Assembly (NCBI GenBank): GCA_010909165.1
Contig: MU008193.1
Location: 186,001 to 250,000, forward strand
DNA length: 64,000 nt
Source of the DNA: Anthoceros angustus
Lineage: Eukaryota > Plantae > Anthocerotophyta
Reading direction: 5' to 3'
Shown here: piece by piece, positions 1 to 64,000 of the stretch
Layout: each line of letters opens with the position of its first letter
Position numbering within the stretch: the first letter of the stretch is position 1
The notes under the pieces: model-generated
What the model saw: the letters and a program-made list of their open reading frames with translations, nothing else
The model's database searches: none
Told to the model about the DNA's origin: nothing
Made by a program: the position numbers and the translations under genes

Positions 1-1402
1 GCGCCCTCTTGATGAAATGTAAGCAATGTTGGTTTAAGGTCTTGGTGTTTGGAATGAGCACGGGGTTTGGGGGTACCATCCAAAGGTAAGTCTAGACATG
101 CTTTGTCACAGAGAAGCTAAGAAGACCACTGTTGCCTAGATGTGTGGCCGATCCGCAAGGGTGGTGGAAAGCAAGGGAGGGAGCCTTGAGGTCTCCTTGG
201 AGGGAGTTTCCAAGGTCAAGAGGAAGGGGTTGTGAAGCCGGGAGGCTGTCCACTCTTCCTCATTCCCTTCAGCTAGTCTAGTACTCACCTTGTGTTTTGA
301 GTTTGTGTGTTGGAGGTGGTGTTTGGGAGAAGAGAGGCGGGAGCCTGTGTGAGGAGAAGACAAGGCGGGAGCCTGTGTGTGGAGGAGAAGTCAAGGAAAA
401 GTCAAGTGAGTTGGAGGCCGTGGGCTTGTGTGTTTGGAAAATGAGAGGAAAAGTGAACTGTGAGAGAAGTGGAGAATGGACATGGAGAGTTGCTGATTGG
501 CTGTTTGAGAGGAGTAAGAAGGACTGGAGAAGTCTGTAAGTGATGTTTGTGTTGCTGAAGAGAGTGAGTGGAGGTTGAAGATCCCGTGAGTGGATGAGAC
601 GGAATGATTAAGGTAGAACAAGTATTTTGAGAGTTGGTGAAGTGCTGTAAGGGCCTGGATGAGAACCTTGTAAGGACTGGAGAGGTCTGAGCTGGAAAGT
701 GGAGATTGAATGGGGCGTGAGGTGTGAGAACAAGGAGAGTTGAAGAGAGTTGCTGGGAAACTTGGAGAGTGTGGGGAGGATCATGAGGCACCTCAAGGGG
801 CTGTGAGAGCTGGAGAGGTCTGTATGGAGCTTGGAAGGTGAGTGAAAAGGCTGGAGGAGAGACAAGGAAGTCTCAAGAAGTGCAAGAGAAAGGGGTAGTT
901 TGTGTGAGCAACCCTTTAAGTGAGTTGTCCTAGGTTTAGGTTTAGAGATTAGGGTTAGGGCTGCTTAGGTTGTCCATAAATAGTGTGTGAAAAGGTGACA
1001 CGTGGCTAACTCGATTGGTGGATCTAACTTTGTGGATAGATAAGAGAGAGGGTGTCCAACCTTATCCACTTGGATCCCAAGTGGGTCCCACCTTCTATTA
1101 ATAGCCGACTGATCCCAAGGTGGACCCCACTCGCTAAAATAGAGGGTGGTTGCTAAGATAGCAACCGGCCGTGCTGCTAAGGTAGCAGCGTGGCTAAGAT
1201 AGCCATGTGTCCGAGTGTTGTTAGGATAGTAGCTGTCTCAGAATCGCTAGATGTTTTGGTGTGTCCGTGTTTGGTTGGATTGGCTATGTTTTGGTTGTCT
1301 TGACACGAAATCACTCCCTTGGGTACGAATCTCAAGTCTACAACGATAAAGAGGGTAAATGTGGCCTCTTTGTGACCACTTGGTTTAGAAAATCACTCCA
1401 CA
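1..1402 (+). repeat. 5' LTR (partial) of the Athila-like element
   Basis: Ends ...AATCACTCCACA directly before the PBS; collinear with 10395-11829. Confidence 0.9.
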
Positions 1403-1405
1403 TTT

Positions 1406-1423
1406 TGGCGCCGTTGCCGGGGA
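1406..1423 (+). promoter_or_regulatory. Primer binding site, tRNA-Asp type
   Basis: TGGCGCCGTTGCCGGGGA 3 nt after the LTR end; this is the PBS typical of Athila elements. A variant copy lies at 3136-3152. Confidence 0.85.
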
Positions 1424-1911
1424 GTGTCATTGTTGTCAAGACCTTAGAGTAGACTAACCTTGTCTAGTAGTGTATTAGGAGTCTTGAGTGTGATACATGG
1501 ATGCTACCCATTGAGTCTGAAAGTTCCGACTCCAGCCGTGAAGAGAAGACTCCAGCAAGAAGACAACGTCAAGCCGTGGAGCGAGGCTAAGGGTCGCATC
1601 GAGAGCCGAGGAGAGCACAGCAGCAACGACTGAGGAGCCAAGAAGCAAGCAACAGTCGCCTAGGACCGATGACCATCCTTGTCTTCGACCTCCGTCGAAC
1701 TTGTGCACCGTGAACTCAAAGAACTTTTGGACAGTATGCTAAGAGATCCTGCTAGACCAACAATCGCGTTGCGATAGTGACGACGTCATGGCGACTTCAG
1801 CCTTTTGCAATAACTACAGCCCATACCCACCGTATGGAGAGAAGAAGGTATGAAGATCCGACGAGTTTGTTGAACGCTTTGAGCAACTAACCATTGCAAA
1901 TCGTGAACTGG

Positions 1912-3132
1912 GATCCGCAAGGGTGGTGGAAAGCAAGGGAGGGAGCCTTGAGGTCTCCTTGGAGGGAGTTTCAAGGTCAAGAGGAAGGGGTTGTGAGCCG
2001 GGAGGCTGTCCAGACTCTTCCTCATTCCCTTCAGCTAGTCTAGTACTCACCTTGTGTTTTGAGTTTTCGTGTGTTGGAGGTGGTGTTTGGGAGAGAGGCG
2101 GGAGCCTGTGTGTGGAGGAGAAGACAAGGAGCCTGTGTGTGTGGAGGAGAAGAAGGGTATGAAGATCCGTGAGTGGAGGCCGTGGGCTTGTGTGTTTGGA
2201 AAATGAGAGGAAAAGTGAGCTGTGAGAGAAGTGGAGAATCTGGACATGGAGAGTTGCTGATTGGCTGTTTGAGAGGAGTAAGAAGGACTGGAGAGTCTAA
2301 GTGATGTTTGTGTTCTTGAAGAGAGGCTGTGAGTGGAGGTTGAAGATCCGTGAGTGGATGAGACGGAATGATTGCGGAGGTGAACAAGTATTTTGAGAGT
2401 TGGTGAAGTCTGTAAGGGCCTGGATGAGAACCTTGTAAGGAGGCTGGAGAGGTCAGAAAGTGGAGATTGAATGGGTGAGGTGTGAGAACAAGGAGAGTTG
2501 AAGAGTTCTGGGAGACTTGGAGAGTGTGGGGAGGGGCTGCGAGAGGCACCTCAAGGGGCTGAGAGCCTGGAGAGGTCATGGAGCTTGGAAGGTGAGCTGC
2601 TGGAGGAGAGAGAAGTCAAGAAGTCTGCAGAGAAAGGGGTAGTTGTGTGAGCAACCCTTTATCGTTGTCCTAGGTTTAGGTTTAGAGATTAGGGTTAGGG
2701 CCGGCTTAGGTTGTCCATAAATAGTGTGTGGAAAAGGTGACACGTGGCTAACTCGATTGGTGGATCTAACTTTGTGGATAGATAAGAGAGAGGGTGTCAA
2801 CCTTATCCACTTGGATCCCAAGTGGGTCCCACCTTCTATTAATAGCCGACTGATCCCAAGGTGGACCCCACTGCTAAAATAGAGGGTGGTTGCTAAGATA
2901 GCAAGATTCGTCTGCTAAGGTAGCAACAGGTCGCGTGGCTAAGATAGCCATGTGTCCGAGTGTTGTTAATGCTGATGGCTAGATGTTTTGGTGTGTCTGT
3001 TTGGTTGGATTGGCTATGTTTTGGTTGTCTTGACACGAAATCACTCCCTTGGGTACGAATCTCAAGTCTACAACGATAAAGAGGGTAAATGTGGCCTCTT
3101 TGTGACCACTTGGTTTAGAAAATCACTCCACA
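1912..3132 (+). repeat. Duplicated partial LTR (part of a ~1.75-kb LTR-PBS-gag tandem duplication)
   Basis: Sequence jumps from gag back to LTR position ~150 at GATCCGCA (1912); ends ...CACTCCACA at 3132 followed by a second PBS. Confidence 0.9.
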
Positions 3133-3513
3133 TTTTGGCGCCGCTGTCGGGAGTGTCATTGTTGTCAAGACCTTAGAGTAGACTAACCTTGTCTAGTAGT
3201 GTATTAGGAGTCTTGAGTGTGATACATGGATGCTACCCATTGAGTCTGAAAGTTCCGACTCAAGTGAAGAGAAGACTCAAAGAAGAAGACAACGCCAAGC
3301 CGTGGAGCGAGGCTAAGGGTCGCATCGAGAGCCGAGGAGAGCACAGCAGCAACGACTGAGGAGCCAAGAAGCAAGCAACAGTCGCTAGGACCGATGACCA
3401 TCCTTGTCTTCGACCTCCGTCCGAACTTGTGCACCGTGAACTCAAAGAACTTTTGGACAGTATGCTAAGAGATCCTGCTAGACCAACAATCGCGTTGCGA
3501 TAGTGACGACGTC

Positions 3514-4850
3514 ATGGCGACTTCAGCCTTTTGCAATAACTACAGCCCATACCCACCGTATGGAGAGAAGAAGGTATGAAGATCCGACGAGTTTGTTGAA
3601 CGCTTTGAGCAACTAACCATTGCAAATCGTGAACTGGGATCTGCAGCAGATTCACTCTTCTACGGAGTTCTTCATGGAGGGCCAGCCAAGTGGTACAAGA
3701 GGGAGTACCTCAAGGCATCAAGACCCCAAAGAACCTTCAACGAATCAAGAAAGCCTTTTGTGAGAGGTCTGGGAATAGATGTAGAAGGCTACGTGTTGTC
3801 AAAGTTGGAGTTTTGAGGAGAAGAAGGAAGGAGACCTTGCAAGCTTATGTTGAGAGGTTTCTTAACTTGCGTGATCGTAGTGGTCCTCACTGACGATGTG
3901 CCATTCGGTGGTTGCTAAGGGGGTTCCGAGATGGGCCGACATGTGAGGCGCAAGCGAGAAGGACGAGAGACAAGGCCATCAAGGCGGCACTCAACTACGA
4001 AGAATCCAACTCCTTGGACAAGAAGAAGCACAAGAAGGAAAAGAGCAAGAAGAAGAAGTCCAAGCGAGGGAAGAAGGACAAGGGATCTTCGTCGTCGGAG
4101 GAAGAATCTTGAGGAGAGTGACTCCTCTCAAGACGAGACGGAGGACTCTTCCTGAGGATGGCAAAGACGGAGGAAGAATAAGACGAAAGACGCAAGAAGA
4201 AGAAGGTTGACATCGCTAAGAAGAAACCAGAGGCTCGAGGATCAAGGGAGCTGGCCAGGCTAAACAAGAGGTGCTAGTGCTAAGAAGGAAGTGGAACAAG
4301 TCAAGAAGGAGGCTGAAGTCAAGAAGGTGCAACAAAGAAGAAATGAAGATGGAGGAAATGATGAGCAAATTCGAGAAGTTTCACCTCAACGCCGTGAAGG
4401 AGCATGAGAAGAGGAGAGCCGCATCCAAAGGCTCGGCTAACCTGCTTTTGTTCCACTTGTGGCCAGCCACACTAAGTCCAACTCATGTGGCCAAGGTGCA
4501 CATGCTCGCCACGAGGAGGAGGAAGAGGATCGCTGGAGGATACCTACGGATCCGGAGGTTTCCAGGACAACAAGATTCTCAAGACCGCCCATCCGCCGAT
4601 GCGCGAAATTCCATGTATTCAGAATAACCAAGTGCCTGTGGTTGCTAACCAAGCAACGGTGTGGTTCGCTACAATCAGAGGGGCTTTGGTCATTATGCAA
4701 TAGTCGCTCATCGCAACAAGACAGCCAATGGTGACTACGAACTACCGTGCAAGACCGCAAACAACAATGTGGTCATGTAGCGGGAGTGTCACTTGCCCAA
4801 ACCTGGAAGTGCTCAATTGCTCAACCACCTGATGAGTTCAAGCAAGATCT
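3514..4850 (+). pseudogene. Gypsy gag, frameshifted
   Basis: ATG 3514; YEDPDEFVERFEQL-like segment across a frameshift; K/E/S-rich low-complexity region; degenerate zinc knuckle near 4770. Confidence 0.7.
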
Positions 4851-5599
4851 CAAGGAGCCGGCCATGCACGTGGAGGATGCCCTTATGGTCGCTTTGGGAG
4901 GATGCGAAGCCATGGTGTTGCGGGAGCTAGATGGACTGGGGGGGGGAGACTACTACGAGAGGCTGCAGCCATGGTCATGCGCACTAGGAGTGAAAAGCGA
5001 GGAAGCTGGAGGAAGAAGAAAGAGACGGAGGTGGAATCACCACAAAGTCAAGAGAGCACCAAGCCCTGGAGGGAACGGATCCGAGGAGACACTTGAGAAG
5101 GAGAACCCCGAGAAGGAAGAATCAAGGAGTGAATCGCCTGGGGCCATGCCGGAGAAAAGAAGTTCCAAAGAAAAGGGAGAGGAAACCCGAGTTTCCACCG
5201 GACGGCGCCGGAAGTCATGGAGATGATAGAGGAGGAATTGACCAAGACAAACAAATCCGAGCTCGTGATCCGAGACCGCAGAAGTCCTCTCGGCAACCGC
5301 CGCTAAGGCGGCTAAGAACAGCAACCGCCGACGTTGTTGCTAAGGGGCAACCGCGATGGAAGAAGGAGGGACCGATCGAGGACCATTTAACCTTGTCAAG
5401 CCATCATGGATCAGCAATTTGCCATCACGCTTTGGTCAACTATTGAAGGACAACCAAGTACAGCAACAAGTTCGGAGGGCCTTGCAAGAAGCGCAACCCA
5501 AGAGGAAGAGGCGATTGCCCAAGCCAGACCAAGGGTGCCGACCCTACCAACCTAGTGTCCATGATAGACCAAGGCCGGAGTCGCAAGTGGAGATCGGGT

Positions 5600-7890
5600 C
5601 GTGTCATCAAGCGGGTTCCCTTGGATACCGGATCCGGGGTGAACATCATGACGGAAGGATAGCGAGGAAGCTTGGGTTGACATTGAGCATACCACCAAGG
5701 TCGAGATTGGTGACATGTCAAAAATGCACTGTGGGAGAATCAAGGAGTAACCACCATCATAGGGACCATTCCCTATCTCATGGACTATGTGGTTATCCAA
5801 GACAAGGCGCCTGTGGTACATCCTATTGGGAAGGACCGTCAGATGGCTCAAGATGCAAGATGACTTGGGAGGAAGTCATGGGAAGAAGAAAGAGACGGAG
5901 GTGGAATCACCACAAAGTCCAAGAGAGCACTCCAAGCCCGGAGGGAACGGATCCGAGGAGACACTTGAGAAGGAGAACCCCGAAGGAAGAATCAAGGAGT
6001 GAATCGCCTGGGGCCATGCCGGAGAAAAGAAGTTCCAAAGAAAAGGGAGAGGAAACCCGAGTTTCCACCGGACGTCGGAAGTCATGGAGATGATAGAGGA
6101 GGAATTGACCAAGACAACAAAGCTCGTGATCCCGAGACCGCAGAAGTCCTCCGAGTTAGCAACCGCCGCTATAAGCAACCGCCGACGTTGTTGCTAAGGG
6201 AGCAACCGCGATCGCTGGGAAGAAGGAGGACCGATCGAGGACCATTTAACCTTGCCAAGCCATCATGGATCAGCAATTTGCCATCACGCTTTGGTCAACT
6301 ATTGAAGGACAACCCGGCACAGCAACAAGTTCGAGGGCCTTGCAAGAAGCGCAACCCAAGAGGAAGAGGCGATTGCCCAAGCCAGACCAAGGTGCAATTT
6401 ACAACAACCTAGTGTCCATGATAGACCAAGGCCGGAGTCGCAAGTGGAGATCACCGTCATCAAGCGGGTTCCCTTGGATACCGGATCCGGGGTGAACATC
6501 ATGACGGAAGGGATAGCGAGGAAGCTTGGGTTGACATTGAGCATACCACCAAGGTCGAGATTGGTGACATGTCAAAAATGCACTGGGAGAATCAAGGAGT
6601 AACCACCATCATAGGGACCATTCCCTATCTCATGGACTATGTGGTTATCCAAGACAAGGCGCCTGTGGCAACATCCTATTGGGAAGGACCTCAGATGGCT
6701 CAAGATGCAAGATGACTTGGGAGGAAGGAAGTGGCTTTTAAGCCAATGGATTGGGACCCCAAGACAAGGAGGGCCGAATTTGTTTGAGTTGGAGCAGGAT
6801 ACCACTGTGGGGAGACTCCTACAAGAACGGAAGGATACACATCACCGGAGAAACATCCGACTGGAGGAAGAAGGAGGAAATTGGACAAGTTTCCTTTTGC
6901 ACATATCGCATGGTCGGATGAGGAGGAGGAGTATAGGAGGGACATCCTTACTCTCAATTTAGTGGACCGCTTTGGTTTCATGGAGGACTGCACTGGAGGA
7001 GAAAAGAATCTGCTAACGAGGTTGCTAAGGAAGCAATGGATTCTGGCGGTTGCTAAGGAAGGATCGAGACAACACAGCTGAAAGGGAAGCCCTTGGGATG
7101 GTGTATTCAACGGAGAAGGTGGAGTGTGATCAAGAAGATCATTTTCCGGATGAAGCTTTGCCGGAGGAGGATGAGGAGAGTGCTAGGCCCAATGCCAAGT
7201 TGACTGGAAACGGAGGTACAGCACCAAATGAGAAGGGGAGGGAGAAGTTTTGCAGGCCAGCCTATGAGGAGGTCTTTCATTTTTTAGCAACAGTCGATAC
7301 ATATGACTGCCAACAAAGAAGAGGTTGTTCCTATACTTCTCCAGACCTGTTGTTAAGCGCGGAGACAAGCTGTACAGGGTAGGGCCAGATGGAGTTGAGA
7401 GGTTGTGGGTCAAGGATGGTCAAAGGACCGGGTTCTCCGCCTTGCATGAGGAGGAGGCCGGAGGTCACTATGCCGCCAACGTGACTGTAAGAAGATCTTG
7501 GAGGTGGTATTGGTGGCCAACCTTGCACGCCGATGCTAGGGAGTTCATCAAGCCAGACCAAGGGTGCTGACTCCTGATCAACCTAGTGTCCATGATAGAC
7601 CAAGGGCCGGAGCCTGGTGGAGATCGGTCATCAAGCGGGTTCCCTTGGATCTGGATCCGGGGTGAACATCATGACGGAAGGGATAGCGAGGAAGCTTGGG
7701 TTGGACATTGAGCATACCACCAAGGTCGAGATTGGCTGACATGTCAAAAATGCAGCCTGTGGGAGAACTGAAGGGAGTGACCACCATCATAGGGACCATT
7801 CCCTATCTCATGGACTATGTGGTTATCCGGCAAGGCGCCAGTACATCCTATTGGGAAGGACTCATGGCTCAAGATGCAAGATGACTTGGG
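5600..7890 (+). pseudogene. Gypsy aspartic protease, three copies (~5600-5860, ~6470-6720, ~7625-7890)
   Basis: KRVPLDTGSGVNIMTEGIARKLGL motif followed by MDYVVI and LLG(R/K) motifs (second D of copy 3 altered). Confidence 0.85.
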
Positions 7891-8479
7891 GAGGAAGGAA
7901 GTGGCTTTTAAGCCAATGGATTGGGACCCCAAGACAAGGAGGGCCGAATTTGTTTGAGTTGGAGCAGGATACCTCTGTGGGGAGACTCCTCTGACGGAAG
8001 GATACATCATTTGGAGAAACATCGACTGGAGGAAGAAGGAGGAAGACAAATTTCCTTTTGCACATATCGCATGGTCGGATGAGGAGGAGTATAGGAGGGA
8101 CATCCCTTACTCCCTCAATTTGGTGGACCGCTTTGGTTTCATGGAGGACTGCACCGTGGAGGTGAGCTAGCGACGCTGCTAACGAGGCGGTTGCTAAGGA
8201 AACAGTGATCTGGCGGTTGCTAAGGAAGGATCGAGACGATCGGCCAGCAGTGAAAGGGAAGCCCTTGGGATGGTGTATTCAATGGAGAAGGTGGAGCGTG
8301 ATCAAGAAGATCATTTTCCGGATGAAGCTTTCTTGCTGGAGGAGGATGAGGAGAGTGCTAGGCCCAATGCCAAGTTGACTGGAAACGGAGGTACAGCACC
8401 AAATGAGAAGGGGAGGGAGAAGTTTTGCAGGCCAGCCTATGAGGAGGTCTTTCATTTTTTAGTCGAGATACCACAGACT

Positions 8480-9593
8480 GTCACATGATGTGAGGTTGTT
8501 CCTATACTTCTCCGCACTGTTAAGCGCGGAGACAAAACTGCAGGTAGGGCGGATGGAGTTGAGAGGTTGTGGGTCAAGGATGGTCAAAGGACCGGGTTCT
8601 CGGCCTTGCATGAGGAGGAGGCTGGAGGTCACTATCGCCAACGTGACTGTAAGAAGATCTTGGAGGCGGGGTATTGGTGGCCAACCTTGCACGATGCTAG
8701 GGAGTTCATCAAGCGTTGTGATGCATGTCAAAGGGTTGGGAAGCCAACTAGGACCACACAAGGGCCATTGGTCCCTATCCTAGCCTTGGCGCCGAGAAGT
8801 GGGGATTGACTTCACAATGATTCACCAAGACCAAGGGAGCCGTAATCAATATATTCGTAGCAACGGACTATCACTGCACGCATGGTGGAAGCTCAAGCCT
8901 TGCCCGTGGACACAAAGAATGTGGTGGCTGTTCTGCTTGAGCACATCATCAAGGTACGGTGCCCGTTGAACCGGTTAGCGAGGTACCCATTTCATCAACG
9001 AGGTGATCTCACACATGGTGGAAGTACTTCAACATCAGCCACAGGAAGACCACCCCTACAACCCCAAGGCGAATGGACTCACGGAGAAAGCTAATGGGTT
9101 GCTTTGCGTGATCCTCAACAAGTTGATCATCACCTACACCACACGATTGGGACCGGAAGCTTCACTGCCAGGGCGACAGGATGTGAGAAGGTGACCACAC
9201 AGACCCCTACTACCTCACCTATGGGCACTCACCATCATGCCCATTGAGTTTGAAGTGCCAACGTTGAGAGTCCAGAGCATAAGGAGGATGACGGTGGAGG
9301 AGAGCCGCTTGAGAGGCTCATAGGCTTTGTTCAAGACATGGAGAAAAGGAACAAGCCTTGGCGCCCCTGTAACCAAGAGAAGAGGAAGGAATGGCATGAC
9401 CAAGTTGCAAAAACAAGAGTACGTTGTTCGGGACTTGGCGCTGTCAGATGACACAGTACATGCACTTCGAAGTCGCATCTTAGATGGATGGGTCCCTACA
9501 GTCTTGCAAGTGTTCGACAATGGATCCATACAAAAGAACTTGATGGATTCTACAACCGTGGTCAATGGTTGGCGCGTGAAGAAGTATTATTAA
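8480..9593 (+). pseudogene. Gypsy integrase (partial extra zinc-finger copy at ~7330-7550)
   Basis: GGHY..KILEAGYWWPTL..EFIKRCDACQ zinc finger; WGIDF; HPYNPKANGLTEKANG core; C-terminal domain ending at TAA 9591-9593. Confidence 0.9.
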
Positions 9594-9629
9594 TAAGTTG
9601 GCGGGACGCCAACAAATGAGAAGGGAGTA

Positions 9630-11829
9630 TGTGGTGACCACATGGGTACTCGACCCCCTCGAAAGGAGTGTTTTTTGTTTTGTGTTTAAGTTGTGAGAAT
9701 CGTGTGGAGTTGGAATGTGAAGTAGATTAGGAAATAAGAAAAGTCTACTAGAGCCTAGTAGGAGGAAGAGAGTCTAGTCCGATCCCGGATGTAACCTGGA
9801 GGGTTGGCTGCTCGACCGTTGCTAACGCGTTGCTAGGGCTAACAGGACTTGTTATGACAACAACCGACTCGGAGCTGCTATGGTAGCAACTAAGTCGGAG
9901 TTATTTTCCGATAAATTCGGAAAACCTATTTGGGCGAAATCACAGGAAATACCCGAACGGAAGTATGTGGGGAACATGGAGGTACTTGATCCATGCCTTG
10001 ACGGCACCGGATCCTACCTATGGGTTGGACTCTTATGGAGGAGACTTTCACCACCCATCCAGGATTCAAGAGCTCACCGAGGAGGAGTACTGTGCTATGT
10101 CATGAGCACAAGAGAGGGAGGAGTCCACTGAGGAGGTGGAGATTTTGTGGGAGAGTTTGCCCAACCAGCCAAGAGGGAGGAGAGCAAGAGGAGAGCATGG
10201 GGCCTAGGAGGCCTAGGAGAGATAATAGGGTAAGTGACCTCAAATAGTCAGAGGCCCATGTGCTATAGATAGATCAGAATCTTATCTTCTTAGTGGATGT
10301 AATTAAGAGATAGGCCTCTAGGACTGGTAGGCTAAGACCGATTGGTATTTTTGGCAAGCCAAGCTACTTTGTGGGCTGATCTTGGGTATAAGAGGCAGCC
10401 CTCTTGATGAAATGTAAGCAATGTTGGTTTAAGGTCTTGGTGTTTAATGAGCACGGGGTTTGGGGGTGATCCAAAGGTAAGTCTAGACACTGCTTTGTCA
10501 CGGAGAAGCCAAGAAGACCACTGTTGCCTAGATCCAGGTGGCCGATCCGCAAGGGTGGTGGAAAGCAAGGGAGGGAGCCTTGAGGTCTCCTTGGAGGGAG
10601 TTTCCAAGGTCAAGAGGAAGGGGTTGTGAAGCCGGGAGGCTGTCCAGACTCTTCCTCATTCCCTTCAGCCTAGTCTAGTACTCACCTTGTGTTTTGAGTT
10701 TCGTGTGTTGGAGGTCGGGTGTTTGGGAGAAGAGAGGCGGGAGCCCGTGTGAGGAGAAGACAAGGCGGGAGCCTGTGTGTGGAGGAGAAGTCAAGGAAGT
10801 CAAGTGAGTTGGAGGCCGTGGGCTTGTGTGTTTGGAAAATGAGAGGAAAAGTGAACGTGAGAGAAGTGGAGAATGCCGGACATGGAGAGTTGCTGATTGG
10901 CTGTTTGAGAGGAGTAAGAAGGACTGGAGAAGTCTGTAAGTGATGTTTGTGTTGTCAAGAAGAGAGCCGTGAGTGGAGGTTGAAGATCCCGTGAGTGGAT
11001 GAGACGGAATGAGGAGGTAGAACAAGTATTTTGAGAGTTGGTGAAGTGCTGTAAGGGCCTGGATGAGAACCTTGTAAGGACCGGAGAGGTGCCGTGAGTC
11101 GTGAAAGTGGAGATTGAATGGGGCGTGAGGTGTGAGAACAAGGAGAGTTGAAGAGAGTTGCCGGGGAGACTTGGAGAGTGTGGGGAGGATCATGAGAGGC
11201 ACCTCAAGGGGCTGTGAGAGCCTGAGAGGTCTGTGGAGCTTGGAAGGTGAGCTGAAAGGCGGAGGAGAGACAAGGAAGTCTCAAGAAGTGCCGCAAGAGA
11301 AAGGGGTAGTGTGAGCCGCAACCCTTTATGCCGTGAGTTGTCCTAGGTTTAGGTTTAGAGATTAGGGTTAGGGCCGCTGCTTAGGTTGTCCATAAATAGT
11401 GTGTGGAAAAGGTGACACGTGGCTAACTCGATTGGTGGATCTAACTTTGTGGATAGATAAGAGAGAGGTGTCCAACCTTATCCACTTGATCCCAAGTGGG
11501 TCCCACCCTTCTATTAATAGCCAGACCTGATCCCAAGGTGGACCCCACTGCTAAAATAGAGGGTGGTTGCTAAGATAGCAACCGGTCCGTCGCTGCTAAG
11601 GTAGCAACAGGTCGCGTGGCTAAGATAGCCATGTGTCCGAGTGTTGTTAGGGTAGTAGCTCGGTCTCAGAATCGCTAGATGTTTGGTGTGTCGTGTTTGG
11701 TTGGATTGGCTATGTTTGGTTGTCTTGACACGAAATCACTCCCTTGGAGTGCAGAATCTCAAGTCTACAACGATAAAGAGGGTAAATGTGGCCTCTTTGT
11801 GACCACTTGGTTTAGAAAATCACTCCACA
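9630..11829 (+). repeat. 3' LTR (~2.2 kb), preceded by a PPT at 9615-9629
   Basis: AATGAGAAGGGAGTA then TGTGGTG...; ends ...CACTCCACA at 11829 with no PBS after it. Confidence 0.85.
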
Positions 11830-12480
11830 GGCCAACAACCTGCAGCAAACTGTATCTTCCTCCTTTGTATGCAGCCATCTGCACTGCTAGACCTATACCC
11901 ACAATCCATCGCAAGCAAAACAAATCGAACGCCTGCCCGAGCAGCTTGCTCTTGTAGGCTGCATTGATGCCCATGGTCTGTGAGTCTCCCACACTAAACC
12001 CCATGGCCGCTTCTCGCTCGTCCATAATAGGCTCACCAACTTCGTTACCTGCACGATCCATGACCATGCCATCACCAACTCGATAAGATTATGGTGTACT
12101 CACCAATGTTGGTCACGCCCTCCTTGGCTCTCCAACTCTGTTCACATAAAAAAAAGGAAGCTTGTCCATGTTCCTCACAAACTGTGCTTATCTTCCTTCA
12201 TTAGAATGCAAGATGTCCGTGACATATTAGCCTCGAGGCACTGTGAAGGCTCTGTGCTACTTCAGCACATTCAAGCTAGCAACGTTTGTCCAGAAGCTAT
12301 GGATCCTGTGAGCATAGGAGCCACACTGTATTGCATCAATAATCAGCTCCTGCCCAAACCAAAACTTTGAATCTTCTCGTAATCACTTCTCACAGATTAT
12401 CACTTAATAAACCCTACACACACATTTTGTAATATGTACCAGCACCTTGGGTTGACCTTTATTATTTCTCTTCTAGGAAA
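11830..12480 (-). pseudogene. DNMT3-like C5 cytosine DNA methyltransferase, C-terminal catalytic half (motifs VI-X), intronless and decayed
   Basis: Manual translation: NPRCWYILQNV (motif VI) .. ELIIDAIQCGSYAHRIHSFWTNV (motif VIII) .. RRA*PTLVS .. EPIMDEREAAMGF (IX) .. KLLGQAFDLFCLRWIV (X). Seven stops and one frameshift; motif order and spacing match DNMT3-type enzymes. Confidence 0.8.
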
Positions 12481-13011
12481 GGCAGCTTATGTTACAGTTG
12501 CAATTTTATGTTGTTGTTGCAATTTTATGATATACTTCCAAATTGAAACATGCTTTGGAGGCTTGGTATTAAGTTTATCCCTTCTTTCCCCATATGGTGC
12601 CACCATCTTAACACGAACCTGGCTCTCTCTCTTACCACCTCACCCTCATAAGTACACCCCTCTCTCACAAGCATTGTTTATGATTTCCCACATGCCATTG
12701 CAACATGACTGTAACAAGGAGCCCCCTCTCTCCCCTATCATCCTCCCCTCTTTATTACGCACCCTTTGGAGGACTATTTGTTTATGTTTCACCTTGCCCT
12801 CTTCATTGCACCCTCTCTTGACAACTATTTGTTTATATTGCCCACACTATAACATGGACCAGTAACTCTCACCTTTCCCTCCTACCTCATAACTTCACCA
12901 TTTCTTTATCAATATTTTTGCTTGACCATAGCTATTTATGGGTTGAAGCCTAATTTTTTTAGCCTTATGCCATACATAAATGTAGAAGATAGTTGTAGGT
13001 TATCTCTGTAC

Positions 13012-13052
13012 GTATATATCATATATATATACATATACATATATATGTATAT
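13012..13052. repeat. Imperfect (TA)n microsatellite
   Basis: TATATATCATATATATATACATATACATATATATGTATAT. Confidence 0.9.
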
Positions 13053-13329
13053 CGTAAATAAAGGATGTATAGACGTATTTGTGAATTGCAATCGTTATAT
13101 TTTATTTATTTCCATTCCACATAGACGTACATGGGGCACGTATACTATGTATCTATATGTGGTACACACGGTCGTGTACGTGTACCCGTGCATGTTTTCT
13201 ATGTATAAGCACGGCACGTAAATGAATACATCCCGTCCGTTTGCCTCCCCGATCATGTCCAGTTGCAAAATCGTGTGCTGATTAGGGAATTTGAACACGC
13301 AATCTTCTGGTTGTCGACTTCGGCCTCCC

Positions 13330-13584
13330 CCACAAGACCAATTCACCCTACACATTATGATTGGGTATTCTGGAAAATTAACACTGCAGAGGGACTGGGC
13401 ATGATAGGCGCAACCTTCCATTCCCGCTTCTACTTCAGTCAGGTTGTCATAGTGCCTAGTTTGTTCGGCATGATCCTGTTCACGACATTTCTGAAAGGAG
13501 TATAAGCCTGTATCATTGAAGGTTCGTTGGTATGAGTGTTGCCAAGTGAACAGCGTCTATTTAGAAAGGGGTTTCTCCTGTCAA
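13330..13584 (-). pseudogene. Possible heavily decayed Gypsy integrase C-terminus
   Basis: LTGETPF* (13584-13561) and GELVLW (13347-13330) in the same frame, 79 codons apart; the equivalent motifs in the integrase at ~9195-9430 have about the same spacing. Confidence 0.35.
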
Positions 13585-14131
13585 AAGGGGTTTTGGAAAA
13601 AATCCCAACCCTATTCATGAGCGAAGTTGGTTTGGTTTTTGTTGGTTTTTGTAGGTGTTCATCCATCGGTTTCGAGCATTCTCGGCTCCGGCACCACTTC
13701 CTGTCGAGTCATTTACACCACGCTAGCGCCTTATACTCGGGTTCATGGCGATTTAGTCGATGTGATGAAGGGCCAGTGACTTCATTGTTCCATAATTTCG
13801 TCATGTCCGTAGTTTCTGCATTTTGTGTGGTTTTGTATGTTTTGTATACGGGGGGGCGGCATAAGTGCGCTAAACAACATATGTGCAAACTTGTGCATGC
13901 AATGCAAAAGAACGAAAAATGATCTTCTAATGGGGAAGCATGTCCTTTTGGCGGTCGAGGATGTCTTAACTCCCAACAAAATAACAAGTAGTAGACATCC
14001 GGAGGTTCACCTAGACCACTCTTATATACCTATCCTATGCCCTAATGCGACGAAGAACACCCTATCCCTTTTATTCTTTACGGTGTTTAGTCTCTTTCGT
14101 GATGACCTAATCGGGTTATCATCAAACATGC

Positions 14132-14295
14132 TAGGGGCCGGTGGGTGAACAAGTGCATGCACCAGGCAAGGGGCCGGTGTGTGCAGTGCGCACTTGTGCG
14201 CGCACCAGGCAAGGGGCCGGTGTGCGCACCAGGCAAGGGGCCGGTGTGTGCACTTGTGCGCGCACTGTGGGGCAAGGGGCAGTGCGCGCCTGGTG
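14132..14295. repeat. GC-rich minisatellite, unit GCACCAGGCAAGGGGCCGGTGTG
   Basis: Three full copies (14159, 14202, 14226) plus partial copies; probably the subterminal part of an unidentified TE. Confidence 0.8.
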
Positions 14296-17117
14296 TCACA
14301 GGGAGGCCCAAGTGTGCACACAAGTGCACCCAAGGTCAAGAAGGGCCTCGGGAGCATGAACCCAAATGGTTCATGCCTCCTAGTGCATTCCACGTTCATC
14401 AAAGAAAAAGAGCAAAAGTCTAAAAACCCTAAAAACCCTAAAAATTACAAAAAGTCCAGTTTTTGAGGCAAGTGCGCACTTGCTCTAAAATTTTTGACAA
14501 TTTTTGAATTTTTTGTATTTTTGATATTTTGTTGTTTTAAAGGGTTCCTTTCGGCGTTTTCAACCTTTTTGTGCACCTCTAATGTGGATATGTTCTTATC
14601 TTTACTTAACCCTCATCTTTTTCTAGTGGTTAAAACTTTGAACTAGTAGTAAGAACCTTTTGCATCTTTTGAATCTTGAGGCGTTTGGCGTGGGCCCGAC
14701 TCAAGTGCGAGACCATGCCACTCTCATTCTCACTAGGCGTGGATCAAGAGCATCGAGGCCAAAGAAGATATTATTGTCCCAATGTCTAAAACAAAGTCTG
14801 TAAAATTCTCGGGCGAGAGTATAGTCATAGGATTGACTAGTATGAATGAAAGGTTGGTGCACAAACAAGTTTGCGCACTGAATTAGACAAGCCCTAAAAC
14901 TCTAAATGTTTGTATCGTCCAACACGCAATGATTGCGGATGTTGGAAGCTATTAGATGTAAGTCTTTCTTGTATTGTGTCATTTTGAAAAAAAAGCCGAG
15001 CGAGAATGGGACTTTAGGTTTTGCCACGTACTTGCAATCTACAATCTCAAATAACGTGTATCAAAACAATTATTCAAAAGGTTGCGGGTAACATGTTGCG
15101 AGAGAAATATCAAAAAGCCTGATTATAGTGCGGATTTTTTCAAGTGCAAAAAGGGGTCCGGCCAAGTCCGTGTGCAAAAAGGGGTTTTAGGAGAAAGCCC
15201 TTTCTAAACAGACGCTATTAGTGGAACCAGACCATCATTGCGGATGTCGTACACGAGATTCGACCTTGTGAACATGAAGAGGCATTGTGTTCATAGGGTG
15301 CGCTCCATTGATGGCCCATTTATGTGGCCATCGTGGATAATCTAGTGCATGCTACATCCGGAGACGATGGAGGATAACATAGGTTAGGCTGTTGTCATTT
15401 TGACACTGGCTCCGGGATGGAGGGTGTAGGAACTCATGGACGGTGGCACATAGTAGTGGTCGTAGTTGGGGTAGTGACATGTGTGAACTAGTGACGTGTT
15501 CGGGGAACTACGGAGTAGGGTGGGCTTAGGGGCCTATTTGTACATTATATTTAACGATGTTCAGTCACTAAATAGTATAATGTACACTAAATGCAGGCAA
15601 TGCACATTGGTTACGTTGTAACCAATGTCTCGTGGCTTGAAGTCAATGTCTCGTGGCTTGAACAAGGGAAGGCAGTGATTAGGGGAGGGGGGCAAGCAGT
15701 AATGATGGCAGGAATCGCTGCGCTAATTCCTTCCATTATTCACACTTACATGCATGCAAGCTATAGGTGGTTGCTACATTTCAAATTTCAGGCCTTCAAT
15801 GTTTATGGATAGGTTCAAATGCTGACCTCGTGAGGGAAGAAGGCAGCTGGTTTCCGTGCAAGGGAGGCAAAAAAACGTAAGAAAACATGGCACAACAAAA
15901 ACAGGGAAATAGTCTGAGACAGAGGTGGGCAAGGATCGTATGCAGCCGATAAACACACCACAATTGGGAGGTGTCTACGACGGCGCCGACGACAAGAGGC
16001 CATAATAAGGTGGGGAGGATGAGGAGGGTAGCTCGATTGGGCTATCCTCCTCATCCTCCTCATCATCCTCATCCACCTAGCCTTTGGTCGAGCCGTGAGG
16101 CTAGGGGAGTGTGAAGAGGCTATCGCCTCGCTAACAGGGTGGGGCCATCGCATGGCAGTCATAGGACAATGTGAATAATACCGTGGAGGATAGCGAGGGC
16201 AATGATATAGTTGTCCCAGCAACACCAGAAACCACCATGGTTGGGGCAGGAATGGGCAGTGGTCATGTTGCTTAAGGGAGGGACAGGGTGGATGTGTTGA
16301 GAGGGGCAAAAACGGGGACAACGAAAACAGCTTGGGGAGTGTGGCATCACGAGCAAGTGATAGGTATGTGTTATCTCTTAAAAGCAGGGGGCCAGGTACA
16401 TAGGCAGGGAATGGTAGTATCCATCAAAGTGCGAGATGTAATATATGTGTGCAATGAACATCAAGACAGGATTTGTCACAAATGCGAAAAGAGCGCTCAA
16501 GGGGAGCGTGGAGTGAGGACATGTGAGCCTAATGTAGTTGAAGAAATGAGGCTCTCATTGGGGGCTAGAGGACAAGAAAGGCAAGGTATAGAGATGAGGC
16601 ATCTGTCCAGGGGATTCGATAAGTAGGTACTTGTGTAAGGGTATTAAAGCCCAATGTACTTAGACTAATACGTTAGTCTAAGTTAGAATGTCGATAGTTT
16701 AGCTGAGCCAACTAGGAAGCTTCGCTACTGCTTCCTAGGGGCCCTCATCTCAATGAGAGAGATACATTTGCTTCCTCCTCTCCTCTCCTGTTTCCACCAT
16801 CATGGGCTGCCACACGATCCTTCAACTGGTATCAGAGCTATGGTCTGGTTGTGTTGTGATGCTAGAAGATTTTAGCCGCATCGGCAGCCGTGGAATTGCG
16901 GTGTGATCCATATCGCGGGCGGGTCGCCAACGCCGCGCTGCCGCGAAGCGGGGCGAGCGGGCAGCTAGCTCACTTAACGCGGCACCGCCAGTCAAGCATG
17001 CTAGCTCGCGAACGCGCAAGGCCGCGAGCTCGCGCAGTGCTGGAACGCAAGGCCGCGAAGCGGGGCGAGGCCGCGAGCTCGGCGCGATCAGTAAGCCGCC
17101 GGCGGCGGCCAAGAAGC

Positions 17118-17256
17118 CGCGCGCGCGCGCGCGCGCGCGCGCGCGCGCGCGCGAGGCCGTGGGCGGCGGGGTATGCGGGCGCGGCGAGCCGCCGAAGGCG
17201 GTGGCCGCTACGGGCGCGGCTGCCGCGCGCGCGCGCGCGCGCGCGCGCGCGCGCGC
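17118..17256. repeat. Two pure CG-dinucleotide tracts
   Basis: (CG)18 at 17118-17153 and (CG)16C at 17224-17256 in the Copia leader. Confidence 0.95.
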
Positions 17257-17774
17257 AGCCGCGGGCGCGGCAGCCGCAGACCGCGGCGCAGGTCATTACG
17301 GGCGCGAGCTCCGCAGGCAAGAGCGCCGCGGCGAGCGCTGGGCAAGAGCGCAGCGGGCGAGTACCGCGGGCGCCAAGAACCTCGCATCAAATAATCGCTG
17401 CCTAACGCCGGCGGCGAAAGGTAATATTCGCCAAATATTCGTGAATACTCGTGGAACAATTAACGTAATATACGGGCCGCGACGGTGGTGGGACCCGAAC
17501 GTAGGGACCTCAACGTTGGGATTCAAGGCTGCCGAGAGAAAATTAACCAATCAAAGACCACGACAAGTGAGCCACAGGCGGTGCATACGGGCGACGAAGA
17601 CAAGGCATAATTACCAGAACGGTAACTTGCAGTTTTTACATTACAAAAACAATTTTTTGACTTTTCTGACAAGGCGAGTCGAGTGTTTCATCTGTATCGA
17701 TTTTTGAATCATGATGTCTTCATCATCAGAAAACATCATGTTCAATATCGAGAAGTTAGATGGTACTAACTTCC

Positions 17775-20700
17775 TGTGGACAACGGACTCTCCTTGGGGT
17801 AAGGAAATAAGATGGGTTTGTTTTTTTCGCATGTATGGAGTGTAAAATAAGGCGAGAAGGGAGGAAAAAGCACGGACAATACCCCGGACGGTGCTCCGGA
17901 CTGCACTCCGGACTCCAGGGTAGGCAACCGACCTGGAAGCCCACTCCGGAGGACCTCCGGACTGCGCACCGGAGTATCGGATAAGTTCGGACCCCACTCC
18001 GAGTCAAAACGGGATAAGTACGCCAAGTAAGGTAACTTAGAAGTTGGGGCGTGAATTGAGATGCGGCGCCACGTGGATGGTCTTGAGTGGTAGAGCGGGC
18101 ATGCAGAGCCGTGACCGTAGCATTGCCGATGGCCGTTATGGCGGTATTCACGCCCGCACCGCGGCGGAGGCGGAAGCGTAAGGCGGAAGCGTAAGGCGAG
18201 TAAGCCGCGGACTCGGCGCTACGGACAGTCAAGAGCCGCCCCGCGCAACATTCCGGAGAGAAGCGAGGCGGAGGTCATTCTTCCAAACAACTTCGCGGCG
18301 AGTTTCGCATTCTCTCGCGCTCAGACACCCGGCTCTCTGGCGTTGTCTTTTTGATCGCTCCGGCATCCTTAGGCGCAGTTCGACTTGGCGAGTGAAGCAA
18401 CTGACACCGCGACTGAGGAGCGGAAGATTGTGGAGCTTCACGCCTCAGCAGCGGGACAGAAGGAGTGCGAAGATGGGACCCAAGAAAGCGGCGGAGGCGT
18501 GGGAGCCATGGCGCTTGGTGGAGCGCAACATCGTCACCAAGCGCTACCCGGACTTCGGTCCGTGGCTGGAGGAGGCGGGGGAGCGGTGAAGGAATGGCAC
18601 CTGGACATTTTCCAGGCTGTCTGACCTTCGACAAGCCGCTTTAGTCCGGAGTACGCCGAAAATGTTGGCGCGCCAACAAGGAGGTCCGTCCAAGAACCTG
18701 GAGGACCCTAGGAGGTGGACTGGAGGTCCGAGGGCGTTTACAACCGCCAAGAAGAGATTGGGGCGAGTTCCGAGCCCTCAAGGCAAGAGGAAAGATAGAG
18801 GCAAAGGGCGGTTGCCGGGACGCAACGAACAACCAACGGTCTCGATGTCGGATTTGGGGCCGGATGAGGGTGAGAGCAAAGGCTGTGATCATTGTCCATC
18901 GAACATGCTCACCAAGGTAGATCACCTTGGTGACAATGTAATCGGTGTTCCCGCATGCCCGCAGAGGGAAAGAGGCATCGGGAAGGATCATCTTCGCTGT
19001 GGTTAATCGTGAAGCTCGCAGTCGAGGTGCAGAAGCCCTCCAAGATTATCGCTGCTTTTGATTCATGTGGGCACACGAACCTCCCAAGGAGGGTGAAGAG
19101 GAACCAGCACTTAGCACGGGCCGCCCTACCGAGGCAGAGGGAAGAGCGCAGGAGGCAGAGGGGCCCCCGGAGTAAGAGGGTCCGGAGGAGGACGATCGAG
19201 GGAATTCTGCATACTCGAGCGGACCTCGCCACCTGTAGGAAGTGTGGGAGGACATCCCCGCTTCTCCTCCTCGTGCCCCCACCGAGCAATACAGGAGAGG
19301 CGCCAACAGACGGAGTTGGCGCCCAAACCACCCCACGATAACGACGGCCGAGCTCACTTCACGACTGGGAACCAAGAGGCGGAAGACGGTCAATCAACGC
19401 AGCACCAGATGCAGCAAGCCCTTGCCCGCCCAACTGAGTGGCAAGAAGTGAGGAGGTCAGGCGGCGGGCTGAGGGACGCGCCCAAGGAGCGGAGGCCAGG
19501 CCAGCCTCCTCACCCGAGCCCGGGTCTCCAACGGGAGAGGGAAAAGGGCCAGCCTGACCCTTCACCCCAAGCCCTGTAAGGAGAAGGCGGAGAAGGAGTT
19601 AGCGCCAAGAGGGCCAAGGAGAGGCCGGACTCAGCCAGACCTAAGGGTCCCGATTAGGTCCGGAGAGCCCCCCGACTCGCCCGGATCGCAGATGGTCCTT
19701 GACGGATCAGAGATGCCCGCGCCCACAGGACTTTTTGGCATCTCTCAACAAGCGCCGTGGAAGAAACGCGCGAGTTTTAGCTACCATCATGGACGGATGC
19801 TTTGGGGCCTCTGCGGCCGGAGAAGACCCAAGAAGTGGAGGCCACCAGGAGGATGGTGGAGCTTCAAGGGCGTGTAGGCGGCCCAGAGGCGAAGAAGAAG
19901 GCGAGTCCCTCGCCCAATCGAAGGGAAACGCCGGAGGCGGAGCGAGGTCTCGTCAAGAAGACTTACTAGGTCCCAACCAAAACCGAGGCATGCAGGAGGC
20001 CCAAGCACGGTCAAGACCTCGCAGACGGGCGGGGAGCAGCAGAGGCGGAGAGGGCTCGCGACTGGCCGAGGCGCCCCCGACCAACATCGACCGCCGAGGC
20101 TCGTGTGAAGGCGGGAGGCGGAAGCCGCTGGCGAAGGTCGGATCGATCACCGACGTGATCGAACCGGTGGAGGGAGACGGGCCGGGGTAGCCGAGGCTAA
20201 CTCCAACAGAGTGCTGAGCAAGCACTCACGAGCCGTGAGGAGGAACCGAGGTCAAGACTCGGGAAATAGGGACCTGTGGTGCACTGCAGGAGGCGTAAGA
20301 GCGGGCGTAGGAGCTAGAGGCGCAAGGATACCGGAGTCAAGAACTCCAAGACGACGGAAAAGCAGGGATTCTCAACGAGAGAATCCAAGACTTCGAGCGG
20401 AGATAGAGCGCCCAGCCGCTGAAGACGGAGGAGAATAGGCGGCGACCAAGGAGTTCGACACGCATGAGGTCAAGGTGAGCTGGAGGAAGCTGTGAGTTTG
20501 ACGGATAACGCCCGCCTGGAGAAGGAAGTGGCGGACTCCGGAAAGGATGAACGGAGGAAGAGAGCGAGGAGGAGGAGGCGCGTCCGCTAAGGAAGGAGGG
20601 GAGCTCATCATGGCCATGCAAACCGGGCGGAGCTAGAACGACGGAGGAGGAGGAGCGCCGAAAGCAAAGAAAGGCCGCAGGAGGTGTGAGGCCGCCTGGC

Positions 20701-22311
20701 ATCAAGGGAGGCTGCCCGGCCACTGGCAAGCTCGGCGGTGGAGACGGGCCAGGCCGACAACACGCCACGGGAGCACCTATGGAGGAGGAGTACCGGGTGC
20801 CCGGCCCATGTGGAGGAGGCAATTCAACAAGTCGATTCCGACTTTGCCTACTACCACGCAGAGCTTCTCAAGGCTCTAGAGGTCTTGAGCCACCCTCGGC
20901 AGGAGGGCGGGCTTCCAAGAGCTCAAGGAGGAGCGAGGAGGAAGGCCCCGGAGACAAGACCAGTGGACCCTAGGAGCGCTGCTTGACTACAGCAAAGAAG
21001 CGCGAGGGAGCAGCCGAAGAGCGGGCGAAGGAAGGTCACCGCGCCGAGGGAAGCACCTCACGGAGAAGGGGAGGAGGGCCCGAAGGGCCAAGAAGAGGCG
21101 ACCGGGCAACCCGGAAGAGCGGGGGCCTGGGCGAACCTTGAGAAGTCCAGAGAGGGGAAACCCGGTGCAGTCCGGACTTTGTCCGGACTGAAGAACGGCT
21201 GGACCCTCGAGGTCCGCCTCAAGAGAGTCCGGACTGAGGTCCAGACTCTAGTGACAAGACCGACCTCGTGTCCAGCGCCAGAGGGAGGGCCAGTCCAGGA
21301 GATCGGACCCCACAAAGTAGTCCGGACCTCGAGGTCCTGGACTAAAGAAGACCGACCTAGTTGTTCGAGTCGACCGATCCCGAGGTCGGACTCGAGGCGG
21401 GGAGGCGAGGAGGAGCCTCCCGACTCACGCAGGGGGAGCAACCTCAGATTCACCGGAGAGGACCCACTAGGGGCCGTGGAGGAAGACGCCGTGGTGACCA
21501 CGGCCATCGACCGCCGGTGAGCCCAACCTCGCTGTGATTCCGGAAGGGGAGGGTCCGCGCGAATCATCCGACTGGTGCGCCGCAACCGCGAGCGGGATTG
21601 GCCAAGACGGACCAAGGGCATTCTTGTCCCATGCAAGATGGGAGGAAGGGGAGTGATGGTAGGCGATTAGGTATACCGAAATGGCCACTGCATTAGGGTG
21701 AAATAAAGACGCACTTGGGCGTAGTATAAGAGGTGAGGCTACCTAGTAAAGTATCTTTCTTGGTGTTGATACCGCCTTCTTGTAGGCCTTTGCGCCTTGC
21801 TAAGCGTGAGTCCCGAGTCAGCAGCCCGGCGCCCTGGAGAGATCGATCAAGGTCCCGGTGATTGACCCTAACGTGGTGGTGGTGTGTGATGGTGAAGACG
21901 TTTTGCCCCGAGCACCCGCGGACGGACCGAACGCAGTGAGCCAGAGGAACTCCGAGGGCGGTAGAGCCCGGACGGTGAGGCCCCGGCAGAGCCGGAGGAG
22001 GTTCGGACAGACCCACCATGATTTTCCTAAGGATGATGAGTGTAGTGAGAGCGTGAGAGGAACGGACTAGAGGGACGAGTGGCGAACTTGAACGACAGAC
22101 ACGACGCGAACGGGTCCTTAAACGCTACACCGGGCCTCGGTTTTGAATGAATGTTGTGGGTAGTTAGGCATAAAGCGATGAATGTGTGTGTTGAGACTGG
22201 ACGGCTACTAAGTGAGGAGATAAACGATTGAAACGTAAACGGAGCCTATCATTCTCTTGGAGTGGACCCCTTTACTCAACGATCGGATTGCACCATCAAA
22301 GTTGCGCTACA
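17775..22311. mobile_element. Nested 4.5-kb TG..CA unit, probable solo LTR of a Gypsy-type family
   Basis: Starts TGTGGACAAC and ends GTTGCGCTACA; TSD CTTCC at 17770-17774 and 22312-22316 splits Copia gag; no internal terminal direct repeats, PBS or pol seen. Confidence 0.8.
18473..20990 (+). pseudogene. Long frameshifted ORF inside the solo-LTR-like unit (globular N-terminus, low-complexity middle, coiled-coil C-terminus)
   Basis: MGPKK..WEPW..VERNIVTKRYPDFGPWLEEA..VKEWHLDIFQ is conserved in the second copy (53.2-53.4 kb, minus strand) mainly through synonymous changes. Confidence 0.7.
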
Positions 22312-25300
22312 CTTCCCGCTCTAGAAAGAACAAGTGTATAATGTTCTAGTGCGAAAAAGCGATCAAGCCCGTGAAGTTTAGCGCCAAACCGTATAGTATG
22401 ACATGATGAGTGGTGGTGACTGGATGAGCTTGCTAGATCTACTATCATGCTAACATTGTCAAAACAAGGTACTTCAATGTGAAAGATAAGACGAGTTACG
22501 ACGTGGGCGTGTCAGGTGACGTATGAGAAGCAAAGTGCGGCTTCTCGTGTATTGGTTGAAACAATGGTGGACTTGAAGATGAAGGAAGGGACGAGGATGT
22601 CCGATCATCGAATGATTTCAATACCATTTTCAATGACTCTCATCTCAAGGTATCATTCCCAGTTAGTGAGCTATGTTTCATTGGTCACATTACAGAGTTG
22701 GGACACCTTTTAAATGCGACTCGAGTAATTACACTTGCTAGTGGTCTTACCATTGTAAATGTAGAAGGTAGCACAGTGGCGAGGAGGTGAGCAGGAAAAC
22801 ATGGAACCTTCAAAAGGTTCCGGTGCCCTCATAGTGAGAGGGAGGTCCGCTGCGAAGGGAAGCAAGCGGACGAAGCTTCTCTCGTAGCAAATCTCGTAGT
22901 CGTAACAAGAATGTGGAGTGTCACTATTGTCACAAAAGGGTCACTTCAAAAGAGAGTGCGAGAAGTTCAAAAGGACCAAGGAAAAGAGAAGAAGAAGGCG
23001 ACTTGAATGTCGTTGGAAGAGTTAAACTACATTGAGGACGGAGATGTCCTTATCTCTTCTTACTTGAATCTTGCACAATTAAGTGGATAGTCATTTATTC
23101 GCAATTGGATAATTGACTGGTGCATCTTTGGTACTCCTCATAGAGTGGTTTAGCGTATGATGCTACAAGGAAAGGATCGTTAGGCTTGGAAATAACTATG
23201 CATGCATGCGATCGCGCGTGGTGATGTCTCAAGTTTGACAACGGATCTTCATTCATCTTTGAAGGGCGTTAGGCATGTTCCGAAGTTGACAAAGAGCATG
23301 ATTAGCGCAGGACAGTTGGATGATGCTGGTTACCACTGCTGGTTTGGGGATCACTCTTGGAAGATCTCCAAAGGTTCTCTTGTGTTAGCTCGTGGATCGA
23401 AGTGTGGCACTTTGTACTCACTTGGTAAACATCAAAGATCATGTGATAATCGATGTGAGCGATGTTTCCTTGTGGCATTGCGGTTAGGACATATGTCTCG
23501 AGAAGGGAATGAAGGTTTTATCTAGATTACGGTTATATCCTGCTTCTCGATCTCTCGATGTGTGAGCCTTTGTTTATATGGGAAGCAGACAAAATCATCA
23601 CATCGAACAAGAGGTAAAAGTAGAGTAAACCTCTTGAGTTGGTTCACGATGATGTATGTGGACCTATGCCTCTGCATCATTAGGCGGTGCCTCTATTTTG
23701 TCACTTTCATAGATGATTTCTCACGCAAGGTGTGGGTTTATCCTTTGAGGAAAAAGGATGAAGTTACACGGTGTTTGAAATTTGTCACCCTTGTAGAGAA
23801 TCATCGCCGATTGAAGTGTCTAAGGGCGGATAATGGTGGAAGTATGTTTGAAAGCTTTCGGTCATTACGTGATTCAGGGAATCAAAAGAAATTGCGCCGT
23901 ATACTCCTCCACAAAATGGTGTGGTGGCGGATGAGCAGAACCATTCGAGGAGAGGATCGTGGTTGTTGTCAAACTACGGATTGCCTAATGGGTTTTGGGC
24001 GAGCGTCTCAGTTCATCTTATTAATGATCTCCTAATAAAATTTGTTGATGGCGGGTTCAGGAGCTATAGTGCGGAAAGAAACCATCCTACAAGCATCTGC
24101 AGTGTTTGGGCGTGAGGCATCTTGCCATGTTCCAAAAGAGTTTCGGGACAAGTTGGCACCTAAGTCCAAGAAATGTATTTTTCTTGGCTATGGTGATTAC
24201 GGTGAGATGGGATACCGTTTGTGGGATCGAGGCTAGAAAGGTTGTTCGTACTAACGACGTGTTCTTCAATGAGAACAAGATGCGGAAGCCTACTCCAAGC
24301 TGTGGAGGTGCGAAGGGTGATCTTCAAGAAGATGGACATGATCATCATGGGCGGGTTGATAACTGGTAATGTGCGGGAGCACATTCCTCCACCGGATAGA
24401 TGAACCAAGAGTCGAACAAGCTCCTATAGAGGTGCACATGCCCGTGGGTCGAGGCGGGATTACACCTCGGCGGTATGATCCATCTGGATTATGTCATCTT
24501 GACAGTTGTGGGGAACCCTCTTCTTACAAAGAGGCCATGTCAATGAGTAACAAAGAGAAGTGGAGAAGGCCATGCGATCGAAATGAATTGCATAAGAACC
24601 AAACTTGGGAGTTGGTTGGTTGCCTAGGATAAGAAGGCACTACCTGCAAATGGGTGTACAAGATGAAGGTCATACTTGATGGCAAACCAAAGTACAAGGC
24701 ACGATTGGTTGCTAAGGGTTTCAAGCAACAACAAGGCATTGACTTTGATGAGATTTTCTCACGATAGTCAAAATGACAACTTTGCGATGTGTTCTTGCTT
24801 TGGTTGCGAGAATGATATGGAACTTATGCATGGATGTCAAGACGGCATTCTTGCATGGTGACCTTCAAGAGGCGTCTACATGCGACAACGAAGGTTTTGT
24901 TGAGAAGGGCAAAGAGCATCGGTGTGCGAGGTTGAGGAAGAGCCTTTATGGTTTGAAACAGCACCCGAGAGTGGTATCACAAGTTCCACTCATTTATGCT
25001 TTCTCAAGGCTACAAGCGTGGCGATGAGGATCATTGCCTCTATCTGAAGCAAGCTAAGGATCAAAGCTTGCTCATTTTGATCCTCTATGTGGATGATATG
25101 CTAATTCTTTGGAAGCGATGAGATTTGAAGTCAAAGTTGAATGCTCACTTTGAAATAGCAGACTTGGGAGGCGAGCCATATACTTGGCATGCGTATTCGT
25201 CGGAGCAGACATAAGCGTCGCTTTATTTGTCTCGAACGGAATACATTAAGTGCTTCAACGTTTCAACATGGAGAAGGGAAGCCATTGGGTACTCCATTGC

Positions 25301-28300
25301 CTCCATATGTGAAACTTTCAAGCGGATTGCCCAAGCTCGAGGAGGACAAAGCTGAAATGGAGAAGGTCCCATACTCATCGTGTAGGGAGTTTGATGTATG
25401 CAATGATTGCTACACGTCCGACATTGCCTTTGCGGTGGGAGTGGTTAGCGAGTTTATGTCAAACCACAGCAAGAAGCATTGGGAGGCGATAAAAGGAGTT
25501 ATGAGGTATCCGAATGGTACAAAAGCTTTGTGCATATGTTTTGGTAGTGAAGATGCATGTGTGGTTGGGTACCAGATCTTGATTATCAGGATATGGACAA
25601 AAGGAGGTCCACATCAGTTATGTCTTCATGCCTTTGGAGGCGATCTCATGGCGATCTCGTTTGCGATCGTGCATTCGCTATCTACCACAGAGTATGTTTC
25701 AAAGCTTTCAGCCATTCTGTGATTCCAAGGAATCAAAAGAGAATTGATCACCAGATACTCCTCCACAAAATGTGTCGAGCGGATGAATGTAACTATTCTG
25801 AGAGAGGATGCGAGTTTGTTGTCAAACTCGATTGCCTAATGGGTTGCAAGCAATTCATCTTATTAATGATCTCCTAATAAGTTGATGAGGTGTTCCAGAG
25901 GAGCTATGGTCCGAAAGAAACCATCCTACAAGCATCTGCGAGTGTTTGTGAGGCATACCGCCATGTTCCAAAAGAGTTTCGGGACAAGTTGGCACCTAAG
26001 TCCAAGAAATGTATTTTTCTTGGCTATGGTGATTCGGTGAGATGGGATACCGCTAGGGATCCAAGCTAGAAAGGTTGTTAACGACGTGTTCTTCAATGAG
26101 AACAAGATGCAGGAAGCCTACTCCAACCGTGGAGGTGCGAAGGGTGATCTTCCAAGAAGATGGACATGATCATCATGGGCGTTGATAACCGTGGTAATGT
26201 GCGGGAGCACATTCCTCCACGGTAGATGAACCAAGAGTCGAACAAGCACCTATAGAGGTGCTCGTGTCAGAGGTCGGATTACACGACCTCCGATGTATGA
26301 TCCATCTGGATTATGTCAGGCCGACAGATTGGGGAACCCTCTTCTTACAAAGAGGCCATGTCAATGAGTAACAAAGAGAAGTGGAGAAGGCCATGCGATC
26401 GAAATGAATTGCATAAGAACCAAACTTGGGAGTTGGTTGGTTGCCTAGGATAAGAAGGCACTACCACTGCAAATGGGTGTACAAGATGAAGGTCATAATT
26501 TGATGGCAAACCAAAGTACAAGGCACGATTGGTTGCTAAGGGTTTCAAGCAACAAGGCATTGACTTTGATGAGATTTTCTCACCAAGAGTCAAAATGACA
26601 ACTTTGCGATGTGTTCTTGCTTTGGTTGCTGTGAATGATATGGAACTTGCATGATGGATGTCAAGACGGCATTCTTGCATGGTGACCTTCAAGAGGAAGT
26701 CTAGCAAAGAACTGTAAGGTTTTGTTGAGAAGGGCAAAGAAGTGAGGAAGAGCCTTTATGGTTTGAAACAGCACCTGAGAGTGGTATCACAAGTTCCACT
26801 CATTTATGCTTTCTCAAGGCTACAAACGTAGCGATGAGGATCATTGCCTCTATACGAAGCAAGCTAAGGATCAAAGCTTGCTCATTTTGATCCTCTATGT
26901 GGATGATATGCTAATTGTCGAACAAGATCGATGAGATTTCAAAGTCAAAGTTGAATGCTCACTTTGAAATGACAGACTTGGGAGAGGCGAGCCATATACT
27001 TGGCATGCGATTCGCCGAATGCATAAGCCCCGCTTTATTTGTCTCATTTTAATACATTAATGTGGTGCTTCAACGTTTCAACATGGAGAAGGGAAGCCAT
27101 TGGGTACTCCATTGCCTCCATATGTGAAACTTTCAAGCGAGGATTGCCCAAGCTCGAGGAGGACAAAGTCAAAATGGAGAAGGTCCCATACTCATCACCG
27201 TAGGGAGTTTGATGTATGCAATGATTGCTACACGTCCGACATTGCCTTTGCAAAGGGGAGTGTTTATGTCAAACCCGCAAGAAGCATTGGGAGGCGAAAA
27301 GGAGTTATGAGGTATCCGAATGGTACAAAAGCTTTGTGCATATGTTTTGGTAGTGAAGATGCATGTGGGTTCATGATGTGATTATGCAGGGATATGGACA
27401 AAAGGAGGTCCACATCGTTATGTCTTCATGTGCACCGGAGGGGCGCCTCATGGCGATCTCGCCAGGCATTACGCTATCTACCACAGAGGCCGAGTATGTT
27501 GCGACAGCGAGGCTTGCAAGGAAGCCATATGGCTTGCTCGTTTAGTGGGAGACTTGGGGATCAAGGTTGAGTCGCTGTTGCATTGTGATAGCAGTGCTAT
27601 CAATTGGCAAAGAATCCGATGTTTCATGCGAAGACTAAACATGTGGATGTGAAGTATCACTTCATTCGAGAGGTGTTGGATGACAAGAGGTACAACTTGT
27701 CAAGGTTCACACCGGCGAGAACCCATATTCTTACCAAGGGACTCTCTCAGACAATTTGCACAAGCTCGGACAGCGATGGGCATGAGGTAGTCCATTCTCC
27801 TCTGAAGGTAAATTGGCCTTTAAGTGGGAGGTTGTAAGGGTATTAAAGCCCAATGTACTTAGACTAATACGCTTAGTCTAAGTTAGGTGTCATTAGTTTA
27901 GCTGAAGCTAATAACTAGGAAGCTTCTTGCGCTGTTTCCTAGGGGCTTCCCGTGGAGCTTCCTAGGGAGCCCTGCTGGAGGGTATAAATACCCCCAGAGC
28001 CCTCATCTCAATGAGAGAGATACATTTGCTTCCTCCTCTCCTCTCCTCTTTCCACCATCATGGGCTGCCACACGATCCTTCAACTTGGTGGCTTGACGGC
28101 ATCACGGCATGGTGCTGATGAGGAGGAGAACAGGGAGGTCGAGGAAGAGGAACACCAGCCCATGCCGAATTTGTATTAGACACAGACCTGGTGGAGTCTC
28201 AGGCCGAGAACATGGACCTACACAACGGTGCTCCGGCAGAGGTGACACAGGTTGTGGAGAAGGGAGGAGGTCGGAAGAGGAAAGCAAGAGCAAGGCCTGG

Positions 28301-28315
28301 AGGGCTGGATGGGGG

Positions 28316-31300
28316 CACAACAAGAATAAGGGTGTTTTTACAACGTGTTTGAAAATGTATTTTACAACAGTATTTATCAACATATTGTAAATCTGACCGT
28401 TGTAGTGGATGCGTCAAAGGTGACATTGTAAAACGGTAATTTCTTATGCCACTTTTGCCGGTCCGGGTTGTAAAAAAGAGTTGAGTTGTAAGTTTTGTTT
28501 GGTATTAGCTTCGGTGACATGTTAGCCCCGCGCCACATCATCAAGCCATGTCTCCATGCCACGTCATCATGCCGCATCAGCAGAAGTGCCACGCCATCAT
28601 GGCAGAATCAAGGCGTTCCATTAGTGTGTTCACTACGACACATGAAAGATAACGGGGATTTAAAACAACAGGGACAATGCGGTGGTACTGTTTAAGGATC
28701 GTTCGACAAGAATACAAAACTTCGACAACAAACTTGCCAAATGAACGAACGATTAATTGATGATAAGTTTCTCCTTATATACAAAATTGTAAAGTCATGT
28801 CCTTTTGTAATTAGGTTTAACTAAGTCACTTTGATATACATAGCCCTAATCTAACTGGCGTAAGTTTATATAACGTGTAACCCTAATGGCACGGTTACTC
28901 TCAACAGGTACAAGGCATTCCATTAGTGTGTTCACTACGACACGTGAAAGACAACGGGGATTTAAAACAATAGGGACAACGTGGTCTACCACGCCGTTTA
29001 CTGCGTGATGAACAATATTTCTAGCAAGGGGGTTTACAACACTCCAAACCACATGTTTTGCAACACCAAATTACTAGAGTTTTAACAATATTGTGCCTAG
29101 CAAGATACCTTATGATTTCGATTACAAGACGCATTACAGGCCTACGTACCAGGTGGTTTACAGTGCTGATGCGGCGAAGGTCTAACTCTAGTTAATTAAC
29201 CAGTATCAGTTATCCAGGGTTAAGTAACTAAGGTTAAATAACCAACGGTCAATTATATAGGGTTCACTAATCAAGTTAGAGTAACGTGGGTTAATTAGCC
29301 AGGTTGCATAGTTCATCACGTTGTAATTGCATTTTATTAGTTCAATTGTAAATTGGGTCGATTATCGACTTTAGGATATTTAATAATCGATAATATTATT
29401 TAATACAAAATTATTTTCTAAAACAATAAAAGCAGTTGGGGCATCGACCACATCCTTTTCCCTCGAGCCTTGCACTCCAGCCTCCACTGCCTTCCTCCAC
29501 TTTGAGAAAACCACATTCCAACGTAGGTGTCTCTCGTAATCACCCTTATTCCTTACCTGCTCTGTTGCCTCCATTCACCCGTGTCCTTACAAAATAGTTG
29601 CGCGAGCGCAGGCAAGCGGAAAATTTCTTCTGTTTGAAATCCAAGTTCTTGATGTGAGGAAACTCCCTCGCCACCAAGTCCATCCCGGGTCCGCAATTAC
29701 ATGTCTTGCGTTTTCCAACTGTGCCCAAACTTCATCTATGTGATGACCAGCTCATGAACGTATTTGCCGAATGCATCCCTGTCATCCTCTCTTCCTCGTC
29801 CAAACATTCCCCCCCGGATAGTTGCATGCTACATAGTCGTGACCTCCACCTTCAGTAGTTTGGCTCAGACCTCGTCCTTCCCGTGGAGGAGAGGAAATCA
29901 ACCCTCCACCTTGTCACGGTCATGTTACAATCTTGTTCCAATTATATCGCAATGTAGTGAAAGGTGGAATGTGTCCTCTCTAAAAATTTCAACATAATTA
30001 CAACAACCAAAGTATTACATTCAATTTTGTCTCTTGTTACAGTTTTGCAGACTTGGTACCGAACCTCCTTCCCATCTACCTTAACCCTTGTTGCTTTTAC
30101 TCCCGTAGTATTTTGCCTGTGCCATTATTGTAACACATGTACTGGGCTGTACCTGTATTTCACGTGTATGCTCCTTGGCCTGTGCATGGTACATGCCATG
30201 CCTACTCCACATCGTAGGCAGCTATTGGAAACTCTTGCCTCCCGTACGACTTGTGATTTTGGCCTTGCCTTCCTCTTCCGTTCTGCGGCCATTTTCCTGT
30301 TGTCATGTGCATGCGTTTCTCCCCATGTGGTATTGGAAGTCTGCAATCACAACCATGCACATGCCATACAGATGGCCCTTGGTCTGTAATCATAGAGAAA
30401 TTGCTAGCTGGAAAATTACAATTTGCACGCTCATCCTAGCCACCTTGTCTCTAATTTGTTTCTCCCCATTCCCTAACAATGGTTCTGTGCTTGTCAACGT
30501 CCTCTCCGTTAGCGCAGCCCACACCGTATTATCCATGCTCCTCACTACAAGAATAAGGGTGCTTTTACTAACTTCAAATTCAAGGCCTAGGGTCAAAATT
30601 GGCCCAATCAAGTTTTACAATGAGCTAATAGGAAGTTTTGAAGGCCAAATTACCCAACGAGGTTTTACAATGTGGCTAAATCTTGGTACAATGGTGGCTA
30701 TATCCAATGAGTGGCTCGGTTCCCATTTTAGTTTAATATTCATATTTTCCGTTGTACTTCAATATTGTTATTGATGTTCGAGTACCATGTTGGTAATGCC
30801 GCGGCCCTTTTTACCACAAAAATCTTTGTAGGACCTTGTACTCGGTGTTGTTAATTGCAGTAGTTGTACATCCTCTTGTACTTGGGGAGGTTCGGCTGGC
30901 TGTTGTAATCCAAGCATACTTTTTAACACTCGCATGTCATGGAATATAATTTATTATTAAATTGCCTTGTACCTAGCGTTGTAAACGGAGTGTTGTTAAT
31001 TGCAGTAGTTGTACATCCTCTTGTACTTGGGGAGGTTCGGCTGGCTGTTGTAATCCAAGCATACTTTTTAACACTCGCATGTCATGGAATATAATTTATT
31101 ATTAAATTGCCTTGTACCTAGCGTTGTAAACGGAGTGACCGTACGGGGTGTTGTAAAATGGAAGCACAAAATTACAATTTTATTGGAAAAATTATATGAA
31201 TACATAGAAAGTACATTGTAAGGCCATTTGTAAATCATATGAAAACGACCTACTAGTAAGTATAGAATGTCCTTTTATAATGAGATTTCGGGTTTCACTA

Positions 31301-31400
31301 ACAAAATTTTGAATTTTAATTGTACCTCACATAACAAAAAGGGCCATTCACGTACACTTTTAATGGTGAAGTCCATGTCAGCTTCTTTGGAGCCTTGTTA
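28316..31400. mobile_element. CACTA (En/Spm) transposon remnants
   Basis: CAC(A/T)ACAAGAATAAGGGTG termini at 28316 and 30543; many TTTACAA/TTGTAAA subterminal repeats; minus-strand Tnp2-like NFPAS..*LQTKGH and DIIGT fragments at ~29900-30420. Confidence 0.5.
30845..31137. repeat. Exact 145-bp tandem duplication
   Basis: 30845-30989 equals 30990-31134, with GTG at the junction. Confidence 0.95.
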
Positions 31401-31844
31401 AATGCGATGCATCTGTTTTACCGCTGTGGTTGTATAGCATGTTGTATATTGAGAATAAAGAAGAATTAGAAATATGGATGTTAAAACCCGCAGGAGCTAT
31501 TGGTACACACGAAGTAATGAGGCACATAACATGAGGCCGGCGCAAATGGTTTTGCCTTGGGCATCCCATATGTCATGGGGCCATGCCCACTCGCACCCAC
31601 TGCGCATGTCCACACCATCCCGCACACGTTACCGTTGGACGGCAACAGCTTGCCGTGCCCGTTTGGACGCCCGTTCCGCCAAACTCCGTCCCTAAGTTGT
31701 GCCAGGGCATAGTTATTCCAGGAAAACGAAAACGGGCGGGCAAAACGCTTTGGTTTCAAAACACATATTAATGAAAGCCTCCGGACCTTCCCCCTCAATT
31801 ACTCGAGTGTGTCACACCAAGCTAGCAATGTGCGTTGCTGATCA

Positions 31845-32078
<234 letters not shown>

Positions 32079-33153
32079 TCATTGTTCCTCCCAAATCTGG
32101 GCTGTGCCAACAAAGGCGAATAAAAAATGCCCACGTTCCTCCCGTTCTTCAGATCTCACCTATCTTTGCTCGCCAAAACAAGGCATGCTAAACCAACAGG
32201 CACTATGTAAATTGTCTACACCGGCCGGAACAGTGAAGGGTGAAGAGTGCAGAGCTAACAAATTACCCCACATTGGGCGGCTCAATGGACGGAACAACTT
32301 GTGGCAATATGATCTTGTACTCTGGTACTGAGTCCTCATTGTGTGTACAGGTTAGCCCGCGCGGTATGAGTGGACTTTTTGGAACGGGGGCCCGCAGCTA
32401 GTTGGCCCCTATCCGGGATTGAATGTTCGACAATGAGACACGGTTGACCAGGTGCCTCAATAGGTCCACAATGCGGGTGATTGCCCGCTCTCATTGGACT
32501 CTCGAGTTCCGGGGCGGCCTGATAGGTAAGCGGGCTACGCGTGGTACGCGTTTGTTTAGCTCTAACTCTAATTTTGGAGTGGAGCGCTGAAGCAAGCAGG
32601 CACCTACCCAATCATTCCTAAGCAGCATGAATCTTCGACAGGTGACACGCCTGTGCGAGGCAAAAGAAGAGTCACCCGATGCCCTGCCTCTCAGACCTCA
32701 TCGTCGACGTCTCTCACAGAGTCAAGGTTGCAGTCGAGAGACTCGAGAGGGTGGAGAGGAGGTGAATCGACACACTGGTGCCACTGGGTGCTTGGCAATG
32801 AGAAGACGCTGCGGCTGATAAGGACACTTCACGCCTTCACACCTGCCTGTGGTGGACAAAGATAACCCTGCAAAACGAATACGACCATGTTGCATATAAA
32901 GGACGGGACACTGAAGGATCGACATGGTGGGCGGAGGCCATGGCAGGCTCCCAAACATATCGACATGGTGGGCTGAGGCCATGGCAGATTCCCAAATATA
33001 TCGACATGGTGAGCGGTGTCTTGGCGCCGCACCAGGTGCCTACACTCGAATTGCAGTGCCAAACATTTTGGAGGTGTATAGTGCCACTCCAGATTCTTAG
33101 TCCACAGAAGCGGAGACACTAAGCGGTGTCCTGGCGCTACACCAGGTGCCTAC

Positions 33154-33376
33154 CACGTGTCATCTTGTTGTGCGGAATGATGGGAGCGGGAGATTTCTCG
33201 ACATGCACCAAGACACAAAAGATCACCAGGTGCATCCGCCAGTTCACAAGGGCTGCCTGCATGGAATATTCGACAACCAGTACTTCTGCAGTGGCCTCTT
33301 AGCTTGCTTGCGTCTCTTGGAACTTGGAATTGATAGAGGTGGTAAACTGCCAGTGTTACCCGACTGTGACTGCATG
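33154..33376 (+). promoter_or_regulatory. ABRE/G-box plus RY elements upstream of storage-protein gene 1
   Basis: CACGTGTC at 33154; RY (CATGCA/TGCATG) at 33202, 33258 and 33371, all within 360 bp of the ATG. Confidence 0.55.
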
Positions 33377-33507
33377 TTGATTGCATTTGCCATATCCGCC
33401 CTCTACCATCCGGGAGTACAAATGCTCCTCGTCTTGTCAGGCTCTTTCATCTCGCATTTCAGCTTGTTCCGTCTGCTACCCAGAAAATCCATCTGGAAGT
33501 GCTCACC

Positions 33508-35230
33508 ATGGGTCGCTCTTTGGCTTTAAATTTGGTCTTGGGCCTGCTGCTTGTTGGCACCTTTGCAAGCGCGGAGCGTGAGGAGCTCCAACTGGGAGAA
33601 CCCCGCAAGACACTCCAGACCAGTGGAGGACAGATTGAGGAATGGGACGTTCGGGTCCTTAGAGATGCCAATGTCGCCGAAGCCAGGATCACACTCAGGC
33701 CGCGTGGCCTGCTCCTGCCCCAGTACTCTGATTCCGCTTCCGTGGGGTATGTGGAGCAAGGTGAGTCCGACATGACAAGGTTCTGAACACCCTGACAGAA
33801 TCTTGATGATACATTTGATGAGTCGGGGATCTTCAAGGCGCAGCCGCATCTTGGTCTAATCGATGCTGCTTGAAACGCAGGAGAGGGCATTGTGGGTCTT
33901 CTGAGCGGCTACTCCTTGGGCGAGTCCTCTGCAGTCCGCCGTGTAAGGCGTGGCGATGTCGTCGCCTACCCCCGAGGAGTTGCCGGATGGTGGTACAACA
34001 GTGGCAACGAAGACCTCCGCATCCTGGGCATCGCAGACACATCTGCTTCACCGAACGGTGATTACAATGTGAGTGTTCCAGACATACCAGTAGGGAGATC
34101 ACACGACTTGCGCAGCAAATTGTGCGATTCTCGCGACTCCAAGACCGATTCTTCCTTTGCTGTGCCTGCAGGGATTCCATCTGATCGGCGGAGGAAGTGG
34201 GGAAAGCAAGAAGGGATGGCGCTGGGAACGGCATGAGCGTGAGAAACGTGGGCAGGAAGAATTCCGAGGAGTTCTCCACGGCTTCAGGAGGGAATTCTTG
34301 GCTGATGCCTGGGACCTGGACGAGAGCCGAGTGGACGAGCTGCTGGACAGCCAGAGGGGCGCTGGGATTGTGCTGGTTGAGCGTGAGATCAGGCTTCCGG
34401 AACAGGCCAACAGGGAAGAAGGCCGCAGCTTCTCTCGATCCGCCGACCGGGCCGACCCTGACCTCCGGGAGTACCTTGCGAATGGGGAATTCGTCTACAA
34501 CGTTAGGGAGGGATCTGCCGATGTGCGCGTCCGGGATGCTGGTTTCTACAACAGCGTGAACAGGTTCAAGCTGCCCATCCTCAAGGCTGTCGACCTGGGT
34601 CTCACATACGGCCGCCTCGAGAGCGTACGTTTTCACAACCCATCCATCCCCTTCAATGCTTTTTGACCGATGCTCCACAGCTCTCTGTTTAATGCTCCTC
34701 GTCTGCTGCTTGATGCATGCAGAACGCCATCGTGGCTCCCCAGTGGTCACCCACGGGACATGAAGTCGTCCACATCCTGAGGGGCAGCGCTAATCTGCAG
34801 ATCGTTAACAACAACGGGGAGCAGCTTCTGGACAGGGAAGTGAGGGAAGGCGACGCTTACGTGATTCCCCGTTTCTATGCCCACGGCGTCCAGGCCGGCG
34901 ACAAAGGCCTGGAATGGATCAGCTTCTACACCACCCACCAGTGCGTGTCTTAACAATTCGTTTTCAGATTTGATTCTGGATTGCAAAAAGCATTGCACTG
35001 ACTAATACTTGCATTTGCATTGCAGGCCTCTTGTTGAGGCTCTTGCAGGCAGAACATCCGTGCTGAGGCAGCTCCCGGAGGACGTGGCCGCTGCAGCTTT
35101 CAACATTGATATCGAGCAGGTCCGAGAAGCTAGGGAGACCCGAAGGGAGCGTGAAGCTCTGTTGCTGCCTGCTGCAGGCCGCCACCGCCAGAGGAAGGCT
35201 TCTTTCGTCAGCAGGTTCCTCAAGTTTTAA
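33508..35230 (+). CDS. 11S/legumin-like bicupin, secreted (putative spore/seed storage protein), copy 1, 438 aa
   Basis: Exons 33508-33760, 33881-34068, 34172-34624, 34723-34940, 35026-35230; all introns GT-AG; 1317 nt in frame; hydrophobic signal peptide; LLLPQYSDS..GYVEQG and APQWSP..HEVVHILRG cupin motifs. Confidence 0.92.
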
Positions 35231-37547
35231 AAAGCTATGGCGAAAGAGCAAAACGAGGCTGAGTCCCGTGGAGAAAAATGCACAGAGCGAAATCGAGTGT
35301 AGCTGCTTCTGATGACTGAAACAGAGTTCTCTTGTGATTTCAACTGAAACACAGCATCGATGCCTTCCAGCGCCAGTTCCCAAAATTAAATGAAGAATAC
35401 CACCAATTCCCAAAATTGAAGGAAGCAAAACAAGTGACTGAAGAAACATCCTTGTCACTGTACAATTCTTGGTCCTGTGATCATATGCATGCAGAGTATA
35501 GGGTGATAACCTGCCGTCAAAAACCTGGCGTGCATCTTTCAGTTCACCATATTTTGCATACATGTCCACCAGGCAGGCAGGTGCCGACCAGTGTGTCATC
35601 CAGCAGTCCTACTTAGACAATCTGTGTCTGCAGCTGCCTGCCCCCTCTGTAGGGCACCAGTGCCTCAGGCCGAAAGGAGGCCTCCCCGCTCCATTTCTCC
35701 GTACAGAACAAGTGTCTCATGTCCGAGCCCTTGGCGGGCATACCCAGCAAATCAGGGCATTTCATGTCACCACAGTTGGCCCTCTTTACTCAACAGCCTC
35801 CCAGGGCCATCCTGTACAATTGGAGGAGGCACCTCATCAGCCGTGTGTCACTGCCATACAGGCCTTACTAGTTAGGGTTGATTGGGTAGGGGCCCGCGTG
35901 CTGTCGGCCCCCGTTCCAAAATTGCGAATCAATTAAACCTGGAACATGTCGCAGTTCTTCTGGAGTGCGGCATAACCATAGGAGAGGAAAGCACTGGATT
36001 ATATTCCCACAGGTTGGTCCGTCAACTGAGCGGTCCAATGTGGGGTAATTGTTCGTTCTCCACTCTTCACTGTTCCGGCCGGTGTAGGCAGTTACATTGT
36101 GCCTGTTGTTTTAGCATGCCTTGTTTTGGCGAGCAGAGGCAGGCGATATGTGAAGAGCGGGCGGATTGAACACTTTCCCCAAGAAGCTGGCCAGAGGTCT
36201 GTCTCAACACCTGCCGTTTAAATGAAAAACCTTCTTACTTCCGGCCATGCATGCTGCTTAGAATTGATAGGGTAGGGGCGTTCGACGCATGCTTCCAGCC
36301 GCCATCCCGCCAGATCAACAAAGCCTTCACAAGGGAGTTGCCGGATCAACAATGGAAGTTTGGCCCATTCCTTAGTTAGGAAAGGTGACATTTTCCTCGA
36401 AGGGGAGGGCGTAGGGTGATACTGCCACAGCTGGCCATGTCAGTGGACGGTCCAATGTGGGATACTTGTGCACTGTCCAGTCTTCACTCTTCCAGCCTGC
36501 TAGGGGCCCTCGTGCTTCCGGCCATGCATGCTGCTTAGAATTGATAGGGTAGGGGCCTTCTATGCATGCTTCCAGCCCCAGTTCCAAAGTTGCAAAACGT
36601 AAGAAACCGAGTATACTTGCAAAGTGGCTAACCGGCCACAAATTTTACAGTATGTGACGGAAAGCAGAGCATAAGGTGATAACAATGGAGCAGTAGTGGT
36701 GTAGTGGAAGGCTGATTCGCTTCCATGTCCAGGCCCGAGTTGGATTCTCGGTTGGTGTATGTGTTGATATCATGCAAACTACATTAGTTCATTGTTGGCC
36801 CAATGTCTCGTCATTCTTGGCTCACCACTTTCCATATTCCGCCAGCGAAGGCATGGTGCGCTGCCGAAGAAGACAGAGCAAAGGCTCTGTCGCCTGCCGT
36901 GATGGCCATGTACGTTTGCCTAAGACGGTCATTACCCTACATTTTGTATGTAATCGGCCGACTACATTCTTCCGAGCCTACATTAGTACATGCTGCTTAG
37001 GCTTGACAGGGTAGGGGCCTACTTGCTTCCAAGTTCCGACCCCCGTTCCAAAAACGTGTTCACTCTGAGAGAGGATTCGGAAAATCCTCCATGCCCCTAC
37101 TGGGAGACAAGAGGTTTATATTGGCACAGCGTGTGCCATAGACTGAGCGGCCCGATGTGGGATAATTGATGGCTCTCCACTCCTCACGGTTCCCGCCAAT
37201 CTATACATTGACATGGTCCTGGCCCCTGTTCGTTTTGCATGCCTTGTTTTTTGGCGAGCAAGTTTAGGCAGATGAAGGTGTGAAGTGTCAGGCATGCAAA
37301 CGGCATATTCTTGCGTCTCTTGGGACGCTGGAACGAGTGGGATTGTGACCAGTTGAACTGGCAGTGATGCCGGAGTGGGAGCTGCAGTCCGGAATTCGCA
37401 AGGGTGTGTAGACCGCCCAATACAGATGTATCCGCACTGCTCCTGGGAGTACAAATGCGGCTACCCGCCGCTGCGTTTCTCATCCCTCGGCACTCGGTGT
37501 CTGGCGTTGTCTGGGATTGTGGATAGGAGATCTGCAGTGGTGTCGCC

Positions 37548-39634
37548 ATGGGTCGCTCTCTGTTTTGGGTGTTGGGTTTGCTCCTGGTGGCGTCCTTTGC
37601 GACAGGGGAGCGTGAGGAGCTTCGGCTGGGAGAGCCGGAGGAGGTGTTCCGCACTGATGGAGGTCGGGTCGAGCAATGGCAGCCCGATAACCGGGCTCTG
37701 AGAGATGCTAACGTTGCATCCGCCAGGGTCGTGCTCAAGCAACGTGGTCTGTTCCTGCCCAAGTACTCTGATTCTGCGGCCGTCGGGTATGTCGAAGAAG
37801 GTGAGAGGATAGCAGAAGGTGTTGGTGAATATGGGTGCTGAAGATCGTTCTTTGTTTTGTTTGATTTGAGGTCGAGCTGAAAGTTTGTCTCCTGTCGACG
37901 GCGCCCGCATGTGCAGGTGAGGGCATTCTGGGCGTTCTGAGCGGGTACGCTGAAAGCTCCAGAATCCGTCGGGTGAGGCGCGGCGATGTCGTTGCCTTAC
38001 CTCGGGGAGTAGCTTCATGGTGGTACAACAGCGGCAATGAGGAGCTCCGCATCCTCGGCTTCGCCGACACATCTGCATCAGAGAACGGGGAGTACAATGT
38101 AAGCGCTTGCTTGTGGTGTGGAGCGACATCCATGTTTTGGGCACGGGTGCACATGGGTTTGCAAATTTTGGTGGGTGCCGAGTTCGGTATCCGAATGTGT
38201 ATGTTCGCTGCGCAGGCGTTCTATCTGGCCGGTGGAGGACGAGGTGAAGGCAGGAGGAGGCTGAACCGAGGGAAAGGCGGCGAGCGCCGGGAACGGGAAC
38301 GGGAGGAACGCGAGCGCCGGGAACGGGAACGGGAGGAACGCGAGCGCCGGGAACGGGAACGGGAGGAACGCGAGCGCCGGGAACGGGAGGAGCGCGAGCG
38401 CCGGGAACGGGAGGAGCGCGAGCGCCGGGAACGGGAGGAACGCGAGCGCCAGGAACGGGAGGGGGACGAGAACGGAGGAGAACGTAAGGAACGTGAGAAA
38501 CGCGAGCGTGAGGAACGCGAGCGACGCGAACGGGAGGAGCGGGAACGAGAACGGGAGCGTGAGCGCGAACGGGAACGGGAGGAGCGTGAGCGGGAACGGC
38601 GGCGAAGGGAGCGTGAAGATCGCAAGCACGGAGGGCACGGACGGGAGCAGGAGGAGGAGTACGGCTCGATTCTCCAAGGTTTCAGGAGAGAGTTTTTAGC
38701 TGAGGCCTGGGATCTGGACGAGGCCAGAGTGGACGAGCTGCTGGACAGCCAGAGGGGCTCGGCTATCGTCTTGGTTGATCGTGAAATCAGGGTGCCCGAG
38801 TTCGAGCAGGAGGAGGAGTTGAACAGGGAGGAGGGTCGTAGCATCTCCCGATCCGCCGAGAGGGCCGATGCTCATCTCCGCGAGTACCTGGCCAGCGGAG
38901 AGTTTGTGTTCAACGTTCGCGAGGGATCTGCTGATGTGCGCGTCCGCGATGCTGGTTTCTACAACAGCGTCAACAGGTTCAAGCTGCCCATCCTCAGGGC
39001 TCTCGACTTGGGTCTCACTTACGGCCGTCTGGAGAACGTATGTTACGTTTTTTCCAGATCTTTTATGGTTTCTGCAGATTTTGCATGCAGTTGTGATTAC
39101 TCACGAATCCGAATTGGGGTTTCTGCAGAATGCAATTCTGGCTCCTCAGTGGTCGCCCACGGGACATGAGGTGGTGCATATCTTGAGGGGTAGTGGCAAC
39201 TTGCAGGTGGTGAGTCACAATGGGGAGCAGCTTGTGGATAGGGAAGTGCGGGAAGGTGAAGCGTATGTGATTCCCCGTTTCCATGCCCACGGCGTTCAGG
39301 CTGGCAACGAAGGCTTGGAGTGGATCAGCTTCTACACCACCGACCAGTGAGTGTTCCTGCCTGCTTTTTAGCTTTGCTCTGCTGGTGTCTGTCTGCTTGG
39401 AACTTGTCTTGTTTATTTGCCGGACATCGCATGTGCAGGCCCCTCGTGGAAGCTCTTGCAGGCAGGACCTCCGTGCTGAGGAGGCTTCCGGAGGAAGTGG
39501 CAGCAGCAGCCTTCAACATCGATGTTGCTCAGGTGCGCGAAGCAAGAGAGACTCGGAGGGCTGAGGAGCCGCTTCTGCTGCCAGCTGGAAAGAGCCACCG
39601 CGAGAGGAAGCATCCCTTCCTCGCCACCTTCTGA
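37548..39634 (+). CDS. 11S/legumin-like bicupin, secreted, copy 2 with Arg/Glu repeat insertion, 556 aa
   Basis: Exons 37548-37800, 37917-38098, 38216-39037, 39129-39346, 39439-39634; introns GT-AG at the same positions as copy 1; 1671 nt in frame. Confidence 0.92.
38281..38630 (+). repeat. Coding minisatellite (Arg/Glu-rich)
   Basis: Three perfect 30-mers CGAGCGCCGGGAACGGGAACGGGAGGAACG (38281-38370), three 24-mers (38371-38442), then degenerate ER codons. Confidence 0.95.
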
Positions 39635-40847
39635 AAAGCTGCAGAAACGTGTTTCAACTTGTCTAAGTGCAGATCAGTGCTCCACCTTGTAGTAGGAATT
39701 GCCAAGCAAGTCTTACAAGGGTGGGAAGGACAATTTTGTTAGTGCCAGTCAGCAGCGAGGGGGGTTCCTCTGTTTCGCTAAGAGGATGTTAGCCTTTCCA
39801 TGTAAATAGACTACTTTTGCGTTAAGTACTAAGACGAAGTTTCCTTTCAGCACCTCCAAAGCGTTGTCATCTTTGTACCCCCCTAATGTGTCGACAGACA
39901 GACAGACTCCTTACACTTTGAGCCCCCCCCTTATCGATCGACAGGCATATCCCTTTGTCAGTATTCTTGTCTCATTTAGTAGGATTTGTGCCTCTCGGAT
40001 GATTTGTGAAGGCTGTATTGATTAGACTGTTTTTCAGTAGTACTGACCAAACTGCTGGTTTGTAGAGGCTTTGCTGCTAACAAATCAACAGAATGACGGA
40101 GACTTGAGACAGCCTGGAGTTGCCTCACAAAACGCCTCACAAAGCTTGAGAGAACTCTAGAACCTCTCACCAAACATCCTTTTTTGTTAATGACAACATG
40201 TAAGTCATGACGAAGTAGAAAACACGCATTTAGCTGTTCCGCACGTTGTCAAAAAGATGGGTTTGTGACGACTTGCAGATGCACCAATTCGACCTCCAGA
40301 GTCCAGATTCTCGATCCACATGCTGGGCCGATACACAAAGCGGTGCCTTTGCGCCGCACCCAGTGCCTACATTCGATTTGCAGAGCGAATATAGTACAAA
40401 CATTCTGGAGATCACTAGTACAGTGCCTCTCCAGATTCTCAGTTCACACACGGCGAGAAACTGATAAGCGTGTCCTGGCGCCACACCAGATGCCTACGAG
40501 GTGTCATCTTGTTTGTGCGGAGTAATCGGAGGCGGGGATTTCTCCAAATGCATCGAGACACAAAATTTCACCAGGTGCATGCATCCACGACCTCGCAAGG
40601 GCTGCCTGTACGGGATATTCGACAACCAGTACTTCTGGAGTGGCCTCTTAGCTTGCGTCTGTTGGAACTTGGAACAGAGGCGGTAAACTGCCAGTGTTAC
40701 CCAAGAGTGACTGCATGTTGATTGCATTTGCCATATCCGCCCCTGCCATCCAGTAGTACAAATGCTGCTCGCCTCGTCTGGCTCTCTCATCTAGCATTTC
40801 AGCTTGTTCCCTCTGGTACCCACAACATCCATCTGGAAGTGGTCACC

Positions 40848-42566
40848 ATGGGTCGCTCTTTGGCTTTATTCTTGGGCCTGCTGCTTGTGGCATCCTTCGC
40901 CAGCGCCCACGGTGAGGAGCTCCAACTCGGAGAGCCCCGTGAGACCCTGCGGACCAATGGAGGACAGATCGAGGAATGGGACGTTCGGGTTCTGAGAGAT
41001 GCCAACGTCGCAGAAGCCAGGATCATTCTCAGGCCGCGTGGCCTGCTCCTGCCCCAGTACTCTGATTCCGCTTCCGTAGGGTATGTTGAGCAAGGTGAGT
41101 CTGACATGACAAGATTCTGGACATCCTGTCCAAATCCGATGAAACACATTTGATCAGGCCGGATGTGCAATGCGCAGCAGCATGTGGGATTAAGCGATGC
41201 TGCTTGAAACGCAGGAGAGGGCATTGTGGGTCTTTTGAGCGGCTACTCCTTGGGCGAGTCCTCTGCAGTCCGCCGTGTGAGGCGTGGCGATGTCGTTGTC
41301 TTCCCCCGAGGAGTTGCCGGATGGTGGTACAACAGTGGCAACGAAGACCTCCGCACCCTGTGGATCTCAGACACATCTGCTTCACCGAACGGTGATTACC
41401 ATGTAAGTGTTCCAGACGTACCAGTAAAGAGATCTTACGCCTTGCGCAGCAAATTGTGCAATTCTCACGACTCCAAGACGGGTTCTTCCATTGCTGTGCC
41501 TGCAGCCATTCGATCTGATCGGCGGAGGAAGCGGGGAAAGCAGGAGGGAACGGCGCCGGGAACGGGAATATGAGCGTGAGGAACGTGGGCAGGAGGAATT
41601 CAGAGGAGTCCTCCACGGCTTCAGGAGGGAATTCCTGGCTGATGCCTGGGACCTGGACGAGAGCCGAGTGGACGAGCTGCTGGACAGCCAGAGGGGCGCT
41701 GGGATTGTGCTGGTTGAGCGTGAGATCAGGCTTCCGGAACAGGCCAACTGGGAAGAAGGCCGCAGCTTCTCTCGATCCGCCGACCGGGCCGACCCTGACC
41801 TCCGGGAGTACCTTGCGAATGGGGAATTCGTCTACAACGTTAGGAGGGATCTGCCGATGTGCGCGTCCGGGATGCTGGTTTCTACAACAGCGTGAACAGG
41901 TTCAAGCTGCCCATCCTCAAGGCTGTCGACCTGGGTCTCACATACGGCCGCCTCGAGAGCGTACGTTTTCACAACCCACCCATCCCCTTCAATGCTTTTT
42001 GACCGATGCTCCACAGCGCTCTGTTTAATGCTCCTCGTCTGCTGTTTGATGCATGCAGAACGCCATCGTGGCTCCCCAGTGGTCACCCACGGGACATGAA
42101 GTCGTCCACATCCTGAGGGGCAGCGCTAATCTGCAAATCGTTAACAACAACGGGGAGCAGCTTCTGGACAGGGAAGTGAGGGAAGGTGACGCCTATGTGG
42201 TTCCCCGTTTCTATGCCCACGGCGTCCAGGCCGGCGACGAAGGCCTGGAATGGATCAGCTTCTACACCACCCACCAGTGCGTGTCCTAACAATTCGTTTT
42301 CAGATTTGATTCTGGCTTGCAAAAAGCATTGCACTGACTACTACTTGCATTTGCATTGCAGGCCTCTTGTTGAGGCTCTTGCAGGCAGAACATCCGTGCT
42401 GAGGCAGCTCCCGGAGGACGTGGCCGCTGCAGCTTTCAACATTGATATCGAGCAGGTCCGAGAAGCTAGGGAAACCCGAAGGGAGCGTGAAGCTCTGTTG
42501 CTGCCTGCTGCAGGCCGCCACCGCCAGAGGAAGGCTTCTGTCGCCAGCAGGTTCCTCAAGTTTTAA
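40848..42566 (+). CDS. 11S/legumin-like bicupin, secreted, copy 3 (recent duplicate of copy 1; one-base frameshift as assembled)
   Basis: Exons 40848-41094, 41215-41402, 41506-41960, 42059-42276, 42362-42566; total 1313 nt, one short of frame; AGGGAGG in copy 1 is AGGAGG at 41842-41847. Confidence 0.85.
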
Positions 42567-44334
42567 AGAGCTATGGGGAAATAGCAAAGCGAGTCTGAGT
42601 CCCGTAGAGAAAAATGCACAGAGCGAGATCGAGTGTAGCTGCTTCTGATGACTGAAACAGAGTTCTCTTGTGATTTCAACTGAAACACAGCATCGATGCC
42701 TTCCAGCCCCAGTTCCCAAAATTGAATGAAGAATATCACCAGTTCCCAAAATTGAAGGAAGCAAAACAAGTGACTGAAGAAACATCCTTGTCACTGTACA
42801 ATTCTTGGTCCTGTGATCATATGCATGCAGAGTATAGGGTGATAACCTGCCGTCAAAAACCCGGCGTGCATCTTTCAGATCACCATATTTTGCATACATG
42901 TCCACCAGGCAGGCAGGTGTCGACCAGTGTGTCATCCAGCAGTCCTACTTCGACAATCTGTGTCTGCAGCTGCCTGCCCCTCTGTAGGGCACCAGTGCCT
43001 CAGGCCGAAAGGAGGCCTCCCCGCTCCATTTCTCCGTACAGAACAAGTGTCTCATGTCCGAGCCCTTGGCGGGCATACCCAGCAAATCAGGGCATTTCAT
43101 GTCACCACAGTTGGCCCTCTTTACTCAACAGCCCCCAGGGCCATGCTGTACAGCTGGAGGAGGCACCTCATCGGCCGTGTCTCACTGCCATACAAGCAAT
43201 GCTAGTTAGGGTTGATTGGGTAGGGGCCCGCATACTGTCGGCCCCCGTTCCAAAATTAAGTGTTGATTAAGCATTGGACATGTCGCAGCTCTTCTAGAGT
43301 GCGGCATAATCCGTGGAGAGGAAAGCACTGGATTATATTCCCACAGGTTGGTCCGTCACCTGAGCGGCCCAATGTGGGGTAATTGTTCGTTCTCCACTCT
43401 TCACTGTTCCGGCCGGTGTAGACATTTACATTGTGCCTGTTGTTTTAGCATGCCTTGTTTTGGCGAGCAGAGGCAGGCGATATGTGAAGAGCGTGCGGAT
43501 TGAACACTTTCCCCAAGAAGCGGGCCAGAGGTCTGTCTCAACACTTGCCGTGTGCCGGCAACTCAAGTTGCCCAATGTGGGGGGATGGCTTTTGCTCGAC
43601 ATCCACTGCTTCGTCCTGTGTAGGACAACGTTCCTGTCCGTTCTTGGAGACCTTGTGGAGTCTTGTCGGCTGCCCAAAGACAAAATGAGGAGCAACCAAG
43701 AGCCGAGCATACAGTGTAGAGACATACCAGCCAGCGGCAGGAGATTGAATGAAGCAGATCTAGATCAAATAAAATTCTTCTTCTTCTTCTTGATGTACCA
43801 ATTCAGATGCCATGGCCTCTGCGTATCCTCTCTACGCTCTCTTGAAGTTCAGGCGAGTACTTCAATTCCTCTTCAAGTACAGCAGCATAGGAAGTTTTCA
43901 TTGTGGCCGCATGTTGGTGGGGATTGGGGGGGATTGATGGTACCTTGGGAGGAATTCGAGAAACATCTTGTGGAAGCTGCAGCTCACCAAATCAGTGTGC
44001 CCGTGGAAGAGAACGGATAGTGGGGTTCAGGCACCACATCAATGTAAGGTAAGCCCGCACTGCTCGACCAGCCCACCCAGGTAGCCCGGTGTCTTGGCGC
44101 CGCGCCAGATGCCTGCAGGCCACTTGTGATACGGAATCCGAAGCACATGTGGAGATGGGCAAGCCCCCGCAGGAACCAGGGGCATGCACTAGTACTGCTT
44201 ACTACTCGCAAGGCTCGCTTGCATGCATATGCGATCTTCTTAAAACACTCCACCGCAGTCCGACTCTGTTTAAGACTGGAATGGGTGCGGCAAACTTGTT
44301 GAGGTTATGGCGATTAGAGCCCTGATTAGGGCAC

Positions 44335-47300
44335 GTTTGAATAATACTTATATATTATTTAGGTTACTGTGATTTGAATAGACATCTTAGATTCAGTTTT
44401 TATAACTACTTTCTTTGTTCTACTTTGACATTGTTCCTTCTTCAGTTTTAGAGGCTTTTGTTCAATTCTCCACCCTTCTGCACATGCCATGCACTTTGTC
44501 ATGGTATCAGAGCCCTGTTGATCTTTAACTAATATGCATATCTTACAAGGCAAATGCTAGCAGCATGGCTAGGCACGGTAGAAGGAATTCAGGGGATCTA
44601 ATAAATTCTTCCCCAGCCTTTATCTACCGTAGCCACGAGCTACTAGGGCCATACCATATGCTGTCAGACAAAGGATGTAATGCAAGACCCCACAGTGCAT
44701 CACATAGCAGACATTTCTCCAATCATTCTCTACAAGAGATAGAAACCCAATTAGAAGATCTAGAAAGCCAACAATTCCAAACATTCACTTTCTTACAGCA
44801 CTTCGAGAAGTGTCGTAGACTAACCTCCTCAAACATAGTGAAATTGATCACTAGGAAACAAGCTGAAATCTATAACCTACACAAGTCATTGTTTAGGTTA
44901 GAACAGAAAATTAACCACCTCACTAGAACTAACACAAGCAATTCCTATACCTTCCCATAGAAAGGAAAGACAAACACACCTCAGATGATTGCTTACCCAA
45001 TATACAATGTGTAGAGGATGCACTAGCCAAGTTTGCTGTAGCAAGTAGCATCTCTGGTCTTGATCACAATCTACCCATAGCGGGTGTCAGTTCTATTGTA
45101 TTCAAGTGTGATTCAGGGCAGGTTCTTCACCTTCATCAAGTCCTCCATGTCCCTTTAATGTGCAAGAATCTAGTATCAGCTGCGAGTCTTTGCCAAGAAC
45201 ACAATCTGCAGGTGATCCTTTATGCAGATAGTTGTCTTCTCTCTTACATAAGTGATAGAAACTATACGATCTGTACATGCACTTTAGATGATGGTCTAGA
45301 GACCATCATCTAAAGTGCCCGCGCCCTTGCCCGCGCCTAGCCCCAGCGCCCTGGCCCCAGCGCCCTAGCCCCGCGCCCCTGGCCCCTGGCCCCAGCCTAG
45401 CCCCGCGCTAGCCCCGCCCTAGCCCCGCGCTAACGGCGCCTGGCCCCAGCCCCTAGCCCCAGCGCCTAGCCCCGCGCCCCTGGCCCCGCGCCCTAGCCCC
45501 AGCGCCCCTGGCCGCGTGCCCCAGCCTAGCCCCGCGCCCGTGCCCGCGCCTAGCCCCAGCGCCCGTGCCCGCGCCTAGCCCCGCCCGTGCCCGCGCCCTA
45601 GCGCCCGTGCCCGCGCCCTAGCCCCAGCGCCTGCCCCGCGCCGTGCCCCAGCCCCGTGCCCCAGCCCCAGCGCCCGTGCCCGCCCTAGCCCCAGCGCCCG
45701 TGCCCCAGCGCTTGCGTGCCCCCCGTGCCCCAGCCCCGTGCCCCAGCGCCTAGCCCCAGCGCCCGTGCCCCGCCCGTGCCCCAGCGCCCTACCCCGCGCC
45801 CGTGCCCCGCTAGCCCCAGCGCCCGTGCCCCAGCGCTATGCCCGTGCCCGCGCCCGTGCCCGTGCCCCGCGCCCGTGCCCCAGCGCCCTAGCCCCAGCGC
45901 CTAGCCCCGCGCCGTGCCCCAGCGCTGGCCCCGCGCCCGTGCCCGCCCCTAGCCCCAGCGCCCGTGCCCGCCCCTAGCCCCGCGCCCGTGCCCCGCGCGC
46001 TGGCCCCAGCGCCGTGCCGCGCCTTCCGCGCCCCGCGCCTGCCCGCGCCCTAACCCGCGCCCGTACCCGCCCCGTACCCCGCGCTAACCCGCGCCCGTGC
46101 CCGCCCTGCCCGTGCCTGCCCCCTGCCCCGCGCCCTGCCCCGCGCCCTGCCCCGCGCCTGCCGCCTTGCCCCGCGCCCGCGCCCCGCGCCCCTACCAGCG
46201 CCCTTGCCGCCCGCCGCGCCCCTTACCCTTCGCGCCCGCGCCCTTGCCCGCGCCCTTGCCCGCGCCCCGCCACCGCGCCCTTGCCGCGCCCTTGCCCGCG
46301 CCGCGCCAGCATCCCACCCTTGCCCGCGCCACCCTGCCCGCGCCCTTGCCGCGCCGCCTGCCTGCCTTGCCCGCGCCCGCCCGCCCCGCTCCAGGCCGTT
46401 GACCTTTTTCGTTTGACGAAACTAATTAAACCTAACTCAGCCTGTTTTATTTTTTGCTGCAGTGAAGAGCCCGACTTTTAAGTGGTCATATCCACTTTGT
46501 TTTTTTCGTACAATTGGGACACCCAACCGTGCATACACCCCTCTATAGATTGTCAGTCCAAGTGGGAGCTACCCATTCTGCTAATGTTGCCACTCCAAAC
46601 TCAGCGACTCCTATCCAAACCATGCTTTGGCATTGTCGCCTTTATCATCCTAATAATCAGAAGTTGATCCAAATGTCTAAGAGAATGTTATATAGAACCC
46701 CTTGCCTTGCAAAGGTCGTACAACTCCCCTGGTGCGAATCTTGTATCCTCACTAAACGACACCAAGAGCCTTTCAAAAATAAATCTCCACAAAGGGCCAA
46801 GTCATCTTTAGAGATAGTACACACAGACATTTGTGGACCCTTGTCTACACCCTCCTTTTGTGGAAGTAGATAATGGAGTTTTGCCGAGTTGAAGGTATAG
46901 CTCAATAACTTACAGTTGTATATACTCCTCAATAAAATGGCGTAGTAGAGAACAAGAATCTACGCCTTCAAGAGATCACAGGTTGCTTATTGGCACAAGC
47001 TAAGTTACTTAAGGCTTATTGGGCAGAGATCCTCCTCACAGCAACCTATCTCATGTATCGATTGCCCACATCAGCTGTTCAAGATATGACTCCATATGAA
47101 GCATGCACTAGCAAGAAGCCTTCTACTGTATTACTTTATGTTCAAGCTGTATACAAGGCAACTATAGACCCAGAAGAACCCATTACCTTAAAAGAAGCTT
47201 TCTCTTCTCCTGAAAAAGACGTATGAAAGGCAACTGTAGATTCTGAATATAATTCCCTAGTTAATAGTTCTACATGGGAATTGGTCAAGCCGCCTAGGGG

Positions 47301-47490
47301 TAGGAAGATAGTAACCAGCAAATGGGTATCCAAAATTAAAAGAAAAGGAGCTGGTTCTATAGAAAGGTATAAAGCACGTCTAATAGCTGGAGGCTTTACA
47401 CAAATTCCTAGTCTAGATTACATACCTTGGGCTACTTATGCCCCAGTAGCCAAATTCGCCACACTTCAAATGATATTTGCCTTATATTTG
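44335..47490 (+). mobile_element. Internally deleted Ty1/Copia element B (left boundary approximate)
   Basis: LTR end ...TGTCA 44501, PBS TGGTATCAGAGC 44502-44513; VLHVPLMCKNLVS; WHCRLYH..CESC..EIVHTDICGP integrase; WELVKPP..KWV..ERYKARL RT start; gag missing and most of RT truncated. Confidence 0.8.
45315..46395. repeat. ~1.08-kb GC-rich degenerate simple-sequence block (GCCCGCGCCCTAGCCCCA / GCCCGTGCCC units)
   Basis: Part of an insertion (~45298-46540) that splits the Copia codons DDG|LYRL. Confidence 0.9.
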
Positions 47491-48970
47491 CCATGTGTAA
47501 GAAGGAGAGGGGATCTATCCTATTATCCCCTGTATTTTTCAATATTGGTTATTTTCTTATTTCAGTTATTTTCCTATTTCTGGGAATTTTTTATTTATAA
47601 ATTCCTTTAAATACTTTTAATTAGCATTAATCCAACTTAATTACTTTAAGTTGGGTTCGTCAACAGCATCATCAACTCCAATCGCTTTACTGTTCTTCCA
47701 GTTCTTCCTTGTCTCGCTGCTTCTGTTCACTTGAGTCCTGCAAATCATGATTTGCATAAGATATTTTGTTTGGCCGGAAGAAACACATATAATGAAAATG
47801 GATCCGAGTCGAAGAAAAGTCTTAATGACCAATATACCACAAGCTGGAGAGGATACATTACATTGGCGACCACCCAATGAAGCTCAATTGCTGGAGAGTA
47901 TAGAGACACCGTTAAGCTTCATTACGAACTTGGAAAACAATGCTCAGGTTAGAAGTACATTTCATCATATTATTTCTGATGTAAATGATCTGATGAGCCA
48001 AGTGAAGCTTAGTTAGGGACTAGTTTTGGCTAGACTAGTTTTCTTTGACCCTTTCTTGGTCAGAAAAATCATGCCTAGTTCATAGTGAGTGGGAGAGATA
48101 AAATAGCTTACTTTTAGGGCACTCTTCAGTAGGGCACCTAGGACTTAATAATTTATTTAATCCTTGGGGCACTAGGTAGTTCCTTTTAATAGTAATTTAT
48201 TTGGTTAGTTGTCACTGATGGTTGCAACAACCTTGCCTATATAAAGGCATGTACTTTCTATTATGAATCAATGTGACACATATTGATTGAGCTAGTGTAT
48301 GATGCTCATCAGGCACACCGTATAAATTCTGACTGTTCCCTTGTTACTGTCCCCAGATGAGCCAGAATGTTCAGCAAAAGGTTTATCCTTTACAGTAACC
48401 ACGAGTTTAGGCTGTCTCTATGGCTCTTCTGCCTTTTTCTTGCGGCACTCTCGTGCCCAATGACCAGGAGTTCCACACCATTTGCAGTTGCCAGTTCTCT
48501 TTGGGTGCCAGTATGGCTAGATTCACCTTTGTGTGTGTTAAATACCTTTAGTTAGATGTAGTGACATTGGTTCATACCTGCTATTAGTTTAAGTTTACTT
48601 TATTTAGGTTAAGCAGGCGGTTAGAACTGCCGTTCATAACTCATGCTTTATGTACCATACTTCTAGAGTTTTATTGTATTATTCTCTTCTGCCATTGCTT
48701 GCTTGTGATCTAGTCTCTCGTGAGCTCTAGATCGGTCACATGGTATCAGAGCCAATCTTATGCCACTTGCTGTTTGGATCCTCATCTGCACCATGCGCCT
48801 GGTCCTCCAGGATCAGCCGCGATGGTGCTGTACAAGAAAGTCGGCAATTAGGGCGACATCAGATCTTTGAGCCAAGAAGATGGCTAGGAAAACTTGCAAG
48901 GCATTTGGTTCACCAATTCACAAGCGCCTTGGATGGTCTGAAGAATTAAACCAGTAAGCCTACTGGTACA

Positions 48971-49390
48971 ATGCCTCGGAAGGGAGGCAATCGTCACCTT
49001 TGGATAGGTGCACCAAGACAAGACAACTTTTTTGAAGAATTTGAAGACCTTTACTTCAAGAAGTCCATTACACCAGAAGGGAGGAAACAGCGACTCCAGT
49101 TTTTTCAAACTTTTGTTGATTCATTCCCTGCACCACAATCATTTCCCACTCACTCATCATCTACAGTGAGAGAACCAATTTGCAGAGAGGAAAAACAAAA
49201 ATCACATATTGTCTTACCAGAGCCCCAGCACTCTCTTCGTCCACAAGTAGACTCCTTGGTTCTTTCAAGCCTACACAATAACAACACAATCCTAGAACTC
49301 AATAGTAAGTTAGATTGTGTAATTTTTAGGCTAGATAATCTAGAAAAGTTAAGAGAAGCAGAAATTTTCAAATGTATCTCAAGAGCTTGA
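48971..49390 (+). CDS. Uninterrupted 139-aa ORF between PBS and gag of Copia C, function unknown
   Basis: ATG to stop in the ORF track; ends 90 nt before gag; heptad-like C-terminus. Confidence 0.35.
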   Translation: MPRKGGNRHLWIGAPRQDNFFEEFEDLYFKKSITPEGRKQRLQFFQTFVDSFPAPQSFPTHSSSTVREPICREEKQKSHIVLPEPQHSLRPQVDSLVLSSLHNNNTILELNSKLDCVIFRLDNLEKLREAEIFKCISRA

Positions 49391-50612
49391 GGTCAAGAGA
49401 CATGCCAAAGAAATAAAGGAGATTAGGCAGTTGTTGATGCCCGATTTGGGCTCTGCACACTGTAAATCAGTTTTGACAAAATGGCTAGTCAAGGCGGAGA
49501 TGCATCATCTGACCGCCTACCTGAAAGGGACAGGTTAACCCCTTCAAATTATGATACTTGAGTTTTCGCATAAGATGCATAATGGAAGACAAGCTCCTCA
49601 TGGATATTGTTGACGGCTCCATACCCAAACGGGTTGCTGGCCAGCCGTCTAGAGCGATGTCACCTGGAGGACAGAACCCGGTTAATTGGACAGTCGCGCA
49701 AGTAGCAGAATGGACAACAAACGACCGGAAGGCTCGTTCCATTTTAGTTGCATTAGTATCACAGGAGATGATACCACATATAAAGCTTGCCAGTACTGCA
49801 CATGAAGTCTGGTCGCTTCTGGCTGAAACATATGAGTCTAAGGACATCATGATCGAGGTTGCTGCCACTCAGAATTTTCAGAACTTAAGGATGAAGGATT
49901 CTGACTCCGTTGAGAGTCATGTGGCTAAGTTCAGGGCTGCTAGAGCCAAACTTGCCTCCTGTGGTGTAATTCTGTCCGAGAGTAGGGCAGCAGTACAAAC
50001 TCCTTGCATCCTTACCTCCAAGCTATGAAGCGTGGAGCTCCAGTCAACAAGCAGCAGCAGTGGTAGTTCCAGCCACCACATCCCAACCTGCACAGACGAA
50101 CTTAACTGTTCACAAATTGGTTGGTGCACTACTTCAGGCAGAGGCAAACAGAAAGCACATGAAGTCAGGTCAGTCCAGCAAGCATGGAGACTCAAATCTT
50201 TTTGGTGGACGAGGACGTGGCAGAGGCCGCGGTAGAGGAGGCCGTGGCAGGGGAGGTTCTGGTCGAGGCAGAGGATATACGTCCTCACCTTCATTTTCAT
50301 CTGACTACAATAGTTCAGCAGCTCAGCCAAAAAGCCTGGTGTGTGTAATTACTGTGGCAAACCAGGCCACTGGGTTAAAGATTGCAAAAAGAAGAAGTCG
50401 GATGACTCTGCTAAAGGAAAGCAATCTTCAGAGACACATATTACCAGGGCCTCGTCGCCGGGGCTGCTTGTTACGTGCCTTGCCTCATCCTCAAGAGACA
50501 CCTTTCATTGGTTCTTGGATAGTGGTGCTTCCAACCACATGTGTTCCATGAGAAGAGCTTTTGTCACATACACCCCAACCCCCTCTTGTCATGATCATGC
50601 AGTGGTTCTAGG

Positions 50613-53600
50613 TGCGTCCAGTGCTCTCGCTCCCCCGTTCACCCTGGCCTTTAGCTCCGCCATCTCCCTCTCCAGACGGTTGGGCAACTCTGCCCGATTG
50701 CGTGCTTCGTCCAGGTCCTTCTCCATTTCGGCGACGTCCTGCTCCTTGTTCCATCGCCTTACCTCCTCCGTCCGCCAACAGAGCTGGAGCCGCTCTATCT
50801 CTCGTTCGTGATCCGTGATCACGCCCTGCAGATTACCATTCCGCTCAATGGTAACTTGGAGCTGCAGCTCCAGGGTCTCTTTGCGGTCTTCCATCTCCTG
50901 CCGCTGTTGCTCCACCTCGCGCAACTGAGTCCGGAGATCCTCCATCTCCTTGTCGCGGGCTTCCTTCTCCTCGGCATGGCTGGCCCGCACCTGCTCCGCC
51001 GCCTCCTGCTCCGTCTTCAGGTTAGCTATCCCTGTGTCTCCCTCCACCGGTTCGATCACGCCGATAGTGATCGCGGTCGATCTTAGCGGACTTCGCCTCC
51101 GCCGCCTTCACACAGGCCCGACTTGGTCTTTGGTCGGCCGCCTCGGCCAGTCGCGAGCCTTCTCTTGCGCGGGCCTCCTCCACCGGTTCGATCACGCCGA
51201 TAGTGATCAGGCCAGTGCTTCCGCCTCCGCCGCCTCCTCGCCTCTGGGCCACCAGGCCGGGTCCGGCCATGGCCTGAGCCAGGTCGCGGGCCTTCTTCGC
51301 TGTCGAGCCTCCTGCGCCTCCTGCTGCGCTACCCCTCTCCGCTGCGGAGGTCTTGACCGGCTTGGGCCTCCTCGCCTCTGGGCGCCTCCAATTGCTCACC
51401 CGGTGAAGGAATTTAGTCGGTCTGTCGAATGGACGGACTTCCCTTCGGCCTCCGGCGTTTCCCTTCTTGATGCGGCCGAGCTTCGCCTTCCTCCTCGCCT
51501 CCTGGGCCGCCTCCAATTGCTCCTGGAGGAGCACCATGCGCCTCCTGGTGGCTTCTACTTCCTGGGTCTTCTCGGCTGTCCCGCAGAGACCCCAGAGCAT
51601 ACCGTCCATGACGGTAGCCAGGACCCGCCGTGTCTCTTCCACGGCCGCCACTGGTGAGGCCCCCAAAAAGTCCGTAGTGGGAGCGGGCATCTCACGGTCC
51701 GCCAAGGACCTCCATACCGCAGTCCGGAGCAAGTCCGGACTGGGTTCTCCGGACCTAATCAGGTCCCTTAGGTCCTGATTGCCGAGGTCCGGAGCTTCAC
51801 CCTCCTTGGCCCTCTTGGCCGCCAATTCCTTATTCGCCCTCTTAGTCACAGGGCTCGGAGGGTGAGGGGTTCGAGGCGGCCTTGCCTCTCCCGGTCGGCA
51901 GGACTGCCCAGGTGGGTTGCTGCATGCCCTCCTACTCCTTGAGCGCCGCCCTTCTCGCCTTCTCACCGCCTCTTGACCTCTTGCCACTCCGTGGCGGGGC
52001 AAACTGAGCACCGAGGAGTGCTGCGTTGGCGGGTACCGTCTTCCGCCTCTTGATTGCCCGGCGAGTTCGTCGGGGCTCCTCCGCCGTTGTGGCCGGGTGG
52101 CCGGGCATTGGAGTCGGGGCTGCCTCTGACTGCTGCTCCGGCTGGGGCAAGAGGAGGAAGCGGGGATATCTTCCACACTTCCCTAGGTGGTGAGGGGTCC
52201 GTTCAGACGTATGGTCAGGTATCCCTTCGATCGTCCTCCTCCGGACCCGTTTGGCCCTAGGGGTCGGGCCTCTACCTCAGGCGCCTTTGCCCGCTCTTGC
52301 CCAGTAGGGCCGCCCTTTCGGGCGCCGCTCTACCTCCCCATCCTTGAGGTCGTAATGTCCCCATACATGGATCGGGTATGGGGATAGTCCAGACGGTGGC
52401 TTCTCGCTCCTCGGCTTGGGCCTCTGGTGAACTGGCGAAGATGATCCTTCCCGGTCCGCCTCTTGCCCTACCGCAACGTATGTAGAACACCAACAAATTA
52501 TCACCAAGGTGATCCACCTTGGTGAGCAAGTTCGATGGACAATGATCCGGCCACGCCTCACCCTCGCAGGTCCGACATCAACCACCGCTTGGTTGTCCAT
52601 TGCGTCCGGCTCAAGACGCCGCCCTTGCCGCCTCTATCTTTCCCTCGCCTTGAGGGGCTCGGGACTCGCCCCCAACCTCCTCGTTGGGCGGTTGTAAGCC
52701 GCCCTCGGGACCTCAAGGTCCATCTCTGATCCTCCGGAGGTTCTTGGACCGAACCTCCTTGTTGGCTGGCCGCCAACATCTTCCCGGCGAACTCCCGGAC
52801 TGCAGTGACACTGCCAGCGTCTGCATGACTGGAACACGTCTAAGTGCCACTCTTGACTAATCCTCCCGCCTCCAGCATGGCCCAAAGTCCGGATAGCGCC
52901 GGGTTACAATGTTGCGCTCTACCGGGTTCCATGGCTCCCATACCTCCATGACCTTCTTGGGTCCCATCGCCTTCTTCTCTTTTCTTGGCGATTGCGAGAT
53001 CGGCACGATGCGCCTCTATCTTTCCCTCGCCTTGAGGGCTCGGACTCGCCCCCAACCTCCTCGTTGGGCGGTTGTAAGCCGCCCTCGGGACCTCAAGGTC
53101 CATCTCACAGGATCCTCCGGAGGTTCTTGGACGAACCTCCTTGTTGGCCAGCATCTTGGCGAACTCCCGGACCCGGTGACCTTGTCAAGCGTCGAACGGC
53201 TGGAACACGTCTAAGTGCCACTCTTGACTAATCCTCCGCCTCCTCCGGCCATGGCCCAAAGTCCGGATAGCGCCGGGTTACAATGTTGCGCTCTACCGGG
53301 TTCCATGGCTCCCATACCTCCATGACCTTCTTGGGTCCCATCGCCTTCTTCTCCTTTCTTGGCGATTGCGAGATCGGCACGATCGCCCTCTTGGCTGCGT
53401 TGCTCCAACCCCAACGGTGAGCGGCAGATGCTGGCGTTGAAGAGATAGCGCCAGAGGCGGGTTGCGGAGCGCAAGAGGCTGCGAATTGTCTCGAGGTCGC
53501 ATGAGAAATGACCCTCCTCGCCGCGCCATAAAATCACTGGGCGGGAGGTGCCTCTTGGCGAATCGCGCAGGTCCGCATGGCTTACTCGACCTTATGCGCG

Positions 53601-53976
53601 CGTGCACTTCGGCCTTCTGTTGCCGCGTCCGGGCGTGAATACCACCCAAGGCCTGGCGGCTACGGCCTTGGCTTGCATGCCGACCTCCACTCGGGGCCGT
53701 CCGTGGCGCGCTCGATCTGTCTCACGACTCAACTTCTAAATTACTTTCCTGGCGTACTTATCCTGTTTGACGGGTGGGGTCCGGACTTATACCCCAAGGC
53801 ATCCGTAGCTCGTCGTAGTGGTACCGGTCCGTTACCCACTCCGGTCCGGAGTATACTCGAGCACCCCGAGAACCGGCGCTTATTCCTCCTTTTCCGCCTT
53901 ATTTTATTCTTCGGACCTACGAAAAAAACAAAACCCCACTTATTCCCTAACCCCCAAGGGAAGTCCGTAGCCCACA
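50613..53976 (-). mobile_element. Second, truncated and diverged copy of the 4.5-kb solo-LTR-like unit
   Basis: Reverse complement starts TGTGGGCTACGGACTTCCCTTGGGGGTTAGGGAATAAG, like 17775; shares the ORF (AVEETRRVLATVMDGMLWGLCG; IEPVEGD; coiled coil); contains a ~380-bp tandem duplication at ~52630-53390. Confidence 0.85.
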
Positions 53977-55789
53977 GTGGGCGATAGTCAAAAGTGCAAA
54001 GTCAGAACCCTCACCGTAGAATGAGATGAAATTACCCCCATGTCCGTTCCATCTGAACCACCTTTCCCTCACCATGTGTATCTCAGTGGAGGAGCAAATG
54101 TAGTTCTCAGGTGTGAGAGGATCGTCAGCTCCATTCCCGTCAGAAACCAGACGTTTCCTCTTCCTAAAGTCTCCCGTGGGCAGCACAATCCTTTTAGGAA
54201 CAAAGTCCACTGGCATGACAGCTTTGTCCTCTTTCGTCTCACCAGCACTTACCACTGATTTAAGTTTGCCATATATGTCACATGGAGAGGAGAGTTGCCT
54301 TCTAGCCAGCCTCAGTTGCTGTCTAAGAAGGCTCAGCTCGTGAGTCTGTCCGGCCTTCTCCTCTTCTAGGTGTCTGGTCACCTTCCTCCATCGCTGAGTC
54401 GCTTGGTAGAACTCGTCATTCTCTTTTGCGCACCACACTTGAATAGTGTCCGGGTGAATAGGGCAACATGGAGGCGTGACGGACTTGCAATTGCAGAGGA
54501 CGAGGGCGCCAGGATCTATTGATGTAGTGGGAGACTCCTTCTTCCATGGAGACTGGTTCTATCAAAAGCTGGAGCAACGTCGCTCCAACGATCTCGGCCT
54601 CTCGGCCGGGAGCGACGTTGAGTCTCGGTTTATGTGGCCTGCGATGGGAGTAATTGCTAGACTTTATGAGAACTTAGGTGTAGTTCGTATGACCAATGAG
54701 TGGGAGTGTTAAATACCTTTAGTTAGGTATAGTGACATTGGTTCATACCTGCTATTAGTTTAAGTTTACTTTATTTAGGTTAAGCAGGCGGTTATAACTA
54801 TCGTTCATAACTCATGCTTTATGTACCATACTTCTAGGGTTTCATTGTATTATTCTCTTCTGCCATTGCTTGCTTGTGATCTAGTCTCTCGTGAGCTCTA
54901 GATCCGTCACAGTGTGCAATAACTGTCTTCCCTTTGTGCTTGTTAGGCCAAAATTTGGCTGCCATAACTTTATCTCCTCTGGTTCTGTAACCACCAGAGC
55001 TAAACAACCTGCTCTGTTCCTCCAGGTACAATGAGCCTATCACCTCTTCAAGGGTGATGGAGCTAGTACTAACAAAGGCAACAATAGCCTGGGCTTGCCT
55101 AATTGGACCATTATGAGCGCTCACAAATTTCTTGAAGGAAGCAGGCAGACTGGTCAACAGTTGGGCCACTCCGTCGACTTCGTCCATCTTGGACCCCAAT
55201 GAGGTAAGTTGAGCCCTCAGGTGACGAAATTTGCTAGTGTAAGCTGCTACCTTGCCCCCCTCCTTCATTTTTTAGTCCAAAGAACTCTTGCCTAACAGCG
55301 CAGAGATGATGTTGTTCACTTGGTACGTTTTTGAAAGTTGATTCCAAATCTCGATGCCTTTTGTAAGGAATTCAATATCTAGAACAAGGACTTCATCCAA
55401 GCCACTGATCAGCACAGCCACAGCAACCTAGTTCAAGGATTCCCATTTGTCCTTGTCCACCTGCTTAGCTGTCGCGGGGTCGGGCTCCGGCCATGATCCA
55501 TCAACGACGCTCCATACACCACGAGCTAGGAAACTCTCCAAACTGGGTATTTTGTGCCATTAAACCTGTCCTTTTCTTTGAGGTCTGATGTGTAGGTAGG
55601 TCTTGAAGACATGACTACCCTCTCGAATAACGTGGCAGGCTATTTGTCCTCCTCTACAAAGCGTTACTTGCCTCCTCCATAAAGGATTCGATGTCGTCTT
55701 CAAGGTCAGTCATGTGGTGTTACATACCTGTCCCCCAAAGCCCATACGCTAGCAAATCGCTGTCTTCACTCAAGACAGCTGCCACGCCT

Positions 55790-56240
55790 CCATGGTAATT
55801 GACATATTCTATATGTGTACCGCCGTTACTCAACGCGGTCCCATCCGCGCTGCGAGCCAGGCAGCCACTGTTGGGCAGCCTCCGACTCTGAAGCTTGAGG
55901 AAGTGATAGGGGCCCTGTTTCAAGAAGAGCACAGTCGCCATGCATCTGGACATAAACTCAAAGCCGACAGCAGAGTCTTTAGTGCTATGCGAGGTCGACC
56001 ATCCTACAGAGGCAAGTCAAGACCACAATCTGGACAACCTGGACAGCGAAATGGTGCAGGTTTCTCCACACAAAAACGACAAGGTAATTGCAATTGGTGC
56101 GGATTACCTGGGCATTGGTCTCGCGAGTGTCGTAAGAAGAAGGCAGGAGAGCCTCAACGGGTTACTCCTAGGCCTGCTGCACAATCCATGTCACATAACA
56201 TAGGAGATAAGTCATCTACAGAATCAGCATCCACATAAGC
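55790..56240 (+). pseudogene. Copia gag C-terminal fragment
   Basis: LKLEEVIGALFQEE and GNCNWCGLPGHWSRECRKKK zinc knuckle. Confidence 0.8.
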
Positions 56241-56439
56241 CAATAGTAAAAAGCCAATGGCAGGCTCCTTTCCTCCTTGGTGCAGAAGATGAGGAAGATG
56301 GTCTTGTGTTGTAAGAAGGACGGCCTTGTCCACGTCCCCGTCCTCTCCCTCTGCCACGAACCACAAAGAGTGCTCGACCTTGGGCTGCAGCACTTGATGT
56401 GCCAGCCAGGTTGCATGTGGCTTCTTCCTCTATGAGAGC

Positions 56440-57042
56440 CCCAATTACTTCTGATGTGGTGAAATCCGAACCTTGCCCCTTCTTGGCTGCAAGTTGTGCT
56501 TGTTTTATGACTCCATTCTATGTCGTCTTGAAGGTACGATAACTGTCGGGAAGAGAACTCAGCAAAGCTATGGCTGCTTGAGCCTCAGTCAACGTCATCC
56601 CACAAGATGACAGTTGAGCTTGTGCTGGCCTGAACTTCTTAATGTGTTCGGAGATGGCTTCATTTTCACCCATCTGCATTTGGCAAAATGCCTTTGTTGC
56701 ATTTAATACGCTCATTGCATCTATTGCATCGTAGAGCTGGTTGAGGTTGGTCCATGTTGTGGCTGCATCTGCAGCTCCTGTCACATGATGCGCAGTAGTC
56801 CTATCTAATCCAGATAAGATTACATTTCGTGCTTTCCTATCAGTCTTCTCCCCAACTGCGTCCGCGATCTTTGGATTTGTCCACTCATAGGTTTGGGATA
56901 GCGCCATCGATCGCCTGAGGTCGTTGTCTTCAAGGATGGATTGCATTCGCATGGACCAAATGTCGTAATCAGACCCTGAAAATCTGTCTCTTTCTTTGAA
57001 GTCAATCTTAAATGTGTTATTGATGGTAGTGGATCCAGCCAT
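56440..57042 (-). pseudogene. Copia gag N-terminal fragment
   Basis: RFSGSDYDIWSMRMQSILED..DRKARNVILSGL..MQMGENEAISEHIKKF..IALLSSLPDSY. Confidence 0.85.
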
Positions 57043-57069
57043 ATTGTAAGGTGGTGTGGTTTTTCTTAT

Positions 57070-58085
57070 GTTTTACAGGCTTTTAATGTCTTTTAGAGAA
57101 AACCACATCCAACAGGGTCCAGAGCCTCTATCTAGTTTGATCATCTCCCAGGAAAAAGGACTAGTGTCCTGTGGCTGGTGAGTAAGATTCAAAGAAGTCT
57201 CTGTTGTAGCAAATATGTGAAGTAGCTCCACTGTCCAGGTTCCATGAGGTGTTGGAGGGCTTGGAAGAGGCCAAGCATATAGTGAGCATTGCTGGAGTTG
57301 AGGAAGATTGTTTCTTCGCAACAATGTTAGCTCCAGGTGGGGCCTCTTTCCGAGGTTCCCCGTTCTTCTTCTTACGACAATCCTTTTCTATGTGATTTGG
57401 GATTCTGCACCAATTGCATATAATCCCACTCTTCTTGTTACCTCTTGCAAGCGTTGAAGAAGATGCATCTCCATCTTGAAAATTATGTGCAGGATATTGG
57501 GGTCGTTGGGAATCAGAACCTCAGCCTCTGCCTCGTCCTCTTCCTCTACCCCTTTGTGAATACATCACCTGCTGCTTGTTGGCTCTGGAGTGATGGTGAC
57601 CTCTACTTGCCTCCTCCTGTAGCAATGCTCAAATGAGTTCAGAAACACTGATGTCTGGCTCTTCATCTGGATTTTCGTCAACAGCTTTTCTTGCATTGCA
57701 AATTTTGAGTAGTAATAAAGGGCCTATAGGAAGGTGGTAATAAAGATAAGAGAATGACGTAAGCCTCCATCTCTGTAATAGGTACGCCAGTTGCAGATTC
57801 CAAATGAGATTGTGCCACTCAGACTCCTTCATTGTGACTCAATGAATGAGTCTGACTCCATCGAACACCATGTTAATAGCATTAACATGGTGTTCGATGG
57901 AGTCAGACTCCTTCATTGAGAGGTTGCGGAAGTCACGTGAAACTGCAACAATACTCATTACATCTCGAAATGAATATAATTGAGCAAGGTGAGTCCACAT
58001 ATGCTTGGAGGTCTTTGCGTGTGCGACCGATTTGAACATGAACTTCAATCTTCCTGGGACGCCAAGGACCAGAAGGCACAAGATT
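57070..58085 (-). pseudogene. Copia gag-protease fragment
   Basis: DFRNLSMKESDSIEHHV; CNWCRIPNHIEKDC knuckle ~57370-57420; WNLDSGATSHIC protease ~57205-57245. Confidence 0.75.
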
Positions 58086-58976
58086 TATTGGTTAGTGGAA
58101 CAATCAAGAAAGTAGTTACAATATCAACATCATACAAGATAAAAGTAAAGGTGTATCTTAAGCCTATGAAAAGACATCAGAACTGACTTAAATGAATGGG
58201 TGTGTCTATTGACCTAATAGTTGTACCCTTTGACAAACAGTTATGTCTCTTCATTAAACTTAATATTGACTTAATTATGATAAACCCTAAACCCATGCGA
58301 TATGATCAACACTCTTTTTCATCACCTTTCATAATAACATAGCATTAATACTAAACGTCACTTGATGAGTAGGTAGTTAGGGTTTATACACAATGTTTCA
58401 ATTCTAATACTTTTGTACATAACATTTCACCACTCTTTCGTGCAACAACAATCTGCAATTGCTCTCAATTGTTGCAGTGGACACTCTTGTCCTACTCATA
58501 CTCCTAGTCTATTCGCAAAACTGTGAGAAAATTCTTGCTCTGCAATTTTGCAGGGCGATTTTTGTAGTGTTAAACTTTACTTCAGGAGGACAAGGTTTAA
58601 GCACTTTCCACGTTTGGATGTGGGGAAATTGAGCAAGATGCTGGACGACCATCCTGCAAAAATTTAGAAACGTGAGAAGGATTTGACATGAGAGCTGAGC
58701 AGATGCTGAAACCGAAGGTCAAGTATAAGGTGGATGATCAGGGGATCCCGAAACATCCATTCCCATTGCGTTAATACTTTCACACATGGTGTGTCAAATT
58801 AGTCACCGATAACGATTACCTATCATTATTATAGATAGATCTGTACAATGTGTCTCACATGTATCGATTATGATTAATAATAGAGAGATTGGGGTTTTAG
58901 GGTAACCAGTATCCAAAAATGTTACACTAGCCTATTATGTTCCTATGATGTTATGCTAGCCTATGTTCGTAAGTTG

Positions 58977-59875
58977 TTAGGACATGTCATCTCTGTCACT
59001 CTGTGGTTGTAATTCAATAGCTTCTCTCCTATTCATGCGTGCCTTAGACTCTGCAAACATTCGCTGCTGTAATTCCAAAGCTTCTTCTTCTGTCATGCCA
59101 TCCATACACTTATCCTTTGCCGATCTTACACGAGGTTCTTTGGAACTCTGAAAGCCATTGGAGTAGATATTACATAATATCAAAATACATTTCTATCAAT
59201 CAAACTATCACTTCCCTTAAGCAACATTGCATGAATAGGCAAGAAACACCACACTCACCAGGGTTTTCGTCGTGGACTGCTGGCGAGCTAACTCTACCTT
59301 TCGAATGTACTCCTCGAATCCTAGATTCTACAAGCCCACACACGATATTGTCGCCAATTGAATTGCTAGGTATATCCACATTTTGACTGCAGGCGCTGGT
59401 GATCCTACCTTAAGGCCATCCAACACATGCTTTGTAGTTATGGTATTCTTTCCTTCTTCGTTGCATTTCTCATTAGCTTCAAAAGACACCATGTGGATGA
59501 ATTCTGAAAAGGAAAGAGCAAAACCAGTGTATGGCTTAACTTAGGGGACACGGAATACGAGAAATAGTACGAATTGATAGCAAGAATGAAACACTCGCAA
59601 GGATAAATTTAAACAAAAAAGCAGAAAAACCTATTCCAAAAAGGCGTAGGGAATGACGATTCTACCTTCGCAACCCTGCACTAGTAGTTCTTGTGTTTCC
59701 TTGTCAACCCGCATGTCATGCGGCAATATCTCTTTGATATATTTTATAATTGATGCTGGTAGACAATTAAGCACTAGTGTGAGAGAGATTGTAAAACGTC
59801 CATAGTAATGCACAAGTTCAAATTACCTCTAGGAAGGGACACCTTCTCCTTGGGCTCTCCAACTGCTCTATTCAT
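58977..59875 (-). CDS. DR1: Dr1 / NC2-beta (negative cofactor 2 beta, histone-fold), 157 aa, divergent
   Basis: Exons 59875-59827, 59755-59666, 59503-59409, 59327-59259, 59147-58977; introns GT-AG; 474 nt in frame; SLPRA..IKEILPHDMRV, EFIHMVSFEANEKC, LGFEEY and MTEEEALELQQRMFAESKARMN match plant Dr1. Confidence 0.88.
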
Positions 59876-60724
59876 GATTATGATAATGTCTTGTCAACAA
59901 TTCTCAACAACACGGCAAAGCACCTCCACCGGTTGATAATATTTTCTTCTACGATGTTTTCAACAATCATTAAAATTAGCAAAAGAATTATGTTAGCAAT
60001 GAAAATTGTTATAGAATACGAGAATGAGAGCAGGAATGAAGTATCTGAGGACTTCTGTACATAAGGGCATATATATTGGGGAATACACTAATTAAGAACC
60101 TAACATGGTTGTGGTAGCCCTAAAATAGTACCTCACATATATGTGGTATTATAAAATTACATTATTAAACCTAAATAGAGATAGGTGATCCATTAAAATT
60201 TTCAAATTGACATACTATGTTCTATGTGGTCTAAACAAATATTATACATCACTCCTTAAAACTTAGAATCTAGATAAACTTACCTACAAGCACAATTGTT
60301 GAGGAATCGTTGCTTATGTTCACTGTTGCTTAGGAGATGCTTTAAATATAGAATGAGGAGGGTTCTTAGTTCTTGGTTCTTTGGTCATTTAGTCCATGAT
60401 GTGGTCACTTTTTCACACTATTTATAATAGGTTTTTTTCTTATTCAATATTTTTAGTATCTAATATTTGTAATTTTAATAAAATAATATTTTTAATTTAG
60501 TCCTTAATCATTTATATAGCATGTCAATAACAGGTATAGAAAATTTTTTTAACATTTTATGTTTTTGATAATTATGCATCAAGGGGACAAGATTTGAGTG
60601 CATATATTCACCAAAACAAACAAACAATTGCATATATAGCTAATGTCTGTAGTAGGTAACACATAAAATTATGTCTAATATGTGTCCAAATGACTTAGGC
60701 CATATGGACACACATGTATAAGAA

Positions 60725-61215
60725 TGTATAGATGGGGTGCCTTGGTACTTAGATGGGGTGCCTCGAAGGAGCCCTTAGTTCGGTGCAAGTAGCTTAGGTA
60801 CACCATGGTACAGGTTACTAAGTACCGAGTCCCATGCGCTCATATCGCTACTTAGATGGGGTGCCTAAAGGGAGTTGATGCACTTGGTGCAAGTAGCTTA
60901 GGCACACCATGGTACAAGTTGTCAAGTACTAAGTCCCATGGCAGCATCCTGCAAATAGCTTGGCACACCATGGTAGAAGTTATTAAGTACTAAGTCCCAT
61001 GAGTGCATACTACGCTTAGATCGATACTTGGGGTGCCTAAAGAGAGTTATGTACTTGCACCACCATGGTAGAAGTTGTTAAGTACCAAGTCCCATGATTG
61101 GACCATAATAGTCTTCTTTTTCTTCTTCTTAATGCCATGTCACGAGTCTTCTTTTTCTTCTCCTTCATGCCATGTCACGAGTCTTCTTTTTCTTCTTCTT
61201 CATGGCATGCCACTC
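60725..61215. repeat. Two adjacent minisatellites (degenerate ~100-bp unit, ~4 copies; 35-bp unit, 3 copies)
   Basis: CACCATGGTA(C/G)AAGTT..AAGTAC(T/C)AAGTCCCATG recurs about 4 times at 60725-61100; AGTCTTCTTTTTCTTCTYCTTMATGCCATGTCACG starts at 61110, 61145 and 61180. Confidence 0.85.
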
Positions 61216-61880
61216 GTGTTTTAGTGCCAGATCCGAATCCTCAAAAACGGGAGCTGATTTTATTTCGTTGATGATGGATCTCACAAACGGTAGCTGATTG
61301 CTGCCGGTATAGGGCACCATTAGAGCTTGTTGGAATCAACTTAGCAAGTTCTGGATGCTCCTATTTTTTGGTCATTTTAGGTACTGCACTTTGCTTACAA
61401 TCAAGGGATACCCCGAAGTGCCAGATCTGTCAGAAAGACCCACTCATTCTGGGGTTAATCCGGATGGTGCGTGCTTGCCATGGGGATGAGAGTGGATGAG
61501 AGCGGTCTTCCCCAAATGAACAGCCGACCACTCCGCTTACAAGCAGAAATGAATCATGAAGAAATTCAGGCTAAAAGTTAGTTTCGAGTACACAGATCCC
61601 CTGAGCTTGTGCTGAGCAACAAAACTCTCATAGGTATCTCGTGCTTATATCAATTCCATACTTCTCCAACTTTACCCCTAATTTGTGCAAAACCCCACAT
61701 GGACAATCAATCCCGCATGTCAGCTTATGCTATACCAAAAAAATGCGTGTTAGGCAAATGAGGCCGTCGTGCAATGTTCAGATGGGCCATTCATTTGTGA
61801 AGGATCATGACTTGTTACCTGTTAGGTCGAGGCGCAGCTCCAACTTGAAAGAAAACACTTCCTTTGAGAATTCAGTATCC

Positions 61881-63245
61881 TCAGACAGCAGCTACGACAG
61901 GGACCTCGGACCTTTCCCTCCGAGCCAAATGCTGCTTTAAGAAGGTAATTCTAGCAGTCTCAAATGCGCAGTAACCTAGAGCTGAGAAGCATGCACTGTA
62001 CAAAAGGCGAGGCCCAACTCCTCTGGTCAAACCATGCCATCCTTCCTCCACCCAGATCTGGTTCAGAGTGGAGGCAAGGCCCTTGTAAGAGGAAGCAGCA
62101 ATCTTGGCCGTGAGTTCTGCATCAGCCCGTAACGTGGCCTGCACAGCCTCCGTACCCAACAAGACAGACTGTTTAGCTTGAGTCATGAGCCGCGTCTTGG
62201 CAACATCCAGAGGAGTCGTGAGAGCAGCAGATATCACTCCCGCCAGAGCTCCAGAAGTCACACTCTGCCACGGCTCGAGATTGGTCTGTCCAGTTCTCCT
62301 CAACCATCCTGCCTTGAGGTACTCAAAGGAAGAGAAACTGATGACACTGGCAGGGAGGTTTCTCGACAGTGCTGCCGAGTAGCCAGCATAAAGGCCAAGC
62401 ACTCCGTCCTTCTGCACGGTTCTCAGCAACACCTCCCATGATCTTCCCACAGCTCCTGCCTGCATTCTCTGCGTGATAACTTCCTTCGGGACAAGGATGG
62501 CCGAGGACACAATATTCCCCATGGCACCTGCCAGGGGAGGCACCAGCACGGGAGGGCAAGCCGGGATCCGGGCTAGGAGAGACTTCCCAAACTCACAGGT
62601 GCCGAAGTAGATAGCAGATGACAGAACGGAACCAAATATCACAGCCGAAATTCCGCTGTAGAATCCAAGAATCCCCTTGGTTTTCAGTATCTTCATCGCC
62701 ACATCCAGGGGGCCACTGTACAATTCAGCTGCACCTTTAGTCTGAAGCCTGGTCTTGATGGTGTCCAGCGGGTGTAGGCACGCATACGTGAATCCCCCCG
62801 CTACCCCTCCAGCTGCAGCACCAATGCCAGCTCTCTCCAATGTGGAGATTTTCTTCATCAAAACCCTGGACTCCGAGCTGGCTTGAGCAGCCCGGTTGAT
62901 CCACCCTACCTCATCGCTCCCTCTGCTATCTACAGCAGCTCCTGCGGACACAAACTTCACACTGGCACCAGCAAAACATGAATCCCGCCGCTTTCTCGAT
63001 CTTTGCTTCGAGCTGGCGCCTCTTTCCCACACCGACTTTCCAACTTCGTCGGGAAGGAATTTGAGAAGCCTGCTGCCATCGTTCCACCCGCCGTGAGCAC
63101 CTTCAACGAAAGGGCTGTACTCCACCTCAAAACCATCGACCATCTCTCCGAATCCGAGTGCAAAGAAAGGACCCGACTGTTGCGCAATCCGGTCTGAGAG
63201 ATGCCCTTGCAGGGTACGCCATTGCCGGCTTCCCGAGGGCGTCAT
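61881..63245 (-). CDS. MFL1: Mitoferrin-like 1, mitochondrial-carrier-family protein (plastid type), single exon, 454 aa
   Basis: Three carrier repeats (PLDTIKTRLQ, PKEVITQRMQ, PLDVAKTRLM); ERAGIGAAAGG, SSAIYFGTCEFGKSLL, RNLPA..SFSSFEYLK and SACFSALGY.AFETAR match Arabidopsis MFL1 as recalled. Confidence 0.9.
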   Translation of the reverse strand: MTPSGSRQWRTLQGHLSDRIAQQSGPFFALGFGEMVDGFEVEYSPFVEGAHGGWNDGSRLLKFLPDEVGKSVWERGASSKQRSRKRRDSCFAGASVKFVSAGAAVDSRGSDEVGWINRAAQASSESRVLMKKISTLERAGIGAAAGGVAGGFTYACLHPLDTIKTRLQTKGAAELYSGPLDVAMKILKTKGILGFYSGISAVIFGSVLSSAIYFGTCEFGKSLLARIPACPPVLVPPLAGAMGNIVSSAILVPKEVITQRMQAGAVGRSWEVLLRTVQKDGVLGLYAGYSAALSRNLPASVISFSSFEYLKAGWLRRTGQTNLEPWQSVTSGALAGVISAALTTPLDVAKTRLMTQAKQSVLLGTEAVQATLRADAELTAKIAASSYKGLASTLNQIWVEEGWHGLTRGVGPRLLYSACFSALGYCAFETARITFLKQHLARRERSEVPVVAAV

Positions 63246-63849
63246 CGCCGTCTTCTTTCACAACACTCACGCCGCGATCGGCGTGTCCGCCATCGCCACG
63301 GCTACGCTGCGCTACTCCCGTTTGCAGATATTAGGGTTTCAATTCACTCACAAAGGGGGACACTCAAACACGAAACAGTACGAACAGAAGCTTGAAACCG
63401 ATGATGTCCGTCCTTATGCACAAGAATCACAAATTAAATTGTACACAAGCTGGAATTCGCTCGCATTTGAGAGCGTACAACCGATCCTCTTCGAGGTCAT
63501 CAGCGTCAGCTAGGAAATTAGTTGAACGGCCTGAGTCTCCATCTCTCGCTCTCAGGAGGCTCGCTGGTGTGTGGGGAAGATGAGAGGCTATAGCTTCACG
63601 GAACATCCTCCACAGTACCAGATTTGAGGTGCGCAGAGCTCCTCTCAGGGCTCCAAGGGCTCTCTTCTCTGCCGTTGCTCTGGGCAGATGAGCCCAGCCC
63701 TGACCAGATCCGCGGGTGGGATCCGATGGCGGGGCTCTGATGCACATGGGATGGATGTGGCTTGCCAAGGTCGGAACCACAGCTTCCACAGCCATCATGC
63801 TGTGCAGCGTTGAGCTTGGCCGGTGCTGCTGTGCGCGTTGTAAGAGGGC

Positions 63850-63999
63850 TCATGTGGTGATGGGCGCTTTGGGGGCGTGGTCGTTCTCTATGAGAACAGG
63901 CTCCGATTCTTCCGACTTGCGGGCCATTTTGACAGGAAGCCCATCCTTCGGGACAGGGAAAGGGGAATAGGTGACACCACCAGCAGTCGCTACCGTCTC
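63850..63999 (-). CDS. Possible 3' end of an unidentified gene running off the window
   Basis: Open frame ETVATAGGVTYSPFPVPKDGLPVKMARKSEESEPVLIENDHAPKAPITT* from the window edge; no recognisable domain. Confidence 0.25.
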   Translation of the reverse strand, partial: ETVATAGGVTYSPFPVPKDGLPVKMARKSEESEPVLIENDHAPKAPITT

Positions 64000-64000
64000 C

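Follow-up and report, generated by a model that had tools for sequence, protein, structure and literature searches.

The window, that is, the whole 64,000-nt stretch of Anthoceros angustus DNA that was analysed, contains three tandem bicupin genes, all on the + strand and each made up of five exons and four introns with GT-AG splice sites, which were read directly. A fourth copy was not found in the window using tblastn. Gene 1 (33508..35230, +; exons 33508-33760, 33881-34068, 34172-34624, 34723-34940 and 35026-35230; intron phases 1, 0, 0, 2) is intact based on its splice sites, reading frame and lack of internal stops, with 438 codons plus stop. Gene 2 (37548..39634, +; exons 37548-37800, 37917-38098, 38216-39037, 39129-39346 and 39439-39634) is likewise intact, with 556 codons plus stop, as judged from the sequence, tblastn and dN/dS. 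Gene 3 (40848..42566, +; exons 40848-41094, 41215-41402, 41506-41960, 42059-42276 and 42362-42566) is broken as assembled. Exon 3 carries a 1-nt deletion (GGG to GG, 41843..41844, +), seen in the alignment, in the reading frames and as a tblastn frame change at 41844; the surrounding stretch is otherwise identical to gene 1, and a premature stop follows 17 codons past the lost G. A preliminary description of this locus had listed three tandem paralogs with four introns, a set of core motifs and the C-terminal tails ASFVSRFLKF, HPFLATF and ASVASRFLKF. All of these are found in the sequence, but only two of the three copies are intact.

The Cupin_1 domain of Pfam is found in both halves of all three copies; in gene 1 it matches exons 1, 2 and 4, and weakly exon 5. 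Copies 1 and 3 arose by a recent duplication (a 3.1-kb unit, 92.6% identical). Copy 2 is the divergent one, with 64-86% amino-acid identity per exon (tblastn). Between genes 1 and 2, dN/dS is 0.17 at a dS of 0.89; these are therefore selected genes and not chance ORFs, and purifying selection acts on the genes of the window. The trio multiplied locally by tandem duplication, with gene conversion probably involved.

Concerning the upstream regions, that of gene 1 (33108..33507, +) holds candidate elements only, among them CATGCA cores at -306, -250 and -137. The 320 nt upstream show a modest enrichment of such cores, not all of which are kept between copies. Genes 1 and 2 have the upstream blocks CTTGCGTCTCTTGG, AACTGSCAGTG and GAGTACAAATGC in common. 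The full RY 8-mer CATGCATG is confined to a region some 1.0-1.3 kb upstream of gene 2, and ACGTGKC shows no concentration around the promoters of the trio.

Predicted protein features

The N-terminus of gene 1 (33508..33573, +) encodes a predicted signal peptide, MGRSLALNLVLGLLLVGTFASA, followed by EREEL; its maximum 10-residue Kyte-Doolittle mean is 2.73, and an A-x-A site precedes the acidic mature start. Signal peptides were assigned here by this hydropathy heuristic together with the A-x-A site, and not by SignalP. All copies have a hydrophobic h-region and ASA or ATG, then EREEL (genes 1 and 2) or HGEEL (gene 3). At the other end, gene 1 has a C-terminal extension of 19 residues past the conserved LLP/FPP motif, ending in SRFLKF (35171..35227, +); the extension of gene 2 past this type of motif is 16 residues long.

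The composition of the two intact proteins is unusual. Both contain no cysteine, and methionine is found at the start only. Arginine accounts for 11.5% of the residues in gene 1 and 18.8% in gene 2, which also has 19.0% glutamate, and the number of nitrogen atoms per residue is 1.49 and 1.68, respectively. Exon 3 of gene 2 contains an in-frame, GC-rich tandem repeat with periods of 24, 30 and 60 nt (38280..38616, +; TRF). In translation, the repeat makes up most of a Glu/Arg-rich insert of about 130 residues, which the alignment places in the loop that holds the variable Gln/Glu-rich region in 11S globulins. The earlier proposal that the locus encodes secreted, storage-type globulins is thus borne out in part: these are predicted secretory-pathway bicupins of storage-like composition, with a tail that is absent from the signal-less legumin-like proteins discussed below.

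Relationship to 11S globulins and legumin-like proteins

We compared the genes with angiosperm 11S globulins, with other predicted secreted bicupins, and with the signal-less legumin-like (LL) proteins of the At1g07750/At2g28680 type, which include the maize 'legumin-like protein'. The highest summed exon scores, 244-293 bits, were obtained with the top-scoring secreted bicupins from streptophyte algae, a liverwort, lycophytes and a fern. Against angiosperm 11S globulins they were 179-244 bits (two outliers excluded), and against LL proteins 186-229 bits. The nearest full-length relatives are from Psilotum, Selaginella, Diphasiastrum, Calypogeia, Chara, Spirogloea and Closterium. A word-based protein search with exon 3 of gene 2 as the query matched one fragment, and when an alignment of 16 relatives served as the query, angiosperm 11S proteins made up most of the hits among the 8000 scored candidates sharing most words.

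Among solved structures, the best relatives are 11S globulins, which match exon 4 at 6e-17 in the PDB search; conglutin beta is the only 7S-type match to this exon, with an E value of 0.55. Exon 4 also has matches of about 1e-6 to bacterial oxalate decarboxylases, which would agree with active cupin enzymes of the oxalate decarboxylase or oxidase type. The 11S matches are better by ten orders of magnitude, and the His pair of the His-x-His metal motif is replaced by Trp and Pro in exon 4 (read by eye at an ungapped offset), while the equivalent stretch of exon 1 reads Q-Y-S (also by eye). We therefore give hardly any credence to an enzymatic role, as far as it can be judged from these residues.

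The preliminary description had held the core of these proteins to be much closer to LL proteins than to 11S globulins, and had proposed that an LL scaffold acquired a signal peptide and a sorting tail and so opened an independent path to storage globulins. Exons 1-3 do score slightly better against LL than against 11S proteins, and the AWDLDE and YSDS motifs are common to LL; exon 4 scores best against 11S. Taken together, similarity to the two groups is about equal, and the key motifs reach beyond LL: AWDLDE and YSDS are also found in the secreted members of algae, liverwort, lycophytes and fern, where the former takes the form AWD[LV]DE, and LAGRTS is present in an 11S protein too. Judging from this distribution, AWD[LV]DE and LAGRTSV are shared ancestral characters.

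Intron positions, mapped by exact spliced matching onto alignment columns, are informative in the same respect. The columns and phases 138/1, 263/0, 474/0 and 548/2 are identical in genes 1 and 2, Calypogeia, Selaginella and Diphasiastrum. Introns 1-3 are kept in the 11S gene of Vaccinium and are shared by Chara. The one LL gene examined, that of Raphanus, has introns 1 and 4 only (columns 138 and 548), so that introns 2 and 3, common to the window genes, 11S and the non-seed group, are absent from it.

For phylogenetic placement, we computed the likelihood of attachment to every branch, entering each of the five exon peptides as its own row instead of a single joined protein. The trees were unrooted, and their reference set was without gymnosperm or fern 11S proteins and without a 7S outgroup. 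The exon peptides were placed on backbone branches, on the 11S stem or on the Calypogeia branch, and never within the 11S or LL crowns. The best branch shifts between the two reference alignments and backbone support is low; constrained placements of single exons were scattered, again with low support. In the reference trees, the secreted non-seed members form a grade without clade support, and LL proteins group apart, in a clade that has strong support and includes a lycophyte member. The likelihood weight of the LL stem was 0.01 and 0.0001 with one reference tree and about 0.001 with the second, and placement within the LL clade was 48-49 lnL units below the optimum. Predicted signal peptides are present in relatives from Chara and Zygnematophyceae, whereas LL proteins were traced no further than the lycophyte in this sample. 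An origin from an LL scaffold is therefore very improbable. Because secreted relatives with signal peptides are found in these algae, the reverse direction is favoured, with the secreted form more probably old and LL derived; the signal peptide and the C-terminal tail look ancestral.

The genes might also be ordinary 11S legumins of a seed-free plant, forming hexamers of cleaved acidic and basic chains linked by disulfides. The PDB matches, the top score of exon 4 and the shared introns 1-3 speak for this, and on one reference tree the 11S stem ranked first or second among the placements. The residues on which such an architecture depends are different. Columns 78, 113, 159 and 422 hold Cys in 7/7 11S proteins, and in genes 1/2 they hold A/-, D/D, G/- and L/A; columns 415-416 are NG in 7/7 11S proteins, DP in gene 1 and AH in gene 2. 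The only Asn-Gly of gene 1 lies about 7 residues downstream of the 11S site and is Ser-Gly in gene 2. A single uncleaved chain without a disulfide is already implied, because there is no cysteine in the sequence. Placement within the angiosperm 11S crown was 88 lnL units below the optimum. The earlier view that these proteins lie outside the canonical 11S globulins is upheld, and it is highly unlikely that they are 11S legumins of the ordinary kind.

Based on these comparisons, the trio belongs to an old streptophyte family of predicted secretory-pathway bicupins, which are about 390-450 residues long and run from a signal peptide through two Cupin_1 barrels, separated by a variable loop, to a C-terminal extension. 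The family is an unresolved backbone which gave rise to two derived long branches, the 11S globulins of seed plants and the signal-less LL proteins.

A candidate nitrogen reserve

The account that we favour, and consider fairly probable, is that these members of the old secreted bicupin family, with a tail that possibly serves in sorting, accumulate as a nitrogen reserve. The proteins would enter the ER, and the extension, with its hydrophobic end (FLKF, LATF) and basic residues, may direct them to the vacuole as a C-terminal sorting determinant recognised by VSR-type receptors. Binding by VSR1 requires a free C-terminus with hydrophobic last residues and favours basic over acidic residues, and C-terminal vacuolar sorting determinants have no consensus (PMC8740768). 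Over the family, the tail ends are hydrophobic in part only. The nitrogen reserve that the proteins would then build up, uncleaved, free of disulfides and of sulphur and rich in arginine, would be deposited in a dormant or desiccating stage; as a guess, spores are the most obvious such stage. In gene 2, the Glu/Arg repeat would supply extra nitrogen within an insertion-tolerant loop. The proposed storage role fits the composition of the predicted proteins.

A different function is suggested by Zhang et al. (2020), who report 31 bicupins in Anthoceros angustus, many of them in tandem, and propose drought adaptation for the expansion (PMC7027989). The genes would then encode secreted or vacuolar stress proteins of vegetative tissue, acting in desiccation, defence or the cell wall. 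The presence of the family in algae that have no spores of the land-plant type is also in line with such a role. On compositional grounds, the zero count of internal sulphur residues, the high arginine content and the rapidly expanding Glu/Arg loop repeat would fit a bulk nitrogen store better than a specific activity, and we regard the stress function as an unlikely but serious alternative.

If the reserve is a spore reserve, ER entry, tail-dependent vacuolar sorting and the bulk deposition of nitrogen would be older than seeds, and a pre-seed storage-globulin system would be open to study in a bryophyte. A wider version of this account, which we put forward tentatively and hold to be possible at best, takes the secreted, tailed and Cys-free bicupin as the state of globulins before seeds, serving as a vacuolar reserve in the spores or zygospores of streptophytes. 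From this state, 11S globulins would have gained disulfides and the Asn-Gly site and lost intron 4, and the cytosolic LL proteins would have lost the signal peptide, the tail, the linker and introns 2-3. Its direction is the reverse of that in the preliminary description. The comparison offers a simple, testable account linking 11S globulins and the uncharacterised cytosolic LL proteins to one older secreted family, and this account rests on differential intron loss and on the loss of the signal peptide and tail.

Comparison with known systems

The window genes share with 11S globulins the bicupin fold, a signal peptide, introns 1-3, a variable acidic inter-barrel loop, and a composition low in sulphur and high in Arg/Glx. 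In the 11S globulin cruciferin, the C-terminal region is a sorting determinant, to which the C-terminal region of the window genes can be likened. Apart from the cysteine and Asn-Gly columns, they differ from 11S globulins in having AW for AF in the helix motif and in retaining the fourth intron.

With LL proteins they share the AWDLDE, YSDS and LAG(R/K)TSV motifs, the absence of the 11S cysteines, and introns 1 and 4. LL proteins differ in having neither signal peptide, tail nor introns 2 and 3, and their inter-barrel linker is shortened. A hydrophobic N-terminus is found in none of eight LL proteins, which end 1-3 residues after FFPP, compared with a signal-peptide-like N-terminus in 12/17 non-seed members and 7/7 11S proteins (hydropathy).

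The closest kin are the secreted bicupins of seed-free plants, namely Selaginella moellendorffii XP_002988902.1 ('legumin A'), Diphasiastrum KAJ7298410.1 and Calypogeia fissa CAM6089674.1, and, among algae, Chara braunii GBG87027.1 and Closterium GJP56185.1. These have in common with the window genes a signal peptide, two Cupin_1 barrels, a length of 390-450 aa without inserts, AWD[VL]xE, LAG(R/K)(T/N)S and an extension past (F/L)PP. The window genes also show the absence of the 11S cysteines and the NG site that characterises this group. Identity to these kin, whose functions are at most predicted, is 40-50%; the window genes are set apart by the absence of Cys and of internal Met, and gene 2 also by its repeat.

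The arrays described by Zhang et al. (2020) likewise consist of tandemly duplicated Cupin_1 bicupin genes (PMC7027989). In the text consulted, the genes are counted and placed in a tree, and signal peptides, tails, cysteine loss, intron structure and the relation to LL proteins are not described. The trio adds another tandem bicupin cluster to a lineage from which such clusters have been reported, and is not a new kind of system.

The tandem cluster and its duplication history

The preliminary description of three tandem genes stands; they lie on the plus strand, and the N-termini and C-terminal tails quoted there are exact in the sequence; gene 3, however, is frameshifted as assembled and carries a premature stop. 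Gene 1 (exons 33508-33760, 33881-34068, 34172-34624, 34723-34940 and 35026-35230), modelled on splice sites and frame, has 438 codons with no internal stops, and its introns are all GT-AG, in phases 1, 0, 0 and 2. Gene 2 (exons 37548-37800, 37917-38098, 38216-39037, 39129-39346 and 39439-39634) has 556 codons. In exon 3 of gene 3 (exons 40848-41094, 41215-41402, 41506-41960, 42059-42276 and 42362-42566) a GGG run is short of one G (41843-41844), with a stop after 17 codons in the assembly. The surrounding stretch is in all other respects 100% identical to gene 1, which leaves two readings for the missing G: a mutation or inactivation of very recent date, or an error in the assembly of a homopolymer. 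The Pfam domain Cupin_1 is matched by exons 1 and 2 in the first barrel, and by exon 4 and, weakly, exon 5 in the second. No fourth copy was found in the 64-kb window by tblastn with the exon peptides of gene 1. The cluster is a real, mostly intact tandem set of predicted secreted legumin-like bicupins.

Genes 1 and 3 lie inside a duplicated unit of 3.1 kb (33076-36217 and 40418-43551; 92.6% identical). Along this unit, identity rises from 84% upstream and 88% in exon 1 to 96-100% from the middle of exon 3 onward, the last stretch taking in introns and 600 nt of downstream flank; such a gradient is suggestive of gene conversion in the 3' half. The older paralogue is gene 2 (dS 0.89 and dN/dS 0.17 against gene 1). 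On the minus strand just 3' of genes 1 and 3, ORFs of 211 aa with a PPR-like start (LVDMYAKYGELKDARQVFD) are found at 34964-35599 and 42300-42935; these are probably the relic of a PPR gene, brought along within the duplicated unit.

Relatives and position among plant bicupins

The exons were searched individually, as separate queries. The solved structures nearest to exons 3 and 4 all belong to 11S globulins (9.6e-07 and 6e-17, respectively); oxalate decarboxylases of bacteria follow at a wide distance, and a 7S protein has an E of 0.55. A word search gave one fragment only, and an exhaustive HMMER search with exon 3 of gene 1 was therefore used: it returned 56 matches, headed by gene fragments on Logan contigs. 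Outside the window, no relative was found closer than a five-exon homologue on a 5-kb contig (L001:2843-4583, Logan SRR33208241), whose exons are each 54-67% identical to those of gene 1. Among full-length proteins, the nearest are bicupins of 390-450 residues from Psilotum nudum, Selaginella moellendorffii (named 'legumin A' by NCBI) and Diphasiastrum complanatum, and further from the liverwort Calypogeia fissa, Chara braunii, Spirogloea muscicola and Closterium; most contain a hydrophobic, signal-like N-terminal segment. Four of the Calypogeia proteins (CAM6100286, CAM6100287, CAM6100297 and CAM6100304) are near-identical copies from one contig with adjoining accession numbers, and local multiplication of the family may not be confined to hornworts. 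The comparison set also took in the signal-less, At1g07750-type legumin-like (LL) proteins and further 11S globulins.

The genes had been described as much closer to the LL proteins than to 11S globulins, which the scores do not bear out: the BLASTP bits summed over the five exons are 186-229 against LL proteins and 179-244 against angiosperm 11S proteins (two low-scoring outliers left out). Against the best nine or ten secreted proteins of non-seed plants and streptophyte algae (the non-seed group) they are 235-293. Looking at each exon separately, exons 1-3 lean slightly toward LL and exon 4 toward 11S.

A maximum-likelihood tree was built from 31-32 full-length proteins. In it the secreted proteins of the non-seed group form a grade with poor resolution, out of which 11S and LL emerge as two long branches with full support. 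For placement, the exon peptides of each gene were attached, as five separate rows, to every branch and the likelihoods compared. On the first reference tree the 11S stem is the best position for gene 1 (weight 0.63) and the Calypogeia branch that for gene 2 (0.70; 11S stem 0.29), the LL stem receiving 0.01 and 0.0001, respectively. In the second, for which a signal-less Diphasiastrum protein was added and the set re-aligned, the best likelihoods of both genes fall on a branch deep in the backbone, and gene 2 has a second position on the 11S stem (0.38). The best branches thus differ between the two trees, and placement of the genes on the backbone is not fixed. Nesting in either crown is rejected on these data, from an unrooted tree whose reference set contains neither gymnosperm nor fern 11S proteins nor a 7S outgroup: in the second tree, attachment within the LL crown is 48 and within the 11S crown 88 lnL units worse. 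The nesting within 11S that the preliminary description had set against its own proposal did not occur. That proposal, a secreted derivative of the cytosolic LL scaffold, is itself strongly disfavoured by these placements, the LL stem having a weight of about 0.001 in the second tree.

The added protein (KAJ7290849.1) is a bicupin of 367 aa that lacks a signal peptide, ends in FFPPSRS and is sister to the angiosperm At1g07750-type proteins with 100/100 support; its grouping with LL places the origin of the signal-less lineage no later than that of the vascular plants. The LL lineage and putatively secreted paralogues coexist in one species, Diphasiastrum complanatum.

Distribution of motifs, introns and termini

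AWD[LV]DE, previously taken as an LL-like mark, is present as well in secreted members from algae, liverwort, lycophytes and fern (11S proteins show AF there), and LAGRTS is found in an 11S protein too; both are shared old characters. All seven 11S proteins have cysteine at four columns of the alignment and Asn-Gly at a further pair, whereas genes 1 and 2, the LL proteins and the non-seed group have other residues there. An Asn-Gly of gene 1 lies about seven residues downstream of the 11S site, where gene 2 has Ser-Gly.

Concerning the introns, seven relatives were mapped in spliced form, by exact matching, onto their genomic loci; the four introns of the window genes are at the same columns and in the same phases as those of Calypogeia, Selaginella and Diphasiastrum. 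Introns 1-3 are shared with the Chara gene. A Vaccinium 11S gene keeps introns 1-3 of the four, whereas a Raphanus LL gene keeps 1 and 4. The match between hornwort, liverwort and lycophytes argues that the four-intron gene is the common land-plant state, and that 11S and LL lost different introns; fourth-intron loss in angiosperm legumin genes was reportedly described in older literature by Häger and co-workers.

A signal-like N-terminus is found in 7/7 11S proteins, 12 of the 17 non-seed proteins (five lack one, perhaps as truncated models) and none of the eight LL proteins. Past FFPP, all eight LL proteins have a further 1-3 residues; the corresponding extension is 16-19 residues in the window genes and 0-65 in the non-seed proteins. 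Since signal peptide and tail occur together, their joint loss in LL proteins is the simplest reading. Both the 11S globulins and the LL proteins seem to descend from the secreted, tailed form with four introns, and this polarity is the more interesting by-product of the analysis.

Upstream regions and fit to a proposed storage role

In the upstream regions compared on the plus strand (33108-33507, 37148-37547 and 40448-40847 for genes 1, 2 and 3), two to three CATGCA cores lie within 320 nt 5' of each gene; the whole window has 1.08 per kb. Genes 1 and 2 have cores at similar distances (-306/-250 and -312/-255), and the cores are only partially conserved between copies. The window scan showed no concentration of the full RY 8-mer or of ABRE-type motifs at the three regions. 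Short blocks common to the diverged paralogues are CTTGCGTCTCTTGG, AACTGSCAGTG and, about 90 nt 5' of the ATG, GAGTACAAATGC.

Zhang et al. 2020 (PMC7027989) give 31 bicupin genes for Anthoceros angustus, more than in any other plant examined there, mostly in two species-specific clades and thirteen of them in tandem, and suggest a link with drought tolerance. Judged by sequence, the window genes are an addition to the known, little-studied family of secreted legumin-like bicupins and not an LL-scaffold derivative.

The storage and vacuolar-sorting parts of the earlier proposal are reasonable hypotheses for these genes. The mature proteins of genes 1 and 2 contain no cysteine or methionine; gene 1 has 11.5% Arg and 1.49 nitrogen atoms per residue, and gene 2 18.8% Arg, 19.0% Glu and 1.68 nitrogen atoms per residue. 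FLKF and LATF form the ends of the tails, with basic residues before them. In the crystal structure of VSR1 with the cruciferin tail, the receptor grips the free carboxyl end and prefers hydrophobic last positions; basic tail residues are favoured over acidic ones, and a consensus sequence does not exist (PMC8740768). Composition, tails and the repeat of gene 2 would fit a vacuolar nitrogen reserve. This repeat, an in-frame, GC-rich tandem array with a period of 24-60 nt, accounts for the additional residues of gene 2 and occupies the inter-barrel loop, which in 11S proteins holds the variable Gln/Glu-rich region.

What the first reader, a model, noticed from the sequence alone, without database searches (positions are those of the whole stretch)
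33508..42566. All three globulin paralogs have no cysteine and no internal methionine
Seen: spliced translations (438, 556 and ~437 aa) contain no Cys, and the only Met is the initiator, which is removed with the signal peptide. Arg is abundant and Lys scarce. This holds in the more diverged copy 2. At a typical ~4% Cys+Met, zero in ~430 residues is very unlikely by chance. Established: 11S globulins normally have a conserved disulfide; sulfur-poor storage proteins such as the beta-conglycinin beta subunit are favoured under S limitation. Inference: selection for a sulfur-free, nitrogen-dense reserve.
Basis: partly seen in the sequence, partly recalled or inferred. Interest (0 to 1): 0.75.

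Follow-up and report, generated by a model that had tools for sequence, protein, structure and literature searches.

The report
Sulfur-free legumin-like storage protein genes
Two of three neighbouring genes in a seed-free land plant (probably a hornwort) encode secreted, arginine-rich relatives of 11S seed storage proteins whose mature form contains no sulfur amino acid, and a close relative in a related plant is methionine-rich, which suggests that nitrogen and sulfur reserves are kept in separate proteins, as in legume seeds.

Summary
Copy 1 (438 aa) and copy 2 (556 aa) have clean five-exon GT-AG models, no Cys, and only the initiator Met, which lies in a signal peptide. Copy 3 as assembled has a 1-bp deletion in exon 3 and stops after 274 aa; it is S-free only if read through the break.

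The proteins are legumin-like bicupins. Their best matches are 11S globulins, not 7S. They lack both 11S disulfide cysteines and the Asn-Gly cleavage site, as other non-seed relatives do.

With family frequencies and an S-free ancestor, P is about 3e-4 to 3e-3 for both copies together, and the Cys absence alone is not significant.

Sulfur poverty is a clade trait. Two relatives from another plant sample have 2 and 3 S residues, while a third, nested in the same clade, has 18 Met. Signal-less and more distant homologs have ordinary S content.

Selection for an S-free, N-dense reserve is plausible, but expression and storage remain untested.

The scan has noted related genes elsewhere in this genome (a Cys-free pair 14 kb upstream, Met-rich clusters on other pieces). 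The hornwort bicupin expansion is published (PMC7027989).

The parts
33508..35230 (+). Copy 1: intact legumin-like bicupin gene, 5 exons (33508-33760, 33881-34068, 34172-34624, 34723-34940, 35026-35230), 438 aa, Cys 0, Met 1 (initiator)
   Evidence: Model and splice sites. Cupin_1 in exons 1, 2, 4 and 5. 11S globulins are the best solved relatives. Junctions are continuous in alignments.
33508..33573 (+). Signal peptide of copy 1 (22 aa, MGRSLALNLVLGLLLVGTFASA, then EREEL); it contains the only Met
   Evidence: Read directly from the translation: short basic n-region, 14-residue hydrophobic core, A-S-A at -3 to -1. No signal-peptide predictor was available.
37548..39634 (+). Copy 2: intact diverged paralog, 5 exons (37548-37800, 37917-38098, 38216-39037, 39129-39346, 39439-39634), 556 aa, Cys 0, Met 1, Arg 104, Glu 105
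   Evidence: Against copy 1: dN/dS 0.17, dS 0.90, 102 amino-acid differences over 431 aligned codons, none to Met or Cys.
38263..38616 (+). Glu/Arg repeat insert of copy 2 in exon 3, between the two cupin barrels, built from 24- and 30-nt tandem DNA repeats
   Evidence: family D1; translation.
40848..42566 (+). Copy 3: near-duplicate of copy 1 with the same exon layout (40848-41094, 41215-41402, 41506-41960, 42059-42276, 42362-42566). CDS is 1313 nt and frameshifted as assembled.
41843..41845 (+). Break in copy 3: one G missing from a G run. The shifted frame ends at the TGA at 41893-41895 after 274 aa. This is either a real recent mutation or a homopolymer assembly error.
   Evidence: Exon 3 alignment of copy 1 against copy 3; coordinates.
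33076..36217 (+). 3.1-kb duplicated unit carrying copy 1. Its partner is 40418-43551 (copy 3), 92.6% identical overall, but about 98-99% from mid exon 3 onward and 86-91% in the 5' part.
   Evidence: families D5-D9, D13.

Best explanation
The locus is a tandem array of legumin-like (11S-type) bicupin genes of a seed-free land plant, probably a hornwort. Each product enters the secretory pathway through a cleaved signal peptide that removes the only Met. The mature proteins of copies 1 and 2 therefore contain no sulfur and are very nitrogen-dense (11% and 19% Arg). I propose that they are reserve proteins, probably of spores or desiccating tissue, that store nitrogen and carbon at no sulfur cost. 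They would belong to a gene family whose paralogs have specialised in sulfur content, some nearly or wholly Met-free and others Met-rich. Differential expression could then set the N:S ratio of the reserve, as legume seeds do with the S-free beta subunit of beta-conglycinin against S-richer 11S and 2S proteins. Shown: gene structure, family, composition, purifying selection, Met depletion beyond a neutral expectation, and Met enrichment in a nested paralog of a related plant. Inferred: secretion and vacuolar deposition, the storage role, and any regulation by sulfur supply.
For: - Family: two Cupin_1 domains. Best solved relatives are 11S globulins (E 5e-07 for exon 3; E 6e-17 for exon 4, with no 7S globulin listed).
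- Composition: Cys 0 and Met 1 in copies 1 and 2. In-frame ATG/TGY count is 0, against 53 and 57 out of frame.
- Mutational opportunity: 81-89 codons are one step from ATG and 116-136 one step from TGY, including 19 and 41 CGY Arg codons that are one transition from Cys.
- Constraint: dN/dS 0.17 at dS 0.90 between copies 1 and 2.
- Nitrogen density: 1.51 and 1.70 N atoms per residue, against 1.23-1.55 in 25 homologs.
- Clade: copies 1 and 2 group with L001 and L002 (100/98 support). Those two have only 2 and 3 S residues after the signal peptide, while outgroups have 5-30.
- Neutral expectation: P(no S in both copies) is 3e-4 to 3e-3 even with an S-free ancestor. Met over the four S-poor proteins is 4 against about 17 expected.
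- Specialisation: L003, from the same sample as L001 and L002 and sister to L001, has 18 Met in the mature protein, P about 8e-6.
- Arg/Glu-rich expansions arose independently at different places: between the domains in copy 2 and at the N-terminus in L001.
- Precedent: the beta-conglycinin beta subunit is devoid of Met and Cys (PMC7490426), and S-poor 7S globulins rise while S-rich 11S globulins fall under S deficiency in pea (PMC6698706).
Against: - There are no expression, localisation or protein data. The published view of hornwort bicupins is stress or desiccation adaptation, not storage (PMC7027989).
- Absence of Cys is not significant on its own (P 0.28 per copy), and the whole clade is Cys-poor, including the Met-rich L003.
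- With an S-free ancestor, zero Met in one copy is only P about 0.014.
- RY and ABRE motifs in the promoters are few, and enrichment is weak.
- The Met-rich paralogs of this same genome are known to me only from unchecked scan notes.
- Copy 3 may be a pseudogene.
Confidence: 0.45

Rival explanations
1. Redox and folding constraint rather than sulfur economy. These are secreted or desiccation-associated bicupins with no disulfide. Free Cys is selected against in the oxidising secretory pathway, and Met is selected against because it oxidises during long dry survival. The S-free state would then be a robustness trait of a protective or structural protein.
For: Cys is 0-1 in all five clade members, including the Met-rich L003, so Cys avoidance is separate from Met content. 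The proteins have signal peptides. The hornwort genome paper links bicupin expansion to drought tolerance (PMC7027989).
Against: The sister paralog L003 carries 18 Met on the same scaffold with a signal peptide too, so Met is tolerated there. The recurrent Arg/Glu expansions and high N density are better explained by a reserve role.
Confidence: 0.25
2. No adaptive meaning. The ancestor of this small clade happened to be S-poor, and the strong Arg/Glu/Gly bias plus drift kept Met and Cys at or near zero in two recent paralogs.
For: With an S-free ancestor the per-copy probabilities are modest (Met P 0.014, Cys P 0.28). Copies 1 and 2 share most of their history (stem 0.30-0.37 against tips of about 0.15). 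One lycophyte homolog, P0019, is also very S-poor (1 Cys, 1 Met after the first 25 residues).
Against: The joint probability for both copies is 3e-4 to 3e-3. Clade-wide Met is 4 against about 17 expected. L003 moved the opposite way (P about 8e-6). There are 102 replacements between copies 1 and 2, including 13 Leu/Val and Ile/Val exchanges, and none to Met. Many codons are one step from ATG or TGY.
Confidence: 0.2
3. Gene-model artefact: the real transcripts use other exons or splice sites that add Met or Cys.
For: No RNA-seq was available. One alternative GT in exon 4 (34945) would add a Cys codon.
Against: That alternative donor breaks the frame with the only usable acceptor (reading of the sequence). 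All junctions are GT-AG with strong consensus. They are conserved in copies 1-3 and in L001 and L003. They align without gaps to full-length homologs, and junction 1 is read through in the intron-less L002.
Confidence: 0.05

Closest known systems
11S globulins / legumins of seed plants (e.g. amaranth 3qac, pumpkin 2e9q, prunin 3ehk, glycinin)
   Same: Both have the bicupin architecture with two Cupin_1 domains and a signal peptide. They are the best sequence matches. Both are Arg-rich and Lys-poor, have a variable Glu/Arg-rich region between the barrels, and share motifs such as NAxxAPxW and LAGRTSV.
   Different: The Asn-Gly cleavage site is absent (DPDLREYLA where 11S has N-G-xEExxC). Both disulfide cysteines are absent (Ser/Ala and Ala at the aligned positions). 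The genes have four introns, whereas angiosperm legumin genes have three (from my own knowledge; not tested here). There is no sulfur at all, against about 1.5-2.3% S amino acids in legume 11S (PMC6698706).
Beta subunit of soybean beta-conglycinin and other S-poor 7S vicilins
   Same: The mature storage globulin is devoid of Met and Cys (PMC7490426). It is a bicupin and secretory, and it coexists with S-richer storage proteins.
   Different: It belongs to a different bicupin branch: the window proteins match 11S globulins, not 7S. S-responsive expression is proven for the 7S proteins and untested here.
Expanded tandem bicupin genes of the hornwort Anthoceros angustus (Zhang et al. 2020, PMC7027989)
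   Same: Both are tandemly duplicated bicupin genes in a hornwort-type genome. The window array is most likely part of the same phenomenon.
   Different: The main-text passages that I read (located by searching the paper for 'cupin', 'storage protein' and 'globulin') interpret the expansion as drought adaptation and do not mention sulfur content, signal peptides or Met-rich against Met-free paralogs. I did not read the rest of the text or the supplements.
Legumin-like proteins of lycophytes and ferns (Diphasiastrum P0001 and P0019, Selaginella P0014 and P0015 'legumin A', Psilotum P0006; fern spore legumin-like proteins, Kakhovskaya 2003 as cited in PMC12598765)
   Same: They share the scaffold, at 36-46% identity, and also lack the 11S disulfide and cleavage site.
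   Different: They carry ordinary amounts of Met and Cys (typically 5-11 S residues), except P0019, which has 1 Cys and 1 Met after the first 25 residues. Some lack a signal peptide.
Elemental sparing in proteins (sulfur-depleted proteins made under S limitation in cyanobacteria and yeast)
   Same: Both involve eradication of Met and Cys from abundant proteins as a way to save sulfur.
   Different: This is recalled from my own knowledge, not tested here. Those cases are S-starvation-induced isoforms of working proteins, not reserves.

Membership tests
11S globulin / legumin, seed-plant sense | Two Cupin_1 barrels in one chain (bicupin) | tested here: met
   Pfam Cupin_1 hits in exons 1 and 2 (N-terminal barrel) and exons 4 and 5 (C-terminal barrel).
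11S globulin / legumin, seed-plant sense | Closer in sequence to 11S than to 7S globulins or enzymatic cupins | tested here: met
   In the PDB searches all top hits are 11S globulins. Oxalate decarboxylases follow at E about 1e-06, and no 7S globulin is listed.
11S globulin / legumin, seed-plant sense | Conserved Asn-Gly site where the proprotein is cut into acidic and basic chains | tested here: not met
   The aligned segment reads DPDLREYLANGEF where 11S has N-G-(L/V)EE(T/K)IC.
11S globulin / legumin, seed-plant sense | Interchain and intrachain disulfide cysteines | tested here: not met
   Alignment columns at copy 1 positions 96 and 250 hold Cys only in the seed-plant-type sequences. Copies 1 and 2 have Ser/Ala and Ala there. 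The proteins contain no Cys at all.
11S globulin / legumin, seed-plant sense | Cleavable N-terminal signal peptide | tested here: met
   Read by eye: hydrophobic core and small residues at -3 and -1. No predictor was run.
11S globulin / legumin, seed-plant sense | Accumulates as a hexamer in protein storage vacuoles of seeds | not testable with these tools
   There are no expression or protein data, and the organism has no seeds.
Legumin-like bicupins of non-seed plants | Bicupin homologous to 11S, without the disulfide or Asn-Gly site, grouping with lycophyte, fern and bryophyte sequences | tested here: met
   Homologs from Diphasiastrum, Selaginella and Psilotum. Trees. Alignment.
Sulfur-poor storage globulin class (functional class, e.g. 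beta-conglycinin beta subunit) | Mature protein with no or almost no Met and Cys | tested here: met
   Copies 1 and 2 have 0 Cys and 0 Met after the signal peptide.
Sulfur-poor storage globulin class (functional class, e.g. beta-conglycinin beta subunit) | Abundant reserve whose share rises when sulfur is scarce | not testable with these tools
   Needs RNA-seq or proteomics under sulfate starvation.
Enzymatic cupins (germin, oxalate decarboxylase type) | Metal-binding motif G(X)5HXH(X)3-4E(X)6G | tested here: not met
   Read: the N-terminal barrel has no His in the motif region, and the C-terminal barrel has GHEVVH (HxxxH), as 11S globulins do.

The most novel reading that the evidence does not exclude
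A seed-free plant lineage already splits its protein reserves into sulfur-free, arginine-dense legumin-like proteins and methionine-rich paralogs of the same family. The adjustable N:S storage system known from legume seeds would then predate seeds, having evolved by rapid and opposite compositional selection on tandem duplicates.
Probability: 0.3. Interest if true: 0.6.

Novelty: new variant of a known kind. Interest (0 to 1): 0.4.

Why it matters
Storage globulins with no sulfur are known only from the 7S branch of seed plants. A 2025 review states that non-seed plants lack typical reserve proteins and calls for study of N-rich spore proteins (PMC12598765).

If these hornwort-type proteins are reserves, they give a concrete, testable case for three things:
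- reserve proteins before seeds existed;
- element-specific (N against S) specialisation among recent tandem duplicates;
- fast directional change of amino-acid composition, from 0 to 18 Met among close paralogs.

The finding is modest in scope. The gene family and its tandem expansion in hornworts are published, and the adaptive reading is still untested.

Tried and rejected
- Word-based homolog searches gave only one hit each: the conserved part of copy 2's 398-aa ORF found Diphasiastrum P0001, and copy 1's exon 3 ORF found the Logan fragment P0002. This genome's own proteins and close full-length relatives are therefore not in that database, and no transcript evidence could be drawn from it.
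- Identity as a 7S vicilin is rejected. PDB hits are 11S.
- An enzymatic cupin is rejected. There is no HXH metal motif.
- An alternative donor at 34945 that would add a Cys is rejected. It gives the wrong phase for the only acceptor at 35025 (sequence).
- A PPR-like motif (LVDMYAKYGELKDARQVFD) sits at the start of the antisense 211-aa ORFs at 34964-35599 and 42300-42935. Pfam gives no PPR hit, so I do not count it as a gene.
- RY and ABRE promoter motifs: about three CATGCA cores per 800 bp against about 1 per kb background, and no full CATGCATG within 800 bp of any start. This is too weak to use as evidence for a maturation-type promoter.
- Naive binomial significance (4% S amino acids) is replaced by a tree-based simulation.
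The exact-match look-up of the full-length products in transcript assemblies, and a structure prediction of the whole protein, were therefore left out.
- The taxon was not verified here. I ran no further search on it, so 'hornwort' rests on scan notes and on consistency with my data.
Full report
**1. What is in the sequence**

The interval holds three head-to-tail genes on the + strand. I read the DNA and built models that I checked in a script.

- Copy 1: exons 33508-33760, 33881-34068, 34172-34624, 34723-34940, 35026-35230, giving 438 aa.
- Copy 2: exons 37548-37800, 37917-38098, 38216-39037, 39129-39346, 39439-39634, giving 556 aa.
- All eight introns in these two copies are GT-AG, 85-120 nt, with good consensus (AAG|GTGAGT, polypyrimidine-CAG).

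The models are supported by homology.
- The same junctions recur in relatives L001 and L003.
- L002 has no intron 1 and reads straight through that junction (VEEGEGLLGFLSGY against VEQGEGIVGLLSGY).
- Global alignments to full-length homologs show no gap at any junction.
- The in-frame ATG just before exon 4 and a TGC just after the exon 4 donor lie in introns. The only frame-compatible donor and acceptor pair excludes them.

Copy 3 (40848-42566) has the same layout, but its CDS is 1313 nt.
- One G is missing from a G run at 41843-41845 (AGGGAGGG in copy 1, AGGAGGG in copy 3).
- As assembled, it therefore ends at the TGA at 41893-41895 after 274 aa, with a shifted tail RRDLPMCASGMLVSTTA.

**2. 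The composition claim**

| Copy | Length | Cys | Met | Arg | Lys | Glu |
|---|---|---|---|---|---|---|
| 1 | 438 aa | 0 | 1 | 50 | 9 | 41 |
| 2 | 556 aa | 0 | 1 | 104 | 9 | 105 |

- The single Met is the initiator of a typical signal peptide (MGRSLALNLVLGLLLVGTFASA, then EREEL). The mature proteins would therefore hold no sulfur. The signal peptide was judged by eye, with no predictor.
- Copy 3 read with XXX at the break is also Cys 0 and Met 1.
- The depletion is frame-specific. ATG, TGC and TGT occur 53 times (copy 1) and 57 times (copy 2) in the two other frames of the CDS and never in frame after the start. The introns are rich in these triplets.
- There is ample mutational opportunity. 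Between 81 and 89 codons are one step from ATG and 116-136 are one step from TGY, including 19 and 41 CGY Arg codons that are one transition from Cys.

**3. What the proteins are**

- Pfam finds Cupin_1 in exons 1 and 2 and again in exons 4 and 5.
- PDB sequence searches, run exon by exon, return 11S globulins first: amaranth 3qac and pumpkin 2e9q for exon 3, and prunin and others at E 6e-17 for exon 4. No 7S globulin is listed, and oxalate decarboxylases follow far behind.
- The canonical cupin metal motif is absent (reading).

Two hallmarks of seed 11S globulins are missing.
- The Asn-Gly cleavage site and the following Cys are replaced by DPDLREYLA.
- The PGC Cys of the acidic chain is Ser or Ala.
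- In my alignment only the seed-plant-type sequences have those cysteines. The missing disulfide is therefore normal for non-seed legumin-like proteins and is not a peculiarity of this locus.

Other features:
- Copy 2 carries a roughly 120-residue Glu/Arg insert between the barrels, made of 24- and 30-nt tandem repeats.
- Copies 1 and 2 evolve under purifying selection (dN/dS 0.17, dS 0.90).
- Copy 1 and copy 3 belong to a 3.1-kb duplication (92.6% identity). Its 3' half is nearly identical, which suggests gene conversion.

**4. Relatives**

- The word-index search found only one hit per query: Diphasiastrum P0001 and a Logan fragment.
- I therefore ran the exhaustive phmmer search with exon 3 of copy 1. 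It returned 56 hits.
- Named hits are from Psilotum, Selaginella ('legumin A'), Diphasiastrum and Closterium.
- All 25 full-length outgroups hold Met and Cys, with an S fraction of 0.5-8.5%, pooled C 0.9% and M 2.2%.
- Signal-less homologs (P0008, P0010, P0014) have 2-5 Cys and 6-9 Met.

The closest hits were exon-sized fragments from one Logan sample, SRR33208241. I fetched three contigs from it and modelled the genes.

| Locus | Length | Cys and Met | Note |
|---|---|---|---|
| L001 | 621 aa | 1 Cys and 1 Met after the signal peptide | About 190-residue Arg/Glu/Asp N-terminal extension |
| L002 | 492 aa | 0 Cys, 3 internal Met | Lacks intron 1 |
| L003 | 468 aa | 1 Cys and 18 Met after the first 30 residues | Met-rich |

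In maximum-likelihood trees, copies 1 and 2 form a clade with L001, L002 and L003 (support 100/98 and 100). L003 is sister to L001.

**5. Is it more than chance?**

I simulated LG evolution with the family's own frequencies along the clade tree, conditioning on an ancestor that was already S-free. This is the assumption least favourable to the claim.

- P(no S in copies 1 and 2) is 3e-4 to 3e-3 for 300-413 sites.
- Per copy, about 4.2 Met are expected and 0 observed (P about 0.014).
- Per copy, about 1.3 Cys are expected and 0 observed (P about 0.28, not significant).
- Over the four S-poor proteins, about 17 Met are expected and 4 observed (P about 1e-4, approximate because tips share branches).
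- In L003, 5 Met are expected and 18 observed (P about 8e-6).

The signal is therefore real. It is a property of the clade, it concerns Met much more than Cys, and it runs in both directions among close paralogs.

Nitrogen density is high: 1.51 and 1.70 N atoms per residue, against 1.23-1.55 in the outgroups.

**6. Mechanism**

Best reading (0.45): these are reserve proteins that store N and C without S, in a family whose paralogs have specialised in S content.
- Support: the opposite shifts in Met content, the independent Arg/Glu expansions at different positions (copy 2 against L001), the signal peptide, and the legume precedent. The beta-conglycinin beta subunit is devoid of Met and Cys (PMC7490426), and S-poor 7S globulins rise under S deficiency (PMC6698706).
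- Gaps: storage, deposition and S-responsive expression are inferred. I could obtain no expression data.

Rivals:
- A redox or folding constraint on a secreted, desiccation-linked protein (0.25). This fits the clade-wide lack of Cys and the drought interpretation in PMC7027989, but not the Met-rich sister.
- Drift from an S-poor ancestor (0.20).
- A gene-model artefact (0.05).

**7. Comparison with what is known, and novelty**

[quoted passage not shown] The cupin and storage-protein passages that I read in that paper say nothing on sulfur content.
- My text searches found no paper on S-free legumin-like proteins of bryophytes. These searches cover open-access text only.
- Scan notes, which I did not check, report a Cys-free pair 14 kb upstream and Met-rich (up to about 10% Met) legumin-like clusters elsewhere in this genome. 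They also call the genome a hornwort.
- My L003 result shows the same contrast independently, in a related sample.
- I file the finding as a new variant of a known kind: an S-free member of the legumin-like lineage. Interest is moderate.

**8. Limits**

- The joined-model look-up in transcript assemblies and a whole-protein fold were left out.
- The taxa of the window and of SRR33208241 were not verified here.
- The break in copy 3 may be an assembly error.

Noticed in passing
window 41843-41845 (copy 3 exon 3): A 1-bp deletion in a G run inside a block that is otherwise about 99% identical to copy 1. This is either a very recent inactivation or a homopolymer assembly error. Scan notes mention frameshifts in nearby eRF1 genes too, which could point to assembly indels.
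   Followed up: partly
window 33076-36217 vs 40418-43551: Mosaic identity between the copy 1 and copy 3 units. The upstream region, exon 1 and intron 1 are 86-91% identical, but the stretch from mid exon 3 to about 400 bp past the stop is 98-99% identical. This suggests gene conversion of the 3' half.
   Followed up: partly
window 33158-33507, 37198-37547, 40498-40847: Short blocks are conserved in all three promoters despite the divergence of copy 2: CTTGCGTCT(C/G)TTGG(A/G)AC, AACTG(C/G)CAGTG, and AGTACAAATGC at about -95. These are possible shared cis elements.
   Followed up: partly
window 36230-36300 and 36507-36577: Two 71-nt direct repeats, 92% identical, each carry a full RY motif (CATGCATG) about 1.0-1.3 kb upstream of copy 2. 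They account for two of only four CATGCATG sites in the window.
   Followed up: partly
L001:2189-3026: The relative L001 has a roughly 190-residue Arg/Glu/Asp-rich extension between the signal peptide and the first barrel. It resembles the N-terminal extension of some vicilins, but here it is in a legumin-like gene.
   Followed up: partly
L002:1538-2086: The relative L002 lacks intron 1, so exons 1 and 2 are fused. This is an intron loss within the clade.
   Followed up: partly
L003:5120-7222: A Met-rich paralog (21 Met in 468 aa) in the same sample as the S-poor L001 and L002. It lies between a SufE/NadA gene and mTERF and PPR genes.
   Followed up: yes
window 34964-35599 (-) and 42300-42935 (-): 211-aa antisense ORFs downstream of copies 1 and 3 begin with a PPR-like string (LVDMYAKYGELKDARQVFD), but Pfam gives no PPR hit. 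This may be a relic. A scan note elsewhere describes a PPR-cupin entanglement in this genome.
   Followed up: partly
window 61881-63245 (-); 56518-57042 (-): An apparently intronless 454-aa mitochondrial carrier ORF (three Mito_carr repeats) and a copia-type gag fragment.
   Followed up: no
P0037 (L004, SRR12063579) and P0050: More distant legumin-like proteins with 31 Met in 392 aa and 25 Met in 352 aa. Met-rich members therefore arose more than once in the wider family.
   Followed up: no
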